Shown here: positions 1 through 8,277 of the stretch, piece after piece
Layout of the letters: the number at the start of each line of letters is the position of its first letter
How positions within the stretch are numbered: the stretch's first letter is position 1
Source: a virus
Lineage: Duplodnaviria; Heunggongvirae; Uroviricota; Caudoviricetes
IMG/VR virus record: IMGVR_UViG_2740892421_000006
DNA length: 8,277 nt
Strand: one strand, 5' to 3'
Made by a program: the position numbers and the translations under genes
Notes under the pieces: model-generated
Database searches by the model: none
Told to the model about the DNA's origin: nothing
Seen by the model: only the letters and a program-made list of their open reading frames with translations

Positions 1-1170
1 GCAGCTGCACGTATCGGTCGAATGACATTATTTTTAACAACCCGCTCTGTTCTGATGTTTCAAATGGCCGAAAACTTCCAGAGATCCATCGACTACCGCG
101 CCGAAAATGGCGAACCGTGGTTAAAAGACCAAAAGGTTGGAGTCATTGGCTCTGGTGAGTTCCAGGTATCACGACATATCAACGTCGCTACAGTTCAAAC
201 TCTGGCAAGTTTCCTTGAAGAACCACCACGCGATGCAACTCCAGATAAGAAGAACTACCACCTCAAACGTCGGGACTTGGTGAAACGCTTCCTTTCAAGT
301 GTGTCTCTGCTTATTCTGGAAGAGGCGCATGAGTCTTCAGGTTCTAATTTCTATGACATTGCCAGATTATGTGTGAACGCAGACTATCGTCTGGCGCTTA
401 CGGCCACGCCGTTCATGAAGGATTCTACAGAAGCCAACATGCGTCTGATGGCTGTGGCCGGGCGAATTGAAATTAAAGTCACAGAAAAGTACCTGATTGA
501 TCGAGGCATTCTGGCAAAACCATACTTCCTTTATCATAAAGTTGCCTACAAGCCGGACGAGGCCAGAATCAAGGCAGAACTTGCCAACAAACACCTCAAT
601 TTTAGAGTAGGTATGAGCACTGCCTACCAAAAGGCTTATCAGTTGGGGATCGTGTATAATTTGGGACGTAATGAGGCCATTGTTCGCGAAGCATTGCTCT
701 ATAAGCAACATTCTCTCAATTGTATGACTCTGGTTCGTCTTAAACGCCACGGGCAAATCCTGATGGAAATGATGAAAGAGTCCGGCCTTAGAGTTGACTT
801 CATTTATGGGGAATCGAACCAGTCGACAAGGCAAGCAAAGCTGAACAGTTTAGCGTCTGGTGAAATAGATGTTTTAATAGGCTCGACTATTCTGGATGTT
901 GGTGTTGATGTGCCAAGCGTTGGTGCGGTCATTCTTGCTGGTGGTGGGAAAGCAGAAGTTGAAATGAGACAGCGTGTCGGTCGTGGCTTACGAGCCAAGA
1001 AGAATCAGGCAAACGTGTGTTTTATCACTGATTTCATTGACACTAGCAACAAATACCTGTTGTCTCACTCTTATGAGCGAAAACACATCATCGACACCAC
1101 ACCTGGCTTTGCGGAAGGTGTATTGCCTATTGATGGCGCATTCGATTTTGGAATTCTGAAACGAGATTAG
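1..1170 (+). CDS. SF2 helicase (DExH-type), C-terminal ~390 codons; 5' end upstream of window
   Basis: Frame is open from nt 1 (ORF track M at 22). Motif II variant LILEEAHE at 310-333, motif III LTATP near 400, motif IV-V region (STILDVGVDVP) and motif VI QRVGRGLR at 970-993. No Walker A in window, so the N-terminal domain must lie upstream. Stop TAG 1168-1170. Confidence 0.75.
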   Translation, partial: AAARIGRMTLFLTTRSVLMFQMAENFQRSIDYRAENGEPWLKDQKVGVIGSGEFQVSRHINVATVQTLASFLEEPPRDATPDKKNYHLKRRDLVKRFLSSVSLLILEEAHESSGSNFYDIARLCVNADYRLALTATPFMKDSTEANMRLMAVAGRIEIKVTEKYLIDRGILAKPYFLYHKVAYKPDEARIKAELANKHLNFRVGMSTAYQKAYQLGIVYNLGRNEAIVREALLYKQHSLNCMTLVRLKRHGQILMEMMKESGLRVDFIYGESNQSTRQAKLNSLASGEIDVLIGSTILDVGVDVPSVGAVILAGGGKAEVEMRQRVGRGLRAKKNQANVCFITDFIDTSNKYLLSHSYERKHIIDTTPGFAEGVLPIDGAFDFGILKRD

Positions 1171-1172
1171 TT

Positions 1173-1451
1173 ATGAGCGAAAAAAAAACAACTTATTGCC
1201 AAGTGGCATTGTCTGATAAGGCCAATGAAAAACTTGGAAAATTTCAAATAAAACTCAAAGAGAAAAAAATTAAGATGTCTAAGGCTGAAGTTATCAATGC
1301 CATTCTGGAGACGATGACTATGGCTGAATTTGACAAAGTCACATCTGCCGTTGGGGTTTCCGCTAAGACGCGTGAGAAAATCATGCGCATCTATGAAAAC
1401 TCCAATATGACAAAAAAAGATTTAGAGGAAATACTGAGCAGGTTGCCGTAA
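1173..1451 (+). CDS. hypothetical small protein (92 aa), translationally coupled to helicase
   Basis: ATG 2 nt after the helicase stop; lysine-rich helical-looking protein; contains a 9-A homopolymer at 1180-1188 in codons 3-5. Function unknown. Confidence 0.55.
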   Translation: MSEKKTTYCQVALSDKANEKLGKFQIKLKEKKIKMSKAEVINAILETMTMAEFDKVTSAVGVSAKTREKIMRIYENSNMTKKDLEEILSRLP

Positions 1452-1483
1452 CATTTTATATTTACCCCCTATCTACTAATTCT

Positions 1484-1518
1484 ATGATGTGCTCACTTGT
1501 TAGAAAGGAGCACATCAT
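1484..1518 (+). promoter_or_regulatory. RBS/start-codon sequestering stem-loop
   Basis: Perfect 11-bp inverted repeat atgatgtgctc (1484-1494) / gagcacatcat (1508-1518) with a 13-nt loop; the 3' arm contains the SD (aaggag 1505-1510) and the AT of the ATG at 1517. Confidence 0.5.
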
Positions 1519-2083
1519 GAGTTGGTTAAAAGAATTATCATTTGTTGACACCACTGGCGCTAAGAAAAATCATTCTTTCTGGAAAGTCAGCGATCCTTCT
1601 GATTTTCTTGTTGGCGCTAATGCTGCTTTTGAATTGCTTAACTTTTATCAACGTTATCCTGAAATGAAACACAGTCCACTCCTGTACAGAATAACAAACG
1701 ATATGAATAGGTCTGGTTTATTATCAAGTGAGTCAGCGAAAGGCTTTTTTAGCAAAATTACGCCACATATATCATTCGATGCTGCAAACGAAATTGATTA
1801 TCTATCCACGAAACCTCAAGAACAATTATCTGTACCACCTGAGAAAAAAGAAAGACGAATTGCCAGCATTGAAAATATATCGAAAGAGCTTCGCACAACA
1901 ACGTTGAGGCTGCTGAACTTTCTTACGCTACTAAATTGGATAGATGATCAAACATTGATTCCATCAACCGATGCGTTGGATAACAGAGTCCTTAGGCTGA
2001 ACAAAAAATCGCAATTTGGTTTTGTGTTCACCAAAAAAGGTGAAGATTTAATCAAAAGAAAATATAGATTATTGAATGATTAA
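1517..2083 (+). CDS. hypothetical protein (188 aa from ATG 1517; ORF track start 1484)
   Basis: Strong SD aaggag 6 nt upstream of ATG 1517; the ORF-track start at 1484 lies inside the hairpin arm and lacks an SD. Stop TAA 2081-2083. No recognisable motifs. Confidence 0.6.
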   Translation: MSWLKELSFVDTTGAKKNHSFWKVSDPSDFLVGANAAFELLNFYQRYPEMKHSPLLYRITNDMNRSGLLSSESAKGFFSKITPHISFDAANEIDYLSTKPQEQLSVPPEKKERRIASIENISKELRTTTLRLLNFLTLLNWIDDQTLIPSTDALDNRVLRLNKKSQFGFVFTKKGEDLIKRKYRLLND

Positions 2084-2090
2084 TAGTCTA

Positions 2091-2138
2091 CATGCAGGTG
2101 TATGAGAGCACCTGCATGTGACATTCGTCACGTTTTTT
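2091..2138 (+). terminator. Rho-independent terminator
   Basis: Perfect 10-bp stem catgcaggtg (2091-2100) / cacctgcatg (2109-2118), 8-nt loop, then small hairpin tgac-attc-gtca and T-run cgttttttg to 2138; sits 8 nt after the stop of the 188-aa gene. Confidence 0.7.
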
Positions 2139-2223
2139 GAAACATATACCTCCGGCTGAAAAAAGATCTTGATTGGCTGAACGATATTTGTAGGCTTACC
2201 TATGTTTAGAACCGGAGGCATGA

Positions 2224-2772
2224 ATGGGTCACTTACCTTTTGATAAGAGATTTTTAAGTGCAAAGGAAATAAAGGACTGTGTGGATTTTTATCATAAAAA
2301 AAATAAACAGAAATCTTGCTTAGAAAACCCTAGACACCTAACTTCTTCTCAAAAAGAAGAGCACAAACTAATACAATACAGGTTAAAGACTTCACGTAAA
2401 GATCGTTATGAACACTATATATACGTGAAAGATATTGAAGGCACCAGGACAAATTGCGGAGTAGTCTTTTATCCTTTTGATATAACAAAAATGTTCGCTA
2501 TTATGGACTCCTGTGATGGCGTGGCCCCTGGAAAATTGGAGTTGCATTCAAATTTATACACTTATCCCAGTGCTCGGAAATGGATAAGAGATAGCACGTC
2601 ACCCTATGGTTTTTCTTTTCTTTTCAAAAATCATCTGGCATTAAAAAATTTTATCGAAAAATACAACAACTGCATATCATCAGGTGAATTAAGTTTCGAC
2701 AAAGTCTGTAAAAACATAAAAAGAGATGACCTCTTAAAAGATATTTACAACAGAACTCAGAAGAGCATGTAG
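2224..2772 (+). CDS. hypothetical protein (182 aa)
   Basis: SD ggagg about 6 nt upstream of ATG 2224; AT-rich; stop TAG 2770-2772. No recognisable motifs. Confidence 0.6.
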   Translation: MGHLPFDKRFLSAKEIKDCVDFYHKKNKQKSCLENPRHLTSSQKEEHKLIQYRLKTSRKDRYEHYIYVKDIEGTRTNCGVVFYPFDITKMFAIMDSCDGVAPGKLELHSNLYTYPSARKWIRDSTSPYGFSFLFKNHLALKNFIEKYNNCISSGELSFDKVCKNIKRDDLLKDIYNRTQKSM

Positions 2773-2799
2773 CCACTCACTAATCATAGTCAATCAAAT

Positions 2800-3219
2800 A
2801 TGAAAGCAAAAAACTTAATGATTCTAATGCTAACCACGTCACTAATTGGGTGTTCGTCTTCGTCTATATCTATTTCAAAGGCAAAGGATGCACCTCAAAG
2901 CAGAATATTTAAATATCAAACACTACATGAGTCTAGTCTAACAATAGTTCGAGACAAAGGGCTGGTTGGTTCTGCATGTAACGCTTCCATTTTCATCAAT
3001 GGAGAAACGGCTGCAAAGCTAGAACCTGGTGAAAAAGCAACTTTCTACCTTAACGAAGGAGAGTGGATCGTTGGGACATCAATTGAAAGTTCAGGTCTTT
3101 GCGCATTTAACCCCTCCAGGATGGAACGAGAAATAAAGCTAAAGCAGGGCGACTCGAAAACATATCGGGTTTTCACTACCTGGGATGGTACAATGGACAT
3201 ATTGCCAACCACTTTATAA
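2800..3219 (+). CDS. putative lipoprotein (139 aa), predicted outer-membrane sorted
   Basis: N-terminus MKAKNLMILMLTTSLIGCSSSS: hydrophobic h-region plus lipobox L-I-G-C; residue +2 after Cys is Ser (no Lol avoidance Asp). Stop TAA 3217-3219. Confidence 0.65.
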   Translation: MKAKNLMILMLTTSLIGCSSSSISISKAKDAPQSRIFKYQTLHESSLTIVRDKGLVGSACNASIFINGETAAKLEPGEKATFYLNEGEWIVGTSIESSGLCAFNPSRMEREIKLKQGDSKTYRVFTTWDGTMDILPTTL

Positions 3220-3748
3220 TGATATGACGACGAAAGATATCACCTACGGCATACCGGCTGAAGTATGGCCGCGAGACTACGAACATGCTGAACGCACCTT
3301 GCTCTTCTGGCGGAGAGCTAAATTTCCTGTAAGAGTCACTCTCGAAGACGGCCAAGTGTTTTGCATGTACGTTTATGGTCTCATGTCATCTCGTAACAAA
3401 GTTGACCTTTGTCCAACTCCATTTGACAAAGAAAATCGTATAAGGCTCCCACTTGAGCGCATTAGCACAATTGAATCAGGCGTAATTGATGGCATTGATT
3501 ACGATTTCAAAGGGAGACTAACAATACACCCTGACTATGTAGACAACCAGCCATCACGTCGTGACTTTTTTAAGATATGTCGCAAGGCTTATCAAAACGG
3601 CCAATCTATAAGGGTCTACATGGCAGACGGCCGCGAAATTGAGGGAACGTCAGATGGCGTTGATGCCTGCCTAGTCACACTTAAGTTGAACGACGGCAGA
3701 AAAATTCTTGTTTTCTTCGATTGGGTTGAACGAATTTTACCTTTTTGA
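3185..3748 (+). CDS. hypothetical protein with internal tandem repeat, possibly Rof/YaeO-like; start uncertain (3185 or 3224)
   Basis: Long ORF; the alternative ATG at 3224 lies 5 nt after the lipoprotein stop. Two similar segments (VRVTLEDGQ...NRIRLPLERISTIE and VTLKLNDGRKILVFFDWVERI). By memory the first resembles E. coli Rof (LTLELKDGE...SRKNVEY...RELRLDKITS); not verified. Confidence 0.55.
   Translation: MVQWTYCQPLYNDMTTKDITYGIPAEVWPRDYEHAERTLLFWRRAKFPVRVTLEDGQVFCMYVYGLMSSRNKVDLCPTPFDKENRIRLPLERISTIESGVIDGIDYDFKGRLTIHPDYVDNQPSRRDFFKICRKAYQNGQSIRVYMADGREIEGTSDGVDACLVTLKLNDGRKILVFFDWVERILPF
3692..3748. repeat. direct repeat copy 1 (3' end of the 187-aa gene)
   Basis: gacggcagaaaaattcttgttttcttcgatt... 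is ~93% identical to 4058-4114; this copy encodes the C-terminal DGRKILVFFDWVERILPF. Confidence 0.85.
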
Positions 3749-3751
3749 GTT

Positions 3752-4048
3752 ATGAAATCGATACTATTGACATCATTATTTTTAGTTTACTCAATTTCAG
3801 CCAATGCAAAGGATGATATTGCAATTATTAAGTCGCTGATGCATGACGTATGCTCAACGTCTCAGAATATTCCAGTTTGTATGTTTCAACTTTCAGCAGC
3901 AGTAAAACTAGGGATAAACATAGGTAAGACCGCTCAACTATGTGAACAGGTGGAAAATTATGAACCATGTGAATTGAACAACTCTTCATTGCTGTTCGTT
4001 GATGCGCTTTTTGACACCAATCGTAAGGCTGTAGAGTCAGTCCGATAA
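3752..4048 (+). CDS. small secreted 4-Cys protein (98 aa), paralog A
   Basis: Signal peptide MKSILLTSLFLVYSISANA with AxA-type cleavage site; mature part has Cys at 34, 43, 64, 73 (C-x8-C-x20-C-x8-C). Stop TAA 4046-4048. Confidence 0.6.
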   Translation: MKSILLTSLFLVYSISANAKDDIAIIKSLMHDVCSTSQNIPVCMFQLSAAVKLGINIGKTAQLCEQVENYEPCELNNSSLLFVDALFDTNRKAVESVR

Positions 4049-4057
4049 ATGTATGAA

Positions 4058-4114
4058 GACGGCAGAAAAATTCTTGTTTTCTTCGATTTGGTTGACCGAA
4101 TTTTACCGTTTTAG
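4058..4114. repeat. direct repeat copy 2 with 21-codon gene remnant
   Basis: Near-identical to 3692-3748; retains a remnant reading frame ATG 4049 ... TAG 4112-4114 encoding MYEDGRKILVFFDLVDRILPF, i.e. a duplicated 3' end of the 187-aa gene. Confidence 0.85.
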
Positions 4115-4123
4115 GATATTGAT

Positions 4124-4423
4124 ATGAAAACTGTAGCAGCATTCACATTCTTAACTTTCATTTTTAGCTCTTCCGCATTTCCTCAAGAAAATAGCATTGA
4201 ACGAGTGCAACGTGTCTCTACAGAGTTGTGTTCAAAGGCGGAAGACTACGATTTGTGCATGTTAGACCTAAGCATGGCTTTAGGCGCTGCATATCAAGAT
4301 GGACTGATCGTTGCGGGATGCAAGTTGGGACTTGATGAGCCTTCGAAAGACAAATGCGAAAACTCGGAGCGTTTTCAGGAATATATAATAAAAGAAATCA
4401 GGAACTATGCAAAAAAGATGTAA
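4124..4423 (+). CDS. small secreted 4-Cys protein (99 aa), paralog B
   Basis: SD agga 7 nt upstream; signal peptide MKTVAAFTFLTFIFSSSAF; Cys at 36, 45, 66, 78 (C-x8-C-x20-C-x11-C), the same spacing class as paralog A, including the shared C-x8-C-M-x2-L-S motif. Confidence 0.6.
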   Translation: MKTVAAFTFLTFIFSSSAFPQENSIERVQRVSTELCSKAEDYDLCMLDLSMALGAAYQDGLIVAGCKLGLDEPSKDKCENSERFQEYIIKEIRNYAKKM

Positions 4424-4438
4424 ATTCCTATAAGGGTA

Positions 4439-4468
4439 ATAACCGGCTAAGTCCGGTTATTATTTTAC
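4439..4468 (+). terminator. Rho-independent terminator
   Basis: 8-bp stem ataaccgg (4439-4446) / ccggttat (4453-4460), loop ctaagt, then tattttac; 16 nt after the stop of paralog B. Confidence 0.65.
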
Positions 4469-4599
4469 ATGCCATTCGTTTAACACTCATTCAATTCTCC
4501 CCCGTATAAATATATATAAGGTCAAAAGCCGGAATTTATTATTTATTTAGGGAACACCTTCGACGATCTAACTTTTATTTCTAGGACTTTCATCCCTGC

Positions 4600-4647
4600 A
4601 AAAAAACTTAAAAAAACACTTGCAATCTTTTTTCGCGTATCGATAAT
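4600..4647 (+). promoter_or_regulatory. sigma70-like promoter with A-tract UP element
   Basis: A-rich tract aaaaaaacttaaaaaaacac (4600-4619), -35 ttgcaa (4620-4625), 16-bp spacer, -10 gataat (4642-4647); about 60 nt upstream of ATG 4707. Confidence 0.45.
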
Positions 4648-4706
4648 TGGACTCATCGAAAGCGAAATCGCTAACGACAATTAAATTTATACTAAGGATT
4701 GAAATC

Positions 4707-5357
4707 ATGGCTAACATTATCATTTCTAAAAAATCCATCATTGAAGCTGCTGCCATTGTATCCGACGAGCTGCGCGAAAAAGCAGATCTGGCAACTCAAA
4801 CATATAACGAACATTATAAAAATGGTACGCACACAAAAGCAGACAGAGCTAACATGCTTGCAGCGTCTACCAAACTAGCATACTTCACCAACAACGTTTT
4901 AAACGCTGTTAATGATGAGAAATTAGCTGGTGTCTTTTACTACGCGATCAAAGCAAGTAAACAAGCGCCAGAAGTATTTTTCCGTGATGCAATGACTAAT
5001 AGTTATTCACTGGAAAAACTGGTCTATCTGGTTAAATCAATTAAAGCTGGTAAATGCGTTTATTCCATCGCTGATATGTCAGGATCTCGTGTATTTGCTT
5101 TAATCGATATGATTAACGACGAGATCGACACGTTCACCAATGGCGCTGTTTTCGATTTAATGAATGAAGCTAAAAAAGCGTGCGAAATTAAATTGGACGC
5201 TGGCTATACTCAAGCCAACCAGTTGATCAATCTTTGCGAACGTCTTGGACTTGTTGAGAAAGTCAAAGGAATGGGAAGCGCAAAAGCTGGTACGCAGCAA
5301 TATCGCTTTATTAAAAATGATTTCTATAACTATCTGGCTGATGCTTTCAAAGCGTAA
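4707..5357 (+). CDS. hypothetical protein (216 aa)
   Basis: SD aagga (4694-4698) 8 nt before ATG 4707 (MANIIISKK...); the ORF-track start at 4647 lies inside the predicted promoter and has no SD. Stop TAA 5355-5357. No signal peptide and no recognisable motifs. Confidence 0.7.
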   Translation: MANIIISKKSIIEAAAIVSDELREKADLATQTYNEHYKNGTHTKADRANMLAASTKLAYFTNNVLNAVNDEKLAGVFYYAIKASKQAPEVFFRDAMTNSYSLEKLVYLVKSIKAGKCVYSIADMSGSRVFALIDMINDEIDTFTNGAVFDLMNEAKKACEIKLDAGYTQANQLINLCERLGLVEKVKGMGSAKAGTQQYRFIKNDFYNYLADAFKA

Positions 5358-5370
5358 TTAATGGAATCTT

Positions 5371-5391
5371 GCGCCCACTATGGGCGCTTTT
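5371..5391 (+). terminator. intercistronic hairpin (partial terminator/attenuator)
   Basis: gcgccca-cta-tgggcgc followed by only tttt, then immediately the SD aaggag (5392-5397) of the next gene; the same stem sequence as the terminator at 5641-5665. Confidence 0.5.
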
Positions 5392-5404
5392 AAGGAGCTT
5401 AATC

Positions 5405-5635
5405 ATGTTTATTCTTATCGCTGGCGTTAACGTGCGCAATGAATATTTTGTTAATCGCATCGCTGGGATCGCTGGTTACGCTGGGCGCGCAGTCGAGTTT
5501 ATCGATGAAACGACGCGCAAAATTGACTTATTGAGCGACCAGGAGCGAAAAAAAGCAGACGTGAATGACGCTGATATATTTTTAATGTTGAAAGCGTTTG
5601 TAGAAATGGGATTCAAAATTAGTTTACACAAATAA
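5405..5635 (+). CDS. hypothetical small protein (76 aa)
   Basis: SD aaggag 7 nt upstream of ATG 5405 (MFILIAGVNVR...); the ORF-track start at 5369 falls within the upstream hairpin. Stop TAA 5633-5635. Confidence 0.55.
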   Translation: MFILIAGVNVRNEYFVNRIAGIAGYAGRAVEFIDETTRKIDLLSDQERKKADVNDADIFLMLKAFVEMGFKISLHK

Positions 5636-5640
5636 AATCG

Positions 5641-5665
5641 AGCGCCCACTATGGGCGCTTTTTTC
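5641..5665 (+). terminator. Rho-independent terminator
   Basis: Stem agcgccca (5641-5648) / tgggcgct (5652-5659), 3-nt loop, then a T6 run; 6 nt after the stop of the 76-aa gene. Confidence 0.75.
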
Positions 5666-5685
5666 GTTTCCAATACTCCCACCAT

Positions 5686-5712
5686 AACGCGCCATCATTG
5701 GCGCGTTTTTTA
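5686..5712 (+). terminator. second (tandem) Rho-independent terminator
   Basis: 8-bp GC-rich stem aacgcgcc (5686-5693) / ggcgcgtt (5700-5707), loop atcatt, then ttttttatt. Confidence 0.7.
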
Positions 5713-5980
5713 TTGTCTTTAACTCGCTCCAACAACATAAAAATAAGCACCAAAATAACGCCATAGACGCACTTTTATATCCTTACCAGTACATACCCAT
5801 TACTTAACACATTAACGCGCTTAAAACGCGTTATATTGCGCTATAGAGTATGGTTAATCATTGGCTTTTAGTCTTGCTATGTGATCCGCGTTTATTTGTC
5901 GGCGCGGATCGGTTCTTTGTGTTGTTTTGTATCCGCTCGCGTATTATGTGCGCGTGATTTTTCACATAATCACACCACTT

Positions 5981-5996
5981 AATCACATATGTGATT
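5981..5996. promoter_or_regulatory. perfect 16-bp palindrome AATCACATATGTGATT (candidate operator)
   Basis: Exact dyad symmetry; sits in a cluster of TCACA/TGTGA pentamers (5954-5996) within a noncoding region. Confidence 0.35.
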
Positions 5997-6125
5997 ACGC
6001 TACGAAAGAAATCTGGATGTCTCAGGCGACGAAAGTCATCATAATTTTCCCCGCTCACCTGTCCGACAACCGCTGGTTGGATTCCACCAGCTTCCCGATG
6101 TTTTTTCTACATAAAGGCGAATGCA

Positions 6126-6238
6126 GCCGTTTCCCGAAAAAATCCTGGCCGTTTCCCGTCGGCTCATGAATACGTTCCTCGCCGTTTCTGAAAATTTCCC
6201 TGAGGCAGCTGGTGTCTATAGAGAAAGGGCCGTTTCTG
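6126..6238. repeat. four direct repeats of GCCGTTTC(C/T)(C/T)G
   Basis: Copies at 6126-6136, 6148-6158, 6181-6190 and 6229-6238, with spacings of 22, 33 and 48 bp, in an otherwise noncoding stretch. Confidence 0.6.
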
Positions 6239-6249
6239 GCCCTCTTCTC
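6221..6249 (-). terminator. putative terminator hairpin of the minus-strand gene block
   Basis: Inverted repeat agggcc (6226-6231) / ggccct (6238-6243), extendable with gagaa/ttctc; lies 3 nt downstream (minus sense) of the 160-aa gene stop; the U-tract is only moderate. Confidence 0.4.
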
Positions 6250-6251
6250 AG

Positions 6252-6734
6252 TTACACGCCATCAAGGATGTGGATGCGGTTGCTTGCGTATACATTCAGC
6301 ATAAAGTTAGCGCAAAACAGTTTCCATGTATCAACGCCAGCGGTATACGTAATGTTTTTGCATTTAATTGCATTGTTGGCGATCCGCATCCCCTGCGATA
6401 CTGCTTCATCGTCGGAAAATTTGAACGACGATTGAGTTTTAATCCAGACAGAAATCTGCGTAGCGAACTCAATCAGCTTGGACTGGCAGAATCGCCCGGA
6501 GCGCACCGGAAAGACGAACGTTCCGAATCCAGAATTTACCACATACGCTTTCTCAAATACCCGCGAGTAACGACGATTGCCAATGATGTCGCGTGCAATA
6601 ATGCATTTTTCTTGTGCTGACAGTTCTACCGTCTCATTGTCGCGCCATGCACCAAGTACTCGTTTTTCAATGTCAGAGAACGTTACAGCGATATTGCCAT
6701 GTGCGGGTGCGTTTACAGTAGCGATAAAATTCAT
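6252..6734 (-). CDS. hypothetical protein (160 aa)
   Basis: Minus-strand ORF with SD aagga 7 nt upstream of ATG (6732-6734); stop TAA 6252-6254. No recognisable motifs. Confidence 0.55.
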   Translation of the reverse strand: MNFIATVNAPAHGNIAVTFSDIEKRVLGAWRDNETVELSAQEKCIIARDIIGNRRYSRVFEKAYVVNSGFGTFVFPVRSGRFCQSKLIEFATQISVWIKTQSSFKFSDDEAVSQGMRIANNAIKCKNITYTAGVDTWKLFCANFMLNVYASNRIHILDGV

Positions 6735-6855
6735 GATTAATTCCTTATCGTAAATAACAAATTGTTTCTTGTTGTTGTTAATTATCGTTGTACGAATAAG
6801 GCGTCAAAGTGGAAAGTTGCGGTAGCCGGACGGGAACAGGTGGGTTTGTCGGTTG

Positions 6856-6932
6856 CCTGGAGGTAAGAGGTTGGTGTTTTTAGCCTGCGGGAAACAGGAT
6901 GGTCATTTAAGGCCACCAATGCTGATGGCCTT
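6856..6932. repeat. cassette-flanking repeat, left copy (hairpin-forming)
   Basis: ctggaggtaaga ... ggtcatttaaggccaccaatgctgatggcctt; the core matches 7967-8001 with 3 substitutions; lies immediately 3' (minus sense) of the 310-aa gene stop (TGA 6937-6939). Confidence 0.8.
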
Positions 6933-6936
6933 GTTT

Positions 6937-7869
6937 TCAACTGGAATAAGAATAATCTGTATTGATGAGTAAAGGCGCATCATCCACTAATCCTGACAGA
7001 AACCAGCGAGCAGTCCCGTAAAGTTCAAGGGCGTCAAGATAGCCTTCATGCAGTGCACCAACCCCAAACACATCATTATCAGCCATAGCTACCGCATCTA
7101 CGGCCAGATACTCTATGAGTTCTTCCATGCTTTTTATATTTATATCGTCTAAAATCTCCAGTTTGTTCTCAATCTCATTGAAAGGGATATCCGGCATCGA
7201 ATGCACTATGATTTTTGGCACATCATTCTCATTATTTACCTCCACAATAACAATTCCATACTCTGTAAAAAGAGAACTAAAGAATCTATTAAACTCTAAA
7301 TTAACAAAAGATGCCGAACCATTTAAACGCTCAACATATGGGGAACGAAAAGCTGAATGTAAATTATTTTTTCTACTTTCCTTGCCATATTCTATAATCA
7401 ACTCTTTATTTTTGATCTTCTCGAGTATTCCACCTAGCTCCTCTACAATTAAAGCGCCAGTGTTTTCTCTTTCTTTTGATACTATAGTTGAAAGACTGAT
7501 CAAGGCTTCTGTTATACTGTTATTAGAAACGATCAGATGAAATAGCTCCAGCATAGCCAATCGACCACTATCAGTGAACGTAACAAAGTTTATTGCATCT
7601 ATTTCATTTTTAATCGCAAGAAACTCACATTTATTTTTGATGTTTTCCCGAATTGACATCTCCACACGCTGTCTTATTCTCAACACCTGCTTAAAGTAAG
7701 TATTTTCAAAACATTCGACAGAAAATGTCTTCTTACCATCATTCACAATAGCCAATCTGTATTCACATTCAAGACCATTAAGTTCAAGGCAATCACAGTC
7801 ATATTGGGACCCATCTTTAACTGAAAACAATTCACTAATGTCAATTTGTCCCAAAAATACTGGTTTCAT
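6937..7869 (-). CDS. hypothetical protein (310 aa), AT-rich cassette gene
   Basis: Minus-strand ORF with SD agga upstream of ATG (7867-7869); appears markedly more AT-rich than flanking DNA; bracketed by the two repeat copies. No recognisable catalytic motifs. Confidence 0.65.
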   Translation of the reverse strand: MKPVFLGQIDISELFSVKDGSQYDCDCLELNGLECEYRLAIVNDGKKTFSVECFENTYFKQVLRIRQRVEMSIRENIKNKCEFLAIKNEIDAINFVTFTDSGRLAMLELFHLIVSNNSITEALISLSTIVSKERENTGALIVEELGGILEKIKNKELIIEYGKESRKNNLHSAFRSPYVERLNGSASFVNLEFNRFFSSLFTEYGIVIVEVNNENDVPKIIVHSMPDIPFNEIENKLEILDDINIKSMEELIEYLAVDAVAMADNDVFGVGALHEGYLDALELYGTARWFLSGLVDDAPLLINTDYSYSS

Positions 7870-7949
7870 TTTTAATTCCTCGTTTGTTTTCGATGTGATA
7901 ATTATCGCTGAATGAAATAGGCTAAAAAGAAGATTTGTAAGGCAACTAT

Positions 7950-8001
7950 CTGGAAGTAAGGCAAAGGGTGGTCATTTAAGACCACCAATGCTGGTGGCCT
8001 T
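7950..8001. repeat. cassette-flanking repeat, right copy (tandem hairpins, contains Chi octamer)
   Basis: ctggaagtaagg ... ggtggtc-atttaa-gaccacc (7967-7986) overlapping ccacca-atgc-tggtgg (7982-7997); GCTGGTGG at 7990-7997. Relative to the left copy it lacks an ~18-22-bp internal segment. Confidence 0.8.
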
Positions 8002-8006
8002 AATAA

Positions 8007-8150
8007 TTATCGCCCGATTACGCTAAGGATCTTTTCCTCAACTGATTTGTTGTTGCGACTAAACTGCCTTGCGTATCTGATGACAGAAGAGGCGTTTCGC
8101 TTTCTGACCATCTCGGCTCTTTCCTTCAGGCGTTTCTTGAAATCGCCCAT
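8007..8150 (-). CDS. small basic ORF (47 aa), not in the supplied ORF track
   Basis: Found by manual translation: ATG at 8148-8150 (minus) to TAA at 8007-8009, MGDFKKRLKERAEMVRKRNASSVIRYARQFSRNNKSVEEKILSVIGR; its start is 2 nt after the stop of the upstream partial ORF; SD-like ggtgg upstream. Confidence 0.4.
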   Translation of the reverse strand: MGDFKKRLKERAEMVRKRNASSVIRYARQFSRNNKSVEEKILSVIGR

Positions 8151-8152
8151 AT

Positions 8153-8277
8153 TTACCACCAGGCGCAGAAGGTCAGTCTGTTATTGTGAAAGTCGTGGTT
8201 CCTGATCAGGTCTTCCACAAGCTCTTTCAACTCCCCCACATCATGCCAGTAACCTTCATCGTACTCCTGACTGCCGA
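8153..8277 (-). CDS. 3' end of a gene extending beyond the window (last ~40 codons)
   Basis: Manual translation of the minus strand: ...GSQEYDEGYWHDVGELKELVEDLIRNHDFHNNRLTFCAWW then TAA (8153-8155); open to the window edge. Confidence 0.45.
   Translation of the reverse strand, partial: GSQEYDEGYWHDVGELKELVEDLIRNHDFHNNRLTFCAWW

What the first reader, a model, noticed from the sequence alone, without database searches (positions are those of the whole stretch)
1484..1519. Perfect 11-bp stem-loop occluding the SD and start codon of the 188-aa gene
The inverted repeat 1484-1494 / 1508-1518 would pair the Shine-Dalgarno sequence and the first two nucleotides of the start codon in the mRNA. It is not followed by a T-run, so it looks like a translational control element rather than a terminator. 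Translation would then depend on ribosomes arriving from upstream, on an RNA-binding factor or on temperature.
Basis: seen in the sequence. Interest (0 to 1): 0.45.

Follow-up and report, generated by a model that had tools for sequence, protein, structure and literature searches.

The report
Hairpin silencing a phage-plasmid gene start
A very stable, evolutionarily conserved RNA hairpin buries the ribosome-binding site and start codon of a 188-aa gene in an SSU5-like E. coli phage-plasmid. It sits exactly where RNA levels fall after the upstream operon, so it most likely insulates the gene from upstream read-through, a known kind of control best documented in phage T4.

Summary
Bases 1484-1494 and 1508-1518 form a perfect 11-bp stem. 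With flanking pairs the helix reaches 19 bp (-23.4 kcal/mol, z -6.9) and buries the whole Shine-Dalgarno sequence and the AUG at 1517.

The window is an SSU5/pHCM2-like phage-plasmid, about 97% identical here to phage Cyrano of E. coli LF82. Among 114 genes of a near-identical plasmid, this start site is the hardest to open (25 versus a median of 5 kcal/mol).

The hairpin is kept in every lineage examined that carries a homologue, down to 35% protein identity. It shows a compensatory G-C to C-G swap, G-U wobbles readable only on the + strand, and loops of 13, 14 or 25 nt. A Pectobacterium relative has a different stem with the same geometry.

Published LF82 RNA-seq shows 7-40-fold less RNA for this gene than for the 92-aa gene just upstream. 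Lineages lacking the gene have an ordinary terminator at this junction.

Best reading: the hairpin blocks translation of read-through RNA and probably caps the 3' end of the upstream transcript. How the gene is switched on is unknown; a promoter inside the 5' arm, as in T4, is possible. Temperature sensing and translational coupling are excluded. This is a new member of a known kind.

The parts
1173..1451 (+). Upstream 92-aa gene (phrog_1466, function unknown; CYRAN_117 in phage Cyrano). It follows the helicase gene after a 2-nt gap and is transcribed in lysogens.
   Evidence: ORF list; PHROG match; Cyrano annotation; LF82 RNA-seq, where it is listed as a 'moron' at 12x local background.
1461..1469 (+). 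Conserved T-rich/C-run motif (TTTACCCCC; CTTTTTCCCC in relatives; CTTCTTCCCC in Pectobacterium). It always lies 13 nt upstream of the -10-like hexamer at the foot of the 5' arm. Role unexplained: a possible -35-like element or a single-stranded protein or ribosome landing site.
   Evidence: Alignments; Pectobacterium sequence. The strict pattern TTT[AT][CT]CCCC matches nowhere else on the + strand of the 116-kb plasmid and once on the - strand.
1461..1488 (+). Sigma-70-like promoter candidate TTTACC-16 nt-TATGAT. Its -10 hexamer overlaps the bulged U1483 and the first 5 nt of the 5' arm. The predicted start near A1495 would give an mRNA lacking the 5' arm. Hypothetical.
   Evidence: Consensus scan, 9/12 matches, with the number of such hits in the region not above chance. 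The hexamer is weaker in relatives (CATCAT with TTTTTC/TTTTCC). No TSS data.
1478..1482 (+). Outer helix, 5' strand (AAUUC). Pairs with 1519-1523.
   Evidence: MFE fold. The equivalent outer pairs covary in relatives (AATTC/GAATT, AGTTC/GAACT, with G-U variants).
1484..1494 (+). 5' arm of the core stem (AUGAUGUGCUC).
   Evidence: Invariant in the 14 of 15 variants whose gene is intact, apart from one compensatory position; the deletion derivative L002 also carries T->A at position 2 and a C->T wobble at the stem top.
1495..1507 (+). Loop of the core stem. It contains an inner 3-bp helix (1496-1498/1505-1507) and the first part of the Shine-Dalgarno sequence. Sequence and length vary among relatives (13, 14 or 25 nt).
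1504..1510 (+). Shine-Dalgarno sequence AAAGGAG, 6 nt before the AUG. Positions 1505-1510 are paired in the MFE structure.
1508..1518 (+). 3' arm of the core stem (GAGCACAUCAU). It holds GAG of the SD, the spacer and AU of the start codon.
1519..1523 (+). Outer helix, 3' strand (GAGUU): G of the AUG plus codon 2 and the first base of codon 3.
1517..2083 (+). The controlled gene: 188 aa, phrog_13473, no Pfam match, found only in SSU5-like phage-plasmids. The predicted C-terminal domain resembles a MerR-type winged helix DNA-binding domain.
2090..2139 (+). Gene-end signals: a perfect 11-bp hairpin (2090-2100/2109-2119) overlapping an intrinsic terminator (stem 2116-2133 followed by T6). Together with the upstream hairpin they bracket the 188-aa gene as a self-contained cassette.
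   Evidence: (plasmid coordinates 77846-77875).

Best explanation
The element works as an RNA hairpin on the + strand transcript and insulates the 188-aa gene from the upstream helicase/92-aa operon, which is transcribed in lysogens.

Step 1 (shown in silico and by comparative analysis). Any transcript containing both arms folds into a 19-bp helix that buries the Shine-Dalgarno sequence and the AUG. Opening the site costs about 25 kcal/mol, so 30S subunits cannot initiate.

Step 2 (inferred, consistent with published RNA-seq). The start of the ORF stays ribosome-free, so read-through RNA is terminated by Rho and/or degraded. The U-tract-less stem-loop remains as the exonuclease-resistant 3' end of the upstream mRNA. 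RNA abundance therefore drops sharply at the hairpin.

Step 3 (inferred, weakest). The gene is expressed only from RNA whose 5' end lies inside the hairpin. The most likely source is a promoter whose -10 element overlaps the foot of the 5' arm (TTTACC-16-TATGAT, start near 1495), as in T4 genes e and I-TevI. The alternative is endonucleolytic processing.

My probabilities: step 1 about 0.85, step 2 about 0.6, the embedded-promoter version of step 3 about 0.35.
For: - Stability: dG -23.4 kcal/mol, z -6.85. The hairpin is retained in longer context.
- RBS-opening energy is 25.1 kcal/mol, rank 1 of 114 genes in the near-identical plasmid NZ_CP075739.1 (median 5.3, sd 3.1).
- Conservation: 15 distinct upstream sequences from E. 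coli, Salmonella, Klebsiella, Enterobacter, Citrobacter and Cronobacter elements keep the hairpin at the same place, with dG_open 16-26, although the proteins are only 35-45% identical.
- Pairing evidence: core pair 11-53 is CG in 10 and GC in 5 sequences. One-sided changes are all G-U on the + strand (L056, L002 in the core; L006, L031 in the outer helix). Outer pair 5-59 is AU 3 / GC 3 / GU 1 / UA 1. The covariation score exceeds all 500 shuffles.
- Loop length varies (13, 14, 25 nt) while the arms are kept.
- Pectobacterium plasmid Drgb1: the syntenic gene, homologous only in the N-terminal domain, has an unrelated 10-bp stem (TTATTATTCC/GGAATAATAA) that again ends at the A of the ATG (dG_open 12.9).
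- A non-homologous 154-aa gene at the same junction (L007/L071 type) also has its SD in a hairpin (dG_open 12.7). Lineages with an intrinsic terminator right after the 92-aa gene have an ordinary RBS on the next gene (3.9-4.3).
- RNA-seq of LF82/Cyrano, whose intergenic sequence differs by 1 nt: log2(FPKM+5) for CYRAN_117 versus CYRAN_116 is 7.22/6.32 vs 3.71/2.32, 8.86/9.15 vs 3.98/4.24, 9.86/9.94 vs 5.77/5.66, 8.80/9.02 vs 5.77/5.59 and 8.64/8.73 vs 5.85/5.86. CYRAN_117 also exceeds the helicase gene CYRAN_118 (PMC9928086 S1 Table).
- E. coli Rho-dependent transcripts end just after stable stem-loops that lack U-tracts (PMC6061677).
- T4 precedent for RBS-sequestering hairpins with promoters embedded in the 5' arm (PMC3014915, PMC2988022).
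- The gene has its own terminator, as expected of an independently expressed cassette.
Against: - There is no nucleotide-resolution 5' or 3' end data. Gene-level RNA-seq cannot separate termination, decay or weak promoter activity.
- The promoter-like match is not above chance in the scan (5 hits versus 4.5 expected) and is weaker in the other clade (CATCAT; poor -35).
- The -10-likeness of the 5' arm is partly forced by complementarity to an A/T-rich spacer plus AU of the AUG.
- C/G bias downstream is only mildly above 1, so a rut site is not evident.
- The near-invariance of the 11-bp core is stronger than simple occlusion requires, which hints at an additional, unidentified constraint.
- Folding energies are equilibrium predictions that ignore proteins and co-transcriptional kinetics.
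Confidence: 0.6

Rival explanations
1. The hairpin is only a transcript-end element: a U-tract-less terminator or 3'-end stabiliser of the helicase/92-aa mRNA. Its overlap with the next gene's ribosome-binding site is incidental.
For: RNA falls 7-40-fold across the junction, and the 92-aa gene's RNA exceeds the helicase gene's. Other lineages have a canonical terminator at this position. Rho-dependent 3' ends lie after U-less stem-loops.
Against: A 3'-end hairpin has no need to contain the next gene's SD and AUG. Yet three unrelated stems at this junction (window type, Pectobacterium, L007 type) are all locked to the SD or start codon. The outer helix extends into codons 2-3 with covariation at synonymous sites. 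The hairpin is co-inherited with homologues of the 188-aa gene, whereas the 92-aa gene also occurs without it.
Confidence: 0.15
2. The element is a DNA palindrome acting as a protein operator, for example autoregulation by the 188-aa protein, whose C-terminal domain looks like a MerR-type winged helix. It would act on transcription, and the RNA hairpin would be a by-product.
Against: - Half-site spacing is 13, 14 or 25 bp, which is incompatible with a rigid dimer.
- All one-sided substitutions are G-U on the + strand and would be mismatched half-sites in DNA.
- Pairing extends to 16-18 bp into the coding region with covariation.
- The arm occurs nowhere else in the plasmid beyond chance.
- The Pectobacterium homologue lacks the winged-helix domain yet keeps an RBS-locked hairpin.
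- This reading can coexist with the RNA function.
Confidence: 0.1
3. The hairpin is an RNase III (or other endonuclease) processing site. Cleavage in the 16-19-bp helix separates the upstream message and frees the ribosome-binding site, so processing activates translation, as in the lambda N leader or E. coli adhE (from my own knowledge).
For: Helix length is 16-19 bp in most variants. It lies between two cistrons of a phage element. Sequence conservation could reflect nuclease determinants.
Against: The core helix is perfect, without the internal loops typical of phage RNase III sites. The gene's RNA level is low rather than processed and stable. No data on cleavage.
Confidence: 0.1
4. The hairpin is a riboregulator opened in trans. 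A small RNA or protein would pair with or bind the 5' arm (anti-antisense activation, as for rpoS with DsrA/RprA) or the conserved pyrimidine tract, releasing the RBS on induction.
For: There is unexplained sequence invariance of the stem, and a conserved single-stranded CUUUUUCCCC motif 13-14 nt upstream.
Against: No complementary sequence beyond chance elsewhere in the plasmid. No Rfam family match. Invading a -23 kcal/mol helix is difficult.
Confidence: 0.05

Closest known systems
RBS-sequestering hairpins of phage T4 late genes (e/lysozyme, soc, 25, 26, 39) and homing-endonuclease genes (I-TevI, I-TevII, I-TevIII, segB; mobE of Aeh1) (PMC3014915, PMC2988022)
   Same: A very stable stem-loop holds the SD and/or AUG of a gene lying downstream of an actively transcribed unit with no terminator between, so read-through transcripts are not translated. 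A -10-like element lies in the DNA encoding the 5' strand of the stem. The controlled gene is an accessory or cargo gene.
   Different: The element is a temperate siphovirus-type phage-plasmid using host sigma-70, not T4 with its gp55 late promoters (TATAAATA). The embedded promoter is unproven and weak in most relatives. Here RNA abundance also drops at the hairpin, suggesting a coupled transcript-end role.
[quoted passage not shown]
   Same: An energetically stable stem-loop without a U-rich tail sits at the end of a gene where steady-state RNA falls.
   Different: Those structures are not described as containing the next gene's ribosome-binding site. Rho dependence and exact 3' ends are untested here.
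Translation-gated Rho-dependent polarity (for example sRNA ChiX on chiPQ, or Mg2+/riboswitch leaders; from my own knowledge)
   Same: Blocking initiation at an RBS exposes the downstream ORF to Rho, so a translational block is converted into a transcriptional one.
   Different: Here the block would be constitutive and cis-encoded, not imposed by a ligand or an sRNA.
T1 stem-loop between cei and cel in the ColE7 operon (PMC2896534)
   Same: An intercistronic stem-loop on a mobile element lowers expression of a potentially harmful downstream gene at both the transcriptional and translational levels.
   Different: T1 is described as a terminator, and the translational repression needs CsrA binding to GGA motifs in the loop and at the SD. 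The present hairpin pairs the SD directly and has no demonstrated protein partner.

Membership tests
RBS-sequestering hairpin with embedded promoter (T4 e / I-TevI type) | A stable stem-loop that pairs the Shine-Dalgarno sequence and/or start codon | tested here: met
   19-bp helix, -23.4 kcal/mol. AAGGAG of the SD AAAGGAG and the AUG are paired. dG_open is 25.1, rank 1 of 114.
RBS-sequestering hairpin with embedded promoter (T4 e / I-TevI type) | The gene is reached by transcripts from an upstream unit, with no terminator in between | tested here: met
   No terminator-like site lies between 1451 and 1517. The upstream 92-aa gene is transcribed in lysogens.
RBS-sequestering hairpin with embedded promoter (T4 e / I-TevI type) | A promoter in the DNA encoding the 5' strand, so that its transcripts lack the 5' arm | tested here: inconclusive
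   TTTACC-16-TATGAT (1461-1488) matches 9/12 but is not above chance. Relatives have CATCAT with a poor -35. There is fixed 13-nt spacing to a conserved motif. No TSS data.
RBS-sequestering hairpin with embedded promoter (T4 e / I-TevI type) | Disrupting the stem raises translation and compensatory changes restore repression | not testable with these tools
   Needs reporter fusions.
Intrinsic (Rho-independent) terminator | A stem-loop followed directly by a U-tract | tested here: not met
   The sequence after the stem is GAGTTGGTTAAAAG (window) or GAACTATTTAGC (relatives). The scan finds no terminator here, and none of the 15 variants has a T-run.
Protective 3' stem-loop of a Rho-dependent transcript | A stable stem-loop without a U-rich tail at a steady-state RNA 3' end | tested here: inconclusive
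   The structure criterion is met. Gene-level RNA-seq shows a 7-40-fold drop across it, but no nucleotide-resolution 3' ends are available.
Protective 3' stem-loop of a Rho-dependent transcript | Rho dependence (bicyclomycin sensitivity) and a C-rich, G-poor rut region just downstream | tested here: inconclusive
   The C/G ratio is 1.07-1.38 in the 78-nt windows starting 1533-1613, against 0.64-0.85 in the windows starting 1173-1293 inside the 92-aa gene. This is a weak signal. Rho dependence is not testable here.
RNA thermometer | An SD-occluding structure that melts within the physiological temperature range | tested here: not met
   The predicted unpaired fraction of the 3' arm is 0.7% at 37 C, 0.8% at 42 C and still only 6% at 80 C.
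Translational coupling (an upstream ORF's ribosomes open the structure) | An upstream ORF is translated into or up to the inhibitory helix | tested here: not met
   The 92-aa ORF stops at 1449-1451. Frame 2 has a stop at 1477, and frame 0 has no start before 1484.
Palindromic DNA operator of a dimeric regulator | Constant half-site spacing, with symmetric substitutions only | tested here: not met
   Spacing is 13, 14 or 25 bp. One-sided transitions give G-U on the + strand only.
Any curated RNA family (Rfam 15) | A covariance-model match at or near 1478-1523 | tested here: not met
   cmscan of the whole window at E<=1 gives three weak hits elsewhere and none here.

The most novel reading that the evidence does not exclude
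The near-invariant 11-bp stem and the conserved upstream CUUUUUCCCC tract may be recognised specifically, not just structurally. In that case the hairpin would be a dedicated switch, opened on lytic induction by a phage- or host-encoded factor (protein, nuclease or sRNA) to release a MerR-like DNA-binding protein. More generally, SSU5-type phage-plasmids may use RBS-occluding, U-tract-less hairpins as an interchangeable alternative to intrinsic terminators to insulate cargo genes at variable junctions.
Probability: 0.15. Interest if true: 0.55.

Novelty: new member of a known kind. Interest (0 to 1): 0.35.

Why it matters
SSU5/pHCM2-like phage-plasmids are widespread in clinical Enterobacteriaceae, and almost nothing is known about how their genes are regulated. 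This hairpin is a clear, testable cis-element.

It explains why a gene directly downstream of a lysogeny-expressed operon is silent. It shows that a junction downstream of the helicase/92-aa operon is insulated either by a terminator or by an RBS-occluding hairpin. It also flags the 188-aa putative DNA-binding protein as something the element keeps tightly off in the plasmid state.

Practically, it corrects the start codon used in some annotations (199 aa versus 188 aa). It also warns that RNA presence or read-through does not imply translation of this gene.

Tried and rejected
- RNA thermometer: rejected, because the stem is predicted closed up to 80 C.
- Translational coupling or an upstream ORF: rejected by reading-frame geometry.
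- Intrinsic terminator: rejected, because no U-tract occurs in any variant.
- Repeated operator or motif family: the arm is unique in the 116-kb plasmid, and other matches are at chance level.
- Known RNA family: no Rfam hit.
- Larger conserved RNA structure involving the upstream motif: RNAalifold finds only the hairpin.
- Function of the two flanking proteins by sequence: no Pfam, no informative PHROG, no PDB sequence match. Only a fold-level resemblance of the C-terminal domain to MerR-type winged helices.
- Genome-contig scan with the protein alignment returned only one locus, so diversity came from viral contigs, plasmids and exact-protein look-ups.
- The second SD/AUG-occluding hairpin (before the DUF4942 gene) was checked as a possible family-wide rule. 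It is absent from SSU5 and Klebsiella pJN2-26, so it is lineage-specific.
- Rho rut prediction from C/G content was inconclusive.
- A literature search found no description of this element.

Full report
**What the window is.** The 8.3-kb window matches about 110-kb non-mobilizable IncFIB-type plasmids of E. coli at 96-99% identity, and hundreds of related plasmids of Klebsiella, Enterobacter, Salmonella and others. It also matches the phages Cyrano (pLF82), PhiR41_1 and CMS-2020a at 97-98%. It is therefore part of an SSU5/pHCM2-like phage-plasmid. Locally, a DEAD/DEAH (UvsW-like) helicase gene, cut by the window edge, ends at 1170. A 92-aa gene follows at 1173-1451, then the 188-aa gene at 1517-2083, then further small genes including an FljA-like repressor.

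**Checking the observation.** The two 11-nt arms (1484-1494 and 1508-1518) are exact reverse complements.
- Folding adds an outer 5-bp helix (1478-1482/1519-1523, U1483 bulged) and an inner 3-bp helix (1496-1498/1505-1507). AAGGAG of the Shine-Dalgarno sequence and the complete AUG are then paired.
- dG is -23.4 kcal/mol, z -6.85 against shuffles. The hairpin survives in a 221-nt context.
- Perfect hairpins of this size are expected 0.06 times per window by chance; two are present.
- In the near-identical plasmid NZ_CP075739.1, I computed the cost of forcing positions -14..+3 open for all 114 annotated genes. This gene ranks first, at 25.1 kcal/mol against a median of 5.3 and sd of 3.1.

**Is it selected, and at which level?** The 188-aa protein family is small and confined to these phage-plasmids. 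I collected 15 distinct versions of the upstream region from plasmids, viral contigs and assemblies.
- Proteins are only 35-45% identical between clades, yet the hairpin is always present at the same place, with dG_open 16-26.
- The core shows one fully compensatory pair (CG in 10 sequences, GC in 5). There are two one-sided changes that give G-U.
- The outer helix, which runs into codons 2-3, covaries with synonymous codon changes (AATTC/GAATT, AGTTC/GAACT) and again uses G-U.
- All wobble pairs are G-U on the + strand. They would be A-C mismatches on the other strand and asymmetric half-sites in DNA.
- The loop varies in sequence and in length (13, 14, 25 nt).
- In Pectobacterium plasmid Drgb1 the syntenic gene shares only the N-terminal domain. 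It is preceded by an unrelated perfect 10-bp stem whose 3' arm again runs from the SD to the A of the ATG (dG_open 12.9).

Together these results indicate selection for an RNA structure locked to the translation start, not for a DNA-binding site. The arm sequence is not repeated elsewhere in the plasmid, and no Rfam family matches.

**Context at the junction.** Downstream of the 92-aa gene, different lineages carry different things:
- the 188-aa gene with this hairpin;
- a non-homologous 154-aa gene whose SD lies in a 7-bp hairpin (dG_open 12.7);
- or a canonical intrinsic terminator, followed by a gene with an ordinary RBS (3.9-4.3).

The upstream operon thus ends here one way or another. Where no terminator exists, the next gene's RBS is masked. 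The 188-aa gene also has its own terminator (2116-2133 plus T6, preceded by another perfect 11-bp hairpin). It therefore looks like a self-contained cassette. A deletion derivative (L002) has lost the gene but kept both the hairpin and the terminator.

**Expression data.** Phage Cyrano of E. coli LF82 has the same intergenic sequence apart from one base. In the RNA-seq table of Misson et al. (PMC9928086, S1 Table), the 92-aa gene (CYRAN_117) is one of the lysogeny-expressed 'morons'. The 188-aa gene (CYRAN_116) is near background.
- In five conditions, each in duplicate, log2(FPKM+5) falls from 6.3-9.9 to 2.3-5.9. That is roughly 7-40-fold in linear terms.
- CYRAN_117 is also more abundant than the helicase gene just upstream, as expected if a stable 3' fragment accumulates.
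- In E. coli, Rho-dependent transcripts end right after stable stem-loops that lack U-tracts (PMC6061677).

A blocked RBS leaves the ORF's 5' region ribosome-free, which is the condition for Rho loading and for rapid decay. The two roles reinforce each other. Direct evidence for Rho is lacking, and the C/G bias downstream is weak.

**How the gene could be switched on.**
- Ribosomes from upstream cannot help. The 92-aa ORF stops 27-33 nt before the helix, and no other ORF crosses the 5' arm.
- Heat cannot help, because the helix is predicted closed up to 80 C.
- The intergenic region is only 65 nt and the helix occupies 1478-1523. Any promoter placed there must overlap the 5' arm and start inside the hairpin. 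This is the solution used by T4 for e, soc, I-TevI and others (PMC3014915, PMC2988022).
- A sigma-70-like match TTTACC-16-TATGAT (1461-1488) would start transcription at about A1495, giving a 22-nt leader with a free SD.
- In its favour: a conserved T-rich/C-run motif lies at a fixed 13 nt from the hexamer in all lineages, including Pectobacterium, and a purine occupies the predicted start. Dual use of the arms (promoter core on one side, SD-spacer-AUG on the other) would also explain why the core is frozen in sequence.
- Against it: the match is not above chance, it is weaker in the other clade (CATCAT), and the hexamer's A/T pattern is partly imposed by pairing with the spacer and AU of the AUG.

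I rate this version at about one third. RNase III-type processing or a trans-acting opener are the alternatives.

- the half-site spacing varies;
- the G-U substitutions are strand-specific;
- pairing extends 16-18 bp into the coding sequence;
- the Pectobacterium protein lacks this domain but keeps an RBS-locked hairpin.

**Verdict.** The interpretation as an RBS-occluding control element is supported. Two of the proposed release mechanisms are excluded, and the element probably also marks a transcript boundary. Mechanistically it belongs to a well-known kind (T4-type RBS sequestration, combined with a Rho-type 3' stem-loop). It is a new example in a poorly studied but clinically common phage-plasmid family, so it is of moderate interest.

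Noticed in passing
L050:45269-45312 (NZ_CP075739.1 95269-95312, - strand); outside the window: A second perfect hairpin (16 bp, 12-nt loop; ATAATTGCACCATTAA/TTAATGGTGCAATTAT) whose 3' arm ends at AU of the start codon of the DUF4942/DNA-methylase-like gene. It ranks 2 of 114 for RBS-opening energy (18.8 kcal/mol). In Cyrano RNA-seq the RNA also drops across it (CYRAN_89 to CYRAN_90). An extended -10-like TGAAATAAT sits at the foot of its 5' arm. It is absent from SSU5 and Klebsiella pJN2-26, so it is lineage-specific.
   Followed up: partly
window 2090-2139: A perfect 11-bp hairpin (ACATGCAGGTG/CACCTGCATGT) lies directly after the stop codon of the 188-aa gene. It overlaps a small intrinsic terminator (GTGAC-ATTC-GTCAC plus T6), forming a tandem gene-end structure.
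   Followed up: partly
window 1461-1469 and equivalents in L003-L006, L031, L046, L054: A conserved pyrimidine motif (C)TTTTTCCCC / TTTACCCCC lies at a fixed distance upstream of the hairpin in all lineages, including Pectobacterium. It is single-stranded in the consensus fold and its function is unexplained.
   Followed up: partly
junction after the 92-aa gene: window 1452-1516; L007, L071, L087, L091, L099, L103: This junction is a cargo hotspot. Lineages carry the 188-aa gene, a 154-aa gene, or a terminator followed by a 140-aa gene starting MKHALLPL. The next gene's RBS is masked whenever no terminator is present.
   Followed up: partly
window 1484-1516: Some records (Cyrano CYRAN_116; protein cluster P0023, 199 aa) start the gene at the ATG in the 5' arm (1484). 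This extension is not conserved (it is out of frame in relatives with 14-nt loops) and has no SD. The 188-aa start at 1517 is the supported one.
   Followed up: yes
window 1517-2083: The 188-aa protein is predicted to have two domains joined by a disordered linker (residues 86-112). The C-terminal domain resembles MerR-type winged-helix DNA-binding domains (pSK1 Par, RacA). The Pectobacterium homologue has only the N-terminal domain.
   Followed up: partly
L002:1802-1990 (CP057560.1): A natural deletion derivative has lost almost the entire 188-aa gene. It retains the upstream hairpin (with a G-U at the top of the stem) and the downstream terminator region.
   Followed up: partly
window 3692-3753 / 4058-4119; 5360-5391 / 5631-5662; 6896-6932 / 7965-8001: Three pairs of direct repeats (62 nt at 90%, 32 nt at 88%, 37 nt at 92%). 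The last two contain GC-rich hairpins (GCGCCCACTATGGGCGC+TTTT; GGCCACCAATGCTGATGGCC) and look like duplicated terminator modules between small cargo genes. A weak sub-threshold isrK/ncS025 Rfam hit overlaps 5641-5715.
   Followed up: no
window 3185-3748: The gene has a strong match to Pfam Flag1_repress (FljA-like repressor of phase-1 flagellin, E 3e-80). This is a candidate host-modulating gene on the phage-plasmid.
   Followed up: no

Follow-up and report, generated by a model that had tools for sequence, protein, structure and literature searches.

An FljA-family core gene flanked by exchangeable genes for exported proteins in SSU5/pHCM2-type phage-plasmids

What does a phage-plasmid gain from carrying, side by side, one cytoplasmic protein and three proteins destined for the cell envelope, and does their adjacency reflect a common function? 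The question is raised by positions 2800-4423 of the IMG/VR record IMGVR_UViG_2740892421_000006 (the window is the whole 8,277-nucleotide stretch analysed here), where four co-directional and tightly packed genes, A, B, C and D, are located (Table 1). The source element is an SSU5/pHCM2-type phage-plasmid of E. coli, with matches in 245 E. coli plasmids of approximately 105-116 kb and in the phages Cyrano, CMS-2020a and SSU5; synteny of the region extends to pHCM2, pMT1 and SSU5. Elements of this type are frequently carried by clinical E. coli, Klebsiella, Salmonella Typhi, Enterobacter and Y. pestis (pMT1), and the function of most of their plasmid-state genes is not known.

The four-gene locus

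The locus forms part of an accessory/regulatory arm in which the partition genes are followed by a gene for a UvsW-like helicase, a 92-aa gene and the genes A to D. The intergenic gaps are 4 nt between A and B, 3 nt between the gene B stop and the gene C start codon, and 75 nt between C and D. All four are real genes; in A, B and C, pN lies far below pS and dN/dS, computed with Biopython, is 0.02-0.17 where unsaturated. The original prediction of a phage-borne cluster holds, on a phage-plasmid, as do its boundaries for A, C and D. For B, the predicted open reading frame (3185-3748) was likewise correct and its start was not: PGAP places it at ATG 3224 in a plasmid of 98.8% identity, and 22 homologues agree in their N-termini.

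Table 1. Features of the four-gene locus, in window coordinates.
Feature	Positions	Strand	Remarks
Gene A, 139-aa lipoprotein precursor	2800..3219	+	Lipobox LIGC, Cys18, Ser at +2
Gene B, 174-aa cytoplasmic FljA-family ('repressor of phase-1 flagellin') protein	3224..3748	+	PF03614
Gene C, 98-aa secreted protein, mature ~79 aa	3752..4048	+	phrog_9536, 3.5e-27
Remnant of a second B 3' end, 21-codon mini-ORF MYEDGRKILVFFDLVDRILPF, stop	4049..4114	+	Direct repeat
Gene D, 99-aa secreted 4-Cys protein	4124..4423	+	phrog_27673, 4e-62
Intrinsic terminator closing the unit	4433..4470	+	14-bp hairpin 4433-4466, then UUA

The terminator behind gene D comprises the hairpin GGUAAUAACCGG-CUAAGU-CCGGUUAUUAUU (fold: -15.3 kcal/mol; z: -2.95) and is conserved directly behind B, C or D in eleven elements. 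A different stem-forming sequence occupies this position in the distant locus L022 (CCGAC/GTCGG, recognised by eye; two of its pairs score as broken in the MAFFT alignment). RNAalifold analysis of the 290-nt spacer behind the cluster returned the terminator as the sole conserved structure, and an Rfam search at E<=1 gave three sub-threshold matches, none of them inside the cluster. As judged from the sequence, A-B-C-D appear to constitute one transcription unit ending at this conserved terminator. The hairpin at 4433-4466 was overlooked by a simple terminator scanner.

Gene B, a core gene of the FljA family

The translated product of gene B matches the entire Pfam family PF03614 (Flag1_repress; profile positions 1-170 of 170; 268.4 bits, cut-off 24; E: 3e-80), each half of the protein matching the corresponding half of the profile, and is also recovered by phrog_1444 (9e-98). 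Its N-terminus lacks an export signal by a rule-based check, and its predicted structure consists of two tandem Sm/Hfq-like barrels. It had been read as Rof-like, with a possible Rho-inhibitor-like fold; as a statement of homology this must be abandoned in favour of the FljA family: neither the whole protein nor its halves matched ROF (PF07073) at E<=10, with E. coli Rof itself scoring 99.8 bits as a control on this profile, and hhalign of the gene B family against E. coli Rof gave 2.7%. Only the fold class, an Sm-like β-barrel in the predicted model, is common to B and Rof/YaeO. B is twice as large and has two domains, and no relationship between the two sequences is statistically supported. 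As matches to B, Hfq, other Sm proteins and WYL domains outscore Rof. Hfq and bacterial Sm-like proteins appear structurally closer in the modelled comparison, but they share no significant sequence similarity with B, which would be a covalent tandem where Hfq is the subunit of a homohexamer.

FljA, known from the Salmonella fljBA operon and from linear plasmids such as pBSSB1, is likewise a cytoplasmic, two-domain protein of approximately 175 aa, and a flagellin-linked representative shares the motifs YG..AE, RDFF and DWV.RI with B. The two presumably also share an activity, the binding of mRNA leaders, and by this analogy B is presumed to be an mRNA-binding translational regulator. Their surroundings differ: B is never found beside a flagellin gene or an invertase and is instead flanked by genes for Sec- or lipoprotein-exported products, whereas in the Senftenberg linear plasmid, for example, a flagellin gene lies directly upstream of fljA. 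No paper connecting fljA with SSU5, pHCM2 or phage-plasmids was found in the literature searched. The cluster is, as had been proposed, functionally uncharacterised, and a known family is here placed in an uncharacterised context.

Gene B occurs on 835 plasmids, compared with 815 carrying a marker gene, and in all 54 related viral contigs, although these counts, from PLSDB and IMG/VR, contain many near-identical elements. Its frequency equals or nearly equals that of the marker in Klebsiella (345 versus 346 plasmids) and Yersinia (62 versus 62; Y. pestis), and it is under purifying selection, also between Klebsiella lineages. Gene B belongs to the core of SSU5-type phage-plasmids and is present in essentially every one.

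Were B to act as a classical FljA, it would repress translation of the host fliC mRNA and leave lysogens with fewer or no flagella, with energy saving, immune evasion or resistance to flagellotropic phages as the possible benefit, while A, C and D would be morons without any relation to it, adjacent by chance. The FljA mechanism is reportedly established, membership of the family extends over the full length of B and includes the common motifs, and the carrier genera are mostly flagellated (Escherichia, Salmonella, Enterobacter, Citrobacter and Cronobacter). [quoted passage not shown] B is, however, just 35-36% identical to a flagellin-linked FljA, and no flagellin gene is present in the window or in approximately 20 related loci, unlike in every characterised fljA context. 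When the region upstream of K-12 fliC, together with 47 coding nucleotides, was compared by blastn-short with the window and five related loci, only chance matches of up to 12 nt resulted. Klebsiella and Y. pestis are hosts without flagella, and the universal presence of B in their carriers, under purifying selection, argues against fliC repression as its conserved role. The pHCM2 carrier S. Typhi CT18 and the Cyrano carrier E. coli LF82 are, moreover, both flagellated. The classical role is possible, but we consider it improbable as the explanation of this locus.

Exported neighbours and their exchange

The products of A, C and D carry export signals by rule-based checks (charge, hydrophobic core, and lipobox or cleavage-site residues), and these signals and the cysteine pattern are retained in homologues with as little as 37-50% identity. 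The prediction that three of the four products are envelope-targeted is thus upheld. The N-terminus of gene A (MKAKN-LMILMLTTSLI-G-C18-SS) has a positively charged n-region, with two lysines within residues 1-5, ahead of the hydrophobic core LMILMLTTSLI (Kyte-Doolittle: 2.35). Its lipobox is L-I-G-C18 and has serine rather than aspartate at +2, which by the +2 rule indicates an outer-membrane type lipoprotein. The lipobox cysteine is invariant in nine homologues and in pHCM2, pMT1 and SSU5. Two further cysteines (60 and 101) are conserved in the mature part, for which the predicted model is a generic β-sandwich. A match to DUF2846 (PF11008) is weak (14.2 bits versus a gathering score of 34.3; E: 0.049), as are comparable matches in three gene A homologues.

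The signal of gene C comprises K2, the core LLTSLFLVYSI and a cleavage site between ANA and KDD, and its cysteines follow the pattern C-x8-C-x20-C-x8-C. By tblastn it was found on 246 plasmids, always right behind gene B, with a dN/dS of ~0.1 among orthologues. Gene D similarly encodes K2 and the core VAAFTFLTFIF, but has proline at position -1 of its cleavage site (AFP before QEN) where homologues have AFS before QEN (S20P change); alternative sites lie between SSS and AFP and between SSA and FPQ. Gene D is found on 151 plasmids, 138 of them from Klebsiella, and adjoins B directly in Klebsiella and Cronobacter; it represents the 'Klebsiella-type' allele of the slot behind B. Its dN/dS is 0.19-0.24 against Cronobacter and 0.84 against the Klebsiella allele, and phmmer searches over 1.84e9 representatives returned only two genuine clusters, two further matches being rejected as repetitive, eukaryote-like false positives.

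C and D had been called paralogs, and they are indeed true if diverged homologues (BLASTP E: 3e-5; hhalign, family versus family: 93.1%, E: 3e-7) with the joint cysteine pattern C-x8-C-x20-C-x8..12-C. Four cysteines and one glycine are invariant across ten sequences representing three subtypes of the family. A MAFFT alignment of C and D alone misplaces the third and fourth cysteines, which the addition of eight sequences corrects. Both proteins are probably helical in nature.

Outside this element, the neighbours of B vary. An exported protein is encoded directly upstream of B in 48 of the 54 related viral contigs, belonging to the gene A family (30 contigs), a 199-aa secreted family (8), a 259-266-aa lipoprotein family (5) or a 118-aa secreted family (5), and a 4-Cys protein is encoded downstream in 24 of the 54. 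The lipoprotein of Klebsiella, inverted there, is a gene A homologue (hhalign: 98.8%). That exported families which differ and are unrelated recur around B across lineages indicates that the clustering is not due to chance. The upstream exported gene is missing from six contigs and the 4-Cys gene from thirty, so the partners are not obligatory and their adjacency to B could reflect a hot spot of insertion and not a functional unit. Under this alternative, B is a core regulator whose flanks tolerate insertions, and selection there favours secreted 'moron' cargo that has no functional connection with B or among its own members. The upstream genes, from at least four unrelated families and in two orientations, fit such a picture, as do the optional downstream gene, an IS insertion and truncated copies among the neighbours, the recombination scar in the window described below, and the presence of A-family genes in other plasmid and phage settings that lack B. 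The cargo at B is, however, exclusively exported, while toxins, defence and metabolic genes sit elsewhere in the elements. In addition, start/stop overlaps or gaps of 3-4 nt tie the partners to B, and the pairing of B with a 4-Cys partner persists in a deeply divergent element in which B is only 38% identical. We are doubtful that insertion alone accounts for the arrangement.

The presence of both C and D in this element has a recombinational origin. The 21-codon mini-ORF between them has an ATG overlapping the gene C stop (TAAATG) and a TAG 9 nt ahead of the gene D ATG, and overlaps the second copy of a 62-nt direct repeat (3692-3753 and 4058-4119; 90% identity). The 5' part of the repeat corresponds to the tail of the element's own B, the 3' part to the B-stop/D-start junction of Klebsiella and Cronobacter, and Klebsiella phage matches start at 4082. 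The parental gene orders, B-D and B-C, are found in loci L087 and L091. C and D were stacked when an A-B-C element crossed over with a B-D element; the tandem is a rare recombinant, with the 62-nt copy of the B 3' end as its scar.

Lysogenic expression and possible role

RNA-seq data are available for the Cyrano lysogen of E. coli LF82, a relative with partner genes from other families, and in which the B orthologue and the neighbouring lipoprotein gene are transcribed well above the structural genes (PMC9928086, S1 Table). Log2 expression of CYRAN_114, the B orthologue (86% identical), is 4.2 in LB, compared with 7-8 in DMEM or macrophages, and that of CYRAN_115, the lipoprotein gene, rises from 4.7-5.0 to 7.9-9.4 (PMC9928086). 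The corresponding values are mostly 3-4 for the structural genes, with the capsid gene reaching 7.4-7.8 at 6 h in macrophages, and 6.4-10.3 for the repressor (PMC9928086). As the lipoprotein gene of Cyrano is divergently transcribed, the genes do not always form one operon. Transcription of both in the lysogen does not fit the 'host takeover' originally suggested for the cluster (PMC9928086).

We cautiously lean towards an arrangement in which B is a core regulator accompanied by recombination-prone slots for exported envelope proteins, organised here as the A-B-C-D unit in the lysogen. B would be made from the resident plasmid prophage, bind the leader of at least one target mRNA and block its translation. 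The slot upstream of B would be occupied by an exported-protein gene, in this element that of the putative outer-membrane lipoprotein A, and the slot downstream, often translationally coupled, by one for a small disulfide-bonded periplasmic protein, here the C and D alleles. A and C/D may be lysogenic-conversion factors working in the lysogen's envelope, with protection against additional phage attack as their most plausible effect. Where the host is flagellated, as E. coli is, fliC would be a plausible target of B; the retention of B throughout the non-flagellate Klebsiella and Y. pestis carriers points to a conserved target other than fliC, which could be a transcript of the phage-plasmid's own or the mRNA for a host function that all Enterobacterales share.

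A bolder form of this proposal, which we consider unlikely, is that B is the conserved post-transcriptional controller of modular 'envelope cassette' proteins or of the host surface component that they replace; FljA, the repressor of flagellar phase variation, would then be a domesticated offshoot of the phage-plasmid regulator and not its source. Interchangeable exported proteins, with their translation set by B, would then remodel the envelope of the lysogen. If the core gene B does encode an RNA-binding regulator that was taken over from flagellar phase variation, or passed on to it, this would provide a concrete and testable handle on host reprogramming; as a small protein, B lends itself to pull-down of its RNA partners. 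Should the exchangeable lipoprotein and periplasmic partners confer exclusion, they would be relevant to phage therapy of Klebsiella and E. coli.

For A, C and D, a role in exclusion would be plausible. T5 Llp, Cor of phi80 and N15, T4 Spackle and Imm belong to the same broad class of small phage lipoproteins or periplasmic proteins, which A, C and D, plausibly made in the lysogen, would join, but no sequence or profile similarity to them was detected; neither Llp nor Spackle was returned in any search. Gene A also encodes a protein approximately twice the size of mature Llp. The suggested comparison with known exclusion proteins yielded no PADLOC match for A, C or D; none of the four proteins matched PADLOC or NCBIfam, A, C and D had no match by sequence in the PDB sequence set, and PDB searches started from the A, B and D sequences or from the C/D profile returned nothing usable. 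The single contextual hint at exclusion or receptor masking is a gene A homologue that lies as an insertion within the tail module of an N15-like Klebsiella phage-plasmid, beside the host-recognition gene, a position typical of receptor-blocking lipoproteins. An exclusion or host-takeover module in which B inhibits Rho like Rof and A, C and D block receptors or DNA entry is highly improbable, as the three exported proteins and this tail-module homologue are set against a two-domain, FljA-family B without a ROF match, outscored by Hfq, Sm and WYL, the lack of resemblance of A, C and D to any PADLOC or PDB sequence entry, and a Cyrano B orthologue transcribed in the lysogen and not as an early lytic gene.

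The T4 protein Vs ('valyl-tRNA synthetase modifier', PF26829) gave weak profile matches to D (a precomputed Pfam hit flagged 'weak'; phrog_1256, E: 1.5e-4, D residues 1-61), and like D has an N-terminal signal-like sequence and four cysteines; the mature part of Vs is ~95 aa long. Its hhalign score with the C/D family is only 30% (E: 5.5e-4), its cysteine spacing differs (C-x5-C ... C-x10-C) and C scores far below D; the function of Vs concerns a cytoplasmic enzyme and is uninformative for C and D. Genes A and C, both conserved, are left unannotated by RefSeq in near-identical plasmids.

Gene content of the cluster

All four ORFs of the cluster were confirmed where they had been predicted, with the start of B placed at ATG 3224 rather than at 3185 (see the table of features). 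As originally proposed, the products of A, C and D carry predicted export signals and B does not. A has a typical predicted lipoprotein signal consisting of MKAKN, a hydrophobic core and the lipobox LIGC18 with Ser at +2, C a predicted Sec signal ending at ANA-KDD, and D a predicted Sec signal whose usual site, AFS-QEN, reads AFP-QEN in the window allele, where alternative sites are present. These signal features and the cysteines are kept in homologues down to 37-50% identity. Purifying selection acts on all four genes, with pN far below pS for A, B and C (dN/dS 0.02-0.17) and a dN/dS of 0.19-0.24 for D against Cronobacter. This evidence matters for A and C, since RefSeq/PGAP annotates neither of them in NZ_CP075739.1, a plasmid 98.8% identical to the window that has intact ORFs for both. 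The PLSDB gene table likewise has no gene over C in pHCM2. The corresponding positions are 5800-6219 and 6752-7048 in L002 and 4001-4309 in L013.

Features of the window, in order of position
Feature	Position (nt)	Strand	Remark
phrog_13473 and phrog_31250 genes	1484-2083 and 2224-2772		Two-gene cassette of unknown function, an insertion after the 92-aa gene and before A
Terminator-like hairpin	2116-2133		Between the two cassette genes
A	2800-3219	+	Lipoprotein gene
B	3185-3748 (ORF)	+	FljA-family gene
Direct repeat	3692-3753 and 4058-4119		62 nt, 90% identical
C	3752-4048	+	Small 4-Cys protein gene
D	4124-4423	+	Small 4-Cys protein gene
Spacer	4424-4712		Non-coding, from D to the phrog_1513 gene
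TATAAGG(G/T)	4429 and 4515		Two copies in spacer
Terminator	4433-4470		After D; 14-bp hairpin and U-run; -15.3 kcal/mol, z -2.95
ATTTATTTAGGGAACACCTTCGA	4539-4561		In spacer
Sigma-70-like promoter	4620-4647		TTGCAA-16-GATAAT
isrK and ncS025 matches	5642-5711	+	Rfam, sub-threshold (isrK 19.9 bits, E 0.75); just after the phrog_1585 gene
Variable slot	6933-8277
310-aa ORF	6937-7869	-	In a stretch of strongly negative GC skew

The description of C and D as paralogs is supported by BLASTP (E 3e-5), by hhalign between the C-family and D-family alignments (93%, E 3e-7) and by the cysteine pattern, with four invariant residues (C-x8-C-x20-C-x8..12-C) in ten C/D sequences of three subtypes. Almost no relatives of C and D were found outside SSU5/pHCM2-type elements, and none by sequence in the PDB. 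A matches phrog_890 ('lipoprotein') and, weakly, DUF2846, while A, C and D gave no match in PADLOC or NCBIfam. A link of C/D to Vs of phage T4 is weak and at most tentative. The vs product (L024, 5387-5734) has a signal-peptide-like N-terminus (MTKILVLCIGLISFSASASA) and four cysteines; it is named 'valyl-tRNA synthetase modifier', and a signal-like N-terminus is odd for the partner of a cytoplasmic enzyme.

Host element and distribution of B

In megablast searches the whole window matched no chromosome but 245 plasmids of E. coli, about 105-116 kb in size; the phages matched were Cyrano, CMS-2020a and PhiR41_1 and, more distantly, SSU5 and Klebsiella relatives. The order of two parB genes, a divergent UvsW-like helicase gene, a 92-aa gene, the region of interest and the 216-aa phrog_1513 gene is common to the window, pHCM2 (S. 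Typhi), pMT1 (Y. pestis) and SSU5. These matches and this synteny assign the window to an E. coli phage-plasmid of the SSU5/pHCM2 type. The phrog_13473/phrog_31250 cassette is missing from pHCM2, pMT1 and SSU5, although some elements of Klebsiella and E. coli have homologues. Alignment of the window with its nearest plasmids, which are 97-99% identical, stops at about 6932, and the remainder is another variable slot, with a 310-aa ORF that found nothing in Pfam or PADLOC. The isrK and ncS025 matches are probably due to chance.

B covers the whole Pfam profile PF03614 (repressor of phase-1 flagellin; E 3e-80), matches phrog_1444 (9e-98), and shares 35-36% identity and the motifs YG..AE, RDFF and DWV.RI with a flagellin-linked FljA from a Senftenberg linear plasmid. 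By tblastn against PLSDB, B is found on 835 plasmids and the neighbouring phrog_1513 marker on 815, with matching genus counts (B and marker: Klebsiella 345 and 346, Escherichia 229 and 217, Enterobacter 92 and 91, Yersinia 62 and 62). B is confined to SSU5-like genomes in the phage collection, and every IMG/VR contig with sufficient flanking sequence has it (54/54). One rival explanation is a classical FljA function, and fliC is a plausible target of B in E. coli. However, flagella are absent from K. pneumoniae, Y. pestis is non-motile, and B is intact in Klebsiella and Y. pestis elements, with a pN of 0.18 and saturated pS between two Klebsiella plasmid lineages and a dN/dS of 0.06 within one. 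The maintenance of an intact, constrained B in hosts without flagella argues against fliC repression as its conserved function. No flagellin gene lies beside B in any compared locus.

Exchange of neighbours and the C-D tandem

The proposed clustering of exported proteins with B extends to related elements. Among those read directly, the arrangement is A-B-C in pHCM2, many E. coli plasmids and Citrobacter, and A-B in SSU5 and pMT1. In Klebsiella, an inverted A homologue (hhalign 98.8%) is followed by B-D or B-C, and in one lineage a 118-aa secreted protein precedes B; inverted lipoprotein genes precede B-D in Cronobacter (259 aa) and B in Cyrano (266 aa), while a very distant lineage, whose B is 38% identical, combines B with a third 4-Cys protein type. 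In the survey of 54 viral contigs, an exported protein is encoded upstream of B in 48/54, belonging to the A family (30/54), a 197-199-aa secreted family whose stop overlaps the B start codon (8/54), a large lipoprotein (5/54) or the 118-aa protein (5/54). Downstream, a 4-Cys protein is encoded in 24/54 (C type 17/54, D type 5/54, third type 2/54), and C and D occur together in 0/54. This exchange could alternatively reflect a pure insertion hot spot around B.

The proteins of this secreted family in L048, L061, L068, L072, L074, L081 and L091 (196-199 aa) have a predicted Sec signal, for example MKMKISLLLACICLPAFSANA-LSD. A-family genes are also found without B. A 47%-identical lipoprotein gene of a 54-kb N15-like Klebsiella phage-plasmid (L014, 3998-4420) is inserted between the tail genes for a C40 peptidase (K-like) and a tail assembly protein (I-like), just upstream of a J-like host-recognition gene, and on a Xanthomonas plasmid an A-family gene stands beside a restriction enzyme gene.

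Only a few E. coli plasmids carry the C-D tandem. Before D, the 3′ end of B is duplicated as a direct repeat; in its second copy, the 5′ portion has exactly the sequence of the window's own B and the 3′ portion is a Klebsiella/Cronobacter-type B-stop/D-start junction. Putative parents exist in the viral contigs L087 (E. coli-type B followed directly by the window's D allele) and L091 (B followed by the window's C allele), and this hybrid repeat and the parental arrangements mark the tandem as a recombinant. The scar forms a 21-codon mini-ORF, its ATG overlapping the C stop and its own stop lying 9 nt before the D start. D has a dN/dS of 0.84 against the Klebsiella allele and also the change S20P, by which Pro occupies -1 of the signal-peptidase site that every Klebsiella and Cronobacter homologue uses. 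A redundant copy under relaxed constraint would fit these values, although the counts are small.

Expression, proposed function and the downstream spacer

RNA-seq of an LF82 lysogen carrying Cyrano (log2 expression; PMC9928086, S1 Table) shows that in this relative the region is expressed from the resident prophage. From LB to DMEM/macrophages, the B orthologue CYRAN_114 (L001, 6371-6892) rises from 4.2 to 6.9-8.1 and the adjacent lipoprotein gene CYRAN_115 (5468-6268) from 4.7-5.0 to 7.9-9.4; for the two genes this is an increase of about 8- to 20-fold over overnight LB. The repressor CYRAN_45 ranges from 6.4 to 10.3 across conditions, and structural genes mostly stay near 3-4, with the capsid gene at 7.4-7.8 at 6 h in macrophages. 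The phrog_1513 gene beside the pair is low until 6 h in macrophages, and in LB the B/lipoprotein region does not reach the five-fold threshold that the authors set for 'morons' (PMC9928086).

The best-supported reading is that B, a core gene of the FljA family, encodes an RNA-binding regulator that is made in the plasmid state and flanked by a cassette system of envelope proteins. By homology and context, B would bind leaders and repress translation, and A, C and D may serve in lysogenic conversion or exclusion. The original prediction of a Rof-like B was not borne out at the family level, as PF07073, on which Rof of E. coli K-12 scores, gives no score for B, and an alignment of 23 B sequences reached 2.7% against Rof in hhalign; Rof-like Rho inhibition is an unlikely rival reading. 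The sequences became public with pMT1 and pHCM2, and B already bears the annotation 'repressor of phase-1 flagellin' or 'transcriptional regulator'. Three points appear unreported in the searchable literature: that B is a core gene whether or not the host has flagella, its modelled tandem-Sm architecture, and the exchangeable exported proteins that constantly accompany it.

Intergenic gaps in the A-B-C-D unit are 4, 3 and 75 nt. The terminator hairpin is conserved in all 11 compared elements, immediately behind B, C or D; in the most distant, as read by eye, a different stem sequence forms it. No conserved RNA fold beyond the terminator was found in the spacer, which contains blocks more conserved than the flanking proteins that look like candidate protein- or RNA-binding sites. 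ATTTATTTAGGGAACACCTTCGA occurs once per contig across 81 viral contigs and, even where B is 38% identical, is invariant except for a single degenerate position and a single substitution. The spacer also contains TTTATTTCTAAGACTTT and, just downstream of the sigma-70-like promoter, the conserved CATCGAAAGCGAAC.

Follow-up and report, generated by a model that had tools for sequence, protein, structure and literature searches.

The gene at positions 3224–3748 of the window, by which we mean the whole 8,277-nucleotide stretch of viral DNA analysed here, encodes a protein that by its sequence is a full-length member of the FljA family. This protein is an 'orphan' new to neither RefSeq, Pfam nor PHROG, and what is added here to its annotation is modest: a predicted fold for FljA, and the recognition that the orphan clade belongs to the backbone of its phage-plasmids. 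Members of the family are predicted to be built as a tandem of Sm-like barrels, the first of which is remotely homologous to Rof (also known as YaeO), while the second is more Hfq-like. The protein is probably an FljA-type regulator, with two predicted Sm-like barrels, that would bind the leader of an mRNA and so repress translation. Its target is probably not, or not only, flagellin mRNA.

The gene and its place in the FljA family

A mechanical open reading frame at 3185–3748 (plus strand) is present in the window and would encode 187 residues, as an earlier note on this DNA had described. The frame exists, but the real start is almost certainly the in-frame ATG at 3224, which gives a 174-residue product and lies 4 nt past the stop of the preceding frame. 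The N-termini of all close and distant homologues coincide with the equivalent methionine (M-x-x-x-D-I-T-Y-G), and PGAP starts the identical protein WP_032083927.1 (174 aa, "transcriptional regulator") at that residue on two plasmids. The first 13 codons of the longer reading, moreover, overlap the tail of the upstream frame. For these three reasons the gene is taken as 3224–3748. The features of the neighbourhood are the following:

2800–3219, plus strand: upstream lipoprotein gene, with a signal peptide and a Cys lipobox (PHROG 890 lipoprotein, E=2e-50)
3185–3223, plus strand: upstream in-frame extension of the mechanical frame, probably untranslated in the FljA-like protein; absent from the PGAP coding sequence and nearly all homologues
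3224–3748, plus strand: FljA-family coding sequence, 174 codons plus stop, delimited by PF03614, PHROG 1444, the PGAP coding sequence and homologue N-termini
3752–4048 and 4124–4423, plus strand: two small paralogous signal-peptide proteins directly downstream (mutual BLASTP E=3e-5; PHROGs 9536 and 27673)
4433–4466, plus strand: terminator-like hairpin with a U-run that closes the gene cluster (-15.3 kcal/mol, z=-3.9)

The order of lipoprotein gene and fljA-like gene is common to SSU5 and pMT1, and the position of the lipoprotein gene is variable in Cyrano and the Klebsiella elements. In the present element the two genes are likely to be co-transcribed and translationally coupled. Six phage-plasmids keep the hairpin at the end of the cluster, and in the divergent Klebsiella element it shows compensatory changes.

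The protein matches the Pfam family PF03614 (Flag1_repress, "repressor of phase-1 flagellin") at 268.4 bits, where the curated cut-off is 24 (E=3.2e-80), over profile positions 1–170 of 170, and it matches PHROG 1444 with E=9e-98. All 45 aligned relatives also match PF03614. The family is small, as an exhaustive profile search of 1.84 billion representative proteins returned only 29 clusters, among them one (P0209) that we take to be Salmonella FljA. Proteins of the canonical FljA type are 35–38% identical to the window protein end to end and share 19 invariant residues with it; T7, G9, E13, P16, R17 and Y19 are invariant in 45 family members, canonical FljA types included. FljA, which represses phase-1 flagellin in Salmonella enterica, and its counterparts encoded by E. 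coli and by pBSSB1, a linear plasmid of S. Typhi, have the same length as the window protein and align collinearly with it over its full extent. Common to both are an N-terminal D-I-T-[YW]-G...W-P-R-D-Y and a C-terminal D-W-V-x-R-I. The copy in SSU5 is intact, with an annotated start that is simply too late, and is already annotated as a "putative repressor of phase 1 flagellin".

The window clade differs from canonical fljA in its genetic setting. Canonical fljA is found directly behind a second flagellin gene, as seen in pLG26p2, and usually under an invertible promoter with a site-specific invertase, whereas the genes of the window clade have no flagellin or invertase partner. A search reaching several kb around the gene in the window, SSU5, Cyrano, pMT1 and the Klebsiella elements turned up neither a flagellin nor an invertase gene, and the entire complete relative pAMPD1 lacks a flagellin gene. 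Unlike canonical fljA, the gene of the window clade is a positionally conserved component of the SSU5-type backbone and persists in non-flagellated hosts. The surface positions E23 and R57 of the clade also differ systematically from those of canonical FljA.

Predicted tandem Sm-like modules and the resemblance to Rof

The predicted parts of the protein are set out below, with helices (H) and strands (E) given in residue numbers:

3224–3280, plus strand: conserved N-terminal motif, residues 1–19 (D-I-T-Y-G-x-P-A-E-V-W-P-R-D-Y), predicted flexible (pLDDT 50–66)
3281–3478, plus strand: predicted N-terminal Sm-like module, residues 20–85, Rof-like (H20–32, E35–40, E45–54, E59–63, E72–76, E80–85)
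3479–3556, plus strand: inter-module linker, residues 86–111, with pLDDT down to 57 near 101–110 and the most variable alignment columns
3557–3745, plus strand: predicted C-terminal Sm-like module, residues 112–174, more Hfq-like (H112–124, E128–133, E138–147, E150–154, E160–164, E168–173)

The AlphaFold2 model, calculated from the 45-sequence alignment, has a pLDDT of 85 and contains two modules, each with a helix of 13 residues and then five strands of 6, 10, 5, 5 and 6 residues. In both modules of the model the N-terminal helix precedes a strongly bent, five-stranded antiparallel sheet that closes into a small barrel, which is the Sm fold; the geometry between the modules is uncertain in this monomer model (pTM 0.55). 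A canonical FljA-type relative was modelled with the same tandem Sm-like architecture (pLDDT 77, pTM 0.73). Weak Pfam Hfq/LSM matches fall in the region of the C-module in 19 of the 45 family members, with a best E of 5.7e-4. No helix-turn-helix or other DNA-binding domain was found by Pfam, by NCBIfam or in the model. A sequence search of the PDB gave no match and no solved structure of the FljA family, while BFVD held single Sm-like modules only and no full-length viral structural relative. Our literature search on FljA and the Sm-like fold found no paper discussing the fold of the family. A tandem of Sm-like barrels would provide a structural rationale for the known action of FljA on mRNA, and would make the label "transcriptional regulator" misleading.

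The modules depart from known Sm-like proteins in several respects. Hfq and the (L)Sm proteins carry one module per chain and assemble as homohexamers, whereas the window protein is predicted to carry two Sm-like modules on one chain. Sequence identity between Hfq and the modules is 13–20%, and the Hfq proximal-pocket residues Q41/F42 and K56/H57, as read from the alignment, are not kept, a point against the RNA-binding reading.

The earlier note had pointed to two similar segments within the protein, and this internal repeat is real, though weak in sequence. Comparison of the N-terminal and C-terminal halves as separate family profiles gave a score of 20.9 (P=8e-4), which 1 of 200 column shuffles reached (z=4.7), in the register proposed by the note, and the AlphaFold2 model runs through the same string of secondary structure elements twice. 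Smith-Waterman comparison of the halves as single sequences found only an off-register alignment, whose score was reached by 23 of 2000 shuffles (p about 0.01), and no internal repeat emerged when HHalign compared the whole family alignment with itself. The motif by which the segments had been recognised, R-[IL]-x-L-x(2-4)-ERI, is present in the first (RIRLPLERI, residue 72) but has no second match. Relative to the first, the second ERI (169–171) is displaced by three residues in the structural register.

The same note had proposed an alignment of the first segment with E. coli Rof. BLASTP against the Rof sequence, taken from the K-12 genome, reproduces the proposed stretch (VRVTLEDG... / LTLELKDG...), but at a non-significant E of 0.43. 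Profile comparison lends it support, as HHalign places all of Rof (1–81) onto residues 3–91 with 58% probability and aligns the N-terminal motif to the Rof N-terminus, MNDTYQPINCDDY. The Rof profile used for this is enterobacterial in scope: the best 120 protein matches are all at least 85% identical, and a contig scan gave only enterobacterial Rof at 87% identity or more. The sole divergent sequence added to it was V. cholerae YaeO, from a PDB alignment, and with this addition the HHalign probability rises from 58% to 76% (P=2.3e-5). In 150 column shuffles of the Rof profile, the score of the real profile against the N-module was never reached (z=9.4), and reversed profiles stay at noise. Against the C-module the same Rof profile reaches a probability of 11.6% (z=4.7). 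Run as a single sequence, Rof gives P=0.0009 against the N-module; for E. coli Hfq, run likewise, the values are P=0.0034 (N-module) and P=0.02 (C-module). Hfq is structurally closer than Rof to the modelled fold of the protein.

The suggestion that the protein belongs to the Rof/YaeO family itself does not hold. No match to PF07073 (ROF) was found at E<=10 for the window protein and 45 relatives in Pfam, NCBIfam likewise gave no significant match, and a Rof HMM run with its filters off scores members of the family at 2–8.5 bits; the protein is instead a full-length FljA relative. The resemblance to Rof, which only profile-profile comparison brings out, reflects a distant kinship inside the Sm-like superfamily that is clearest for the N-module. 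It does not amount to membership of the Rof family, and the fold nearest to the protein is not that of Rof. There are also clear differences in build and setting. Rof is a single domain of about 84 aa (80–86 aa) with free N- and C-termini at its interface with Rho (PMC11018626), whereas the window protein has two domains in 174 aa and its Rof-like module runs on into the linker and the second barrel. The yaeP neighbour found at the Rof locus is missing beside the window gene. Finally, the partner of Rof is a protein, Rho; the action of the FljA family is instead on the translation of mRNA.

A backbone gene of SSU5-type phage-plasmids

The window is part of an E. coli phage-plasmid of the SSU5 supergroup, a group that includes pHCM2, pMT1 and pKpn (PMC7969092). 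It matches about 245 E. coli plasmids, 749 PLSDB plasmids and the phages SSU5 and Cyrano. The matching replicons are roughly 105–116 kb in size, and almost all are non-mobilizable, of the IncFIB type and from Klebsiella, Escherichia, Enterobacter, Yersinia or Salmonella. They also carry the portal, terminase, capsid and tail genes of a siphovirus.

Within these elements the fljA-like gene is a near-universal backbone gene under purifying selection, including in the elements of Klebsiella and Yersinia pestis. By tblastn it is found in 831 plasmids, and in 822 of these the match spans 80% or more of its length. Among plasmids that carry the neighbouring SSU5-type helicase, it accompanies the helicase in every case in Escherichia (229/229), Enterobacter (92/92) and Yersinia (62/62) and in 341 of 354 cases in Klebsiella. 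SSU5, Cyrano, pMT1 and the Klebsiella elements share the order ParB, helicase, small ORF and FljA-like gene, and so does even one divergent element from Klebsiella in which the copy of the gene is only 38% identical. Between elements from different hosts dN/dS is 0.07–0.2. Two alleles resident in Klebsiella differ by 96 synonymous and 72 non-synonymous changes, with a dN of 0.2 and a saturated dS.

The gene is also expressed in at least one lysogen. For CYRAN_114, the orthologue in Cyrano, transcript levels in the LF82 lysogen have log2 values of about 4.2 after overnight growth in LB, about 7 in cell medium and about 8 within macrophages (PMC9928086, Table S1).

Mode of action, target and competing readings

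By homology with FljA, we infer that the protein binds RNA and represses translation. FljA reportedly binds the 5' leader of the fliC message directly, a result credited to Yamamoto and Kutsukake in 2006. Characterised FljA proteins block the translation of fliC mRNA (PMC2652032; 10.1101/2025.10.27.684867). The window protein would act in the same manner, recognising the 5' leader of its target mRNA sequence-specifically, so that ribosome loading would be blocked and the message exposed to decay.

As for the target, the fliC leader of the host is the sole precedent, and we regard it as a possible but doubtful candidate. Another mRNA, belonging either to the phage-plasmid itself or to the conserved enterobacterial repertoire, is at least as likely, if still tentative as a proposal. 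Klebsiella pneumoniae, Y. pestis and Shigella are without flagella, and E. coli LF82 is flagellated despite carrying Cyrano. Retention of the gene under selection in the elements of Klebsiella, Y. pestis and Shigella speaks against flagellin as the target, as does the lack of a flagellin gene nearby or on pAMPD1, and because the gene is kept intact in elements of non-flagellated hosts, a target other than or additional to flagellin is to be expected. Together with the flagellated state of LF82, this retention means that constitutive repression of host flagellin is not the whole story. The E. coli K-12 fliC leader has no copy in the window or on the complete pAMPD1, where the best match is 12 nt long (E=0.5), a chance level, and Rfam at E<=1 gave nothing credible; both results count against a target on the element itself. 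PADLOC assigned the protein to no defence system, and the literature searched for phage-plasmid members of FljA contained no relevant paper. We also considered a fall in flagellin mRNA in LF82 under the conditions where CYRAN_114 rises, and rejected it as a signature of the protein, since all of the flagellar regulon declines along with it and the action of FljA is post-transcriptional. The phage-plasmids of the SSU5, pHCM2, pMT1 and pKpn type are clinically widespread, and identification of the target could reveal either a lysogenic conversion that affects motility and the immune detection of flagellin, or a point of post-transcriptional control in the life cycle of the phage-plasmids.

A different possibility is that the protein is a DNA-binding or ligand-sensing transcriptional regulator, for instance a WYL-like Sm barrel with single-stranded nucleic acid as its signal and the promoters of the phage-plasmid under its control. 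This we consider unlikely. It has in its favour the PGAP and PHROG labels ('transcriptional regulator', 'transcriptional repressor') and a stretch of DNA just downstream, where conserved non-coding blocks and a promoter lie at 4545–4647. They belong to a strikingly conserved non-coding region, 4424–4706, which encompasses the hairpin with its U-run (4433–4466), two invariant blocks, a promoter and a short leader hairpin. The promoter is sigma-70-like (4620–4647), and the leader hairpin nearby shows one compensatory change. However, each invariant block, and likewise the TATAAGGGTAA motif that borders the 4433–4466 hairpin on its 5' side, has a single occurrence on the element, so that they do not form an operator set, and no link between the region and the protein emerged. 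The labels can be traced to how FljA was first described, as a transcriptional repressor; its control has since been reassigned to the post-transcriptional level (PMC2652032). The lack of a DNA-binding domain in Pfam, NCBIfam and the model, and of any PADLOC match, weighs further against such a regulator; two predicted Sm-like barrels and a linker account for the whole chain.

The earlier note proposed that a tandem Rof-like protein could inhibit host Rho. Such a protein would bind the N-terminal domain of Rho, as Rof does, and so suppress Rho-dependent termination on the element, and we now hold this to be very improbable. In the cryo-EM structure of the Rho-Rof complex the contacts are made by I8, C10, Y13, D14 and E17 in helix 1, by K47, N48 and E50 in the beta3-beta4 loop, and by the C-terminal carboxylate; the Y13A and D14A substitutions abolish Rho binding, and an N-terminal tag inactivates Rof (PMC11018626). 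The window allele keeps or resembles a number of these positions (Y13 as Y19, D14 as E20, E17 as E23, K47 as R57 and N48 as N58). By HHalign mapping the equivalent of Y13 is an invariant Tyr and that of N48 is Asn in 38 of 41 phage-plasmid homologues; in the same set the equivalent of E17 is Glu (E23) in 40 of 41 and that of K47 is Arg (R57) in all 41, where canonical FljA has Ala and Glu, respectively. Rho inhibition by phage elements is also known, an example being Psu of satellite P4 (PMC11718236).

The picture from the contacts is mixed, since the remaining ones point the other way. At the D14 position the homologues have Ser in 23, Lys in 8 and Glu, as in the window, in only 5 of 41 cases, although D14A abolishes Rho binding in Rof. 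The C10 position is taken by Pro and the E50 position by Leu or Val, and the contact through the C-terminal carboxylate is impossible, since the chain continues into the second domain. The 'RD[YF]' start of the helix recurs in the C-module as RDFF and, in the form DPF, in Hfq, so that this match is partly generic to the fold. Rof is toxic when overproduced (PMC11018626), yet the window gene resides on stable multicopy plasmids. The BLASTP, Pfam and HMM comparisons with Rof and the structural precedence of Hfq count against the Rho proposal too, as does the fact that translational repression is the sole tested activity of the family (PMC2652032).

The terminators invoked as its rationale give it no support either. 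The note had reasoned from the many terminators in this region, but the sites in question are intrinsic-terminator-like and are not enriched, 11 having been found against 7.1 +/- 3.4 expected. These terminator-like sites, each a hairpin with a T-run, cluster in the window at 5640–5954. Rho plays no part at intrinsic terminators, and because the sites are of the intrinsic type, Rho inhibition would not affect them.

An extension of this idea, which we would rate as speculative and unlikely, joins the two activities. It takes the phage-plasmid clade to be a core regulator rather than a flagellin repressor, with an N-module that is a true Rof homologue, keeps part of the Rho-binding face and couples the binding of specific mRNAs to Rho; the family would then have arisen from a Rof-like Sm domain, and Salmonella FljA would have been domesticated from a phage-plasmid gene. 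If so, mRNA would be bound through the C-module and a basic surface, and the transcript would be either shielded from Rho or have Rho delivered to it. The domestication of FljA would be comparable to the resemblance of Hin to phage invertases. As the basis for this scheme, conservation of Y19, E23, R57 and N58 in the phage-plasmid clade and not in canonical FljA has been cited. The literature searched for FljA together with Rof contained nothing relevant.

Least probable is that the gene is a functionless passenger or the decaying remnant of an ancestral flagellar phase-variation cassette, for although it is an orphan without a partner flagellin or invertase and many of its hosts have no flagella, the reading frame is intact in nearly all of its plasmid matches, the low dN/dS, which extends to the Klebsiella-resident alleles, contradicts the passenger reading, the position is conserved even for the copy that has diverged to 38% identity, and the orthologue is transcribed in a lysogen.

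FljA-like copies in other elements

The FljA-like gene is also found in other elements, three copies of which are listed here in the numbering of their own loci.

4871-5392 (L084, the phage Cyrano locus): CYRAN_114, the FljA-like gene of Cyrano
2495-3031 (L093, the locus of K. pneumoniae plasmid pC714_2): divergent FljA-like copy in syntenic position
4064-4510 (L083, the phage SSU5 locus): SSU5_121, 148 aa in the deposited annotation, under the name 'putative repressor of phase 1 flagellin'

In the LF82 transcriptome, CYRAN_114 mRNA has a log2 value of about 4.2 in overnight LB, which rises to about 7 in cell medium and, in bacteria inside macrophages, to about 8; the adjoining lipoprotein gene, CYRAN_115, follows the same pattern (PMC9928086, Table S1). 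These samples also show a drop in host flagellin mRNA, but it is shared by the entire flagellar regulon.

The copy on pC714_2, a phage-plasmid that is related but of another replicon type, shares only 38% identity with the window protein and lacks the W-P-R-D-Y motif, which is replaced by E-R-N-L; the non-coding blocks near this copy are still conserved. For SSU5_121, the frame is intact if read from an ATG further upstream (MTNITDITYG...), and the protein then has the normal length of around 175 aa; the deposited start is therefore too late.

P0081 is a protein of 171 aa labelled Gemella morbillorum. Its residues 1 to about 71 form a normal enterobacterial FljA-like N-terminus, beyond which the sequence is unrelated and low-complexity in look. 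Since this combination comes from a 2-kb contig of a Gram-positive organism, P0081 is probably the product of a chimeric or contaminated assembly.

Genes flanking the FljA-like gene

The immediate neighbors of the FljA-like gene in the window encode three proteins with signal peptides.

2800-3219: lipoprotein gene, signal peptide and lipobox ...LIGC, PHROG 890
3752-4048: small protein of 98 aa, signal peptide
4124-4423: adjoining small protein of 99 aa, signal peptide

Only 4 nt separate the end of the lipoprotein gene (3219) from the FljA-like start, and the order lipoprotein to FljA-like is also found in SSU5 and pMT1. Cyrano and the Klebsiella elements carry another gene, encoded on the opposite strand, in the lipoprotein slot, which thus represents a variable spot beside a fixed FljA-like gene. 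On the other side, the two small proteins are paralogues (BLASTP E=3e-5), each harboring paired cysteines, C-x6-7-C, twice; their PHROGs are groups of unknown function.

The conserved non-coding region

The small secreted-protein ORF is followed by a non-coding region that separates it from a PHROG 1513 ORF.

4424-4706: non-coding region
4429-4439: TATAAGGGTAA motif, on the 5' border of the hairpin listed next
4433-4466: 14-bp hairpin and U-run, with compensatory changes among phage-plasmids
4545-4561: invariant block ATTTAGG(G/C)AACACCTTC
4575-4590: invariant block TTATTTCTA(A/G)GACTTT
4620-4647: promoter predicted from sequence, TTGCAA-16-GATAAT

In a comparison of six phage-plasmids, conservation of this region is far above that of the flanking genes, and it extends to the divergent Klebsiella element. 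The region also holds a short leader hairpin, AGCG/CGCT, which in Klebsiella reads AGCA/TGCT. On pAMPD1, the complete plasmid most closely related to the window, the TATAAGGGTAA motif and both invariant blocks occur once each, with no further copies.

The right end of the window and the cargo of pAMPD1

A cluster of strong hairpin-plus-T-run sites (5640-5954), found on both strands, lies at the point where the rightward gene block meets the leftward one.

5640-5660, 5686-5707, 5882-5911 and 5938-5954: hairpin-plus-T-run sites
6937-7869, minus strand: ORF of 310 aa

Within this cluster, 5642-5711 gave a weak, sub-threshold Rfam match to the Hfq-binding sRNA isrK (E=0.75). The closest plasmids (98-99% identity) match the window only up to around 6932, so that its right end (6933-8277) is a variable segment; the 310-aa ORF that lies there has no match in Pfam, PHROG or PADLOC.

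On pAMPD1, a TnAs1-family Tn3-like transposon adjoins a gene for a PAS-domain methyl-accepting chemotaxis protein (L087, the pAMPD1 locus, 16748-22165). Motility-related cargo, in the form of this chemotaxis protein gene, and a flagellin-repressor homologue are carried on one element.

Follow-up and report, generated by a model that had tools for sequence, protein, structure and literature searches.

Results

Organization of the locus

The window, by which we mean the entire 8,277-nt stretch of DNA that was analyzed, belongs to an SSU5-like phage-plasmid of E. coli, as evidenced by its matches to 245 E. coli plasmids, 749 PLSDB plasmids of ~110 kb, as well as SSU5 and related phages. SSU5-like plasmids are widespread in E. 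coli, Klebsiella, Salmonella, and Yersinia. A literature search yielded background on SSU5 phage-plasmids and nothing on this locus or on phage-plasmid FljA homologues. The region of interest contains the following features:

2800..3219, + strand: lipoprotein gene (139 aa), an open reading frame (ORF) with the lipobox LIGC, directly 5' of fljA on the same strand
3224..3748, + strand: fljA-like gene, 174 aa from the RefSeq start (longest ORF from 3185, 187 aa), assigned by Pfam and PHROG
3692..3753, + strand: repeat copy 1, the functional fljA 3' end (codons DGRKILVFFDWVERILPF, stop TGA at 3746-3748) plus the first spacer bases
3752..4048, + strand: p98, ORF for a 98-aa predicted exported protein with four cysteines (phrog_9536)
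4049..4054, + strand: ATGTAT, the final bases retained from the native sequence 3' of p98 (TAA ATGTAT AAGGGTAATAACC in the parent; compared with loci L014, L040, and L066)
4055..4114, + strand: repeat copy 2, 60 nt displaced from the 3' end of an fljA-p99-type fljA allele, stop TAG at 4112-4114
4113..4123, + strand: putative p99 translation-initiation region read from the sequence, with AGGA (4113-4116) overlapping the remnant stop, followed by a spacer to the ATG
4124..4423, + strand: p99, ORF for a 99-aa predicted exported protein with four cysteines, a distant p98 homologue (phrog_27673)
4432..4467, + strand: terminator-like hairpin (AAGGG, stem 4436-4446 / 4453-4463, short T run), the right boundary of the slot described below

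The 139-aa protein matches phrog_890 "lipoprotein" (E 2e-50) and, weakly, DUF2846. The fljA-like protein matches Pfam PF03614 (Flag1_repress) over its full length (E 3.2e-80; 268 bits vs. a cut-off of 24; profile positions 1-170 of 170) as well as phrog_1444 (E 1e-97); these profiles make it a homologue of FljA, which represses phase-1 flagellin post-transcriptionally. In NZ_CP075739, the gene is annotated as a "transcriptional regulator". The first-pass annotation had described a 187-aa gene, which is accurate for the longest ORF, but this frame overlaps the lipoprotein gene and the RefSeq start at 3224 yields 174 aa; within the 187-aa ORF, the Pfam match starts at residue 18. Every intact FljA allele (68/68) ends in the invariant 10-residue sequence FDWVERI[LI]PF.

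The hairpin at 4432..4467 has a fold z-score of -2.75, with equally stable folds in 1/200 shuffles, and no other terminator-like hairpin was found from the fljA stop up to the gene that follows (4647). Its sequence directly follows the fljA stop in loci lacking a small gene and the small-gene stop in loci containing one. Since it is also present in the empty loci, the terminator belongs to the plasmid backbone. The Pfam and PHROG profiles identified no integrase in the window proteins that were scanned.

Two diverged members of a predicted exported protein family

Both small ORFs begin with Sec-type signal sequences, as had originally been read from the sequence, and the C-x8-C-x20-C-x8/11-C framework proposed to be common to p98 and p99 is conserved in all 20 of the distinct homologous ORFs collected. 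The two proteins are strongly diverged, also in agreement with the original reading, and their homology is weak but detectable (BLASTP 27% over 60 aa, E 3e-5; 20/97 identical in a global alignment). The best family matches are phrog_9536 for p98 (E 3.5e-27) and phrog_27673 for p99 (E 4.4e-62), while each protein weakly matches the other's PHROG family and phrog_21025. Because dN/dS is 0.08-0.29 among p98-type homologues and 0.20-0.77 among p99-type homologues, and because the cysteines are conserved, both are real genes under purifying selection. The p98-type gene is nonetheless left unannotated by PGAP in every RefSeq record inspected. The p98-type and p99-type lineages are both internally diverse (45-56% at the amino acid level within each type). 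The p99 protein of the window is 100% identical to that of the p99-only loci L006 and L059, and its p98 protein has a 93% identical single-cassette homologue in other plasmids. Thus, p98 and p99 are old, strongly diverged alternative alleles of one family of predicted exported, three-helix, four-cysteine proteins.

The three helices derive from an AlphaFold model of p98 of moderate quality (pLDDT 71); the AlphaFold2 model of p99 is poor (pLDDT 57). Foldseek searches of PDB and BFVD returned nothing below E 0.5, a PDB profile search of the small proteins gave none at E up to 1, and PADLOC produced no match to them. In the Pfam copy searched, no family matched p98 or p99 (p99 searched to E 0.1), although seven p99 homologues (85-99% identity) carry a precomputed PF26829.1 match, and NCBIfam gave only a sub-threshold pectinesterase-inhibitor match. 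When 1.84 billion representative proteins were searched with a profile, only five true clusters of the small-protein family were retrieved. Matches to polyketide synthases, mainly to their tandem carrier-protein regions, were rejected as spurious repeat matches, and a weak match to a eukaryotic protein with C-x8-C repeats was likewise treated as uninformative. As a separate observation, the family was found almost solely in the slot behind fljA.

The p98 ATG lies 3 nt past the fljA stop and is not preceded by a clear Shine-Dalgarno sequence, an arrangement that makes translational coupling of p98 to fljA likely. The p99 ATG lies 9 nt after the remnant stop. The sequence TAGGATATTGAT(A/G)TG also occurs 5' of p99-type genes in the p99-only loci L006 and L041/L044, and GATTTTGAT occurs in L036. 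Plausibly, only the last few bases of copy 2 (TAG/AGGA) serve p99 expression.

A variable slot between fljA and the terminator

As had been anticipated, the cargo downstream of the fljA end varies among homologous loci, which are empty or carry a p98-type gene, a p99-type gene, or both. In 53 informative related loci, the slot between the fljA stop and the terminator is empty in 36, p98-type in 8, p99-type in 9, and contains both in none; a scan of genome contigs identified only four loci, with the slot empty in 4/4. The empty, p98-type, and p99-type states share identical boundaries: empty loci read ..CCGTTT TAA ATCTATAAGGGTAATAACCGG and filled loci carry an identical TAA AT..TATAAGGG past the small-gene stop. 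Furthermore, both gene types are found on otherwise near-identical Klebsiella-type backbones (L044 vs. L045). These comparisons define a precise variable accessory-gene slot in SSU5-like plasmids. The two-unit form is far from common: p98 and p99 occur together in 7/5,426 complete E. coli genomes and in 8/496 matching PLSDB records.

A single junction joins two circulating alleles

A 57-bp repeat at the end of fljA (3692-3748, recurring at 4058-4114) had been described as almost exact, at ~93%. Alignment gives 52/57 (91%), or 51/54 (94%) when the differing stops TGA/TAG are left aside, and the matching sequence extends to 62 nt (3692-3753 vs. 4058-4119; 56/62 identical; ~5e-19 chance matches expected in the window), with a spacing of 366 bp between the units. 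The homology of copy 2 to other fljA alleles starts 3 nt further left than was first noted, at 4055 (GAA GAC). The 21-codon remnant frame is present, extending from the ATG at 4049 to the TAG at 4114 and reading MYEDGRKILVFFDLVDRILPF. An alignment run also bore out the contrast between the repeat and the genes that follow it, with 91% identity in the repeat and 40% in the coding DNA.

The origin of this arrangement is evident from single-cassette relatives. The p98-only parents L066, L040, and L014 read p98-TAA-ATGTAT-AAGGG-terminator, and an intact parental fljA-p98-terminator allele is found in CP019283. Intact fljA-p99 alleles are found in CP027369 (L065) and AP039430 (L064), in which the last 60 nt of fljA and the spacer are equal to copy 2, apart from G->T at 4089 (W->L) and A->C at 4096 (E->D). 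The novel junction, CCGATAAATGTAT|GAAGACGGC (p98-TAA-ATGTAT|GAAGAC), thus falls between 4054 and 4055. It is common to the window, L001, L063, L067, and L068, the five of the seven two-unit E. coli records in which it was inspected, and because these five share one junction, a single founding event is indicated. The junction lacks microhomology and so points to no particular recombination pathway.

The W and E residues replaced in copy 2 of the window are both invariant in the 68/68 intact FljA C-termini, and copy 2 of L063 (CP062854) carries E->D alone. Since the substitutions affect invariant residues, and one arose later than the other, copy 2 is decaying. In L063, p98 differs from that of L066 by only 1 nt, and the upstream backbone is L065-like.

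Mosaicism and transfer of cassettes

The window lineage has recombined further. Its fljA is 99% L059/L061-like and switches inside copy 1 to an L040-like sequence (98%), while its p99 is 100% and the downstream DNA 98% L006/L059-like. Between the window clade and L063/L066, p98 differs at 19/303 sites, as compared with 3/377 sites for copy 2 plus p99, which means that a further recombination, later than the founding event, has to be assumed. If the donor was a p98-only plasmid, the right-hand crossover of this exchange had at most ~18 nt of homology available; no single-cassette plasmid carrying the p98 allele of the window was found.

Cassettes also move between distant backbones. L064 from E. 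coli and L062 from Klebsiella exhibit only 55-85% identity in fljA (mostly 55-72%). Identity rises to 90-100% over a segment running from ~35 nt before the fljA stop to where the terminator ends, and is 28-78% in the intergenic DNA beyond it. Thus, Klebsiella-type and E. coli-type backbones have exchanged a p99 cassette that is bounded by the conserved fljA end on one side and by the terminator on the other.

Discussion

The small genes behind fljA were united by recombination as old alternative alleles, rather than by duplication in place followed by divergence. In our view, it is highly probable that one imprecise recombination stacked the two alternatives and left behind a decaying 60-nt fljA remnant, as part of ordinary phage mosaicism. 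The backbone carries a same-strand run consisting of the lipoprotein gene, the fljA-like gene, and an optional small gene, ending at the conserved terminator, and the cassettes would be exchanged between backbones by homologous recombination with two arms, the terminator and the conserved final 35-60 nt of fljA. In an imprecise exchange in one lineage, a non-homologous joint would have connected DNA that ended 6 nt past the p98 stop with a point 60 nt short of the fljA stop in a resident fljA-p99 allele. The second crossover would have been homologous, as might occur through homology-facilitated illegitimate recombination (HFIR) or, if two plasmids shared a cell, through an unequal illegitimate crossover between them. 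This would yield fljA-p98-[60-nt fljA 3' fragment]-p99-terminator. Freed from selection on FljA, the fragment is a scar undergoing decay, although its last bases would still provide a p99 ribosome-binding site. Because p98 lost its own terminator at the junction, fljA, p98, and p99 are probably co-transcribed. Purifying selection acting on the C-terminus of FljA in each of the two parents, together with the recency of the event, accounts for the high identity of the repeat. Nothing beyond ordinary homologous and illegitimate recombination is needed, and no new mechanism has to be invoked. The locus consequently offers a traceable case of accessory-gene shuffling by phage-plasmids, with both parental alleles still in circulation, one junction, and stepwise decay of the scar. 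The p98 and p99 proteins are predicted to be exported and disulfide-bonded, and they may have a lysogenic-conversion role in the cell envelope.

A more ambitious reading would have the slot serve as a genuine exchange site for fast-turnover exported disulfide proteins that act with the FljA-like repressor and the lipoprotein on the host surface or motility, for example in excluding flagellotropic or other superinfecting phages, such that the array is adaptive instead of a neutral scar. We consider this improbable. If it were true, the p98-type and p99-type genes would represent distinct specificities that the two-unit array combines, and the fljA end and the terminator would be favored exchange arms.

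It is likewise improbable that the fljA 3' end is a dedicated recombination handle that captures cassettes, displaces them into a reservoir, and switches the expressed one, in the manner of Rhs/CDI loci. The topology, a 3' fragment followed by a displaced downstream gene, is identical to that of orphan modules, the cargo differs among loci, the exchanged p99 block starts within the last 35-60 nt of fljA, and a later crossover in the window lineage fell inside copy 1. To this extent the suggestion of a recombination handle in the first-pass annotation was well founded, as the fljA end and the terminator do bound an exchanged block. The repeat itself is another matter. It is restricted to one rare lineage with a single founding junction (7/146 matching E. 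coli plasmids, 0/53 viral or genome loci), arrays never exceed two units, the joint on the left side formed without homology and falls outside any handle, and copy 2 decays at invariant codons. The view of the repeat as a maintained element is consequently unsupported. Moreover, the two small genes probably share a transcript, in which case neither would be silent and switching would be unneeded, and FljA lacks a variable C-terminal domain that could be exchanged. The nearby p99-only plasmids L059 and L006, which were considered as products of deletion between the repeats, were rejected as such, since the fljA end in these plasmids resembles either copy at only 87-88%.

The repeat had also been suggested to carry a conserved expression signal, such as an FljA-binding mRNA operator, a promoter, or a processing site controlling each small gene. 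FljA homologues are RNA-binding translational repressors, as exemplified by Salmonella FljA, each copy lies directly 5' of a small gene, and a weak sigma-70-like match occurs at 4092-4120 inside copy 2. Nevertheless, promoter-like matches in the region are at the level of shuffles (9 observed vs. 8.5 expected), the repeat folds no better than shuffled sequences (z +1.28 and -0.44), and no Rfam model matches it at gathering scores. In every locus with a single cassette, the sequence is simply the coding end of fljA, and its synonymous sites vary freely between lineages. Copy 2 has been substituted at invariant FljA residues, and its two substitutions in 60 nt, as compared with 2-5 in the 308 nt of p99 when set against those same parent-type plasmids, indicate that it is no more conserved than the cargo. 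A signal of this kind is therefore quite unlikely.

Finally, an in-place tandem duplication of the fljA 3' end plus a small gene, followed by rapid divergence of the genes and retention of the repeat by selection or gene conversion, could account for the near-equal unit lengths and the homology of p98 and p99, but it is barely credible given that each gene occurs alone in other plasmids at the protein identities noted above (100% for p99, 93% for p98), that each lineage is old and diverse, that both types reside on near-identical Klebsiella-type backbones, that the coding DNA is only 40% identical with near-zero synonymous divergence between the window p99 and single-copy p99 genes, and that the single-cassette parental alleles refute it outright, with the fljA-end sequences contradicting deletion from an ancestral array.

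Viewed against known systems, the recombinational stacking of two alleles has several partial parallels. The gene upstream of the slot belongs over its full length to PF03614, as does FljA, the phase-1 flagellin repressor of the Salmonella fljBA operon, but unlike in that operon, it has no adjacent flagellin gene or hin invertase and instead lies behind a lipoprotein gene on a phage-plasmid. Integron-type gene cassettes do not provide a suitable model either, as the repeat has no attC-like fold by the above z-scores and no integrase is present among the window proteins scanned. HFIR, which has been described for natural transformation in Acinetobacter and Streptococcus, similarly produces a joint with one homologous and one non-homologous end, and insertions that duplicate part of the anchor region. 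HFIR junctions usually exhibit 3-8 nt of microhomology, though, whereas none is evident here, and the event proposed from our sequence comparisons would have occurred between phage-plasmids inside a cell.

Orphan toxin C-terminus/immunity modules are found downstream of rhs and cdiA genes. In these loci, as here, a 3' fragment of the main gene together with its former downstream gene sits 3' of the intact main gene and its current partner, and such modules arise when incoming DNA recombines via homology to the main gene. The downstream unit described here does keep a main-gene 3' fragment (4055-4114, 60 nt). Despite this, the toxin/immunity logic once suggested for the locus does not apply: the main gene is a Flag1_repress regulator with an invariant C-terminus (68/68), not a polymorphic toxin, while the small genes encode predicted signal-peptide proteins that are absent from 36/53 loci, or two thirds, and so are not cognate immunity genes. 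Here there are also only two units, derived from one event, with a decaying fragment.

The small genes may also be compared to phage morons, which Hendrix and colleagues reportedly described as accessory genes that interrupt the conserved gene order of related phages. Classical morons have their own promoter and terminator, unlike the cassette described here, which would rely on upstream transcription, the fljA end, and the resident terminator: its ATG lies 3 or 9 nt past an fljA stop and promoter-like matches are at background. As with a moron, some phage genomes contain the small gene and others, otherwise collinear, lack it between the conserved flanks; it has no role in its conserved neighbors, is plausibly expressed from the prophage (plasmid) state, and has moved horizontally as a block between diverged backbones.

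Results

A repeat search of the window returned a single outstanding direct repeat, copy 1 at 3692-3753 and copy 2 at 4058-4119 (62 nt, 90% identity, 366-bp spacing), with a chance expectation of ~5e-19 for the whole window by binomial estimate. The elements concerned are as follows:

3185-3748: ORF whose 3' end is copy 1
3752-4048: 98-aa ORF (p98), after copy 1
4058-4119: copy 2, which with the ATG TAT before it gives a 21-codon frame, MYEDGRKILVFFDLVDRILPF
4124-4423: 99-aa ORF (p99), after copy 2

Across the 57 nt named in the first-pass annotation, 52/57 positions match, the five mismatches comprising three sense-codon differences and two stop codons (TGA, TAG). Both small genes are present as described there, and the contrast it drew between a conserved repeat and diverged cargo is borne out, since the p98 and p99 coding DNA is 40% identical and a global alignment of the proteins matches 20/97 residues. 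BLASTP detects 27% identity over 60 aa (E 3e-5), and the two proteins are homologous, albeit weakly. As the annotation also held, both have an N-terminal signal sequence and a C-x8-C-x20-C-x8/11-C pattern; the four cysteines are kept in 20/20 distinct ORFs of the two types. Given dN/dS values of 0.08-0.29 in pairs of p98-type genes and 0.20-0.77 in pairs of p99-type genes, both types are real genes. They correspond to PHROG 9536 (p98) and PHROG 27673 (p99), both of unknown function, with weak reciprocal cross-matches. The two belong to a very small family (five true clusters in 1.84 billion representative proteins) that had no match in a local Pfam copy, NCBIfam, PADLOC or PDB sequences; p99 homologues bear a precomputed PF26829 label. 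A p98 model of moderate confidence (pLDDT 71) is a three-helix protein for which a structure search gave no significant neighbour. Our working guess, held with low confidence, is that p98 and p99 are periplasmic, disulfide-stabilised lysogenic-conversion (moron-like) proteins co-expressed with the lipoprotein and the FljA-like regulator.

The p98-type gene is unannotated in 5/5 RefSeq (PGAP) records inspected (L001, 6752-7048; L063, L066, L067 and L068), although it is an intact ORF that encodes a signal peptide and the conserved cysteines, has a dN/dS of 0.08-0.29 and matches a PHROG at 3.5e-27. It appears to be systematically missed. In plasmid L065 (NZ_CP027369, 1606-1905), p99 has an internal stop codon and is annotated as a 180-nt CDS, while in L068 (NZ_CP041426, 1985-2371) a frameshift near the end yields a 128-aa protein. 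These alterations suggest relaxed selection on p99 in some hosts, in keeping with the higher dN/dS of this gene (0.64-0.77 among close alleles).

Copy 1 is the 3' end of a gene coding for a full-length FljA homologue (Pfam Flag1_repress, E 3e-80; phrog_1444), and a lipoprotein gene (phrog_890) lies before this gene. The 187-aa ORF previously reported does exist, but it overlaps the lipoprotein gene; the RefSeq start at 3224 gives 174 aa, and the Pfam match begins at residue 18. The overlap, from the start at 3185 to the lipoprotein stop at 3217-3219, is 35 nt, whereas the annotated start lies 4 nt past that stop, which suggests translational coupling of the two genes. The FljA C-terminus reads FDWVERI[LI]PF, with W and E invariant in 68/68 intact proteins collected; synonymous sites in this gene end differ between lineages.

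The window matches plasmids of ~110 kb, for the most part non-mobilizable and of IncFIB type, from E. coli, Klebsiella, Enterobacter, Yersinia and Salmonella (245 records in E. coli, 749 in PLSDB; top match pCPF6-IncFIB, 98.8% over 1-6932), as well as Salmonella phage SSU5, Escherichia phage Cyrano and Klebsiella phage-plasmids. Its source is therefore an SSU5-like phage-plasmid; PMC7969092 and related papers describe this group.

The comparison covered 57 related loci drawn from viral and genome collections, together with 11 plasmid regions taken from annotated collections (L001, L059-L068). Among the 53 viral and genome loci that reach the next conserved gene (236 aa, phrog_1513), the position after fljA is empty in 36, holds only a p98-type gene in eight and only a p99-type gene in nine; none of the 53 holds both. 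Slot boundaries are exact. An empty locus has the sequence ...CCGTTT TAA ATCTATAAGGGTAATAACCGGCTAAGTCCGGTTATT, and filled loci pass from the small-gene stop into the TAA AT..TATAAGGG hairpin, as in empty loci. Compared with shuffled sequences, this hairpin (4436-4463) folds significantly better (z -2.75). The slot therefore spans from the fljA stop codon to a terminator hairpin closing a run of same-strand genes, with p98-type and p99-type genes as its alternative occupants. Both types occur on near-identical Klebsiella-type backbones (L044 and L045 have the same FljA C-terminus) and also on E. coli-type backbones.

The two-unit form was found in 7/5,426 complete E. coli genomes, 146 of which have any match to 3640-4440, and in 8/496 matching PLSDB records. 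The junction ...GTCCGATAAATGTAT/GAAGACGGCAG... is common to 5/5 two-unit sequences inspected, namely the window, L001, L067 and L068 as well as L063 (CP062854), which is more divergent. Two parent types can be recognized:

p98-only (L066, CP019283; L040; L014): p98-TAA-ATGTAT-AAGGGTAATAACC, the native terminator
p99-only (L065, CP027369; L064, AP039430): intact fljA end GAAGACGGCAGAAAAATTCTTGTTTTCTTCGATTGGGTTGAACGAATTTTACCGTTTTAG, then GATATTGAT and p99

Copy 2 is the fljA end of the p99-only type, save for TGG to TTG (W to L, 4089) and GAA to GAC (E to D, 4096). L063 appears to be nearest to the founding recombinant: a single nucleotide separates its p98 from that of L066, and the final 60 nt of its fljA are L066-type on an L065-like upstream backbone. 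Its copy 2 has the E to D change only, whereas the window clade has both. As these changes fall at invariant residues, copy 2 is a displaced fljA fragment gaining damaging substitutions one at a time, a scar as opposed to a maintained element. Microhomology is absent from the novel joint at 4054/4055, and from there rightwards the whole sequence is collinear with the p99 parent.

Later mosaicism is evident as well. As far as ~3706-3710 the window fljA shows 99% identity with L059, L006 and L061, past which, inside copy 1, the sequence becomes L040 type (98%); p99 is 100% and the next 215 nt 98% identical to L006 and L059. Compared with L063/L066, the window differs at 19/303 sites in p98 and at only 3/377 in copy 2 plus p99, which implies that the founding event was followed by one more exchange or several. 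No donor was found.

Other parts of the window vary similarly. The region 2224-3184, from a 199-aa gene to fljA, is mosaic against L061, L059, L063 and L062; in place of the window's 182-aa and lipoprotein genes, L059, L063 and L065 have an 801-nt opposite-strand gene and Klebsiella L062 a 438-nt one. A 37-nt hairpin-containing repeat (6896-6932 and 7965-8001, 92% identical) flanks a 310-aa gene (6937-7869, minus strand), marking a second variable slot of the same logic: in L001 (pCPF6-IncFIB) the gene is missing and exactly one 37-mer copy stands at the empty site, L060 (pCP53-113k) has a different gene and L061 the same one. The 160-aa gene (6252-6734) and the 310-aa gene also have upstream regions that resemble each other (6730-6809 versus 7865-7929). 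Lastly, a 32-nt GC-rich hairpin with a T run (AAT..AATC..GCGCCCACTATGGGCGCTTTT, 88% identical) occurs at 5360-5391 and 5631-5662, on both sides of an 88-aa ORF (5369-5635, phrog_1585) that may represent a further cassette with a duplicated terminator at its borders; related plasmids (e.g. L065, L066, L068) have one or two small genes there.

Discussion

The two-unit arrangement is a rare, single-origin recombination scar stacking two alternative accessory-gene alleles at one defined position that varies among SSU5-like phage-plasmids. One non-homologous joint plus homologous exchange is enough to explain it. Homology-facilitated illegitimate recombination would yield this product, as would an unequal illegitimate crossover of two co-resident plasmids, a choice that we can only infer.

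Several inferences can be made regarding expression. The p98 ATG lies 3 nt past the fljA stop with no clear Shine-Dalgarno sequence, which suggests fljA-p98 translational coupling. An AGGA (4113-4116) precedes p99 and overlaps the fljA-type stop TAG, an overlap also seen in p99-only loci and kept at the end of copy 2. Since formation of the junction removed the p98 terminator, a single transcript that ends at 4436-4467 would be expected to carry fljA, p98, the remnant ORF and p99.

The first-pass annotation had proposed that the repeat is a recombination handle. When p99-only plasmids of E. coli (L064) and Klebsiella (L062) are compared in 40-nt windows, identity is 55-85% (mostly 55-72%) over the last ~300 nt of fljA up to ~35 nt before its stop, 90-100% from there through p99 to the terminator end, and 28-78% in the intergenic region downstream. 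A ~390-bp cassette has thus moved between diverged backbones, with its edges in two conserved flanks. In this limited sense the repeat does act as a handle, but any conserved flank would serve alike, and the fljA end is conserved because the FljA C-terminus is constrained. There was no sign of a recombinase, an attC-like structure or a junction that recurs. The other proposal, a conserved expression signal, is unlikely, as the promoter-like match inside copy 2 does not rise above background (9 matches in the region, 8.5 expected) and neither copy folds better than shuffles (z +1.28, -0.44).

The suggested parallel to orphan toxin/immunity arrays holds in topology only. The locus departs from orphan Rhs/CDI modules in their defining features: it has no variable toxin domain, and the gene placed downstream is an optional one whose product is exported. 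The event is instead of a known kind, phage mosaicism with moron exchange and displaced 3' fragments, of which this locus is a new, well-documented example involving no new mechanism.

Follow-up and report, generated by a model that had tools for sequence, protein, structure and literature searches.

How does a pair of phage genes come to carry the same hairpin twice, once between the genes and once behind them, and what would the two copies do? We addressed this question in a window of 8,277 nucleotides, which is the whole stretch of DNA analysed here; all parts of the unit described below lie on its plus strand. A preliminary description of positions 4600-5712 had read this region as a phage expression cassette in which one hairpin serves both as attenuator and as terminator. 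All of the elements it named were found again and their coordinates were confirmed. The suspected phage origin could be made more precise, as the window belongs to a phage-plasmid of the SSU5/pHCM2/pMT1 type. It is 92% identical to the phages PhiR41_1, Cyrano and CMS-2020a and 85% identical to SSU5, it matches 737 plasmids, and the same locus is present on Y. pestis pMT1. With moderate confidence we regard the locus as a conserved, separately regulated transcription unit of these elements in which a leaky stop is followed by full stops. This conserved regulatory unit, so far undescribed, is now annotated; it occurs in hundreds of SSU5/pHCM2/pMT1-type phage-plasmids, which are common in the clinic, among them Y. 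pestis pMT1 and Cyrano of E. coli LF82. A full-text literature search for the 17-nt hairpin in either orientation returned no papers, and the literature on the origins of pHCM2 and pMT1 led only to an unrelated phage-plasmid family.

Predicted promoter, genes and hairpins of the unit

The unit is located among genes for a helicase, ParB-like proteins, an FljA-like regulator and hypothetical proteins. The FljA-like gene lies 1 kb upstream and its product is of the RNA-binding repressor type. Behind the preceding gene (4124-4423) a hairpin with the sequence TAATAACCGG-CTAAGT-CCGGTTATTA is followed by TTTT (4437-4466) and resembles an intrinsic terminator (fold of -11.3 kcal/mol, weak score of d = -15.9). 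It is a candidate for the end of that gene and may shield the cassette from upstream transcription. Three conserved non-coding blocks follow, namely M1 (ATATATAAGG, 4512-4521), M2 (TTTATTTAGGGAACACCTTC, 4542-4561) and M3 (TTTATTTCTAGGACTTT, 4574-4590), which are presumed to be regulator binding sites. Conservation of these blocks across 68 distinct upstream regions reaches lineages in which gene 1 shows 48% identity; the blocks are also recognisable in the distant relatives L121 and L122, and occur in the Cyrano genome at this locus only.

Downstream of these blocks we predicted a sigma-70-type promoter (4600-4647) consisting of UP-like A-tracts (4600-4617), the -35 element TTGCAA (4620-4625), a 16-nt spacer and the -10 element GATAAT (4642-4647). 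In the pattern scan the combination TTGCAA-16-GATAAT (4620-4647) was a 9/12 match, which alone is no evidence, and the scan as a whole was not enriched over shuffled sequences. The promoter call is supported because the A-tract, cTTGC and GATAAT have been kept throughout the family, in 68 distinct upstream regions that include lineages with a gene 1 only 48-61% identical; from this conservation we infer promoter activity at 4620-4647. In the alignment the 5' leader (4654-4706) contains the conserved motif CATCGAAAGCGAAnnCGCTAACGA and the Shine-Dalgarno sequence AAGGA (4694-4698). Its predicted fold is no better than that of shuffled sequence, and a leader stem AGCG/CGCT was unconvincing as an RNA structure, with compensatory and mismatched variants mixed.

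Gene 1 extends from the ATG at 4707 to the TAA at 5357 and encodes a protein of 216 aa (PHROG 1513). The protein combines an N-terminal long helical hairpin, which is coiled-coil-like, with a C-terminal domain (residues ~120-216) that has the H-S-H-H-S-S topology of the winged-helix fold. Judging from this domain it probably binds DNA; the winged-helix matches include cullins and kleisins, and such folds also mediate protein contacts. Sequence searches of Pfam, NCBIfam and PDB gave no match and hence no named family such as MarR, ArsR or Rep_3. Similarly, an exhaustive profile search with gene 1 yielded only 24 representatives, all of one small family. Gene 1 was present in all SSU5-like loci examined as well as in distant relatives with the same synteny, and it is under purifying selection (median dN/dS 0.10, n=58). 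A function as plasmid replication initiator was rejected, as the IncFIB RepA is encoded elsewhere (CYRAN_63).

The first copy of the 17-mer GCGCCCACTATGGGCGC (GCGCCCA-CTA-TGGGCGC, 5371-5387) begins 13 nt after the gene-1 stop and is followed by T4 at 5388-5391 (hairpin 1, 5371-5391, -13.3 kcal/mol). Directly abutting this T4 is the Shine-Dalgarno sequence AAGGAG of gene 2 (5392-5397), located 7 nt ahead of the ATG. Gene 2 (ATG at 5405, TAA at 5635) encodes a protein of 76 aa that belongs to small-gene family B (PHROG 1585, E = 1.3e-38), and it is likewise under purifying selection (median dN/dS 0.14, n=21). No promoter-like site was found in 5300-5404 by the pattern scan, in which a mismatch to the consensus does not exclude a promoter. 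Six nt after the gene-2 stop the identical 17-mer recurs (5642-5658) with T6 at 5659-5664 (hairpin 2, 5640-5664, -15.5 kcal/mol). A second terminator follows at 5686-5711 (-15.7 kcal/mol); it comprises AACGCGCCATCATTGGCGCGTT at 5686-5707, built as AACGCGCCA-TCAT-TGGCGCGTT, and T6 at 5706-5711, and, with the stem GCGCCA/TGGCGC, it is a diverged paralogue of the 17-mer hairpin. Finding the 17-mer twice in exact form greatly exceeds chance (0.01 matches expected in shuffles), and around the copies extends a direct repeat of 32 nt with 88% identity.

Both copies are co-oriented with the genes and have the stem of an intrinsic terminator, with 6 G-C pairs among its 7 bp and a loop of 3 nt; in the second copy the flanking GA/TT adds A-U and G-U pairs to give 9 bp. 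The U-tract is full in hairpin 2 and in the second terminator (T6 each) and marginal in hairpin 1, where T4 is followed by AAGGAG. Accordingly, hairpin 1 falls short of the threshold of our terminator scan (>= 5 T in 8) and has the lowest score (d = 8.1), the downstream terminators reaching 18.7 and 26.0. Hairpin 1 with its T4 is probably a partial terminator, or attenuator, between genes 1 and 2, and hairpin 2 with its T6 is predicted to be a strong intrinsic terminator. Against Rfam, the whole window produced only chance-level matches at E <= 1; for the tandem terminators there was a weak resemblance to isrK and ncS025, far under the gathering scores. The terminator stack stands at the convergence of two transcription directions, beside an iteron-rich non-coding region, which fits the insulation from downstream DNA that had been predicted. 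Moreover, the view of the cassette as a self-contained unit was borne out by the candidate terminator at 4437-4466, the unit's own conserved promoter and the stacked terminators at its end.

Hairpins and small genes in related loci

In 82 related loci gene 1 is followed by one to three hairpin copies, which bracket a variable slot with zero to two small genes, and the spacing between the gene-1 stop and the hairpin is alike in nearly all of them. The hairpin adjoins gene 1 in about 93 of the 104 viral contigs that were found via the 17-mer. Contigs with the 17-mer that lack gene 1 mostly represent GC-rich contexts with no T-run, and one pair (L004/L101) is terminator-like. The 7-bp stem is invariant in the 82 loci, even where gene 1 is only 48-60% identical, and shows no compensatory change. 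As dS between the lineages reaches ~1.2, we estimate the probability that 17 neutral sites stay identical at ~1e-7. Only the loop of the hairpin varies, and it is often inverted, so that either copy may read CTA or its reverse complement TAG. Flipping is likewise seen in the second terminator's loop (ATCATT / AATGAT), again with intact stems. One variant of the hairpin has a 4-nt loop (GCAA) and another is bulged. Such invariance of a stem, with no compensatory change over dS > 1, is stricter than in most terminators and could reflect sequence-specific recognition.

T residues follow the hairpin on the coding strand in internal and terminal copies alike, without exception, and the length of the run goes along with the position of the copy. 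Hairpins that precede a gene have a short or broken T-run, for example TTTAAAGGA, TTTTAAGGA or TAGTTTTAA, and the last hairpin of a locus carries T5-T7, typically TTTTTT(C/G). The mean leading T-run was 3.0 where a gene follows versus 5.5 in the last hairpin, as obtained by a crude automatic classification of related, non-independent sequences. In the 10 loci without a small gene, the hairpin right after gene 1 carries the full T6. This succession of short and long T-runs fits the idea of the preliminary description that a leaky stop precedes a full one, but the reuse of one hairpin turned out to be a family-wide trait and not a design specific to the window. It could also be that the shorter T-run after internal copies just marks the point of gene insertion, without selected attenuation.

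At the position of the second terminator the relatives carry either the exact hairpin or near-copies of it. Tandem units of ~44-45 nt are found twice in one locus (L025) and three times in another (L059). In L122, a distant relative, the same layout is built with two different, unrelated hairpins. Identity of the hairpins is thus not required, and duplication and recombination probably produced the identical copies. The Cyrano genome has the hairpin and related GCGCC stems nowhere but at this locus, a transcription convergence point, and a genome-wide terminator motif was rejected for this reason. Outside the family the same 17-mer with a T-run was detected in terminator-like contexts in Pseudoalteromonas, Kordiimonas and a Nitrosomonadales MAG, so that no special factor would be needed for its function.

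The small genes of the slot fall into family A (67 aa) and family B (75-76 aa). With H for the hairpin, the observed architectures are H-A-H, H-B-H, H-A-B-H, H-B2-H, H-B2-H-B-H, H-H-H and H alone, and in ~16 loci A and B are adjacent without an intervening hairpin. Gene 2 of the window is an accessory occupant of this slot, as its presence varies across the loci; its 81 homologues are all found in SSU5-like elements. Family A is ancestral, as a lineage with a gene 1 60% identical to that of the window has a counterpart of it (36% identity, E = 2e-9). The junction TTTTAAGGAGCTTAATCATG between hairpin 1 and gene 2 is the same as the A-B gene junction in PhiR41_1, and the cassette junctions show plain microhomology (TTTAAAGGAGCTT). 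Conserved repeat arrays flank the slot, with TATAAGG upstream and, downstream, GCCGTTTC iterons (6126-6238) together with an 18-bp palindrome (5980-5997). The annotation of gene A in SSU5 as 'MIT family metal ion transporter' was unsupported, as there was no family match. Indeed, no family of Pfam, NCBIfam or PADLOC was assigned to gene 1, gene A or gene B, and their PHROGs matches were function-unknown only. The homology searches thus left the products of genes 1 and 2 as proteins of unknown function, as they had been introduced, and the suggested link to anti-restriction or anti-defence found no support for either, the searches of PADLOC, Pfam and NCBIfam being without a match.

Expression in a lysogen and explanations of the repeated hairpin

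Published gene-level RNA-seq is available for the Cyrano lysogen, which is 92% identical to the window (PMC9928086). FPKM values were obtained by inverting the published log2(FPKM+5) as 2^x - 5, with two replicates each. In LB, gene 1 (CYRAN_113) and gene B (CYRAN_112) were at the floor, with log2(fpkm+5) of 2.3-2.8 (PMC9928086 S1 Table). At 6 h in macrophages both genes are more highly expressed, and gene 1 exceeds gene B ~2-fold. The MB6 values were ~46 and 40 for gene 1 and ~24 and 15 for gene B, and the MB1 values were ~6 and 10 for gene 1 and ~16 and 15 for gene B, all of which are low and too weak to establish a gradient (PMC9928086 S1 Table). In the low-expression samples (B1, B6 and MB1) gene B reads slightly exceeded those of gene 1, which is the opposite of graded expression, though with counts near the floor. 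That both genes are silent in the lysogen would suit a lytic or early unit under repression (PMC9928086 S1 Table), and the architecture had beforehand been called typical of phage early or anti-host genes. Besides, CYRAN_113 and CYRAN_112 are absent from the 13 Cyrano morons listed in that study (PMC9928086 Table 1).

In the explanation we favour, the sigma-70-type promoter (4620-4647), placed behind ~100 nt of conserved upstream sites and off in the lysogen, would drive gene 1 and thereby a coiled-coil and winged-helix protein that probably binds DNA. The transcript would then meet a terminator hairpin whose U-tract is shortened by the ribosome-binding site of the next gene. Some polymerases may stop here, and the remainder would read into the small accessory gene, in this case of family B, before two strong tandem terminators end the unit and keep transcription out of the iteron-rich non-coding region. 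The hairpins would be copies of one ~44-45-nt terminator unit that duplicates in tandem, with the small genes between the copies. Shared boundaries, the hairpin on one side and TTT(T)AAGGAGCTT on the other, may let recombination add, delete or swap small genes; the order gene1-H-B-H of the window resembles gene1-H-A-B-H with A deleted between two Shine-Dalgarno repeats.

Part of the evidence could also be read in other ways. The intercistronic hairpin might act post-transcriptionally, blocking a 3' exonuclease or serving for processing and thereby stabilising the gene-1 segment of a full-length transcript, with the grading brought about by decay, as in malE-malF, where intercistronic REP hairpins stabilise the upstream segment. 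The strictly conserved and stable GC stem (-13.3 kcal/mol) would suit such a role, as would a T-run that is only T3-T4 or broken in all internal copies and poor for termination. Nevertheless, we consider this unlikely, given that T residues follow all copies on the coding strand, that the same hairpin has a canonical T6 where no gene follows and that the 17-mer with a T-run is an apparent terminator in unrelated bacteria. It is likewise improbable that the duplicated hairpin is an insertion/deletion scar without regulatory meaning and that hairpin 1 causes a near-full stop or near-full read-through. Frequent gain and loss of cassettes and RNA-seq values without a consistent gradient from gene 1 to gene 2 agree with a scar. 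However, a near-full stop would leave gene 2 almost unexpressed or reliant on an unseen promoter, whereas this gene is under purifying selection (dN/dS 0.14), has a strong Shine-Dalgarno sequence at ideal spacing and would need read-through, as 5300-5404 contains no promoter-like site. The short-versus-long T-run pattern, moreover, holds across lineages with different small genes and in L122.

The palindrome GCGCCCA-N3-TGGGCGC could instead be read by its sequence, as DNA or as an RNA hairpin, either in autoregulation by a phage protein or by a recombination system that moves the cassettes. The candidate recognisers would be the winged-helix product of gene 1 and an FljA-like repressor, both of which are encoded in this region, and the occurrence of the hairpin in the Cyrano genome at this locus only would agree with this. 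So would the missing compensatory changes in 82 loci at dS of up to ~1.2, variation in the 3-nt centre alone, reminiscent of a dimer operator, and the varying small-gene content between the copies. Yet the 4-nt GCAA loop and the bulged variants suit an RNA hairpin and not a DNA site of fixed spacing, the T-runs always follow the hairpin on the coding strand, and L122 combines the same layout with unrelated hairpins. As for recombination, A and B have no hairpin between them when both are present, so hairpins are not obligatory cassette ends; there is no adjacent recombinase, the sole integrase in Cyrano being ~58 kb away; and the junctions show plain microhomology. Altogether, we regard recognition by sequence as very unlikely. 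Only slight credence is given to a broader version in which the hairpin copies form a dedicated slot for swapping small genes under one regulated promoter, with the stem recognised sequence-specifically or used in recombination. If true, it would represent a minimal cassette system without an integrase in SSU5-type phage-plasmids. The locus offers a natural comparative series, one hairpin whose T-run depends on whether a gene follows, which could calibrate models of terminator strength. The variable small-gene slot and the conserved repeat arrays around a winged-helix protein are candidates for a part in phage-plasmid replication, partition or the lysis-lysogeny switch.

Comparison with known systems

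Like a phage moron, the locus is compact, lies in a temperate phage genome and comes with a promoter and a terminator of its own, and the small genes A and B are variable. In contrast to morons, gene 1 is conserved throughout the family and only A and B are sporadic, and expression of gene 1 and gene B in the Cyrano lysogen lies at the detection floor. A lysogenic moron was therefore rejected, as the operon is silent there despite its conserved promoter. The slot also recalls integron cassettes, with apparently promoterless small genes in one orientation behind a common promoter, a repeated palindrome between them and varying content. However, integron attC sites are imperfect palindromes of 57-141 nt with extrahelical bases, whereas the element described here is a 17-nt perfect hairpin with a T-run. 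Moreover, A may directly adjoin B with no hairpin between them, and the junctions are of ordinary microhomology. An integron cassette array was rejected, with neither IntI nor attI nearby.

Minute inversions of hairpin loops were reportedly described by Kelchner and Wendel in 1996 for non-coding chloroplast DNA. Similarly, the 3-nt loop reads CTA or TAG in either copy with intact stems, here in the terminator of a phage-plasmid; template switching at the inverted repeat would be the mechanism that we infer for these inversions.

Tandem terminators at convergent gene boundaries are known from examples such as rrnB T1-T2. Comparable to these, two to four stacked intrinsic terminators end the unit and face opposing transcription, but here the stack consists of tandem copies of one ~44-45-nt unit whose copy number varies in close relatives. 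The closest parallels are internal attenuating intrinsic terminators, for instance lambda tR1, the rplJL-rpoBC attenuator, the rpsU-dnaG terminator and those of the filamentous-phage transcription cascade. What distinguishes the present locus from them is that the internal and terminal hairpins are identical in sequence, the T-run being the sole difference, that the slot holds different small genes in different relatives, and that factor-dependent antitermination is neither known nor implied. In common with them, a GC-rich hairpin with a suboptimal U-tract stands between two co-directional genes, the downstream gene lacks a promoter of its own as far as the scan found, a strong terminator ends the unit, and more of the upstream than of the downstream product would be expected. 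A leaky terminator followed by strong tandem terminators is a textbook mechanism, and the unit would add a neatly documented new example to this ordinary kind of gene regulation.

A two-gene unit on a phage-plasmid

The genes, hairpins and terminators of the preliminary description were all found at the positions claimed when the window sequence was checked, which confirmed the observation. On the + strand, gene 1 (ATG 4707 to TAA 5357, 216 aa) is followed by the 17-mer hairpin GCGCCCACTATGGGCGC (hairpin 1, 5371-5387), a TTTT run and, immediately after it, AAGGAG, which lies 7 nt before the start of gene 2 (ATG 5405 to TAA 5635, 76 aa). The identical 17-mer recurs on the same strand after gene 2 with TTTTTT (hairpin 2, 5642-5658), succeeded by a second + strand terminator consisting of AACGCGCCATCATTGGCGCGTT plus T6 (5686-5711). 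Another terminator-like hairpin lies 3' of the preceding gene (4437-4466, + strand). Two exact copies of the 17-mer greatly exceed the chance expectation of 0.01 matches in shuffled sequences, and the direct repeat around it spans 32 nt (88% identity). As RNA, hairpin 1, hairpin 2 and the second terminator have predicted stabilities of -13.3, -15.5 and -15.7 kcal/mol.

Escherichia phages PhiR41_1, Cyrano and CMS-2020a match the region at 91-92% identity, and Salmonella phage SSU5 matches it at 85%. Moreover, 737 plasmid records match the window, with typing as IncFIB and non-mobilizable. Therefore, the window derives from an SSU5/pHCM2-type phage-plasmid. The same locus is present in Y. pestis pMT1 and in Kluyvera and Buttiauxella contigs. 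In Cyrano, a phage-plasmid of E. coli LF82, the counterparts of genes 1 and 2 are CYRAN_113 and CYRAN_112, which end a leftward unit (CYRAN_118 to 112) converging on a long rightward gene run (CYRAN_100 to 111). As had been proposed, the unit is self-contained, having its own conserved, putative promoter and predicted strong tandem terminators at this convergence boundary.

Promoter, expression and gene products

The promoter-like TTGCAA-16-GATAAT (4620-4647, + strand), with A-tracts on its 5' side (4600-4617, + strand), matched at only 9 of 12 positions, and promoter sites in the window were in total no more numerous than in shuffled sequence, so the claim of a promoter needed support beyond the scan. 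This support came from an alignment of 68 distinct upstream regions of related loci, in which the proximal A-tract, the -35 core cTTGC, the spacing and the -10 GATAAT are kept even where gene 1 is only 48-61% identical. In the same alignment three upstream non-coding blocks, ATATATAAGG (4512), TTTATTTAGGGAACACCTTC (4542) and TTTATTTCTAGGACTTT (4574), are as conserved as the promoter; they occur nowhere else in the Cyrano genome and are still detectable in distant relatives. Together, promoter and blocks carry what appears to be the signature of a regulated promoter. A TATAAGG(G/T) repeat upstream of the promoter is present in two copies in the window (within 4428-4446 and 4512-4590) and in three in the distant relatives L121 (2640-2860) and L122 (2520-2700); this repeat and the blocks TTTATTTAGGGAACACCTTC and TTTATTTCTAGGACTTT are more strongly conserved than the coding sequence.

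RNA-seq data published for the Cyrano lysogen (PMC9928086; Table 1, S1 Table) place gene 1 and gene B, the family of gene 2, at the detection floor in LB, with log2(fpkm+5) values of 2.3-2.8 where the floor is 2.32. Only at 6 h within macrophages does the cassette increase, by about ten-fold; its neighbours, the FljA-like regulator (CYRAN_114) and lipoprotein genes, are expressed in the lysogen (PMC9928086). The unit, although autonomous, is therefore switched off in the lysogen. A reading as lysogenic moron was ruled out by this silence, which is compatible with the suggested early unit and with a lytic or stress-induced one.

Gene 1 belongs to PHROG 1513, a family of unknown function, and had no match in Pfam, NCBIfam, PADLOC or PDB sequences. 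An exhaustive profile search returned only 24 representatives among 1.84 billion, and a word-index search 102 homologues, nearly all on Enterobacteriaceae contigs of about 105-114 kb. In its AF2 model (pLDDT 84) a long helical hairpin at the N-terminus precedes a C-terminal domain. The gene 1 product is most simply read as a dimeric winged-helix protein of no specific family that probably binds DNA. Family and profile searches gave no informative match for gene B or for gene A, the other small gene of relatives. Purifying selection acts on gene 1 and gene B. Homology searches gave no evidence for an anti-restriction or anti-defence role of either protein, as had been envisaged, and none against it. 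Gene A of SSU5 (SSU5_119, L002 6022-6225) bears the annotation 'MIT family metal ion transporter CorA', which looks spurious because the product is a 67-aa helical protein without Pfam support.

Flanking genes and the downstream non-coding region

At a distance of 1 kb on the upstream side of the cassette, the phage-plasmid has an FljA-like 'repressor of phase-1 flagellin' gene (3185-3748, + strand; PF03614, E = 3e-80; PHROG 1444). FljA in Salmonella acts on mRNA, so that host flagellin or transcripts of the phage could be influenced by the copy found here. This gene is followed by two small paralogous + strand ORFs of 98 and 99 aa (3752-4048 and 4124-4423; PHROGs 9536 and 27673), each weakly matching the family of the other and neither found at this position in Cyrano, PhiR41_1 or SSU5. 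One of them weakly matches the T4 valyl-tRNA-synthetase-modifier PHROG 1256 (E = 1.5e-4); a methionyl-tRNA synthetase is encoded elsewhere in the element. On the - strand, a 310-aa ORF (6937-7869) without matches in Pfam, PHROGs, NCBIfam or PADLOC lies in a region that varies among relatives; in E. albertii plasmids that cover this part of the window, RelE/ParE toxin-antitoxin genes are found close by.

The terminators are followed by 540 nt of non-coding sequence (5713-6251) at the point of converging transcription. It contains an 18-bp perfect palindrome, TAATCACATATGTGATTA (5980-5997), three copies of TAATCACA and four of GCCGTTTC (6126, 6148, 6181, 6229; spacing 22-48 nt). Repeats of the CCGTTTCC type are kept in divergent lineages and multiplied in L121, with at least six copies at 4030-4240. 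The region looks like a cis-acting protein-binding region and may be a site such as an origin, a centromere or an operator array; leftward transcription would be kept out of it by the stacked terminators. The plasmid RepA gene is located elsewhere.

Terminator copies and the small-gene slot

Where a gene follows, the hairpin tail is TTTAAAGGA, TTTTAAGGA, TAGTTTTAA, TATTTTTAA, TTTTAAATG or TTATTCAAA; the last copy ends in TTTTTT(C/G), as does the copy after gene 1 at the 10 loci without a small gene. The mean leading T-run was 3.0 before a gene versus 5.5 in the last copy (Mann-Whitney p ~1e-7, for crude automatic classes of related, non-independent sequences). A d'Aubenton-Carafa-type score, usable for ranking only, rose from hairpin 1 (8.1) to hairpin 2 (18.7) and the second terminator (26.0). 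Both comparisons fit the proposed attenuator and terminator, and the T-run pattern is as expected for a probable leaky internal stop and full terminal stops. On the predicted graded expression the only data are weak: gene 1 exceeded gene B about 2-fold at 6 h in macrophages and the order was reversed at lower expression (PMC9928086).

A 17-mer scan of viral contigs gave 104 stretches, with gene 1 adjoining the hairpin in about 93; the others are mostly GC-rich contexts without a T-run, except for a terminator-like pair (L004/L101). At the 82 loci with enough flanking sequence the stem GCGCCCA/TGGGCGC is unchanged in all copies of this hairpin, including lineages with 48-61% identity in gene 1, and variation is confined to the loop (CTA, its reverse complement TAG, ATA, TTA, CAA, TTG, once GCAA). 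Diverged hairpins such as GCGCCA-GAAA-TGGCGC occur in some of these lineages and generally at the second-terminator position. Compared between the window and the SSU5-type lineage, gene 1 shows a synonymous divergence of about 1.2, at which 17 neutral sites would stay identical with a probability in the order of 1e-7 by our own estimate; therefore, the hairpin is under strong constraint or repeatedly homogenised. The Cyrano genome has neither the hairpin (up to 3 mismatches) nor any GCGCC...GGCGC stem outside this locus. In relatives, loops are inverted on intact stems, CTA versus TAG in either copy of the main hairpin across at least six architectures and ATCATT versus AATGAT in the second terminator (window 5378-5380, 5649-5651, 5695-5698; L001 5965, 6510), which suggests frequent template-switch inversions at a perfect inverted repeat.

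Small-gene content between the hairpin copies differs among loci and defines a variable slot. With H for the hairpin, v for the diverged second terminator and letters for small genes, we found H-A-H-v (~22 loci), H-A-B-H (~16), H-B-H as in the window (~13), H-v (10), H-A'-H-H (6), H-B2-H (4), H-A-B2-H (3), H-B2-H-B-H (2) and the gene-free H-H-v and H-H-H-v (2). The last two (L025, L059) carry a 44-nt terminator unit (hairpin, T6 and gtttccgctataaagccacca) two and three times in tandem 3' of the gene-1 homologue, so that terminator copy number differs between near-identical genomes. Family A (67 aa) is the ancestral occupant, with a counterpart at 36% identity (E = 2e-9) in the lineage where gene 1 is 60% identical, and family B (75-76 aa) is accessory. 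The window junction GGGCGC-TTTTAAGGAGCTTAATCATG is identical to the A-B junction of PhiR41_1, and the window therefore resembles an H-A-B-H locus from which A has dropped out by recombination between the two TTT(T)AAGGAGCTT repeats.

The absolutely invariant stem remains an oddity, and leaves a low probability of sequence-specific recognition or of a dedicated role in cassette exchange. Three findings speak against a special recognition factor. The second terminator (GCGCCA/TGGCGC) is a diverged copy of the main hairpin, and in some relatives its position is taken by the exact hairpin or a near-copy. The distant, syntenic L122 keeps gene 1, a hairpin with a weak T-run, a small ORF and a strong terminator, with two unrelated hairpins. 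The 17-mer with a T-run also stands in terminator-like contexts in Pseudoalteromonas, Kordiimonas and a Nitrosomonadales MAG. Therefore, the layout is functional. In L122 the slot (3660-3815) holds a 29-aa hydrophobic ORF (MKSLFTKVFQFILIGVLVVPLVWWWMLAF), and occupants in different lineages are unrelated small genes. Tandem duplication of a good terminator, together with recombination between the copies, best accounts for their being identical. The preliminary interpretation is supported in part: the unit is a regulated and self-contained operon whose internal terminator is probably leaky, and hairpin reuse, read there as a feature of this cassette, is seen throughout the family as the outcome of duplication and recombination around a slot with variable small genes. 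A leaky internal and a strong terminal terminator are a mechanism of known kind, at a locus that is so far undescribed.

What the first reader, a model, noticed from the sequence alone, without database searches (positions are those of the whole stretch)
5713..6217. Repeat- and palindrome-dense noncoding region between convergent terminators
The ~500 bp between the plus-block terminators (ending 5712) and the minus-block terminator (6221-6249) contain no convincing ORF. They do contain a hairpin gatccgcg/cgcggatc (5883-5910), a palindrome taacgcg-N7-cgcgtta (near 5813-5835), a TCACA/TGTGA cluster ending in the perfect 16-bp palindrome AATCACATATGTGATT (5981-5996), and four direct repeats of GCCGTTTCYYG (6126-6238). 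Iterated direct repeats next to operator-like palindromes are typical of iteron-type replication origins, packaging or attachment sites, and multi-operator control regions. The region could also encode a structured small RNA.
Basis: seen in the sequence. Interest (0 to 1): 0.55.

Follow-up and report, generated by a model that had tools for sequence, protein, structure and literature searches.

The report
Conserved repeat array in phage-plasmid spacer
The roughly 600-bp gap is a real, conserved non-coding spacer of the SSU5/pHCM2/pMT1 family of phage-plasmids. Its core is a phased array of GCCGTTTCC repeats that looks like a docking site for an unknown DNA-binding protein, possibly a second replication or control site, but no function was shown.

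Summary
The window comes from an SSU5-type phage-plasmid; its best match is E. coli plasmid pCPF6 at 99% identity. The gap lies between convergent operons and is closed by two strong terminators on the left and one on the right.

It is unannotated in all relatives examined but conserved in about 780 plasmids of Escherichia, Klebsiella, Enterobacter, Salmonella (pHCM2), Yersinia pestis (pMT1), Citrobacter and Cronobacter.

**What is conserved and what is not**
- Conserved: the direct repeats, GCCGTTTCY at 22- and 33-bp spacing, plus a few short blocks.
- Lineage-specific: the 5883-5910 hairpin and the 16-bp palindrome.

**Negative results**
- No Rfam hit and no conserved RNA fold outside the terminators.
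- No frame-specific coding signal.
- The repeats are unrelated to the plasmid's RepA iterons (GTATGCTGTCAGCGGT).

**New observations**
- A second array of six units in the same orientation lies 3.1 kb away. Three complete genomes contain only these two arrays.
- An inverted pair of Chi octamers brackets array 1 in most relatives.

My best reading is a protein-binding, iteron-like DNA site, possibly a secondary (lytic) origin or control locus. That function is inferred, not shown. Interest is moderate.

The parts
5405..5635 (+). Last gene of the plus-strand block (76 aa, phrog_1585, function unknown); left flank of the gap
   Evidence: Annotated in pCPF6 and relatives; PHROG hit.
5640..5660 (+). 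Intrinsic terminator T1 (9-bp GC stem plus T run)
   Evidence: Invariant stem across 13 relatives. A related copy lies at window ~5360-5391.
5686..5707 (+). Intrinsic terminator T2
   Evidence: The stem is conserved while the loop varies.
5713..5870 (.). A+T-rich left part of the gap. It holds the conserved block CAGTACATACCCATTAC (5787-5803) and the palindrome TAACGCG-N7-CGCGTTA (5813-5833). In relatives this zone carries variable short GCGTTTTAGC-type tandem repeats.
   Evidence: G+C is 0.38-0.39. Conservation profile. Tandem-repeat expansions in L022 and L208.
5883..5910 (.). Hairpin GATCCGCG / CGCGGATC with two GATC sites; lineage-specific
   Evidence: Present in the window group only; the right arm is absent in SSU5, Klebsiella and Yersinia relatives. 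The GATC pair is not unusual for this plasmid.
5933..5944 (.). Conserved block CCGCTCGCGTAT
5963..5997 (.). TCACA/TGTGA cluster ending in the 18-bp palindrome TAATCACATATGTGATTA; lineage-specific
   Evidence: Imperfect in most close relatives and absent in other lineages.
6003..6026 (.). Conserved block CGAAAG..ATCTGGATG.CTCAGG
6084..6091 (-). Chi octamer on the minus strand (CCACCAGC on plus); left arm of an inverted repeat that brackets the array
   Evidence: (I4). Kept in 21 of 23 non-redundant relatives, at three different offsets.
6087..6098 (+). Degenerate repeat unit R0 (CCAGCTTCCCGA)
   Evidence: family D1: 74% identical to the R1 unit.
6103..6118 (.). Conserved block TTTTCTACATAAAGGC next to R1
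6126..6136 (+). Repeat R1, GCCGTTTCCCG
   Evidence: invariant core in the aligned relatives.
6148..6158 (+). Repeat R2, GCCGTTTCCCG, 22 bp after R1
6181..6190 (+). Repeat R3, GCCGTTTCTG, 33 bp after R2
   Evidence: D3, D9.
6208..6215 (+). Chi-like octamer GCTGGTGT. It is an exact Chi (GCTGGTGG) in pCPF6 and in 14 of 23 non-redundant relatives. Right arm of the inverted repeat.
   Evidence: (I4).
6221..6249 (-). Terminator hairpin of the 160-aa gene; the fourth repeat copy (6229-6238) is in its loop
   Evidence: Fold. The stem is kept as GGGCC/GGCCC in the window group and GGGGC/GCCCC in other lineages.
6252..6734 (-). 160-aa gene (phrog_1641, function unknown); right flank of the gap

Best explanation
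The gap is a cis-acting DNA module, not a gene and not a structured RNA.

**Proposed mechanism.** Its functional core is an array of direct repeats: consensus CAGCCGTTTCCCGAAA, with units R0-R3 at 6087-6190. Unit starts are about 2 or 3 helical turns apart, so the sites face the same side of the helix. That arrangement is expected for cooperative binding of a sequence-specific protein. Terminators on both sides keep transcription out.

A second, more regular six-unit array in the same orientation lies 3.1 kb away, next to a further conserved non-coding stretch of about 1 kb. I propose that one protein, not yet identified, binds both arrays. I further propose that the pair acts in DNA transactions, most likely as a secondary (lytic-phase) replication origin or its control locus. 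This would be analogous to P1 oriR plus incA, or P4 ori plus crr (comparison from my own knowledge).

**Shown here**
- Conservation of the gap and its repeats across relatives.
- Phasing of the units.
- Uniqueness of the two arrays in three complete genomes.
- Terminator insulation on both sides.
- Absence of a coding signal or conserved RNA structure.
- Non-identity with the RepA iterons.

**Inferred**
- That a protein binds the array.
- That the two arrays communicate.
- That the function is replication.

My confidence that this is a protein-bound DNA site of some kind is about 0.65. My confidence in the replication-origin or control reading is 0.35.
For: **Conservation**
- 780 plasmid records across seven named genera match the gap.
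- The array is the best-conserved part, while the rest of the gap falls to about 60% identity.
- The units survive in the most divergent relative found, whose neighbouring protein is only 51% identical and whose gap is otherwise different.

**Array properties**
- Spacing is 22 and 33-34 bp in array 1, and 22, 32, 21, 22, 22 bp in array 2.
- A degenerate unit pattern finds only these two clusters, in the same orientation, in complete pCPF6 and SSU5. In Klebsiella pJN2-26 the scan flagged only array 2; array 1 there has two units matching the pattern.
- Four of the eight GCCGTTTC copies in 116 kb lie here.

**Context**
- Terminators flank both sides.
- An inverted Chi pair brackets the array. 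Both sites are oriented so that RecBCD moving toward the array would recognise them (orientation rule from established RecBCD biology; counts).

**Exclusions**
- No conserved RNA structure.
- No coding signal.
Against: **Origin hallmarks are missing or weak**
- No initiator-like gene is adjacent. All neighbours are unknown PHROGs with no Pfam domain. The 160-aa neighbour has no fold match.
- No perfect DnaA box and no IHF consensus. The 8-of-9 DnaA-like matches are at chance level, about 0.5 expected per gap.
- The GATC pair is ordinary for this plasmid, whereas the true oriR has 6 GATC in 60 bp.
- The A+T-rich stretch is 250-400 bp from the array, not next to it.

**Genome-wide signals do not point here**
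- GC skew only follows gene orientation.
- A genome-wide Chi polarity switch at the gap appears in pCPF6 (p = 0.026) but not in SSU5 (p = 0.24) or Klebsiella pJN2-26 (p = 0.12). In those two genomes the switch sits at RepA.

No experimental data of any kind were found for this region.
Confidence: 0.35

Rival explanations
1. Regulatory operator arrays. A phage regulator binds both arrays, which bracket the small-gene operon running from array 2 to the 160-aa gene. It then represses or insulates that operon, possibly by looping the 3.1 kb between the arrays. This would resemble lambda OL/OR looping, or the omega-repressor heptad arrays of pSM19035 (comparison from my own knowledge).
For: - Two arrays in the same orientation bracket one minus-strand operon in pCPF6, SSU5, Cyrano and Klebsiella.
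- SSU5 carries a small HTH 'repressor-like' gene between them.
- Direct-repeat arrays are typical operators of ribbon-helix-helix and winged-helix proteins (own knowledge).
Against: - Array 1 lies downstream of the operon, beyond its terminator. Array 2 is about 320-450 bp from the nearest plausible -10 element (reading by eye).
- No conserved sigma-70 promoter lies next to either array. The scan found one weak, non-conserved site.
- The HTH gene is not present in the E. coli lineage.
Confidence: 0.2
2. A transcript-level element. On the plus strand the arrays are C-rich and G-poor, and they lie at convergent junctions. They could be Rho-loading (rut) sites that stop read-through into antisense of the minus-strand genes. 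Alternatively, on the minus strand they could form an unstructured 3' tail that binds a protein through GGGAAACGG motifs.
For: - Both arrays lie at or near convergent gene junctions. In SSU5 and in Enterobacter and Citrobacter relatives a plus-strand 80-aa gene precedes array 2.
- The plus strand of the array has about twice as many C as G (sequence, counted by eye).
- Minus-strand units read SRGGRAAACGGC.
Against: - Two strong terminators already stop plus-strand transcription 400 bp upstream.
- On the minus strand the array lies beyond a terminator hairpin.
- Near-invariance of an exact 9-10-mer across genera is more than a rut site needs.
- R3 and R4 lack GGA.
- No conserved promoter or RNA structure.
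- Y. pestis RNA-seq lists two intergenic pMT1 sRNAs, both elsewhere, near ymt.
Confidence: 0.15
3. A packaging recognition site (pac or cosB-like) bound by the small terminase subunit.
For: - The units share the heptamer CGTTTCC with the three R sites of lambda cosB (lambda sequence read).
- Multi-site arrays in a transcription-free spacer fit terminase recognition sites (own knowledge).
Against: - The terminase genes lie 10 kb away in pCPF6.
- The large subunit is Terminase_6N type, and the putative small subunit has no Nu1 domain.
- All units are direct, whereas lambda R2 is inverted (PMC4669245).
- The local alignment to lambda cos gave p about 0.003 in one of six tests and was not replicated with SSU5.
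- The flanking Chi sites face the wrong way to protect ends made inside the array.
- No deposited phage record starts here.
Confidence: 0.08
4. A partition (centromere-like) site for the two ParB_N-domain proteins and the ATPase encoded 6-8 kb to the left, or for the type Ib ParA system.
For: - Two ParB_N-domain genes and an ABC-type ATPase lie upstream of the helicase block.
- Centromeres of type Ib systems are direct-repeat arrays, and N15 has dispersed centromere sites (own knowledge).
Against: - The arrays are 6.6 kb from the ParB-like genes and about 40 kb from the ParA gene.
- ParB-family HTH proteins usually bind palindromes.
- No test was possible.
Confidence: 0.05
5. A structured small RNA or a hidden small protein gene.
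For: - ORFs of 66-104 codons exist in the window.
- Several local hairpins exist.
Against: - The Rfam E-value scan gave only three hits at E = 0.1-1; the two inside the gap are driven by the two terminators.
- RNAalifold gave -17 kcal/mol over 172 columns with 0 compensatory pairs.
- Sliding windows on both strands gave between 0 and -13 kcal/mol away from the terminators.
- Translated matches occur equally in all six frames.
- The ATG at 6121 and the hairpins are not conserved.
Confidence: 0.04
6. Extra iterons of the plasmid's own RepA replicon, that is an incA-like copy-control locus.
For: The plasmid is typed IncFIB. It has a P1-like oriR with iterons on both sides of repA.
Against: - The RepA iterons read GTATGCTGTCAGCGGT, with at least 14 copies around repA. 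They share nothing with GCCGTTTCC.
- No GCCGTTTC copy lies near repA.
Confidence: 0.01

Closest known systems
Iteron arrays of theta-replicating plasmids and phage-plasmids (P1 oriR/incA, R6K 22-bp iterons, RK2, pSC101)
   Same: - Three to six direct repeats of about 11-17 bp in one orientation.
- Unit starts 22 or 33 bp apart.
- A second cluster a few kb away.
- A location free of transcription.
   Different: - No cognate Rep gene next to the array.
- No DnaA or IHF sites above chance.
- No adjacent A+T-rich unwinding element.
- The resident RepA uses unrelated iterons.
- Replication activity is untested.
Phage P4 ori and crr (two clusters of initiator-binding repeats several kb apart; from my own knowledge)
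   Same: Two separated clusters of the same short direct repeat in one orientation.
   Different: P4's repeats are bound by its primase-helicase alpha protein. No binding protein is identified here, and no requirement for either array has been shown.
Lambda cosB (R3, R2 and R1 sites for gpNu1)
   Same: - The shared core CGTTTCC.
- Several sites within about 120 bp.
   Different: - All units here are direct.
- No IHF site lies between them.
- The array is 10 kb from the terminase genes.
- The terminase is of a different family.
- The overall alignment is not significant.
Chi sites (GCTGGTGG), the RecBCD regulatory sequence
   Same: Exact octamers on opposite strands bracket the array in most relatives, always in the same relative orientation.
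   Different: - The arms match for 9-12 nt, slightly longer than Chi (contexts), so an inverted repeat as such may be the selected feature.
- The right-hand site is mutated in the window itself, in SSU5 and in pMT1.
- Both sites are absent in the most divergent relative.

Membership tests
Iteron-type replication origin | Three or more direct repeats in one orientation, phased at about whole helical turns | tested here: met
   R1-R3 at 22 and 33 bp. Array 2 has six units at 21-22 bp, with one gap of 32 bp.
Iteron-type replication origin | Cognate initiator (Rep) gene adjacent to or overlapping the repeats | tested here: not met
Iteron-type replication origin | Adjacent A+T-rich unwinding element, with DnaA boxes and/or an IHF site | tested here: inconclusive
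   An A+T-rich zone exists but is 250-400 bp away. There are only 8-of-9 DnaA-like matches, at chance frequency, and no IHF consensus.
Iteron-type replication origin | Supports autonomous or helper-dependent replication | not testable with these tools
   Needs cloning or marker-frequency data.
RepFIB/P1-type RepA iterons (oriR/incA) | Sequence match to the RepA iteron of the same plasmid | tested here: not met
   The RepA iterons are GTATGCTGTCAGCGGT. No GCCGTTTC copy lies near repA.
Lambda-type cos (cosB R sites) | R sites with R2 inverted, an IHF site between R3 and R2, next to cosN and the small terminase gene | tested here: not met
   All units are direct, there is no IHF consensus, and the terminase genes are 10 kb away.
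Curated RNA family or structured sRNA | Rfam match at or near the gathering score, or a conserved fold with covariation | tested here: not met
   The best in-gap hits score 20-23 bits against cut-offs of 46-50, and they cover the terminators. There were 0 compensatory pairs and only weak consensus energies.
CsrB/RsmZ-type protein-sponge RNA | Many GGA motifs in hairpin loops, with its own promoter and terminator | tested here: not met
   R3 and R4 read CAGAAACGGC on the minus strand, without GGA. No conserved hairpins or promoter were found.
Protein-coding gene | An open frame conserved in relatives, with frame-specific similarity | tested here: not met
   Matches occur in all six frames over the same DNA. 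The alignment has 1-2-nt indels and non-conserved start codons.
Intrinsic terminators at the gap borders | G+C-rich stem followed by a T run, conserved across relatives | tested here: met
   T1 and T2. Minus-strand hairpin: with lineage-specific stem variants.
Chi site | Exact GCTGGTGG | tested here: met
   The left site is exact in the window (6084-6091, minus strand). The right site is GCTGGTGT in the window but exact in pCPF6 and in 14 of 23 relatives.

The most novel reading that the evidence does not exclude
The two GCCGTTTCC arrays, together with the conserved non-coding tract of about 1 kb beside array 2, form the still unidentified lytic-phase origin region of the SSU5/pHCM2/pMT1 phage-plasmids. 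On this reading an initiator that no current family model recognises fires the origin. Inward-facing Chi sites guard it by turning RecBCD from a nuclease into a recombinase before it reaches the array.
Probability: 0.25. Interest if true: 0.6.

Novelty: new member of a known kind. Interest (0 to 1): 0.42.

Why it matters
SSU5-type phage-plasmids are common in clinical Enterobacterales. They include pHCM2 of Salmonella Typhi and the backbone of pMT1 of Yersinia pestis, and some carry resistance genes. Apart from RepA/oriR, their cis-acting sites are not described in any paper I could find.

A conserved, terminator-insulated array of protein-binding sites that occurs exactly twice per genome is a concrete candidate for the lytic origin, a copy-control locus or a regulatory switch. 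It also gives a short, invariant probe (GCCGTTTCCCGAAA) for finding the protein that binds it.

If the array turns out to be only a regulatory or termination element, the result is of local interest.

Tried and rejected
1. **Rfam scan of the whole window.** It returned only chance-level hits.
2. **RNAalifold on the array and sliding windows on both strands.** No conserved structure apart from the terminators.
3. **Six-frame tblastn of the gap ORFs.** No preferred frame.
4. **RepA iterons.** Unrelated sequence.
5. **Genome-wide Chi polarity switch at the gap.** It looked striking in pCPF6 (22 of 26, p = 0.026) but failed in SSU5 and Klebsiella pJN2-26, so I dropped it as family-level evidence.
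6. **GC skew.** It follows gene orientation only.
7. **GATC clustering.** Ordinary for this plasmid.
8. **DnaA and IHF motifs.** At chance level.
9. **Lambda cos similarity.** Only the core heptamer is shared.
10. **The 160-aa neighbour.** Homologues are family-restricted. The model is good, but there is no fold match.
11. **Pfam, PHROG and PADLOC on the neighbours.** All of unknown function.
12. **A looser two-unit pattern in viral contigs.** It returned unrelated hexamer tandem repeats.
13. **Yersinia pestis sRNA lists.** The two intergenic pMT1 sRNAs listed map elsewhere.
14. **Literature on SSU5 genome ends or origins.** Nothing was found, and two older key papers are not held.
15. **The 51-kb Cronobacter deletion derivative.** It keeps both arrays but is too decayed to be informative.

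Full report
**Where the window comes from.** The region 5600-6300 matches 239 E. coli plasmids and no chromosome. The best match is pCPF6-IncFIB at 99% identity. In phage records it matches Escherichia phages Cyrano, CMS-2020a and PhiR41_1 at about 96%. It matches Salmonella phage SSU5 and several Klebsiella phage-plasmids at 66-75%. In the plasmid collection 780 records match, from Klebsiella, Escherichia, Enterobacter, Yersinia (pMT1), Salmonella (pHCM2), Citrobacter and Cronobacter, and nearly all are non-mobilizable IncFIB. The window is therefore a piece of an SSU5/pHCM2/pMT1-type phage-plasmid.

**The observation.**
- The two plus-strand terminators at 5640-5660 and 5686-5707 are strong: -31.2 kcal/mol, z = -6.1.
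- The hairpin at 6221-6249 folds on the minus strand at -18.5 kcal/mol, directly after the stop codon of the 160-aa gene.
- The fourth 'repeat' lies in the loop of that hairpin.
- In the near-identical complete plasmid, the 8-mer GCCGTTTC occurs eight times on both strands of 116 kb, and four of these fall within 104 bp here.

**Genomic setting.** In pCPF6 a short plus-strand block, running from a helicase gene to a 76-aa gene, converges here on a long run of minus-strand genes. The gap between them is about 600 bp and is unannotated in pCPF6, Cyrano, pJN2-26, pMT1, pHCM2 and nine further relatives. The only exception is a 40-codon call that overlaps the terminators in SSU5 and one Citrobacter plasmid.

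**What is conserved.** I aligned 13 diverse relatives. I then aligned 65 distinct sequences recovered with a 26-base pattern from genome and viral collections. Five kinds of feature are kept across lineages:
- the two terminators;
- short blocks at 5787-5803, 5933-5944, 6003-6026 and 6103-6118;
- the repeat units R1, R2 and R3 with their spacing (22 bp, then 33-34 bp);
- the tail TTCCCTG.GGCAGCTGGTG;
- the minus-strand hairpin, whose stem is GGGCC/GGCCC in the window's group and GGGGC/GCCCC elsewhere.

The rest of the gap is only about 60% identical and full of indels. The hairpin at 5883-5910 lacks its right arm outside the window's E. coli lineage. The 16-bp palindrome is imperfect in most close relatives and absent in the other lineages.

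In the most divergent relative found, the neighbouring protein is 51% identical. There the gap is otherwise unrecognisable and carries an 8-bp tandem repeat, yet GCCGTTTCCC units are still present.

**Not coding, not a structured RNA.**
- Stop-to-stop ORFs of the window's gap give translated matches to relatives in all six frames over the same DNA blocks, so no frame is preferred.
- Rfam gave three matches at E = 0.1-1. The two inside the gap are caused by the two terminators.
- RNAalifold on the array region of 15 diverse sequences gave -17 kcal/mol over 172 columns, with no compensatory pair.
- Sliding windows on both strands gave strong consensus folds only over the terminators.
- A sigma-70 scan found one weak site, in a non-conserved stretch.

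**A second array.** Just outside the window, 3.1 kb to the right in pCPF6, another unannotated gap holds six units of the same motif (GCCGTTCC, GCCTTTTCC, ACCGTTTCC and similar). Their spacings are 22, 32, 21, 22 and 22 bp, in the same orientation, and again they sit next to a minus-strand terminator hairpin.

This array is present in SSU5, Cyrano, Klebsiella, Kluyvera and the Cronobacter derivative. A degenerate unit pattern with a cluster criterion, run on three complete genomes, returned only these two loci. BLAST of the gap against the whole plasmid found no other paralogy, apart from an extra copy of terminator T1.

To the right of array 2 lies about 1 kb of conserved, G/T-rich non-coding DNA with repeated GTAATGGC motifs. 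It is shared by the E. coli, Salmonella and Klebsiella lineages.

**Not the plasmid's own iterons.** The RepA replicon of pCPF6 has a P1-like layout. It has four to six GATC-containing TAGATCC repeats and at least 14 iterons reading GTATGCTGTCAGCGGT on both sides of repA. These share nothing with the GCCGTTTCC units, and none of the latter lie near repA.

**Chi sites.** The array is bracketed by CCACCAGC on the left (6084-6091) and GCTGGTGG on the right. In the window itself the right site has mutated to GCTGGTGT at 6208-6215.
- Among 23 relatives that differ by more than 3%, 21 keep the left octamer. It sits at three different offsets (-42, about -64 and about -87 from R1), each in a different sequence context.
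- Fourteen keep the right one.
- Neither is ever found in the opposite orientation.
- By the established orientation rule, both would be recognised by RecBCD travelling toward the array.
- The arms match for 9-12 nt, so the selected feature may be an inverted repeat rather than Chi as such.

In pCPF6 the whole-plasmid Chi polarity appeared to switch exactly here (best partition 22 of 26, p = 0.026). This did not hold in SSU5 (p = 0.24) or Klebsiella pJN2-26 (p = 0.12). In those genomes the origin-type switch lies at RepA and the opposite switch lies near the integrase/tRNA region. I therefore use only the local pair as evidence.

**Tests of origin-like and packaging-like features.**
- GC skew follows gene orientation and says nothing about replication.
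- Two GATC sites within 60 bp occur 87 times in the plasmid, so the pair in the gap is unremarkable.
- DnaA-box-like matches are 8 of 9 at best, at about the chance rate, and there is no IHF consensus.
- The units share the heptamer CGTTTCC with the three lambda cosB R sites. A local alignment with lambda cos was marginal in one of six tests and was not reproduced with SSU5.
- The terminase genes are 10 kb away and of a different family.
- All other neighbours are of unknown function.

**Interpretation.** The evidence fits a cis-acting DNA site best. It shows near-invariant short direct repeats on one face of the helix, protection from transcription on both sides, and exactly two copies per genome in one orientation. 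It shows no sign of a gene or a folded RNA.

Which DNA transaction the site serves is inferred, not shown. I favour a secondary (lytic-phase) origin or its control locus (0.35). My reasons are the iteron-like phasing, the two-cluster layout, the adjoining large non-coding tract and the inward-facing Chi pair. This reading lacks an identified initiator and the usual host-factor sites.

The rivals are:
- operator arrays that bracket and control the small-gene operon (0.20);
- a transcript-level role such as Rho loading at convergent junctions (0.15);
- a packaging site (0.08);
- a centromere (0.05);
- an sRNA or small ORF (0.04);
- RepA iterons (0.01).

**Novelty and verdict.** I found no description of this element in the papers searched. 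It is a new example of a familiar kind of feature, a phased protein-binding repeat array, in a clinically widespread family of phage-plasmids.

Noticed in passing
L001 10640-10800 (pCPF6 about 84,995-85,155), 3.1 kb right of the finding and outside the window: A second array of six GCCGTTTCC-type units at about 22-bp spacing, in the same orientation as array 1, next to a minus-strand terminator hairpin. It is conserved in SSU5, Cyrano, Klebsiella, Kluyvera and Cronobacter relatives.
   Followed up: yes
L001 10880-11860; SSU5 L002 10280-11290; Klebsiella L004 9650-10690: About 1 kb of conserved, G/T-rich non-coding DNA beside array 2. It has four or five GTAATGGC motifs and a tandem pair of about 42-bp units reading TAGCCTG..AGAGGTGGGT. 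In SSU5 and Klebsiella it is largely unannotated apart from small hypothetical ORF calls.
   Followed up: partly
window 6933-7964: A 1,030-bp insertion relative to pCPF6. It carries a 310-aa ORF (6937-7869, minus strand) with low G+C (0.32-0.35) and strong negative GC skew. The ORF has no hit in Pfam, PHROGs or PADLOC.
   Followed up: partly
whole genomes of SSU5 (L090-L092) and Klebsiella pJN2-26 (L210-L212): Chi orientation flips with origin-type polarity at RepA/oriR. It flips with the opposite polarity near the integrase/tRNA region, giving very unequal arms. pCPF6 differs in its 82-116 kb arc.
   Followed up: partly
window 2800-3219 (+): A 139-aa ORF with a lipoprotein-like N-terminus (MKAKNLMILMLTTSLIGCSSS) is not annotated in the RefSeq record of pCPF6. 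That record shows a gap at this position.
   Followed up: no
window about 5360-5391: A further copy of the T1 terminator hairpin (87.5% identical over 32 nt) lies between the 236-aa and 76-aa genes. The AGCGCCCACTATGGGCGCT hairpin is therefore reused within 300 bp.
   Followed up: no
window 3185-3748 (+): A gene with a full-length Flag1_repress (FljA, repressor of phase-1 flagellin) domain, E = 3e-80. It is conserved in the whole plasmid family.
   Followed up: no
L208 5732-5801; L022 (Buttiauxella) gap: The A+T-rich left half of the gap carries lineage-specific expansions of short tandem repeats. L208 has 6.8 copies of an 8-bp unit (CATTTAGC). L022 has extra 10-bp GCGTTTTAGC units.
   Followed up: partly
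pMT1 (L005) and pHCM2 (L006) RefSeq records: Locus-tag numbering skips one number exactly at the gap (RS22050 to RS22060, and RS25175 to RS25185). The original records may therefore hold a pseudogene or other feature there that the plasmid gene table does not list.
   Followed up: no

Follow-up and report, generated by a model that had tools for sequence, protein, structure and literature searches.

Mobile gene cassettes in phages and bacteria

The extra genes of lambdoid and other temperate phages that Juhala and colleagues, in 2000, and Hendrix reportedly described are known as morons. A moron has its own promoter and terminator, is expressed from the repressed prophage and has an atypical base composition. 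Integron gene cassettes are found with an adjacent intI gene, an attI site and a Pc promoter, and are bounded by attC sites of 57–141 nt with extrahelical bases and a fixed core site. SSU5/pHCM2-like phage-plasmids are frequent in E. coli, Shigella, Salmonella Typhi and Klebsiella, and these elements have increasingly been recorded with resistance and defence genes. The mobile regulatory cassettes known as promoter-early stem-loops (PeSLs) occur in T4-type phages (Arbiol et al., 2010, PMC2839356; Comeau et al., 2014, PMC4122927). Each consists of a stem-loop terminator, a promoter, a Shine-Dalgarno sequence and a start codon, and they border ORFans in a hyperplastic region; there are about 50 per genome, with a strong sigma-70 early promoter, and they give rise to excised mini-circles with one chimeric motif (Arbiol et al., 2010; Comeau et al., 2014).

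The window considered here (the whole stretch of 8,277 nucleotides that was analysed) is part of an SSU5/pHCM2-like phage-plasmid of E. coli. The flanks of the gene slot described here match the phages Cyrano, PhiR41_1, CMS-2020a and SSU5 as well as 238 plasmids from E. coli, each about 110 kb long, and plasmid annotation places capsid, portal, terminase and tail genes alongside RepA and ParB. At about 71–72 kb on the 108-kb plasmid there is a slot for small accessory genes, of which a literature search on SSU5-group phage-plasmids yielded no account, which holds a 310-aa gene in the window. As in PeSL regions, a composite intergenic module borders ORFans in a hyperplastic region, the modules would join unrelated sequences and bring putative expression signals with the gene, and an ORFan with a copy of the module on either side gives way to one lone copy in a closely related genome (pYPE3 in the case of the slot). 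The slot differs from the PeSL system in belonging to a temperate SSU5-like siphovirus and plasmid rather than to a lytic T4-like myovirus, in having the hairpin and the -10 box 60–170 nt apart rather than interleaved, in carrying only two hairpin copies and about five leader-motif copies per genome, as opposed to about 50 PeSLs, and in the lack of a strong full sigma-70 consensus in its leaders, the promoter and terminator of the slot being putative. The resemblance to morons lies in an AT-rich accessory gene, with a putative promoter and terminator, inserted between two genes that lie side by side in related elements. However, classic morons are scattered single insertions, whereas many units compete and stack in this one slot, and the AT-richness of the 310-aa gene is old. 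The layout is probably best explained by modular shuffling of the moron or PeSL kind, through homologous recombination at terminator and promoter-leader modules.

The slot and its occupants

The order on the minus strand was as the sequence-only reading had given it: a 47-aa ORF, a repeat, the 310-aa gene, a second repeat and a 160-aa gene. The 160-aa gene (6252–6734, minus strand) belongs to a function-unassigned family, phrog_1641 (PHROG E = 7e-97), and adjoins the slot in every related locus, forming its fixed downstream border. On the other side, the 47-aa ORF (8007–8150, minus strand) is unannotated here and annotated as CYRAN_109 in phage Cyrano; it encodes a basic peptide (pI 11.3, beginning MGDFKKRLKE) and starts within 2 nt after the stop codon of the 124-aa gene (TAAATATG), a member of phrog_7971 whose 3' end occupies 8153–8277 (minus strand) and which extends beyond the window. 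The 47-aa ORF is 83–100% identical in related loci and elsewhere is missing jointly with the 124-aa gene; the two form a separate optional module. Two further genes in the window also sit between direct repeats, at 5360–5391/5631–5662 and 3692–3753/4058–4119; the former pair is terminator-like, and the content that it encloses differs among plasmids.

The slot is a fixed locus between conserved genes with rapidly swapped and diverse cargo, and at least 13 arrangements of it were found. Its occupants are mostly single small acidic proteins, with short regulatory repeats as boundaries. Between identical flanks, the single occupant may be a 196-aa gene (with the same leader as the 310-aa gene), a 93-aa gene or a 65-aa gene. 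Stacks are also found, one consisting of an antitoxin–ParE pair, a 232-aa gene and a 308-aa gene, another of 78-, 99- and 302-aa genes, and a third of 93- and 324-aa genes. Occupancy was counted in a sample of 60 records, taken from the 238 related E. coli plasmids and classed by span: 25 (about 42%) were empty-sized, 23 (about 38%) had the size of the 93-aa cassette, eight had a different right flank, and the 310-, 196- and 65-aa genes were represented by one record each. The 310-aa gene is present in only three of the 238 plasmids. In the window and in plasmid p1448_4, the ORFan lies between two copies of the repeat; the empty allele that was aligned to the base, pYPE3, has one copy, no ORFan and 1069 bp less, which is the spacing of the repeats. 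The relatives bear out the suggestion of a gene cassette at a recombination hotspot: in them the content between the repeats varies, and the same conserved flanks enclose either an empty site with one repeat or other, unrelated genes. Protein and sequence searches found no slot cassette outside this slot.

The 310-aa gene

The 310-aa gene (6937–7869, minus strand; WP_044071370.1) is an intact open reading frame with an ATG start, encoding a predicted acidic, soluble protein (pI 4.6, net charge -22, zero transmembrane segments). Its family is a narrow ORFan, with only four clusters among 5.8 billion proteins; a HMMER scan of 1.84 billion representatives and two large protein searches returned these four clusters and one 98-aa fragment. 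The absence of any recognisable motif, noted from the translation, was upheld, as the protein has no significant match in Pfam, PADLOC, PHROGs or NCBIfam, no assignment to a housekeeping family, a best PDB profile match at the level of noise (E = 0.053) and no usable match in fold comparison. PADLOC-DB 2.0 contains no family matching the 310-, 196-, 160- or 124-aa proteins at E ≤ 1, and no NCBIfam defence model matches the 310-, 196- or 93-aa proteins. In these searches nothing tied the 310-aa protein to the defence or abortive-infection role that the sequence-only reading had raised.

The gene is under purifying selection (dN/dS 0.32–0.39), and its family evolves at the protein level about three times as fast as the neighbouring 160-aa gene. 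It is dispensable, as shown by a nonsense allele in E. albertii plasmids. The GC content of the gene is 36.0%, versus 45.8% for the 160-aa gene, 46.5% for the 47-aa ORF and 49.6% for the end of the 124-aa gene. The contrast of an AT-rich gene with its GC-richer surroundings therefore stands with respect to its neighbours, but it is not unique, since positions 1050–2850 and 4350–5100 are equally AT-rich. The gene did not arrive recently from a foreign source: a distant relative carries a 26%-identical homologue in the same slot, at a synonymous divergence (2.4) similar to that of the flanking 160-aa gene (2.15). Nor is its composition a mark of recent acquisition: this homologue, at a synonymous divergence above 2, also has about 37% GC, so the AT-richness is old.

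Our guess is that the 310-aa protein has an accessory function in phage–host or phage–phage conflict. A more specific proposal, possible but tentative, is that the family is a new single-protein conflict effector, acting in defence, superinfection exclusion or anti-defence, and that the slot is a dedicated array of self-expressing "conflict cassettes" whose hairpin and leader boundaries have been selected for interchangeability. This proposal draws on the occurrence of the homologues only in this slot of SSU5-like phage-plasmids, always beside the 160-aa gene, on their rapid protein evolution and on the exchange of alleles described below.

The hairpin repeat

The cassette is bounded at its 3' end by the left repeat (6896–6932, minus strand) and at its 5' end by the right repeat (7965–8001, minus strand), which is also the hairpin that follows the 47-aa ORF. 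The two copies share an ungapped 37-nt core, 92% identical, at a spacing of 1069; a search with a 32-nt core gave two matches with at most two mismatches, against an expectation of 0.00 (200 shuffles). The earlier proposal that a repeat brackets the gene holds for this core, but not for the longer left copy beginning at 6856, which has only gapped, patchy similarity to 7950–7964 (CTGGAGGTAAG versus CTGGAAGTAAG). Both copies fold into a stem (stem B) that reads AAGRCCACCA/TGRTGGCCTT around an ATGC loop on the plus strand (6909–6932 and 7978–8001). In the gene sense, the left copy is AAGGCCAUCA-GCAU-UGGUGGCCUU (6909–6932), followed by AAAUGAC. The hairpins are intergenic, with predicted stabilities of -16.6 to -18 kcal/mol and z scores of -2.6 to -3.8 overall; the minimum-energy folds of the left and right copies have values of -16.7 kcal/mol (z = -2.6) and -18.0 kcal/mol (z = -3.8), respectively.

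Stem conservation is strand-specific. Among 14 stem variants, seven pairs vary on one side only and are still G·U in the gene-sense strand, in which 95.7% of cells are paired; the opposite strand has 87.9% paired and zero such wobble pairs. As G·U pairs are kept only in the gene-sense strand, this variation, seen also in the left repeat, points to a terminator or stabiliser acting at the RNA level, and the hairpin may be a terminator or 3'-end stabiliser of the sense transcript. For an intrinsic terminator, the tail that follows it (UUAAAUGAC) makes a poor U-tract.

In public data the repeat is essentially confined to the slot. The 108-kb plasmid has two copies there and none elsewhere; a search of 185,579 species genomes returned three contigs, one from a metagenome bin and two of about 100 kb from Kluyvera, presumed from their size to be related phage-plasmids; and IMG/VR records have it at this slot, apart from chance matches within unrelated coding sequence. 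These counts rule out a genome-wide terminator or REP-like repeat.

Leaders and promoter-like boxes

The 310-aa gene is preceded by a leader (7870–7964, minus strand), here called type 2, which contains a Shine-Dalgarno sequence (GAGGAA, 7876–7881), a -10-like GATAAT box (7901–7906) and a conserved stretch, ttcattcagcGATAATTATCACATCGAAAACAAACGAGGAATTAAAAATG, and is a putative promoter. It precedes all the homologues of the 310-aa gene, in differing upstream contexts, and also the unrelated 196- and 232-aa genes. The 10-bp palindrome that had been pointed out in the 5' leader is present (GATAATTATC, 7897–7906) and encloses the GATAAT, and it is probably better read as an instance of this recurrent -10-like box than as a dedicated operator. 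The box recurs as (TG)CGATAAT with a conserved downstream leader, the box of the 310-aa gene being without the TG. In elements from both E. coli and Klebsiella, a motif consisting of (T)GCGATAAT and then ACCAACAAGAAAACAA lies upstream of most genes in the block; the leader motif has roughly five matches in p1448_4.

The resident leader of the 160-aa gene (6735–6895, minus strand) is nearly identical across alleles, whatever the slot contains. It has a GATAAT box (6781–6786) within CGATAATTA (6779–6787), a TTGACG box (6802–6807) 15 nt upstream of the GATAAT, and a variant of the leader motif ACCAACAAGAAAACAAnTTGTT with a deletion; the stop codon of the 47-aa ORF falls inside a third CGATAATTA (8004–8012). 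The spacer at 6810–6895 is C-rich and G-poor (36 C and 12 G in 86 nt), and the leader is a putative promoter with a candidate Rho site. Scanning for the sigma-70 consensus revealed no full -35/-10 pair in either leader; the GATAAT leaders may nonetheless have promoter activity.

Probable recombination at shared modules

Every cassette is followed by the hairpin and CTTAAATGAC, and homology stops exactly there when three different downstream leaders are compared. A second joint can be placed within the leaders, because the 65- and 86-aa genes meet the 93-aa-type leader immediately after AAGAAAACAA. Some exchanges break in the leader motif, some cassettes have no upstream hairpin, and one allele has an unrelated hairpin. 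One related locus (L072) is an empty site bearing the upstream-type variant of the hairpin, the product expected from a crossover between the two flanking copies. Allele exchange is also evident: comparison of the window with another related locus (L015) gives a synonymous divergence of 0.70 for the 310-aa gene against 0.018 for the adjoining 160-aa gene, with an abrupt rise in identity, to about 99%, where the stop codon and hairpin are reached. This gap of about 40-fold between adjacent genes requires recombinational allele replacement.

These observations are probably best explained by a model in which the minus-strand interval between a 131-aa gene and the 160-aa gene is a hyperplastic slot where small expression units, each self-contained, are stacked in varying combinations. 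A unit would begin with a leader that carries a Shine-Dalgarno sequence and a -10-like GATAAT box; a single gene or toxin-antitoxin pair would come next, and then a GC-rich hairpin (GGCCAYC-loop-GGTGGYC followed by TTAAATGAC) serving as sense-transcript terminator or 3'-end stabiliser. As the hairpin and leader motifs are common to unrelated units, they could provide short patches of homology for recombination. Recombination at these patches would join cassettes to the backbone, stack them and swap alleles between co-resident phage-plasmids, and a crossover between two flanking copies would delete a cassette, leaving a single-copy "empty" site of the sort that many relatives have. The 310-aa gene would be a unit of this kind, akin to a moron or to a PeSL-bounded ORFan. 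Patches of 34–37 nt lie near the minimum length for RecA-dependent recombination; in the plasmid annotation, no phage recombinase was recognised.

Alternative explanations

A vertical history with repeat-mediated loss, in which the 310-aa gene is an old resident, the terminators of neighbouring genes are simply alike and deletions recur, is unlikely as a full account. The synonymous divergence of the 26%-identical homologue, the constant proximity to the 160-aa gene, the deletion of exactly one repeat spacing and the dispensability indicated by the E. albertii allele are all consistent with it, but it does not accommodate the synonymous contrast between the window and L015. Moreover, loss alone is insufficient because unrelated 196-, 232-, 65- and 93-aa genes and the ParE pair occupy the slot with shared leaders or hairpins. 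Such loss is better regarded as a part of the modular shuffling set out above.

Less probable still is an integron-like, site-specific array, in which the hairpin and TTAAATGAC would form an attC-like folded site, and a recombinase of the phage-plasmid would cut cassettes out as circles and insert them again at that site. The cassettes lie head to tail, each ending in the same hairpin, an imperfect palindrome with pairing conserved on one strand, as in attC bottom strands; the plasmid encodes a tyrosine recombinase, and the repeat has the same sharp right edge, after CTTAAATGAC, against three differing downstream sequences, which would also fit a site-specific mechanism. However, the sole annotated tyrosine recombinase gene (17.7–18.8 kb) is more than 50 kb from the slot, in a repressor/integrase-like context, and none is annotated within the locus, which also lacks an adjacent intI, attI or Pc. 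The slot cassettes bear their own promoter-like leaders, whereas typical integron cassettes are promoterless; their joints are not fixed, falling at the hairpin, in the leader motif or at other terminators; no GTTRRRY-type core was seen in the leader and cassette sequences inspected; and the cassettes are never found outside this slot. The hairpin itself is a 24-nt near-perfect stem-loop, unlike the longer attC. The integron reading was rejected on the absence of a recombinase in the locus, the promoter-like leaders and the variable joints.

The sequence-only reading had also described two overlapping, mutually exclusive stems in the repeat, which is true of the right copy (stem B, 7978–8001; stem A, GGTGGTC/GACCACC, 7967–7986), but not of the left copy and most relatives, in which stem A is mismatched or absent. 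Only the right copy has a perfect stem A, which there prevails in the minimum-energy fold; the 7-bp stem followed by CUUUGCCUU scored as terminator-like (minus strand, 7986–7967). It requires CACC after GAC, a sequence found only before type-2 leaders, most copies of the repeat having CATCC (one mismatch) or TTTTA (no stem) instead. A regulatory switch, in which the two stems would act as terminator and antiterminator on read-through and the duplication would be incidental, is thus highly improbable despite the features of the right copy, given that the left copy and the relatives fold as stem B alone, that neither a leader peptide nor a ligand-binding element can be seen, and that Rfam has no credible RNA family in the window. 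Conserved riboswitch-like alternative stems were rejected, stem A not being conserved.

Significance for phage-plasmid biology

The layout belongs to a type of phage genome plasticity already known, and modular shuffling at terminator and leader modules, the reading preferred here, does not overturn current understanding. With it, the PeSL/moron principle would hold for a temperate phage-plasmid as well as for lytic T4-like phages, and the slot may serve as a base-resolution example of how small accessory genes are acquired, stacked, exchanged and lost by phage-plasmids, with short terminator and leader modules common to the units, and not transposons or integrons, as the means. The slot is addressable and offers a clearly delimited test bed, and its at least eight uncharacterised, mostly acidic ORFans constitute a list of candidates for defence, anti-defence and host-modifying screens.

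Occupants of the slot in SSU5-like phage-plasmids

Matches to the flanks of the window come from 238 E. coli plasmids (about 95–130 kb), every match lying on a plasmid and none on a chromosome. Further matches are to the phages Cyrano, PhiR41_1 and CMS-2020a, with Salmonella phage SSU5 and Klebsiella phage-plasmids as more distant ones. The best flank match, p1448_4 (108 kb), encodes RepA, ParB and DNA polymerase III alpha, together with terminase, portal, capsid and tail proteins, and is an SSU5/pHCM2-like phage-plasmid. The 310-aa gene (6937–7869, minus strand) is an intact ORF with a GC content of 36.0% (45.8% for the 160-aa gene downstream; 46.5% and 49.6% for the 47-aa and 124-aa frames upstream), and it is bracketed, as the sequence-only reading had proposed, by two copies of a 37-nt direct repeat (6896–6932 and 7965–8001; 92% identical, spacing of 1069 bp). 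The longer repeat copies described in that reading hold for this 37-nt core, similarity beyond it being gapped and patchy. The 32-nt repeat core has two matches at up to two mismatches, with 0.00 expected from 200 shuffles, and the 310-aa cassette pattern is real and non-random.

The slot, a minus-strand interval between a 131-aa gene and the 160-aa gene, is hypervariable. In an alignment of four elements with identical flanks, the window and p1448_4 carry the 310-aa gene, pCP53-113k shares its leader of roughly 110 nt but has an unrelated gene of 196 aa, and pYPE3 has an empty slot with a single repeat copy, the absent segment corresponding to the repeat spacing. Among 60 evenly spaced records from the 238 plasmids, binned by span with verification of selected identities, 25 are empty-sized, 23 have a span that fits a cassette with the 93-aa gene and eight have a different right flank; the 310-, 196- and 65-aa genes and one other span are represented by one record each. 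The repeats do not enclose a uniform gene, the 310-aa gene being present in only three of the 238 E. coli plasmids. Mapping of 17 reference proteins by tblastn against all loci, with loci added from the contexts of 310-aa homologues and from IMG/VR, gives at least 13 arrangements, which bears out the expectation of variable content between conserved flanks. The 124-aa gene and 47-aa ORF form a further optional module, jointly present or absent across elements and written here as [124+47]. The arrangements include [124+47], [124+47]+93, 93 alone and 86+99+93; with the 310-aa gene, [124+47]+310, 93+310 and [124+47]+[antitoxin+ParE]+310; with the 308- or 302-aa gene, [124+47]+[antitoxin+ParE]+232+308 and 78+99+302; and, with other genes, [124+47]+196, [124+47]+65 and 232 alone.

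The 47-aa ORF (8007–8150, minus) is conserved and very basic (pI 11.3), with an ATG 2 nt past the 124-aa stop (TAAATATG). It carries an annotation in phage Cyrano (CYRAN_109) and none in RefSeq plasmids. The RefSeq label "ABC transporter" on some 93-aa slot genes (MTDFTI...; L010 2140–2421, L014 5130–5411) looks like an annotation error, because the protein has only 93 aa and no NCBIfam match.

The hairpin repeat

In the gene-sense (minus) strand, both copies read AAGGCCAYCA-GCAU-UGGUGGYCUU followed by AAAUGAC. The left-copy hairpin has a folding energy of -16.7 kcal/mol (z = -2.6). A perfect competing 7-bp stem (GGUGGUC/GACCACC) takes the minimum-energy fold in the right copy. The two overlapping stem-loops suggested for the repeat are thus found in the right copy, the second stem not being good in the left one. 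The entire 108-kb plasmid has two copies, and a search of 185,579 species genomes found the pattern GGCCAYC-N6-GGTGGYCTTAAATGAC on three contigs: two from Kluyvera of about 100 kb, taken on size alone to be related phage-plasmids, and one from a metagenome bin, where the spacing of 471 bp is that seen with the 93-aa cassette. In IMG/VR, all hairpin-bearing matches sit at the slot. This confinement and the presence of just two copies in the 108-kb plasmid rule out a host repeat or an ordinary terminator found throughout the genome.

Among 14 distinct repeat variants, seven stem pairs have one-sided changes, all giving G·U in the gene-sense strand, with 95.7% of cells paired; read on the opposite strand, these changes become A·C mismatches, with 87.9% paired and 0 wobble types. 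This strand asymmetry favours selection acting on the sense RNA, as a terminator or 3' stabiliser, and so does the location of the hairpin immediately past stop codons; the tail downstream of the hairpin, UUAAAUGAC, may represent a weak U-tract. The loop occurs in the forms GCAT, ATGC, GCAG, CTGC, CATGC and TTAACG, and the left arm and loop move together with the cassette. Four of these loop forms make up two pairs of exact reverse complements (GCAT with ATGC, GCAG with CTGC), while stems and flanks stay the same (L024–L072 and earlier loci); these are recurrent minute inversions of the hairpin loop. Such inversions have long been known for hairpins in chloroplast non-coding DNA; here, they suggest that the DNA sometimes adopts a hairpin or cruciform.

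The 86 nt after the left repeat copy (6810–6895, minus) form an untranslated, C-rich and G-poor spacer (36 C, 12 G), which lies between the hairpin and the promoter-like box of the 160-aa gene and shows conservation between E. coli and Klebsiella elements. This rut-like spacer could serve as a Rho-dependent backup or insulator. An overlapping ORF (6782–6940), which the annotation of pJN2-26 lists as a 58-aa gene, is probably not a real one.

Cassette boundaries and leaders

In the slot alleles scanned, the hairpin and CTTAAATGAC are found at the 3' end of each cassette, the sole exception being a distant relative (L022) with an unrelated hairpin and then AAATGAC. Homology ends exactly past GAC, beyond which comes one of three unrelated leaders: CATCCTGTTTCCC is resident at the 160-aa gene, CACCCTTTGCC ("type-2") precedes the 310- and 196-aa genes, and TTTTAATAACC belongs to the 93-aa gene. 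The 310-, 308-, 302-, 232- and 196-aa genes have ttcattcagcGATAATTAtCACATCGAAAACAAACGAGGAATTAAAAATG in common on their 5' side in every upstream context, be it another cassette, the hairpin or a ParE terminator. A second joint is marked by the 65- and 86-aa genes, whose leader agrees with that of the 93-aa gene as far as AAGAAAACAA and differs beyond it. At L072, an empty site, an upstream-type hairpin variant (GGTGGTC) is joined to the 160-aa leader, the structure expected if two flanking copies had crossed over inside CTTAAATGAC.

The palindrome reported in the 5' leader of the 310-aa gene, GATAATTATC, is present at 7897–7906 and contains GATAAT. Three minus-strand occurrences of the 9-mer CGATAATTA lie in the window (at 6779, 7899 and 8004; 0.07 expected), two of them 30–45 nt upstream of a start codon. 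Upstream of most genes of the block, in E. coli and Klebsiella elements alike, stands (T)GCGATAAT-(t/a)A-c-ACCAACAAGAAAACAA-n-TTGTTT, with a Shine-Dalgarno sequence and the ATG coming after it; p1448_4 has five matches to this leader motif, all minus, four near 71–77 kb and one at 88.8 kb (0.1 expected). The leader of the 310-aa gene has AGCGATAAT and just half of the palindrome. TGnGATAAT may represent an extended -10 element, and AAACAAnTTGTTT might serve as an operator; a simple sigma-70 scan did not call the leader GATAAT sites. An orphan leader motif (AATCAAGAAAACAAC) at 75690–75705 of p1448_4 lies within a 1.5-kb stretch free of annotated genes (74268–75824; L005), and may be the remnant of a lost cassette, or belong to an unannotated gene or RNA.

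The 310-aa protein and the age of its family

The 310-aa protein is acidic and soluble (pI 4.6, net charge -22, maximum 19-residue hydropathy 1.3). Searches of Pfam, PADLOC, PHROG, NCBIfam and PDB found no relative, housekeeping families included; the predicted structures are weak (pLDDT 31 and 57) and fold searches with them were uninformative. The family comprises four clusters in total (99%, 91%, 63% and 26% identity), all located in the slot.

Between the window and a related locus (L015), synonymous divergence is 0.70 for the 310-aa gene and 0.018 for the adjacent 160-aa gene, identity climbing to about 99% once the stop codon and hairpin are reached. Relative to L022, it exceeds 2 for both genes (2.44 and 2.15), and protein identity is 26% for the 310-aa protein versus 65% for the 160-aa protein. 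The dN/dS ratio is 0.32–0.39 for the 310-aa gene versus 0.05–0.29 for the 160-aa gene, and it is this higher ratio, rather than a foreign origin, that accounts for the low protein identity. The 310-aa family is therefore an old occupant of the slot, often lost and swapped as alleles. Its AT-richness is also old, since the L022 homologue has a GC content of 37.5%. A dN/dS of about 0.33 shows that the protein is functional, under relaxed constraint. The gene is dispensable, because seven 62-kb E. albertii plasmids (p3RM15115 and six similar ones), which are reduced phage-plasmid derivatives, carry a nonsense allele downstream of an antitoxin/ParE pair; in p3RM15115 (L023 5001–5933), this 99.4%-identical gene has an in-frame stop at codon 135. 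The other slot proteins measured are all acidic (pI 4.1, 4.7 and 4.85 for the 93-, 196- and 232-aa proteins), which, with the ParE toxin-antitoxin occupant, would be compatible with accessory conflict functions.

Other bracketed genes in the window

Another direct repeat resembling a terminator (AATnnAATCnnGCGCCCACTATGGGCGCTTTT, 88% identical; 5360–5391 and 5631–5662, plus strand) brackets a 76-aa gene, and the same two copies bracket a 67-aa and the 76-aa gene in pN1131_1 (L009 333–366 and 829–862), with a spacing of 496 versus 271 in the window, suggesting that the bracketing principle recurs in the divergent gene block. A 62-nt direct repeat (3692–3753 and 4058–4119; 90% identical, spacing 366) brackets a 98-aa ORF (3752–4048) with an N-terminus resembling a signal peptide; the next ORF (4124–4423, 99 aa) looks like a paralogue, and the whole may be a tandem cassette duplication or insertion.

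Relation to known systems

In the PeSL cassettes of T4-type phages, an ORFan lies between two promoter/stem-loop motifs, a relative keeps a single motif, and recombination at the motifs shuffles genes along with their expression signals (PMC2839356; PMC4122927). The slot has the same topology and proposed logic, but its copy number and host clade place it outside the PeSL group, and its promoter and terminator roles are putative. It matches the classic moron concept and does not qualify as an integron cassette. No description of the slot was found in the literature on SSU5-group phage-plasmids. The cassette/hotspot reading of the 310-aa gene is well supported, its role as a defence effector being hypothetical, and the slot belongs to a known kind of process, modular accessory-gene shuffling at conserved regulatory boundaries. 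It overturns nothing known, and the locus offers a clean test system together with a set of candidate ORFans.
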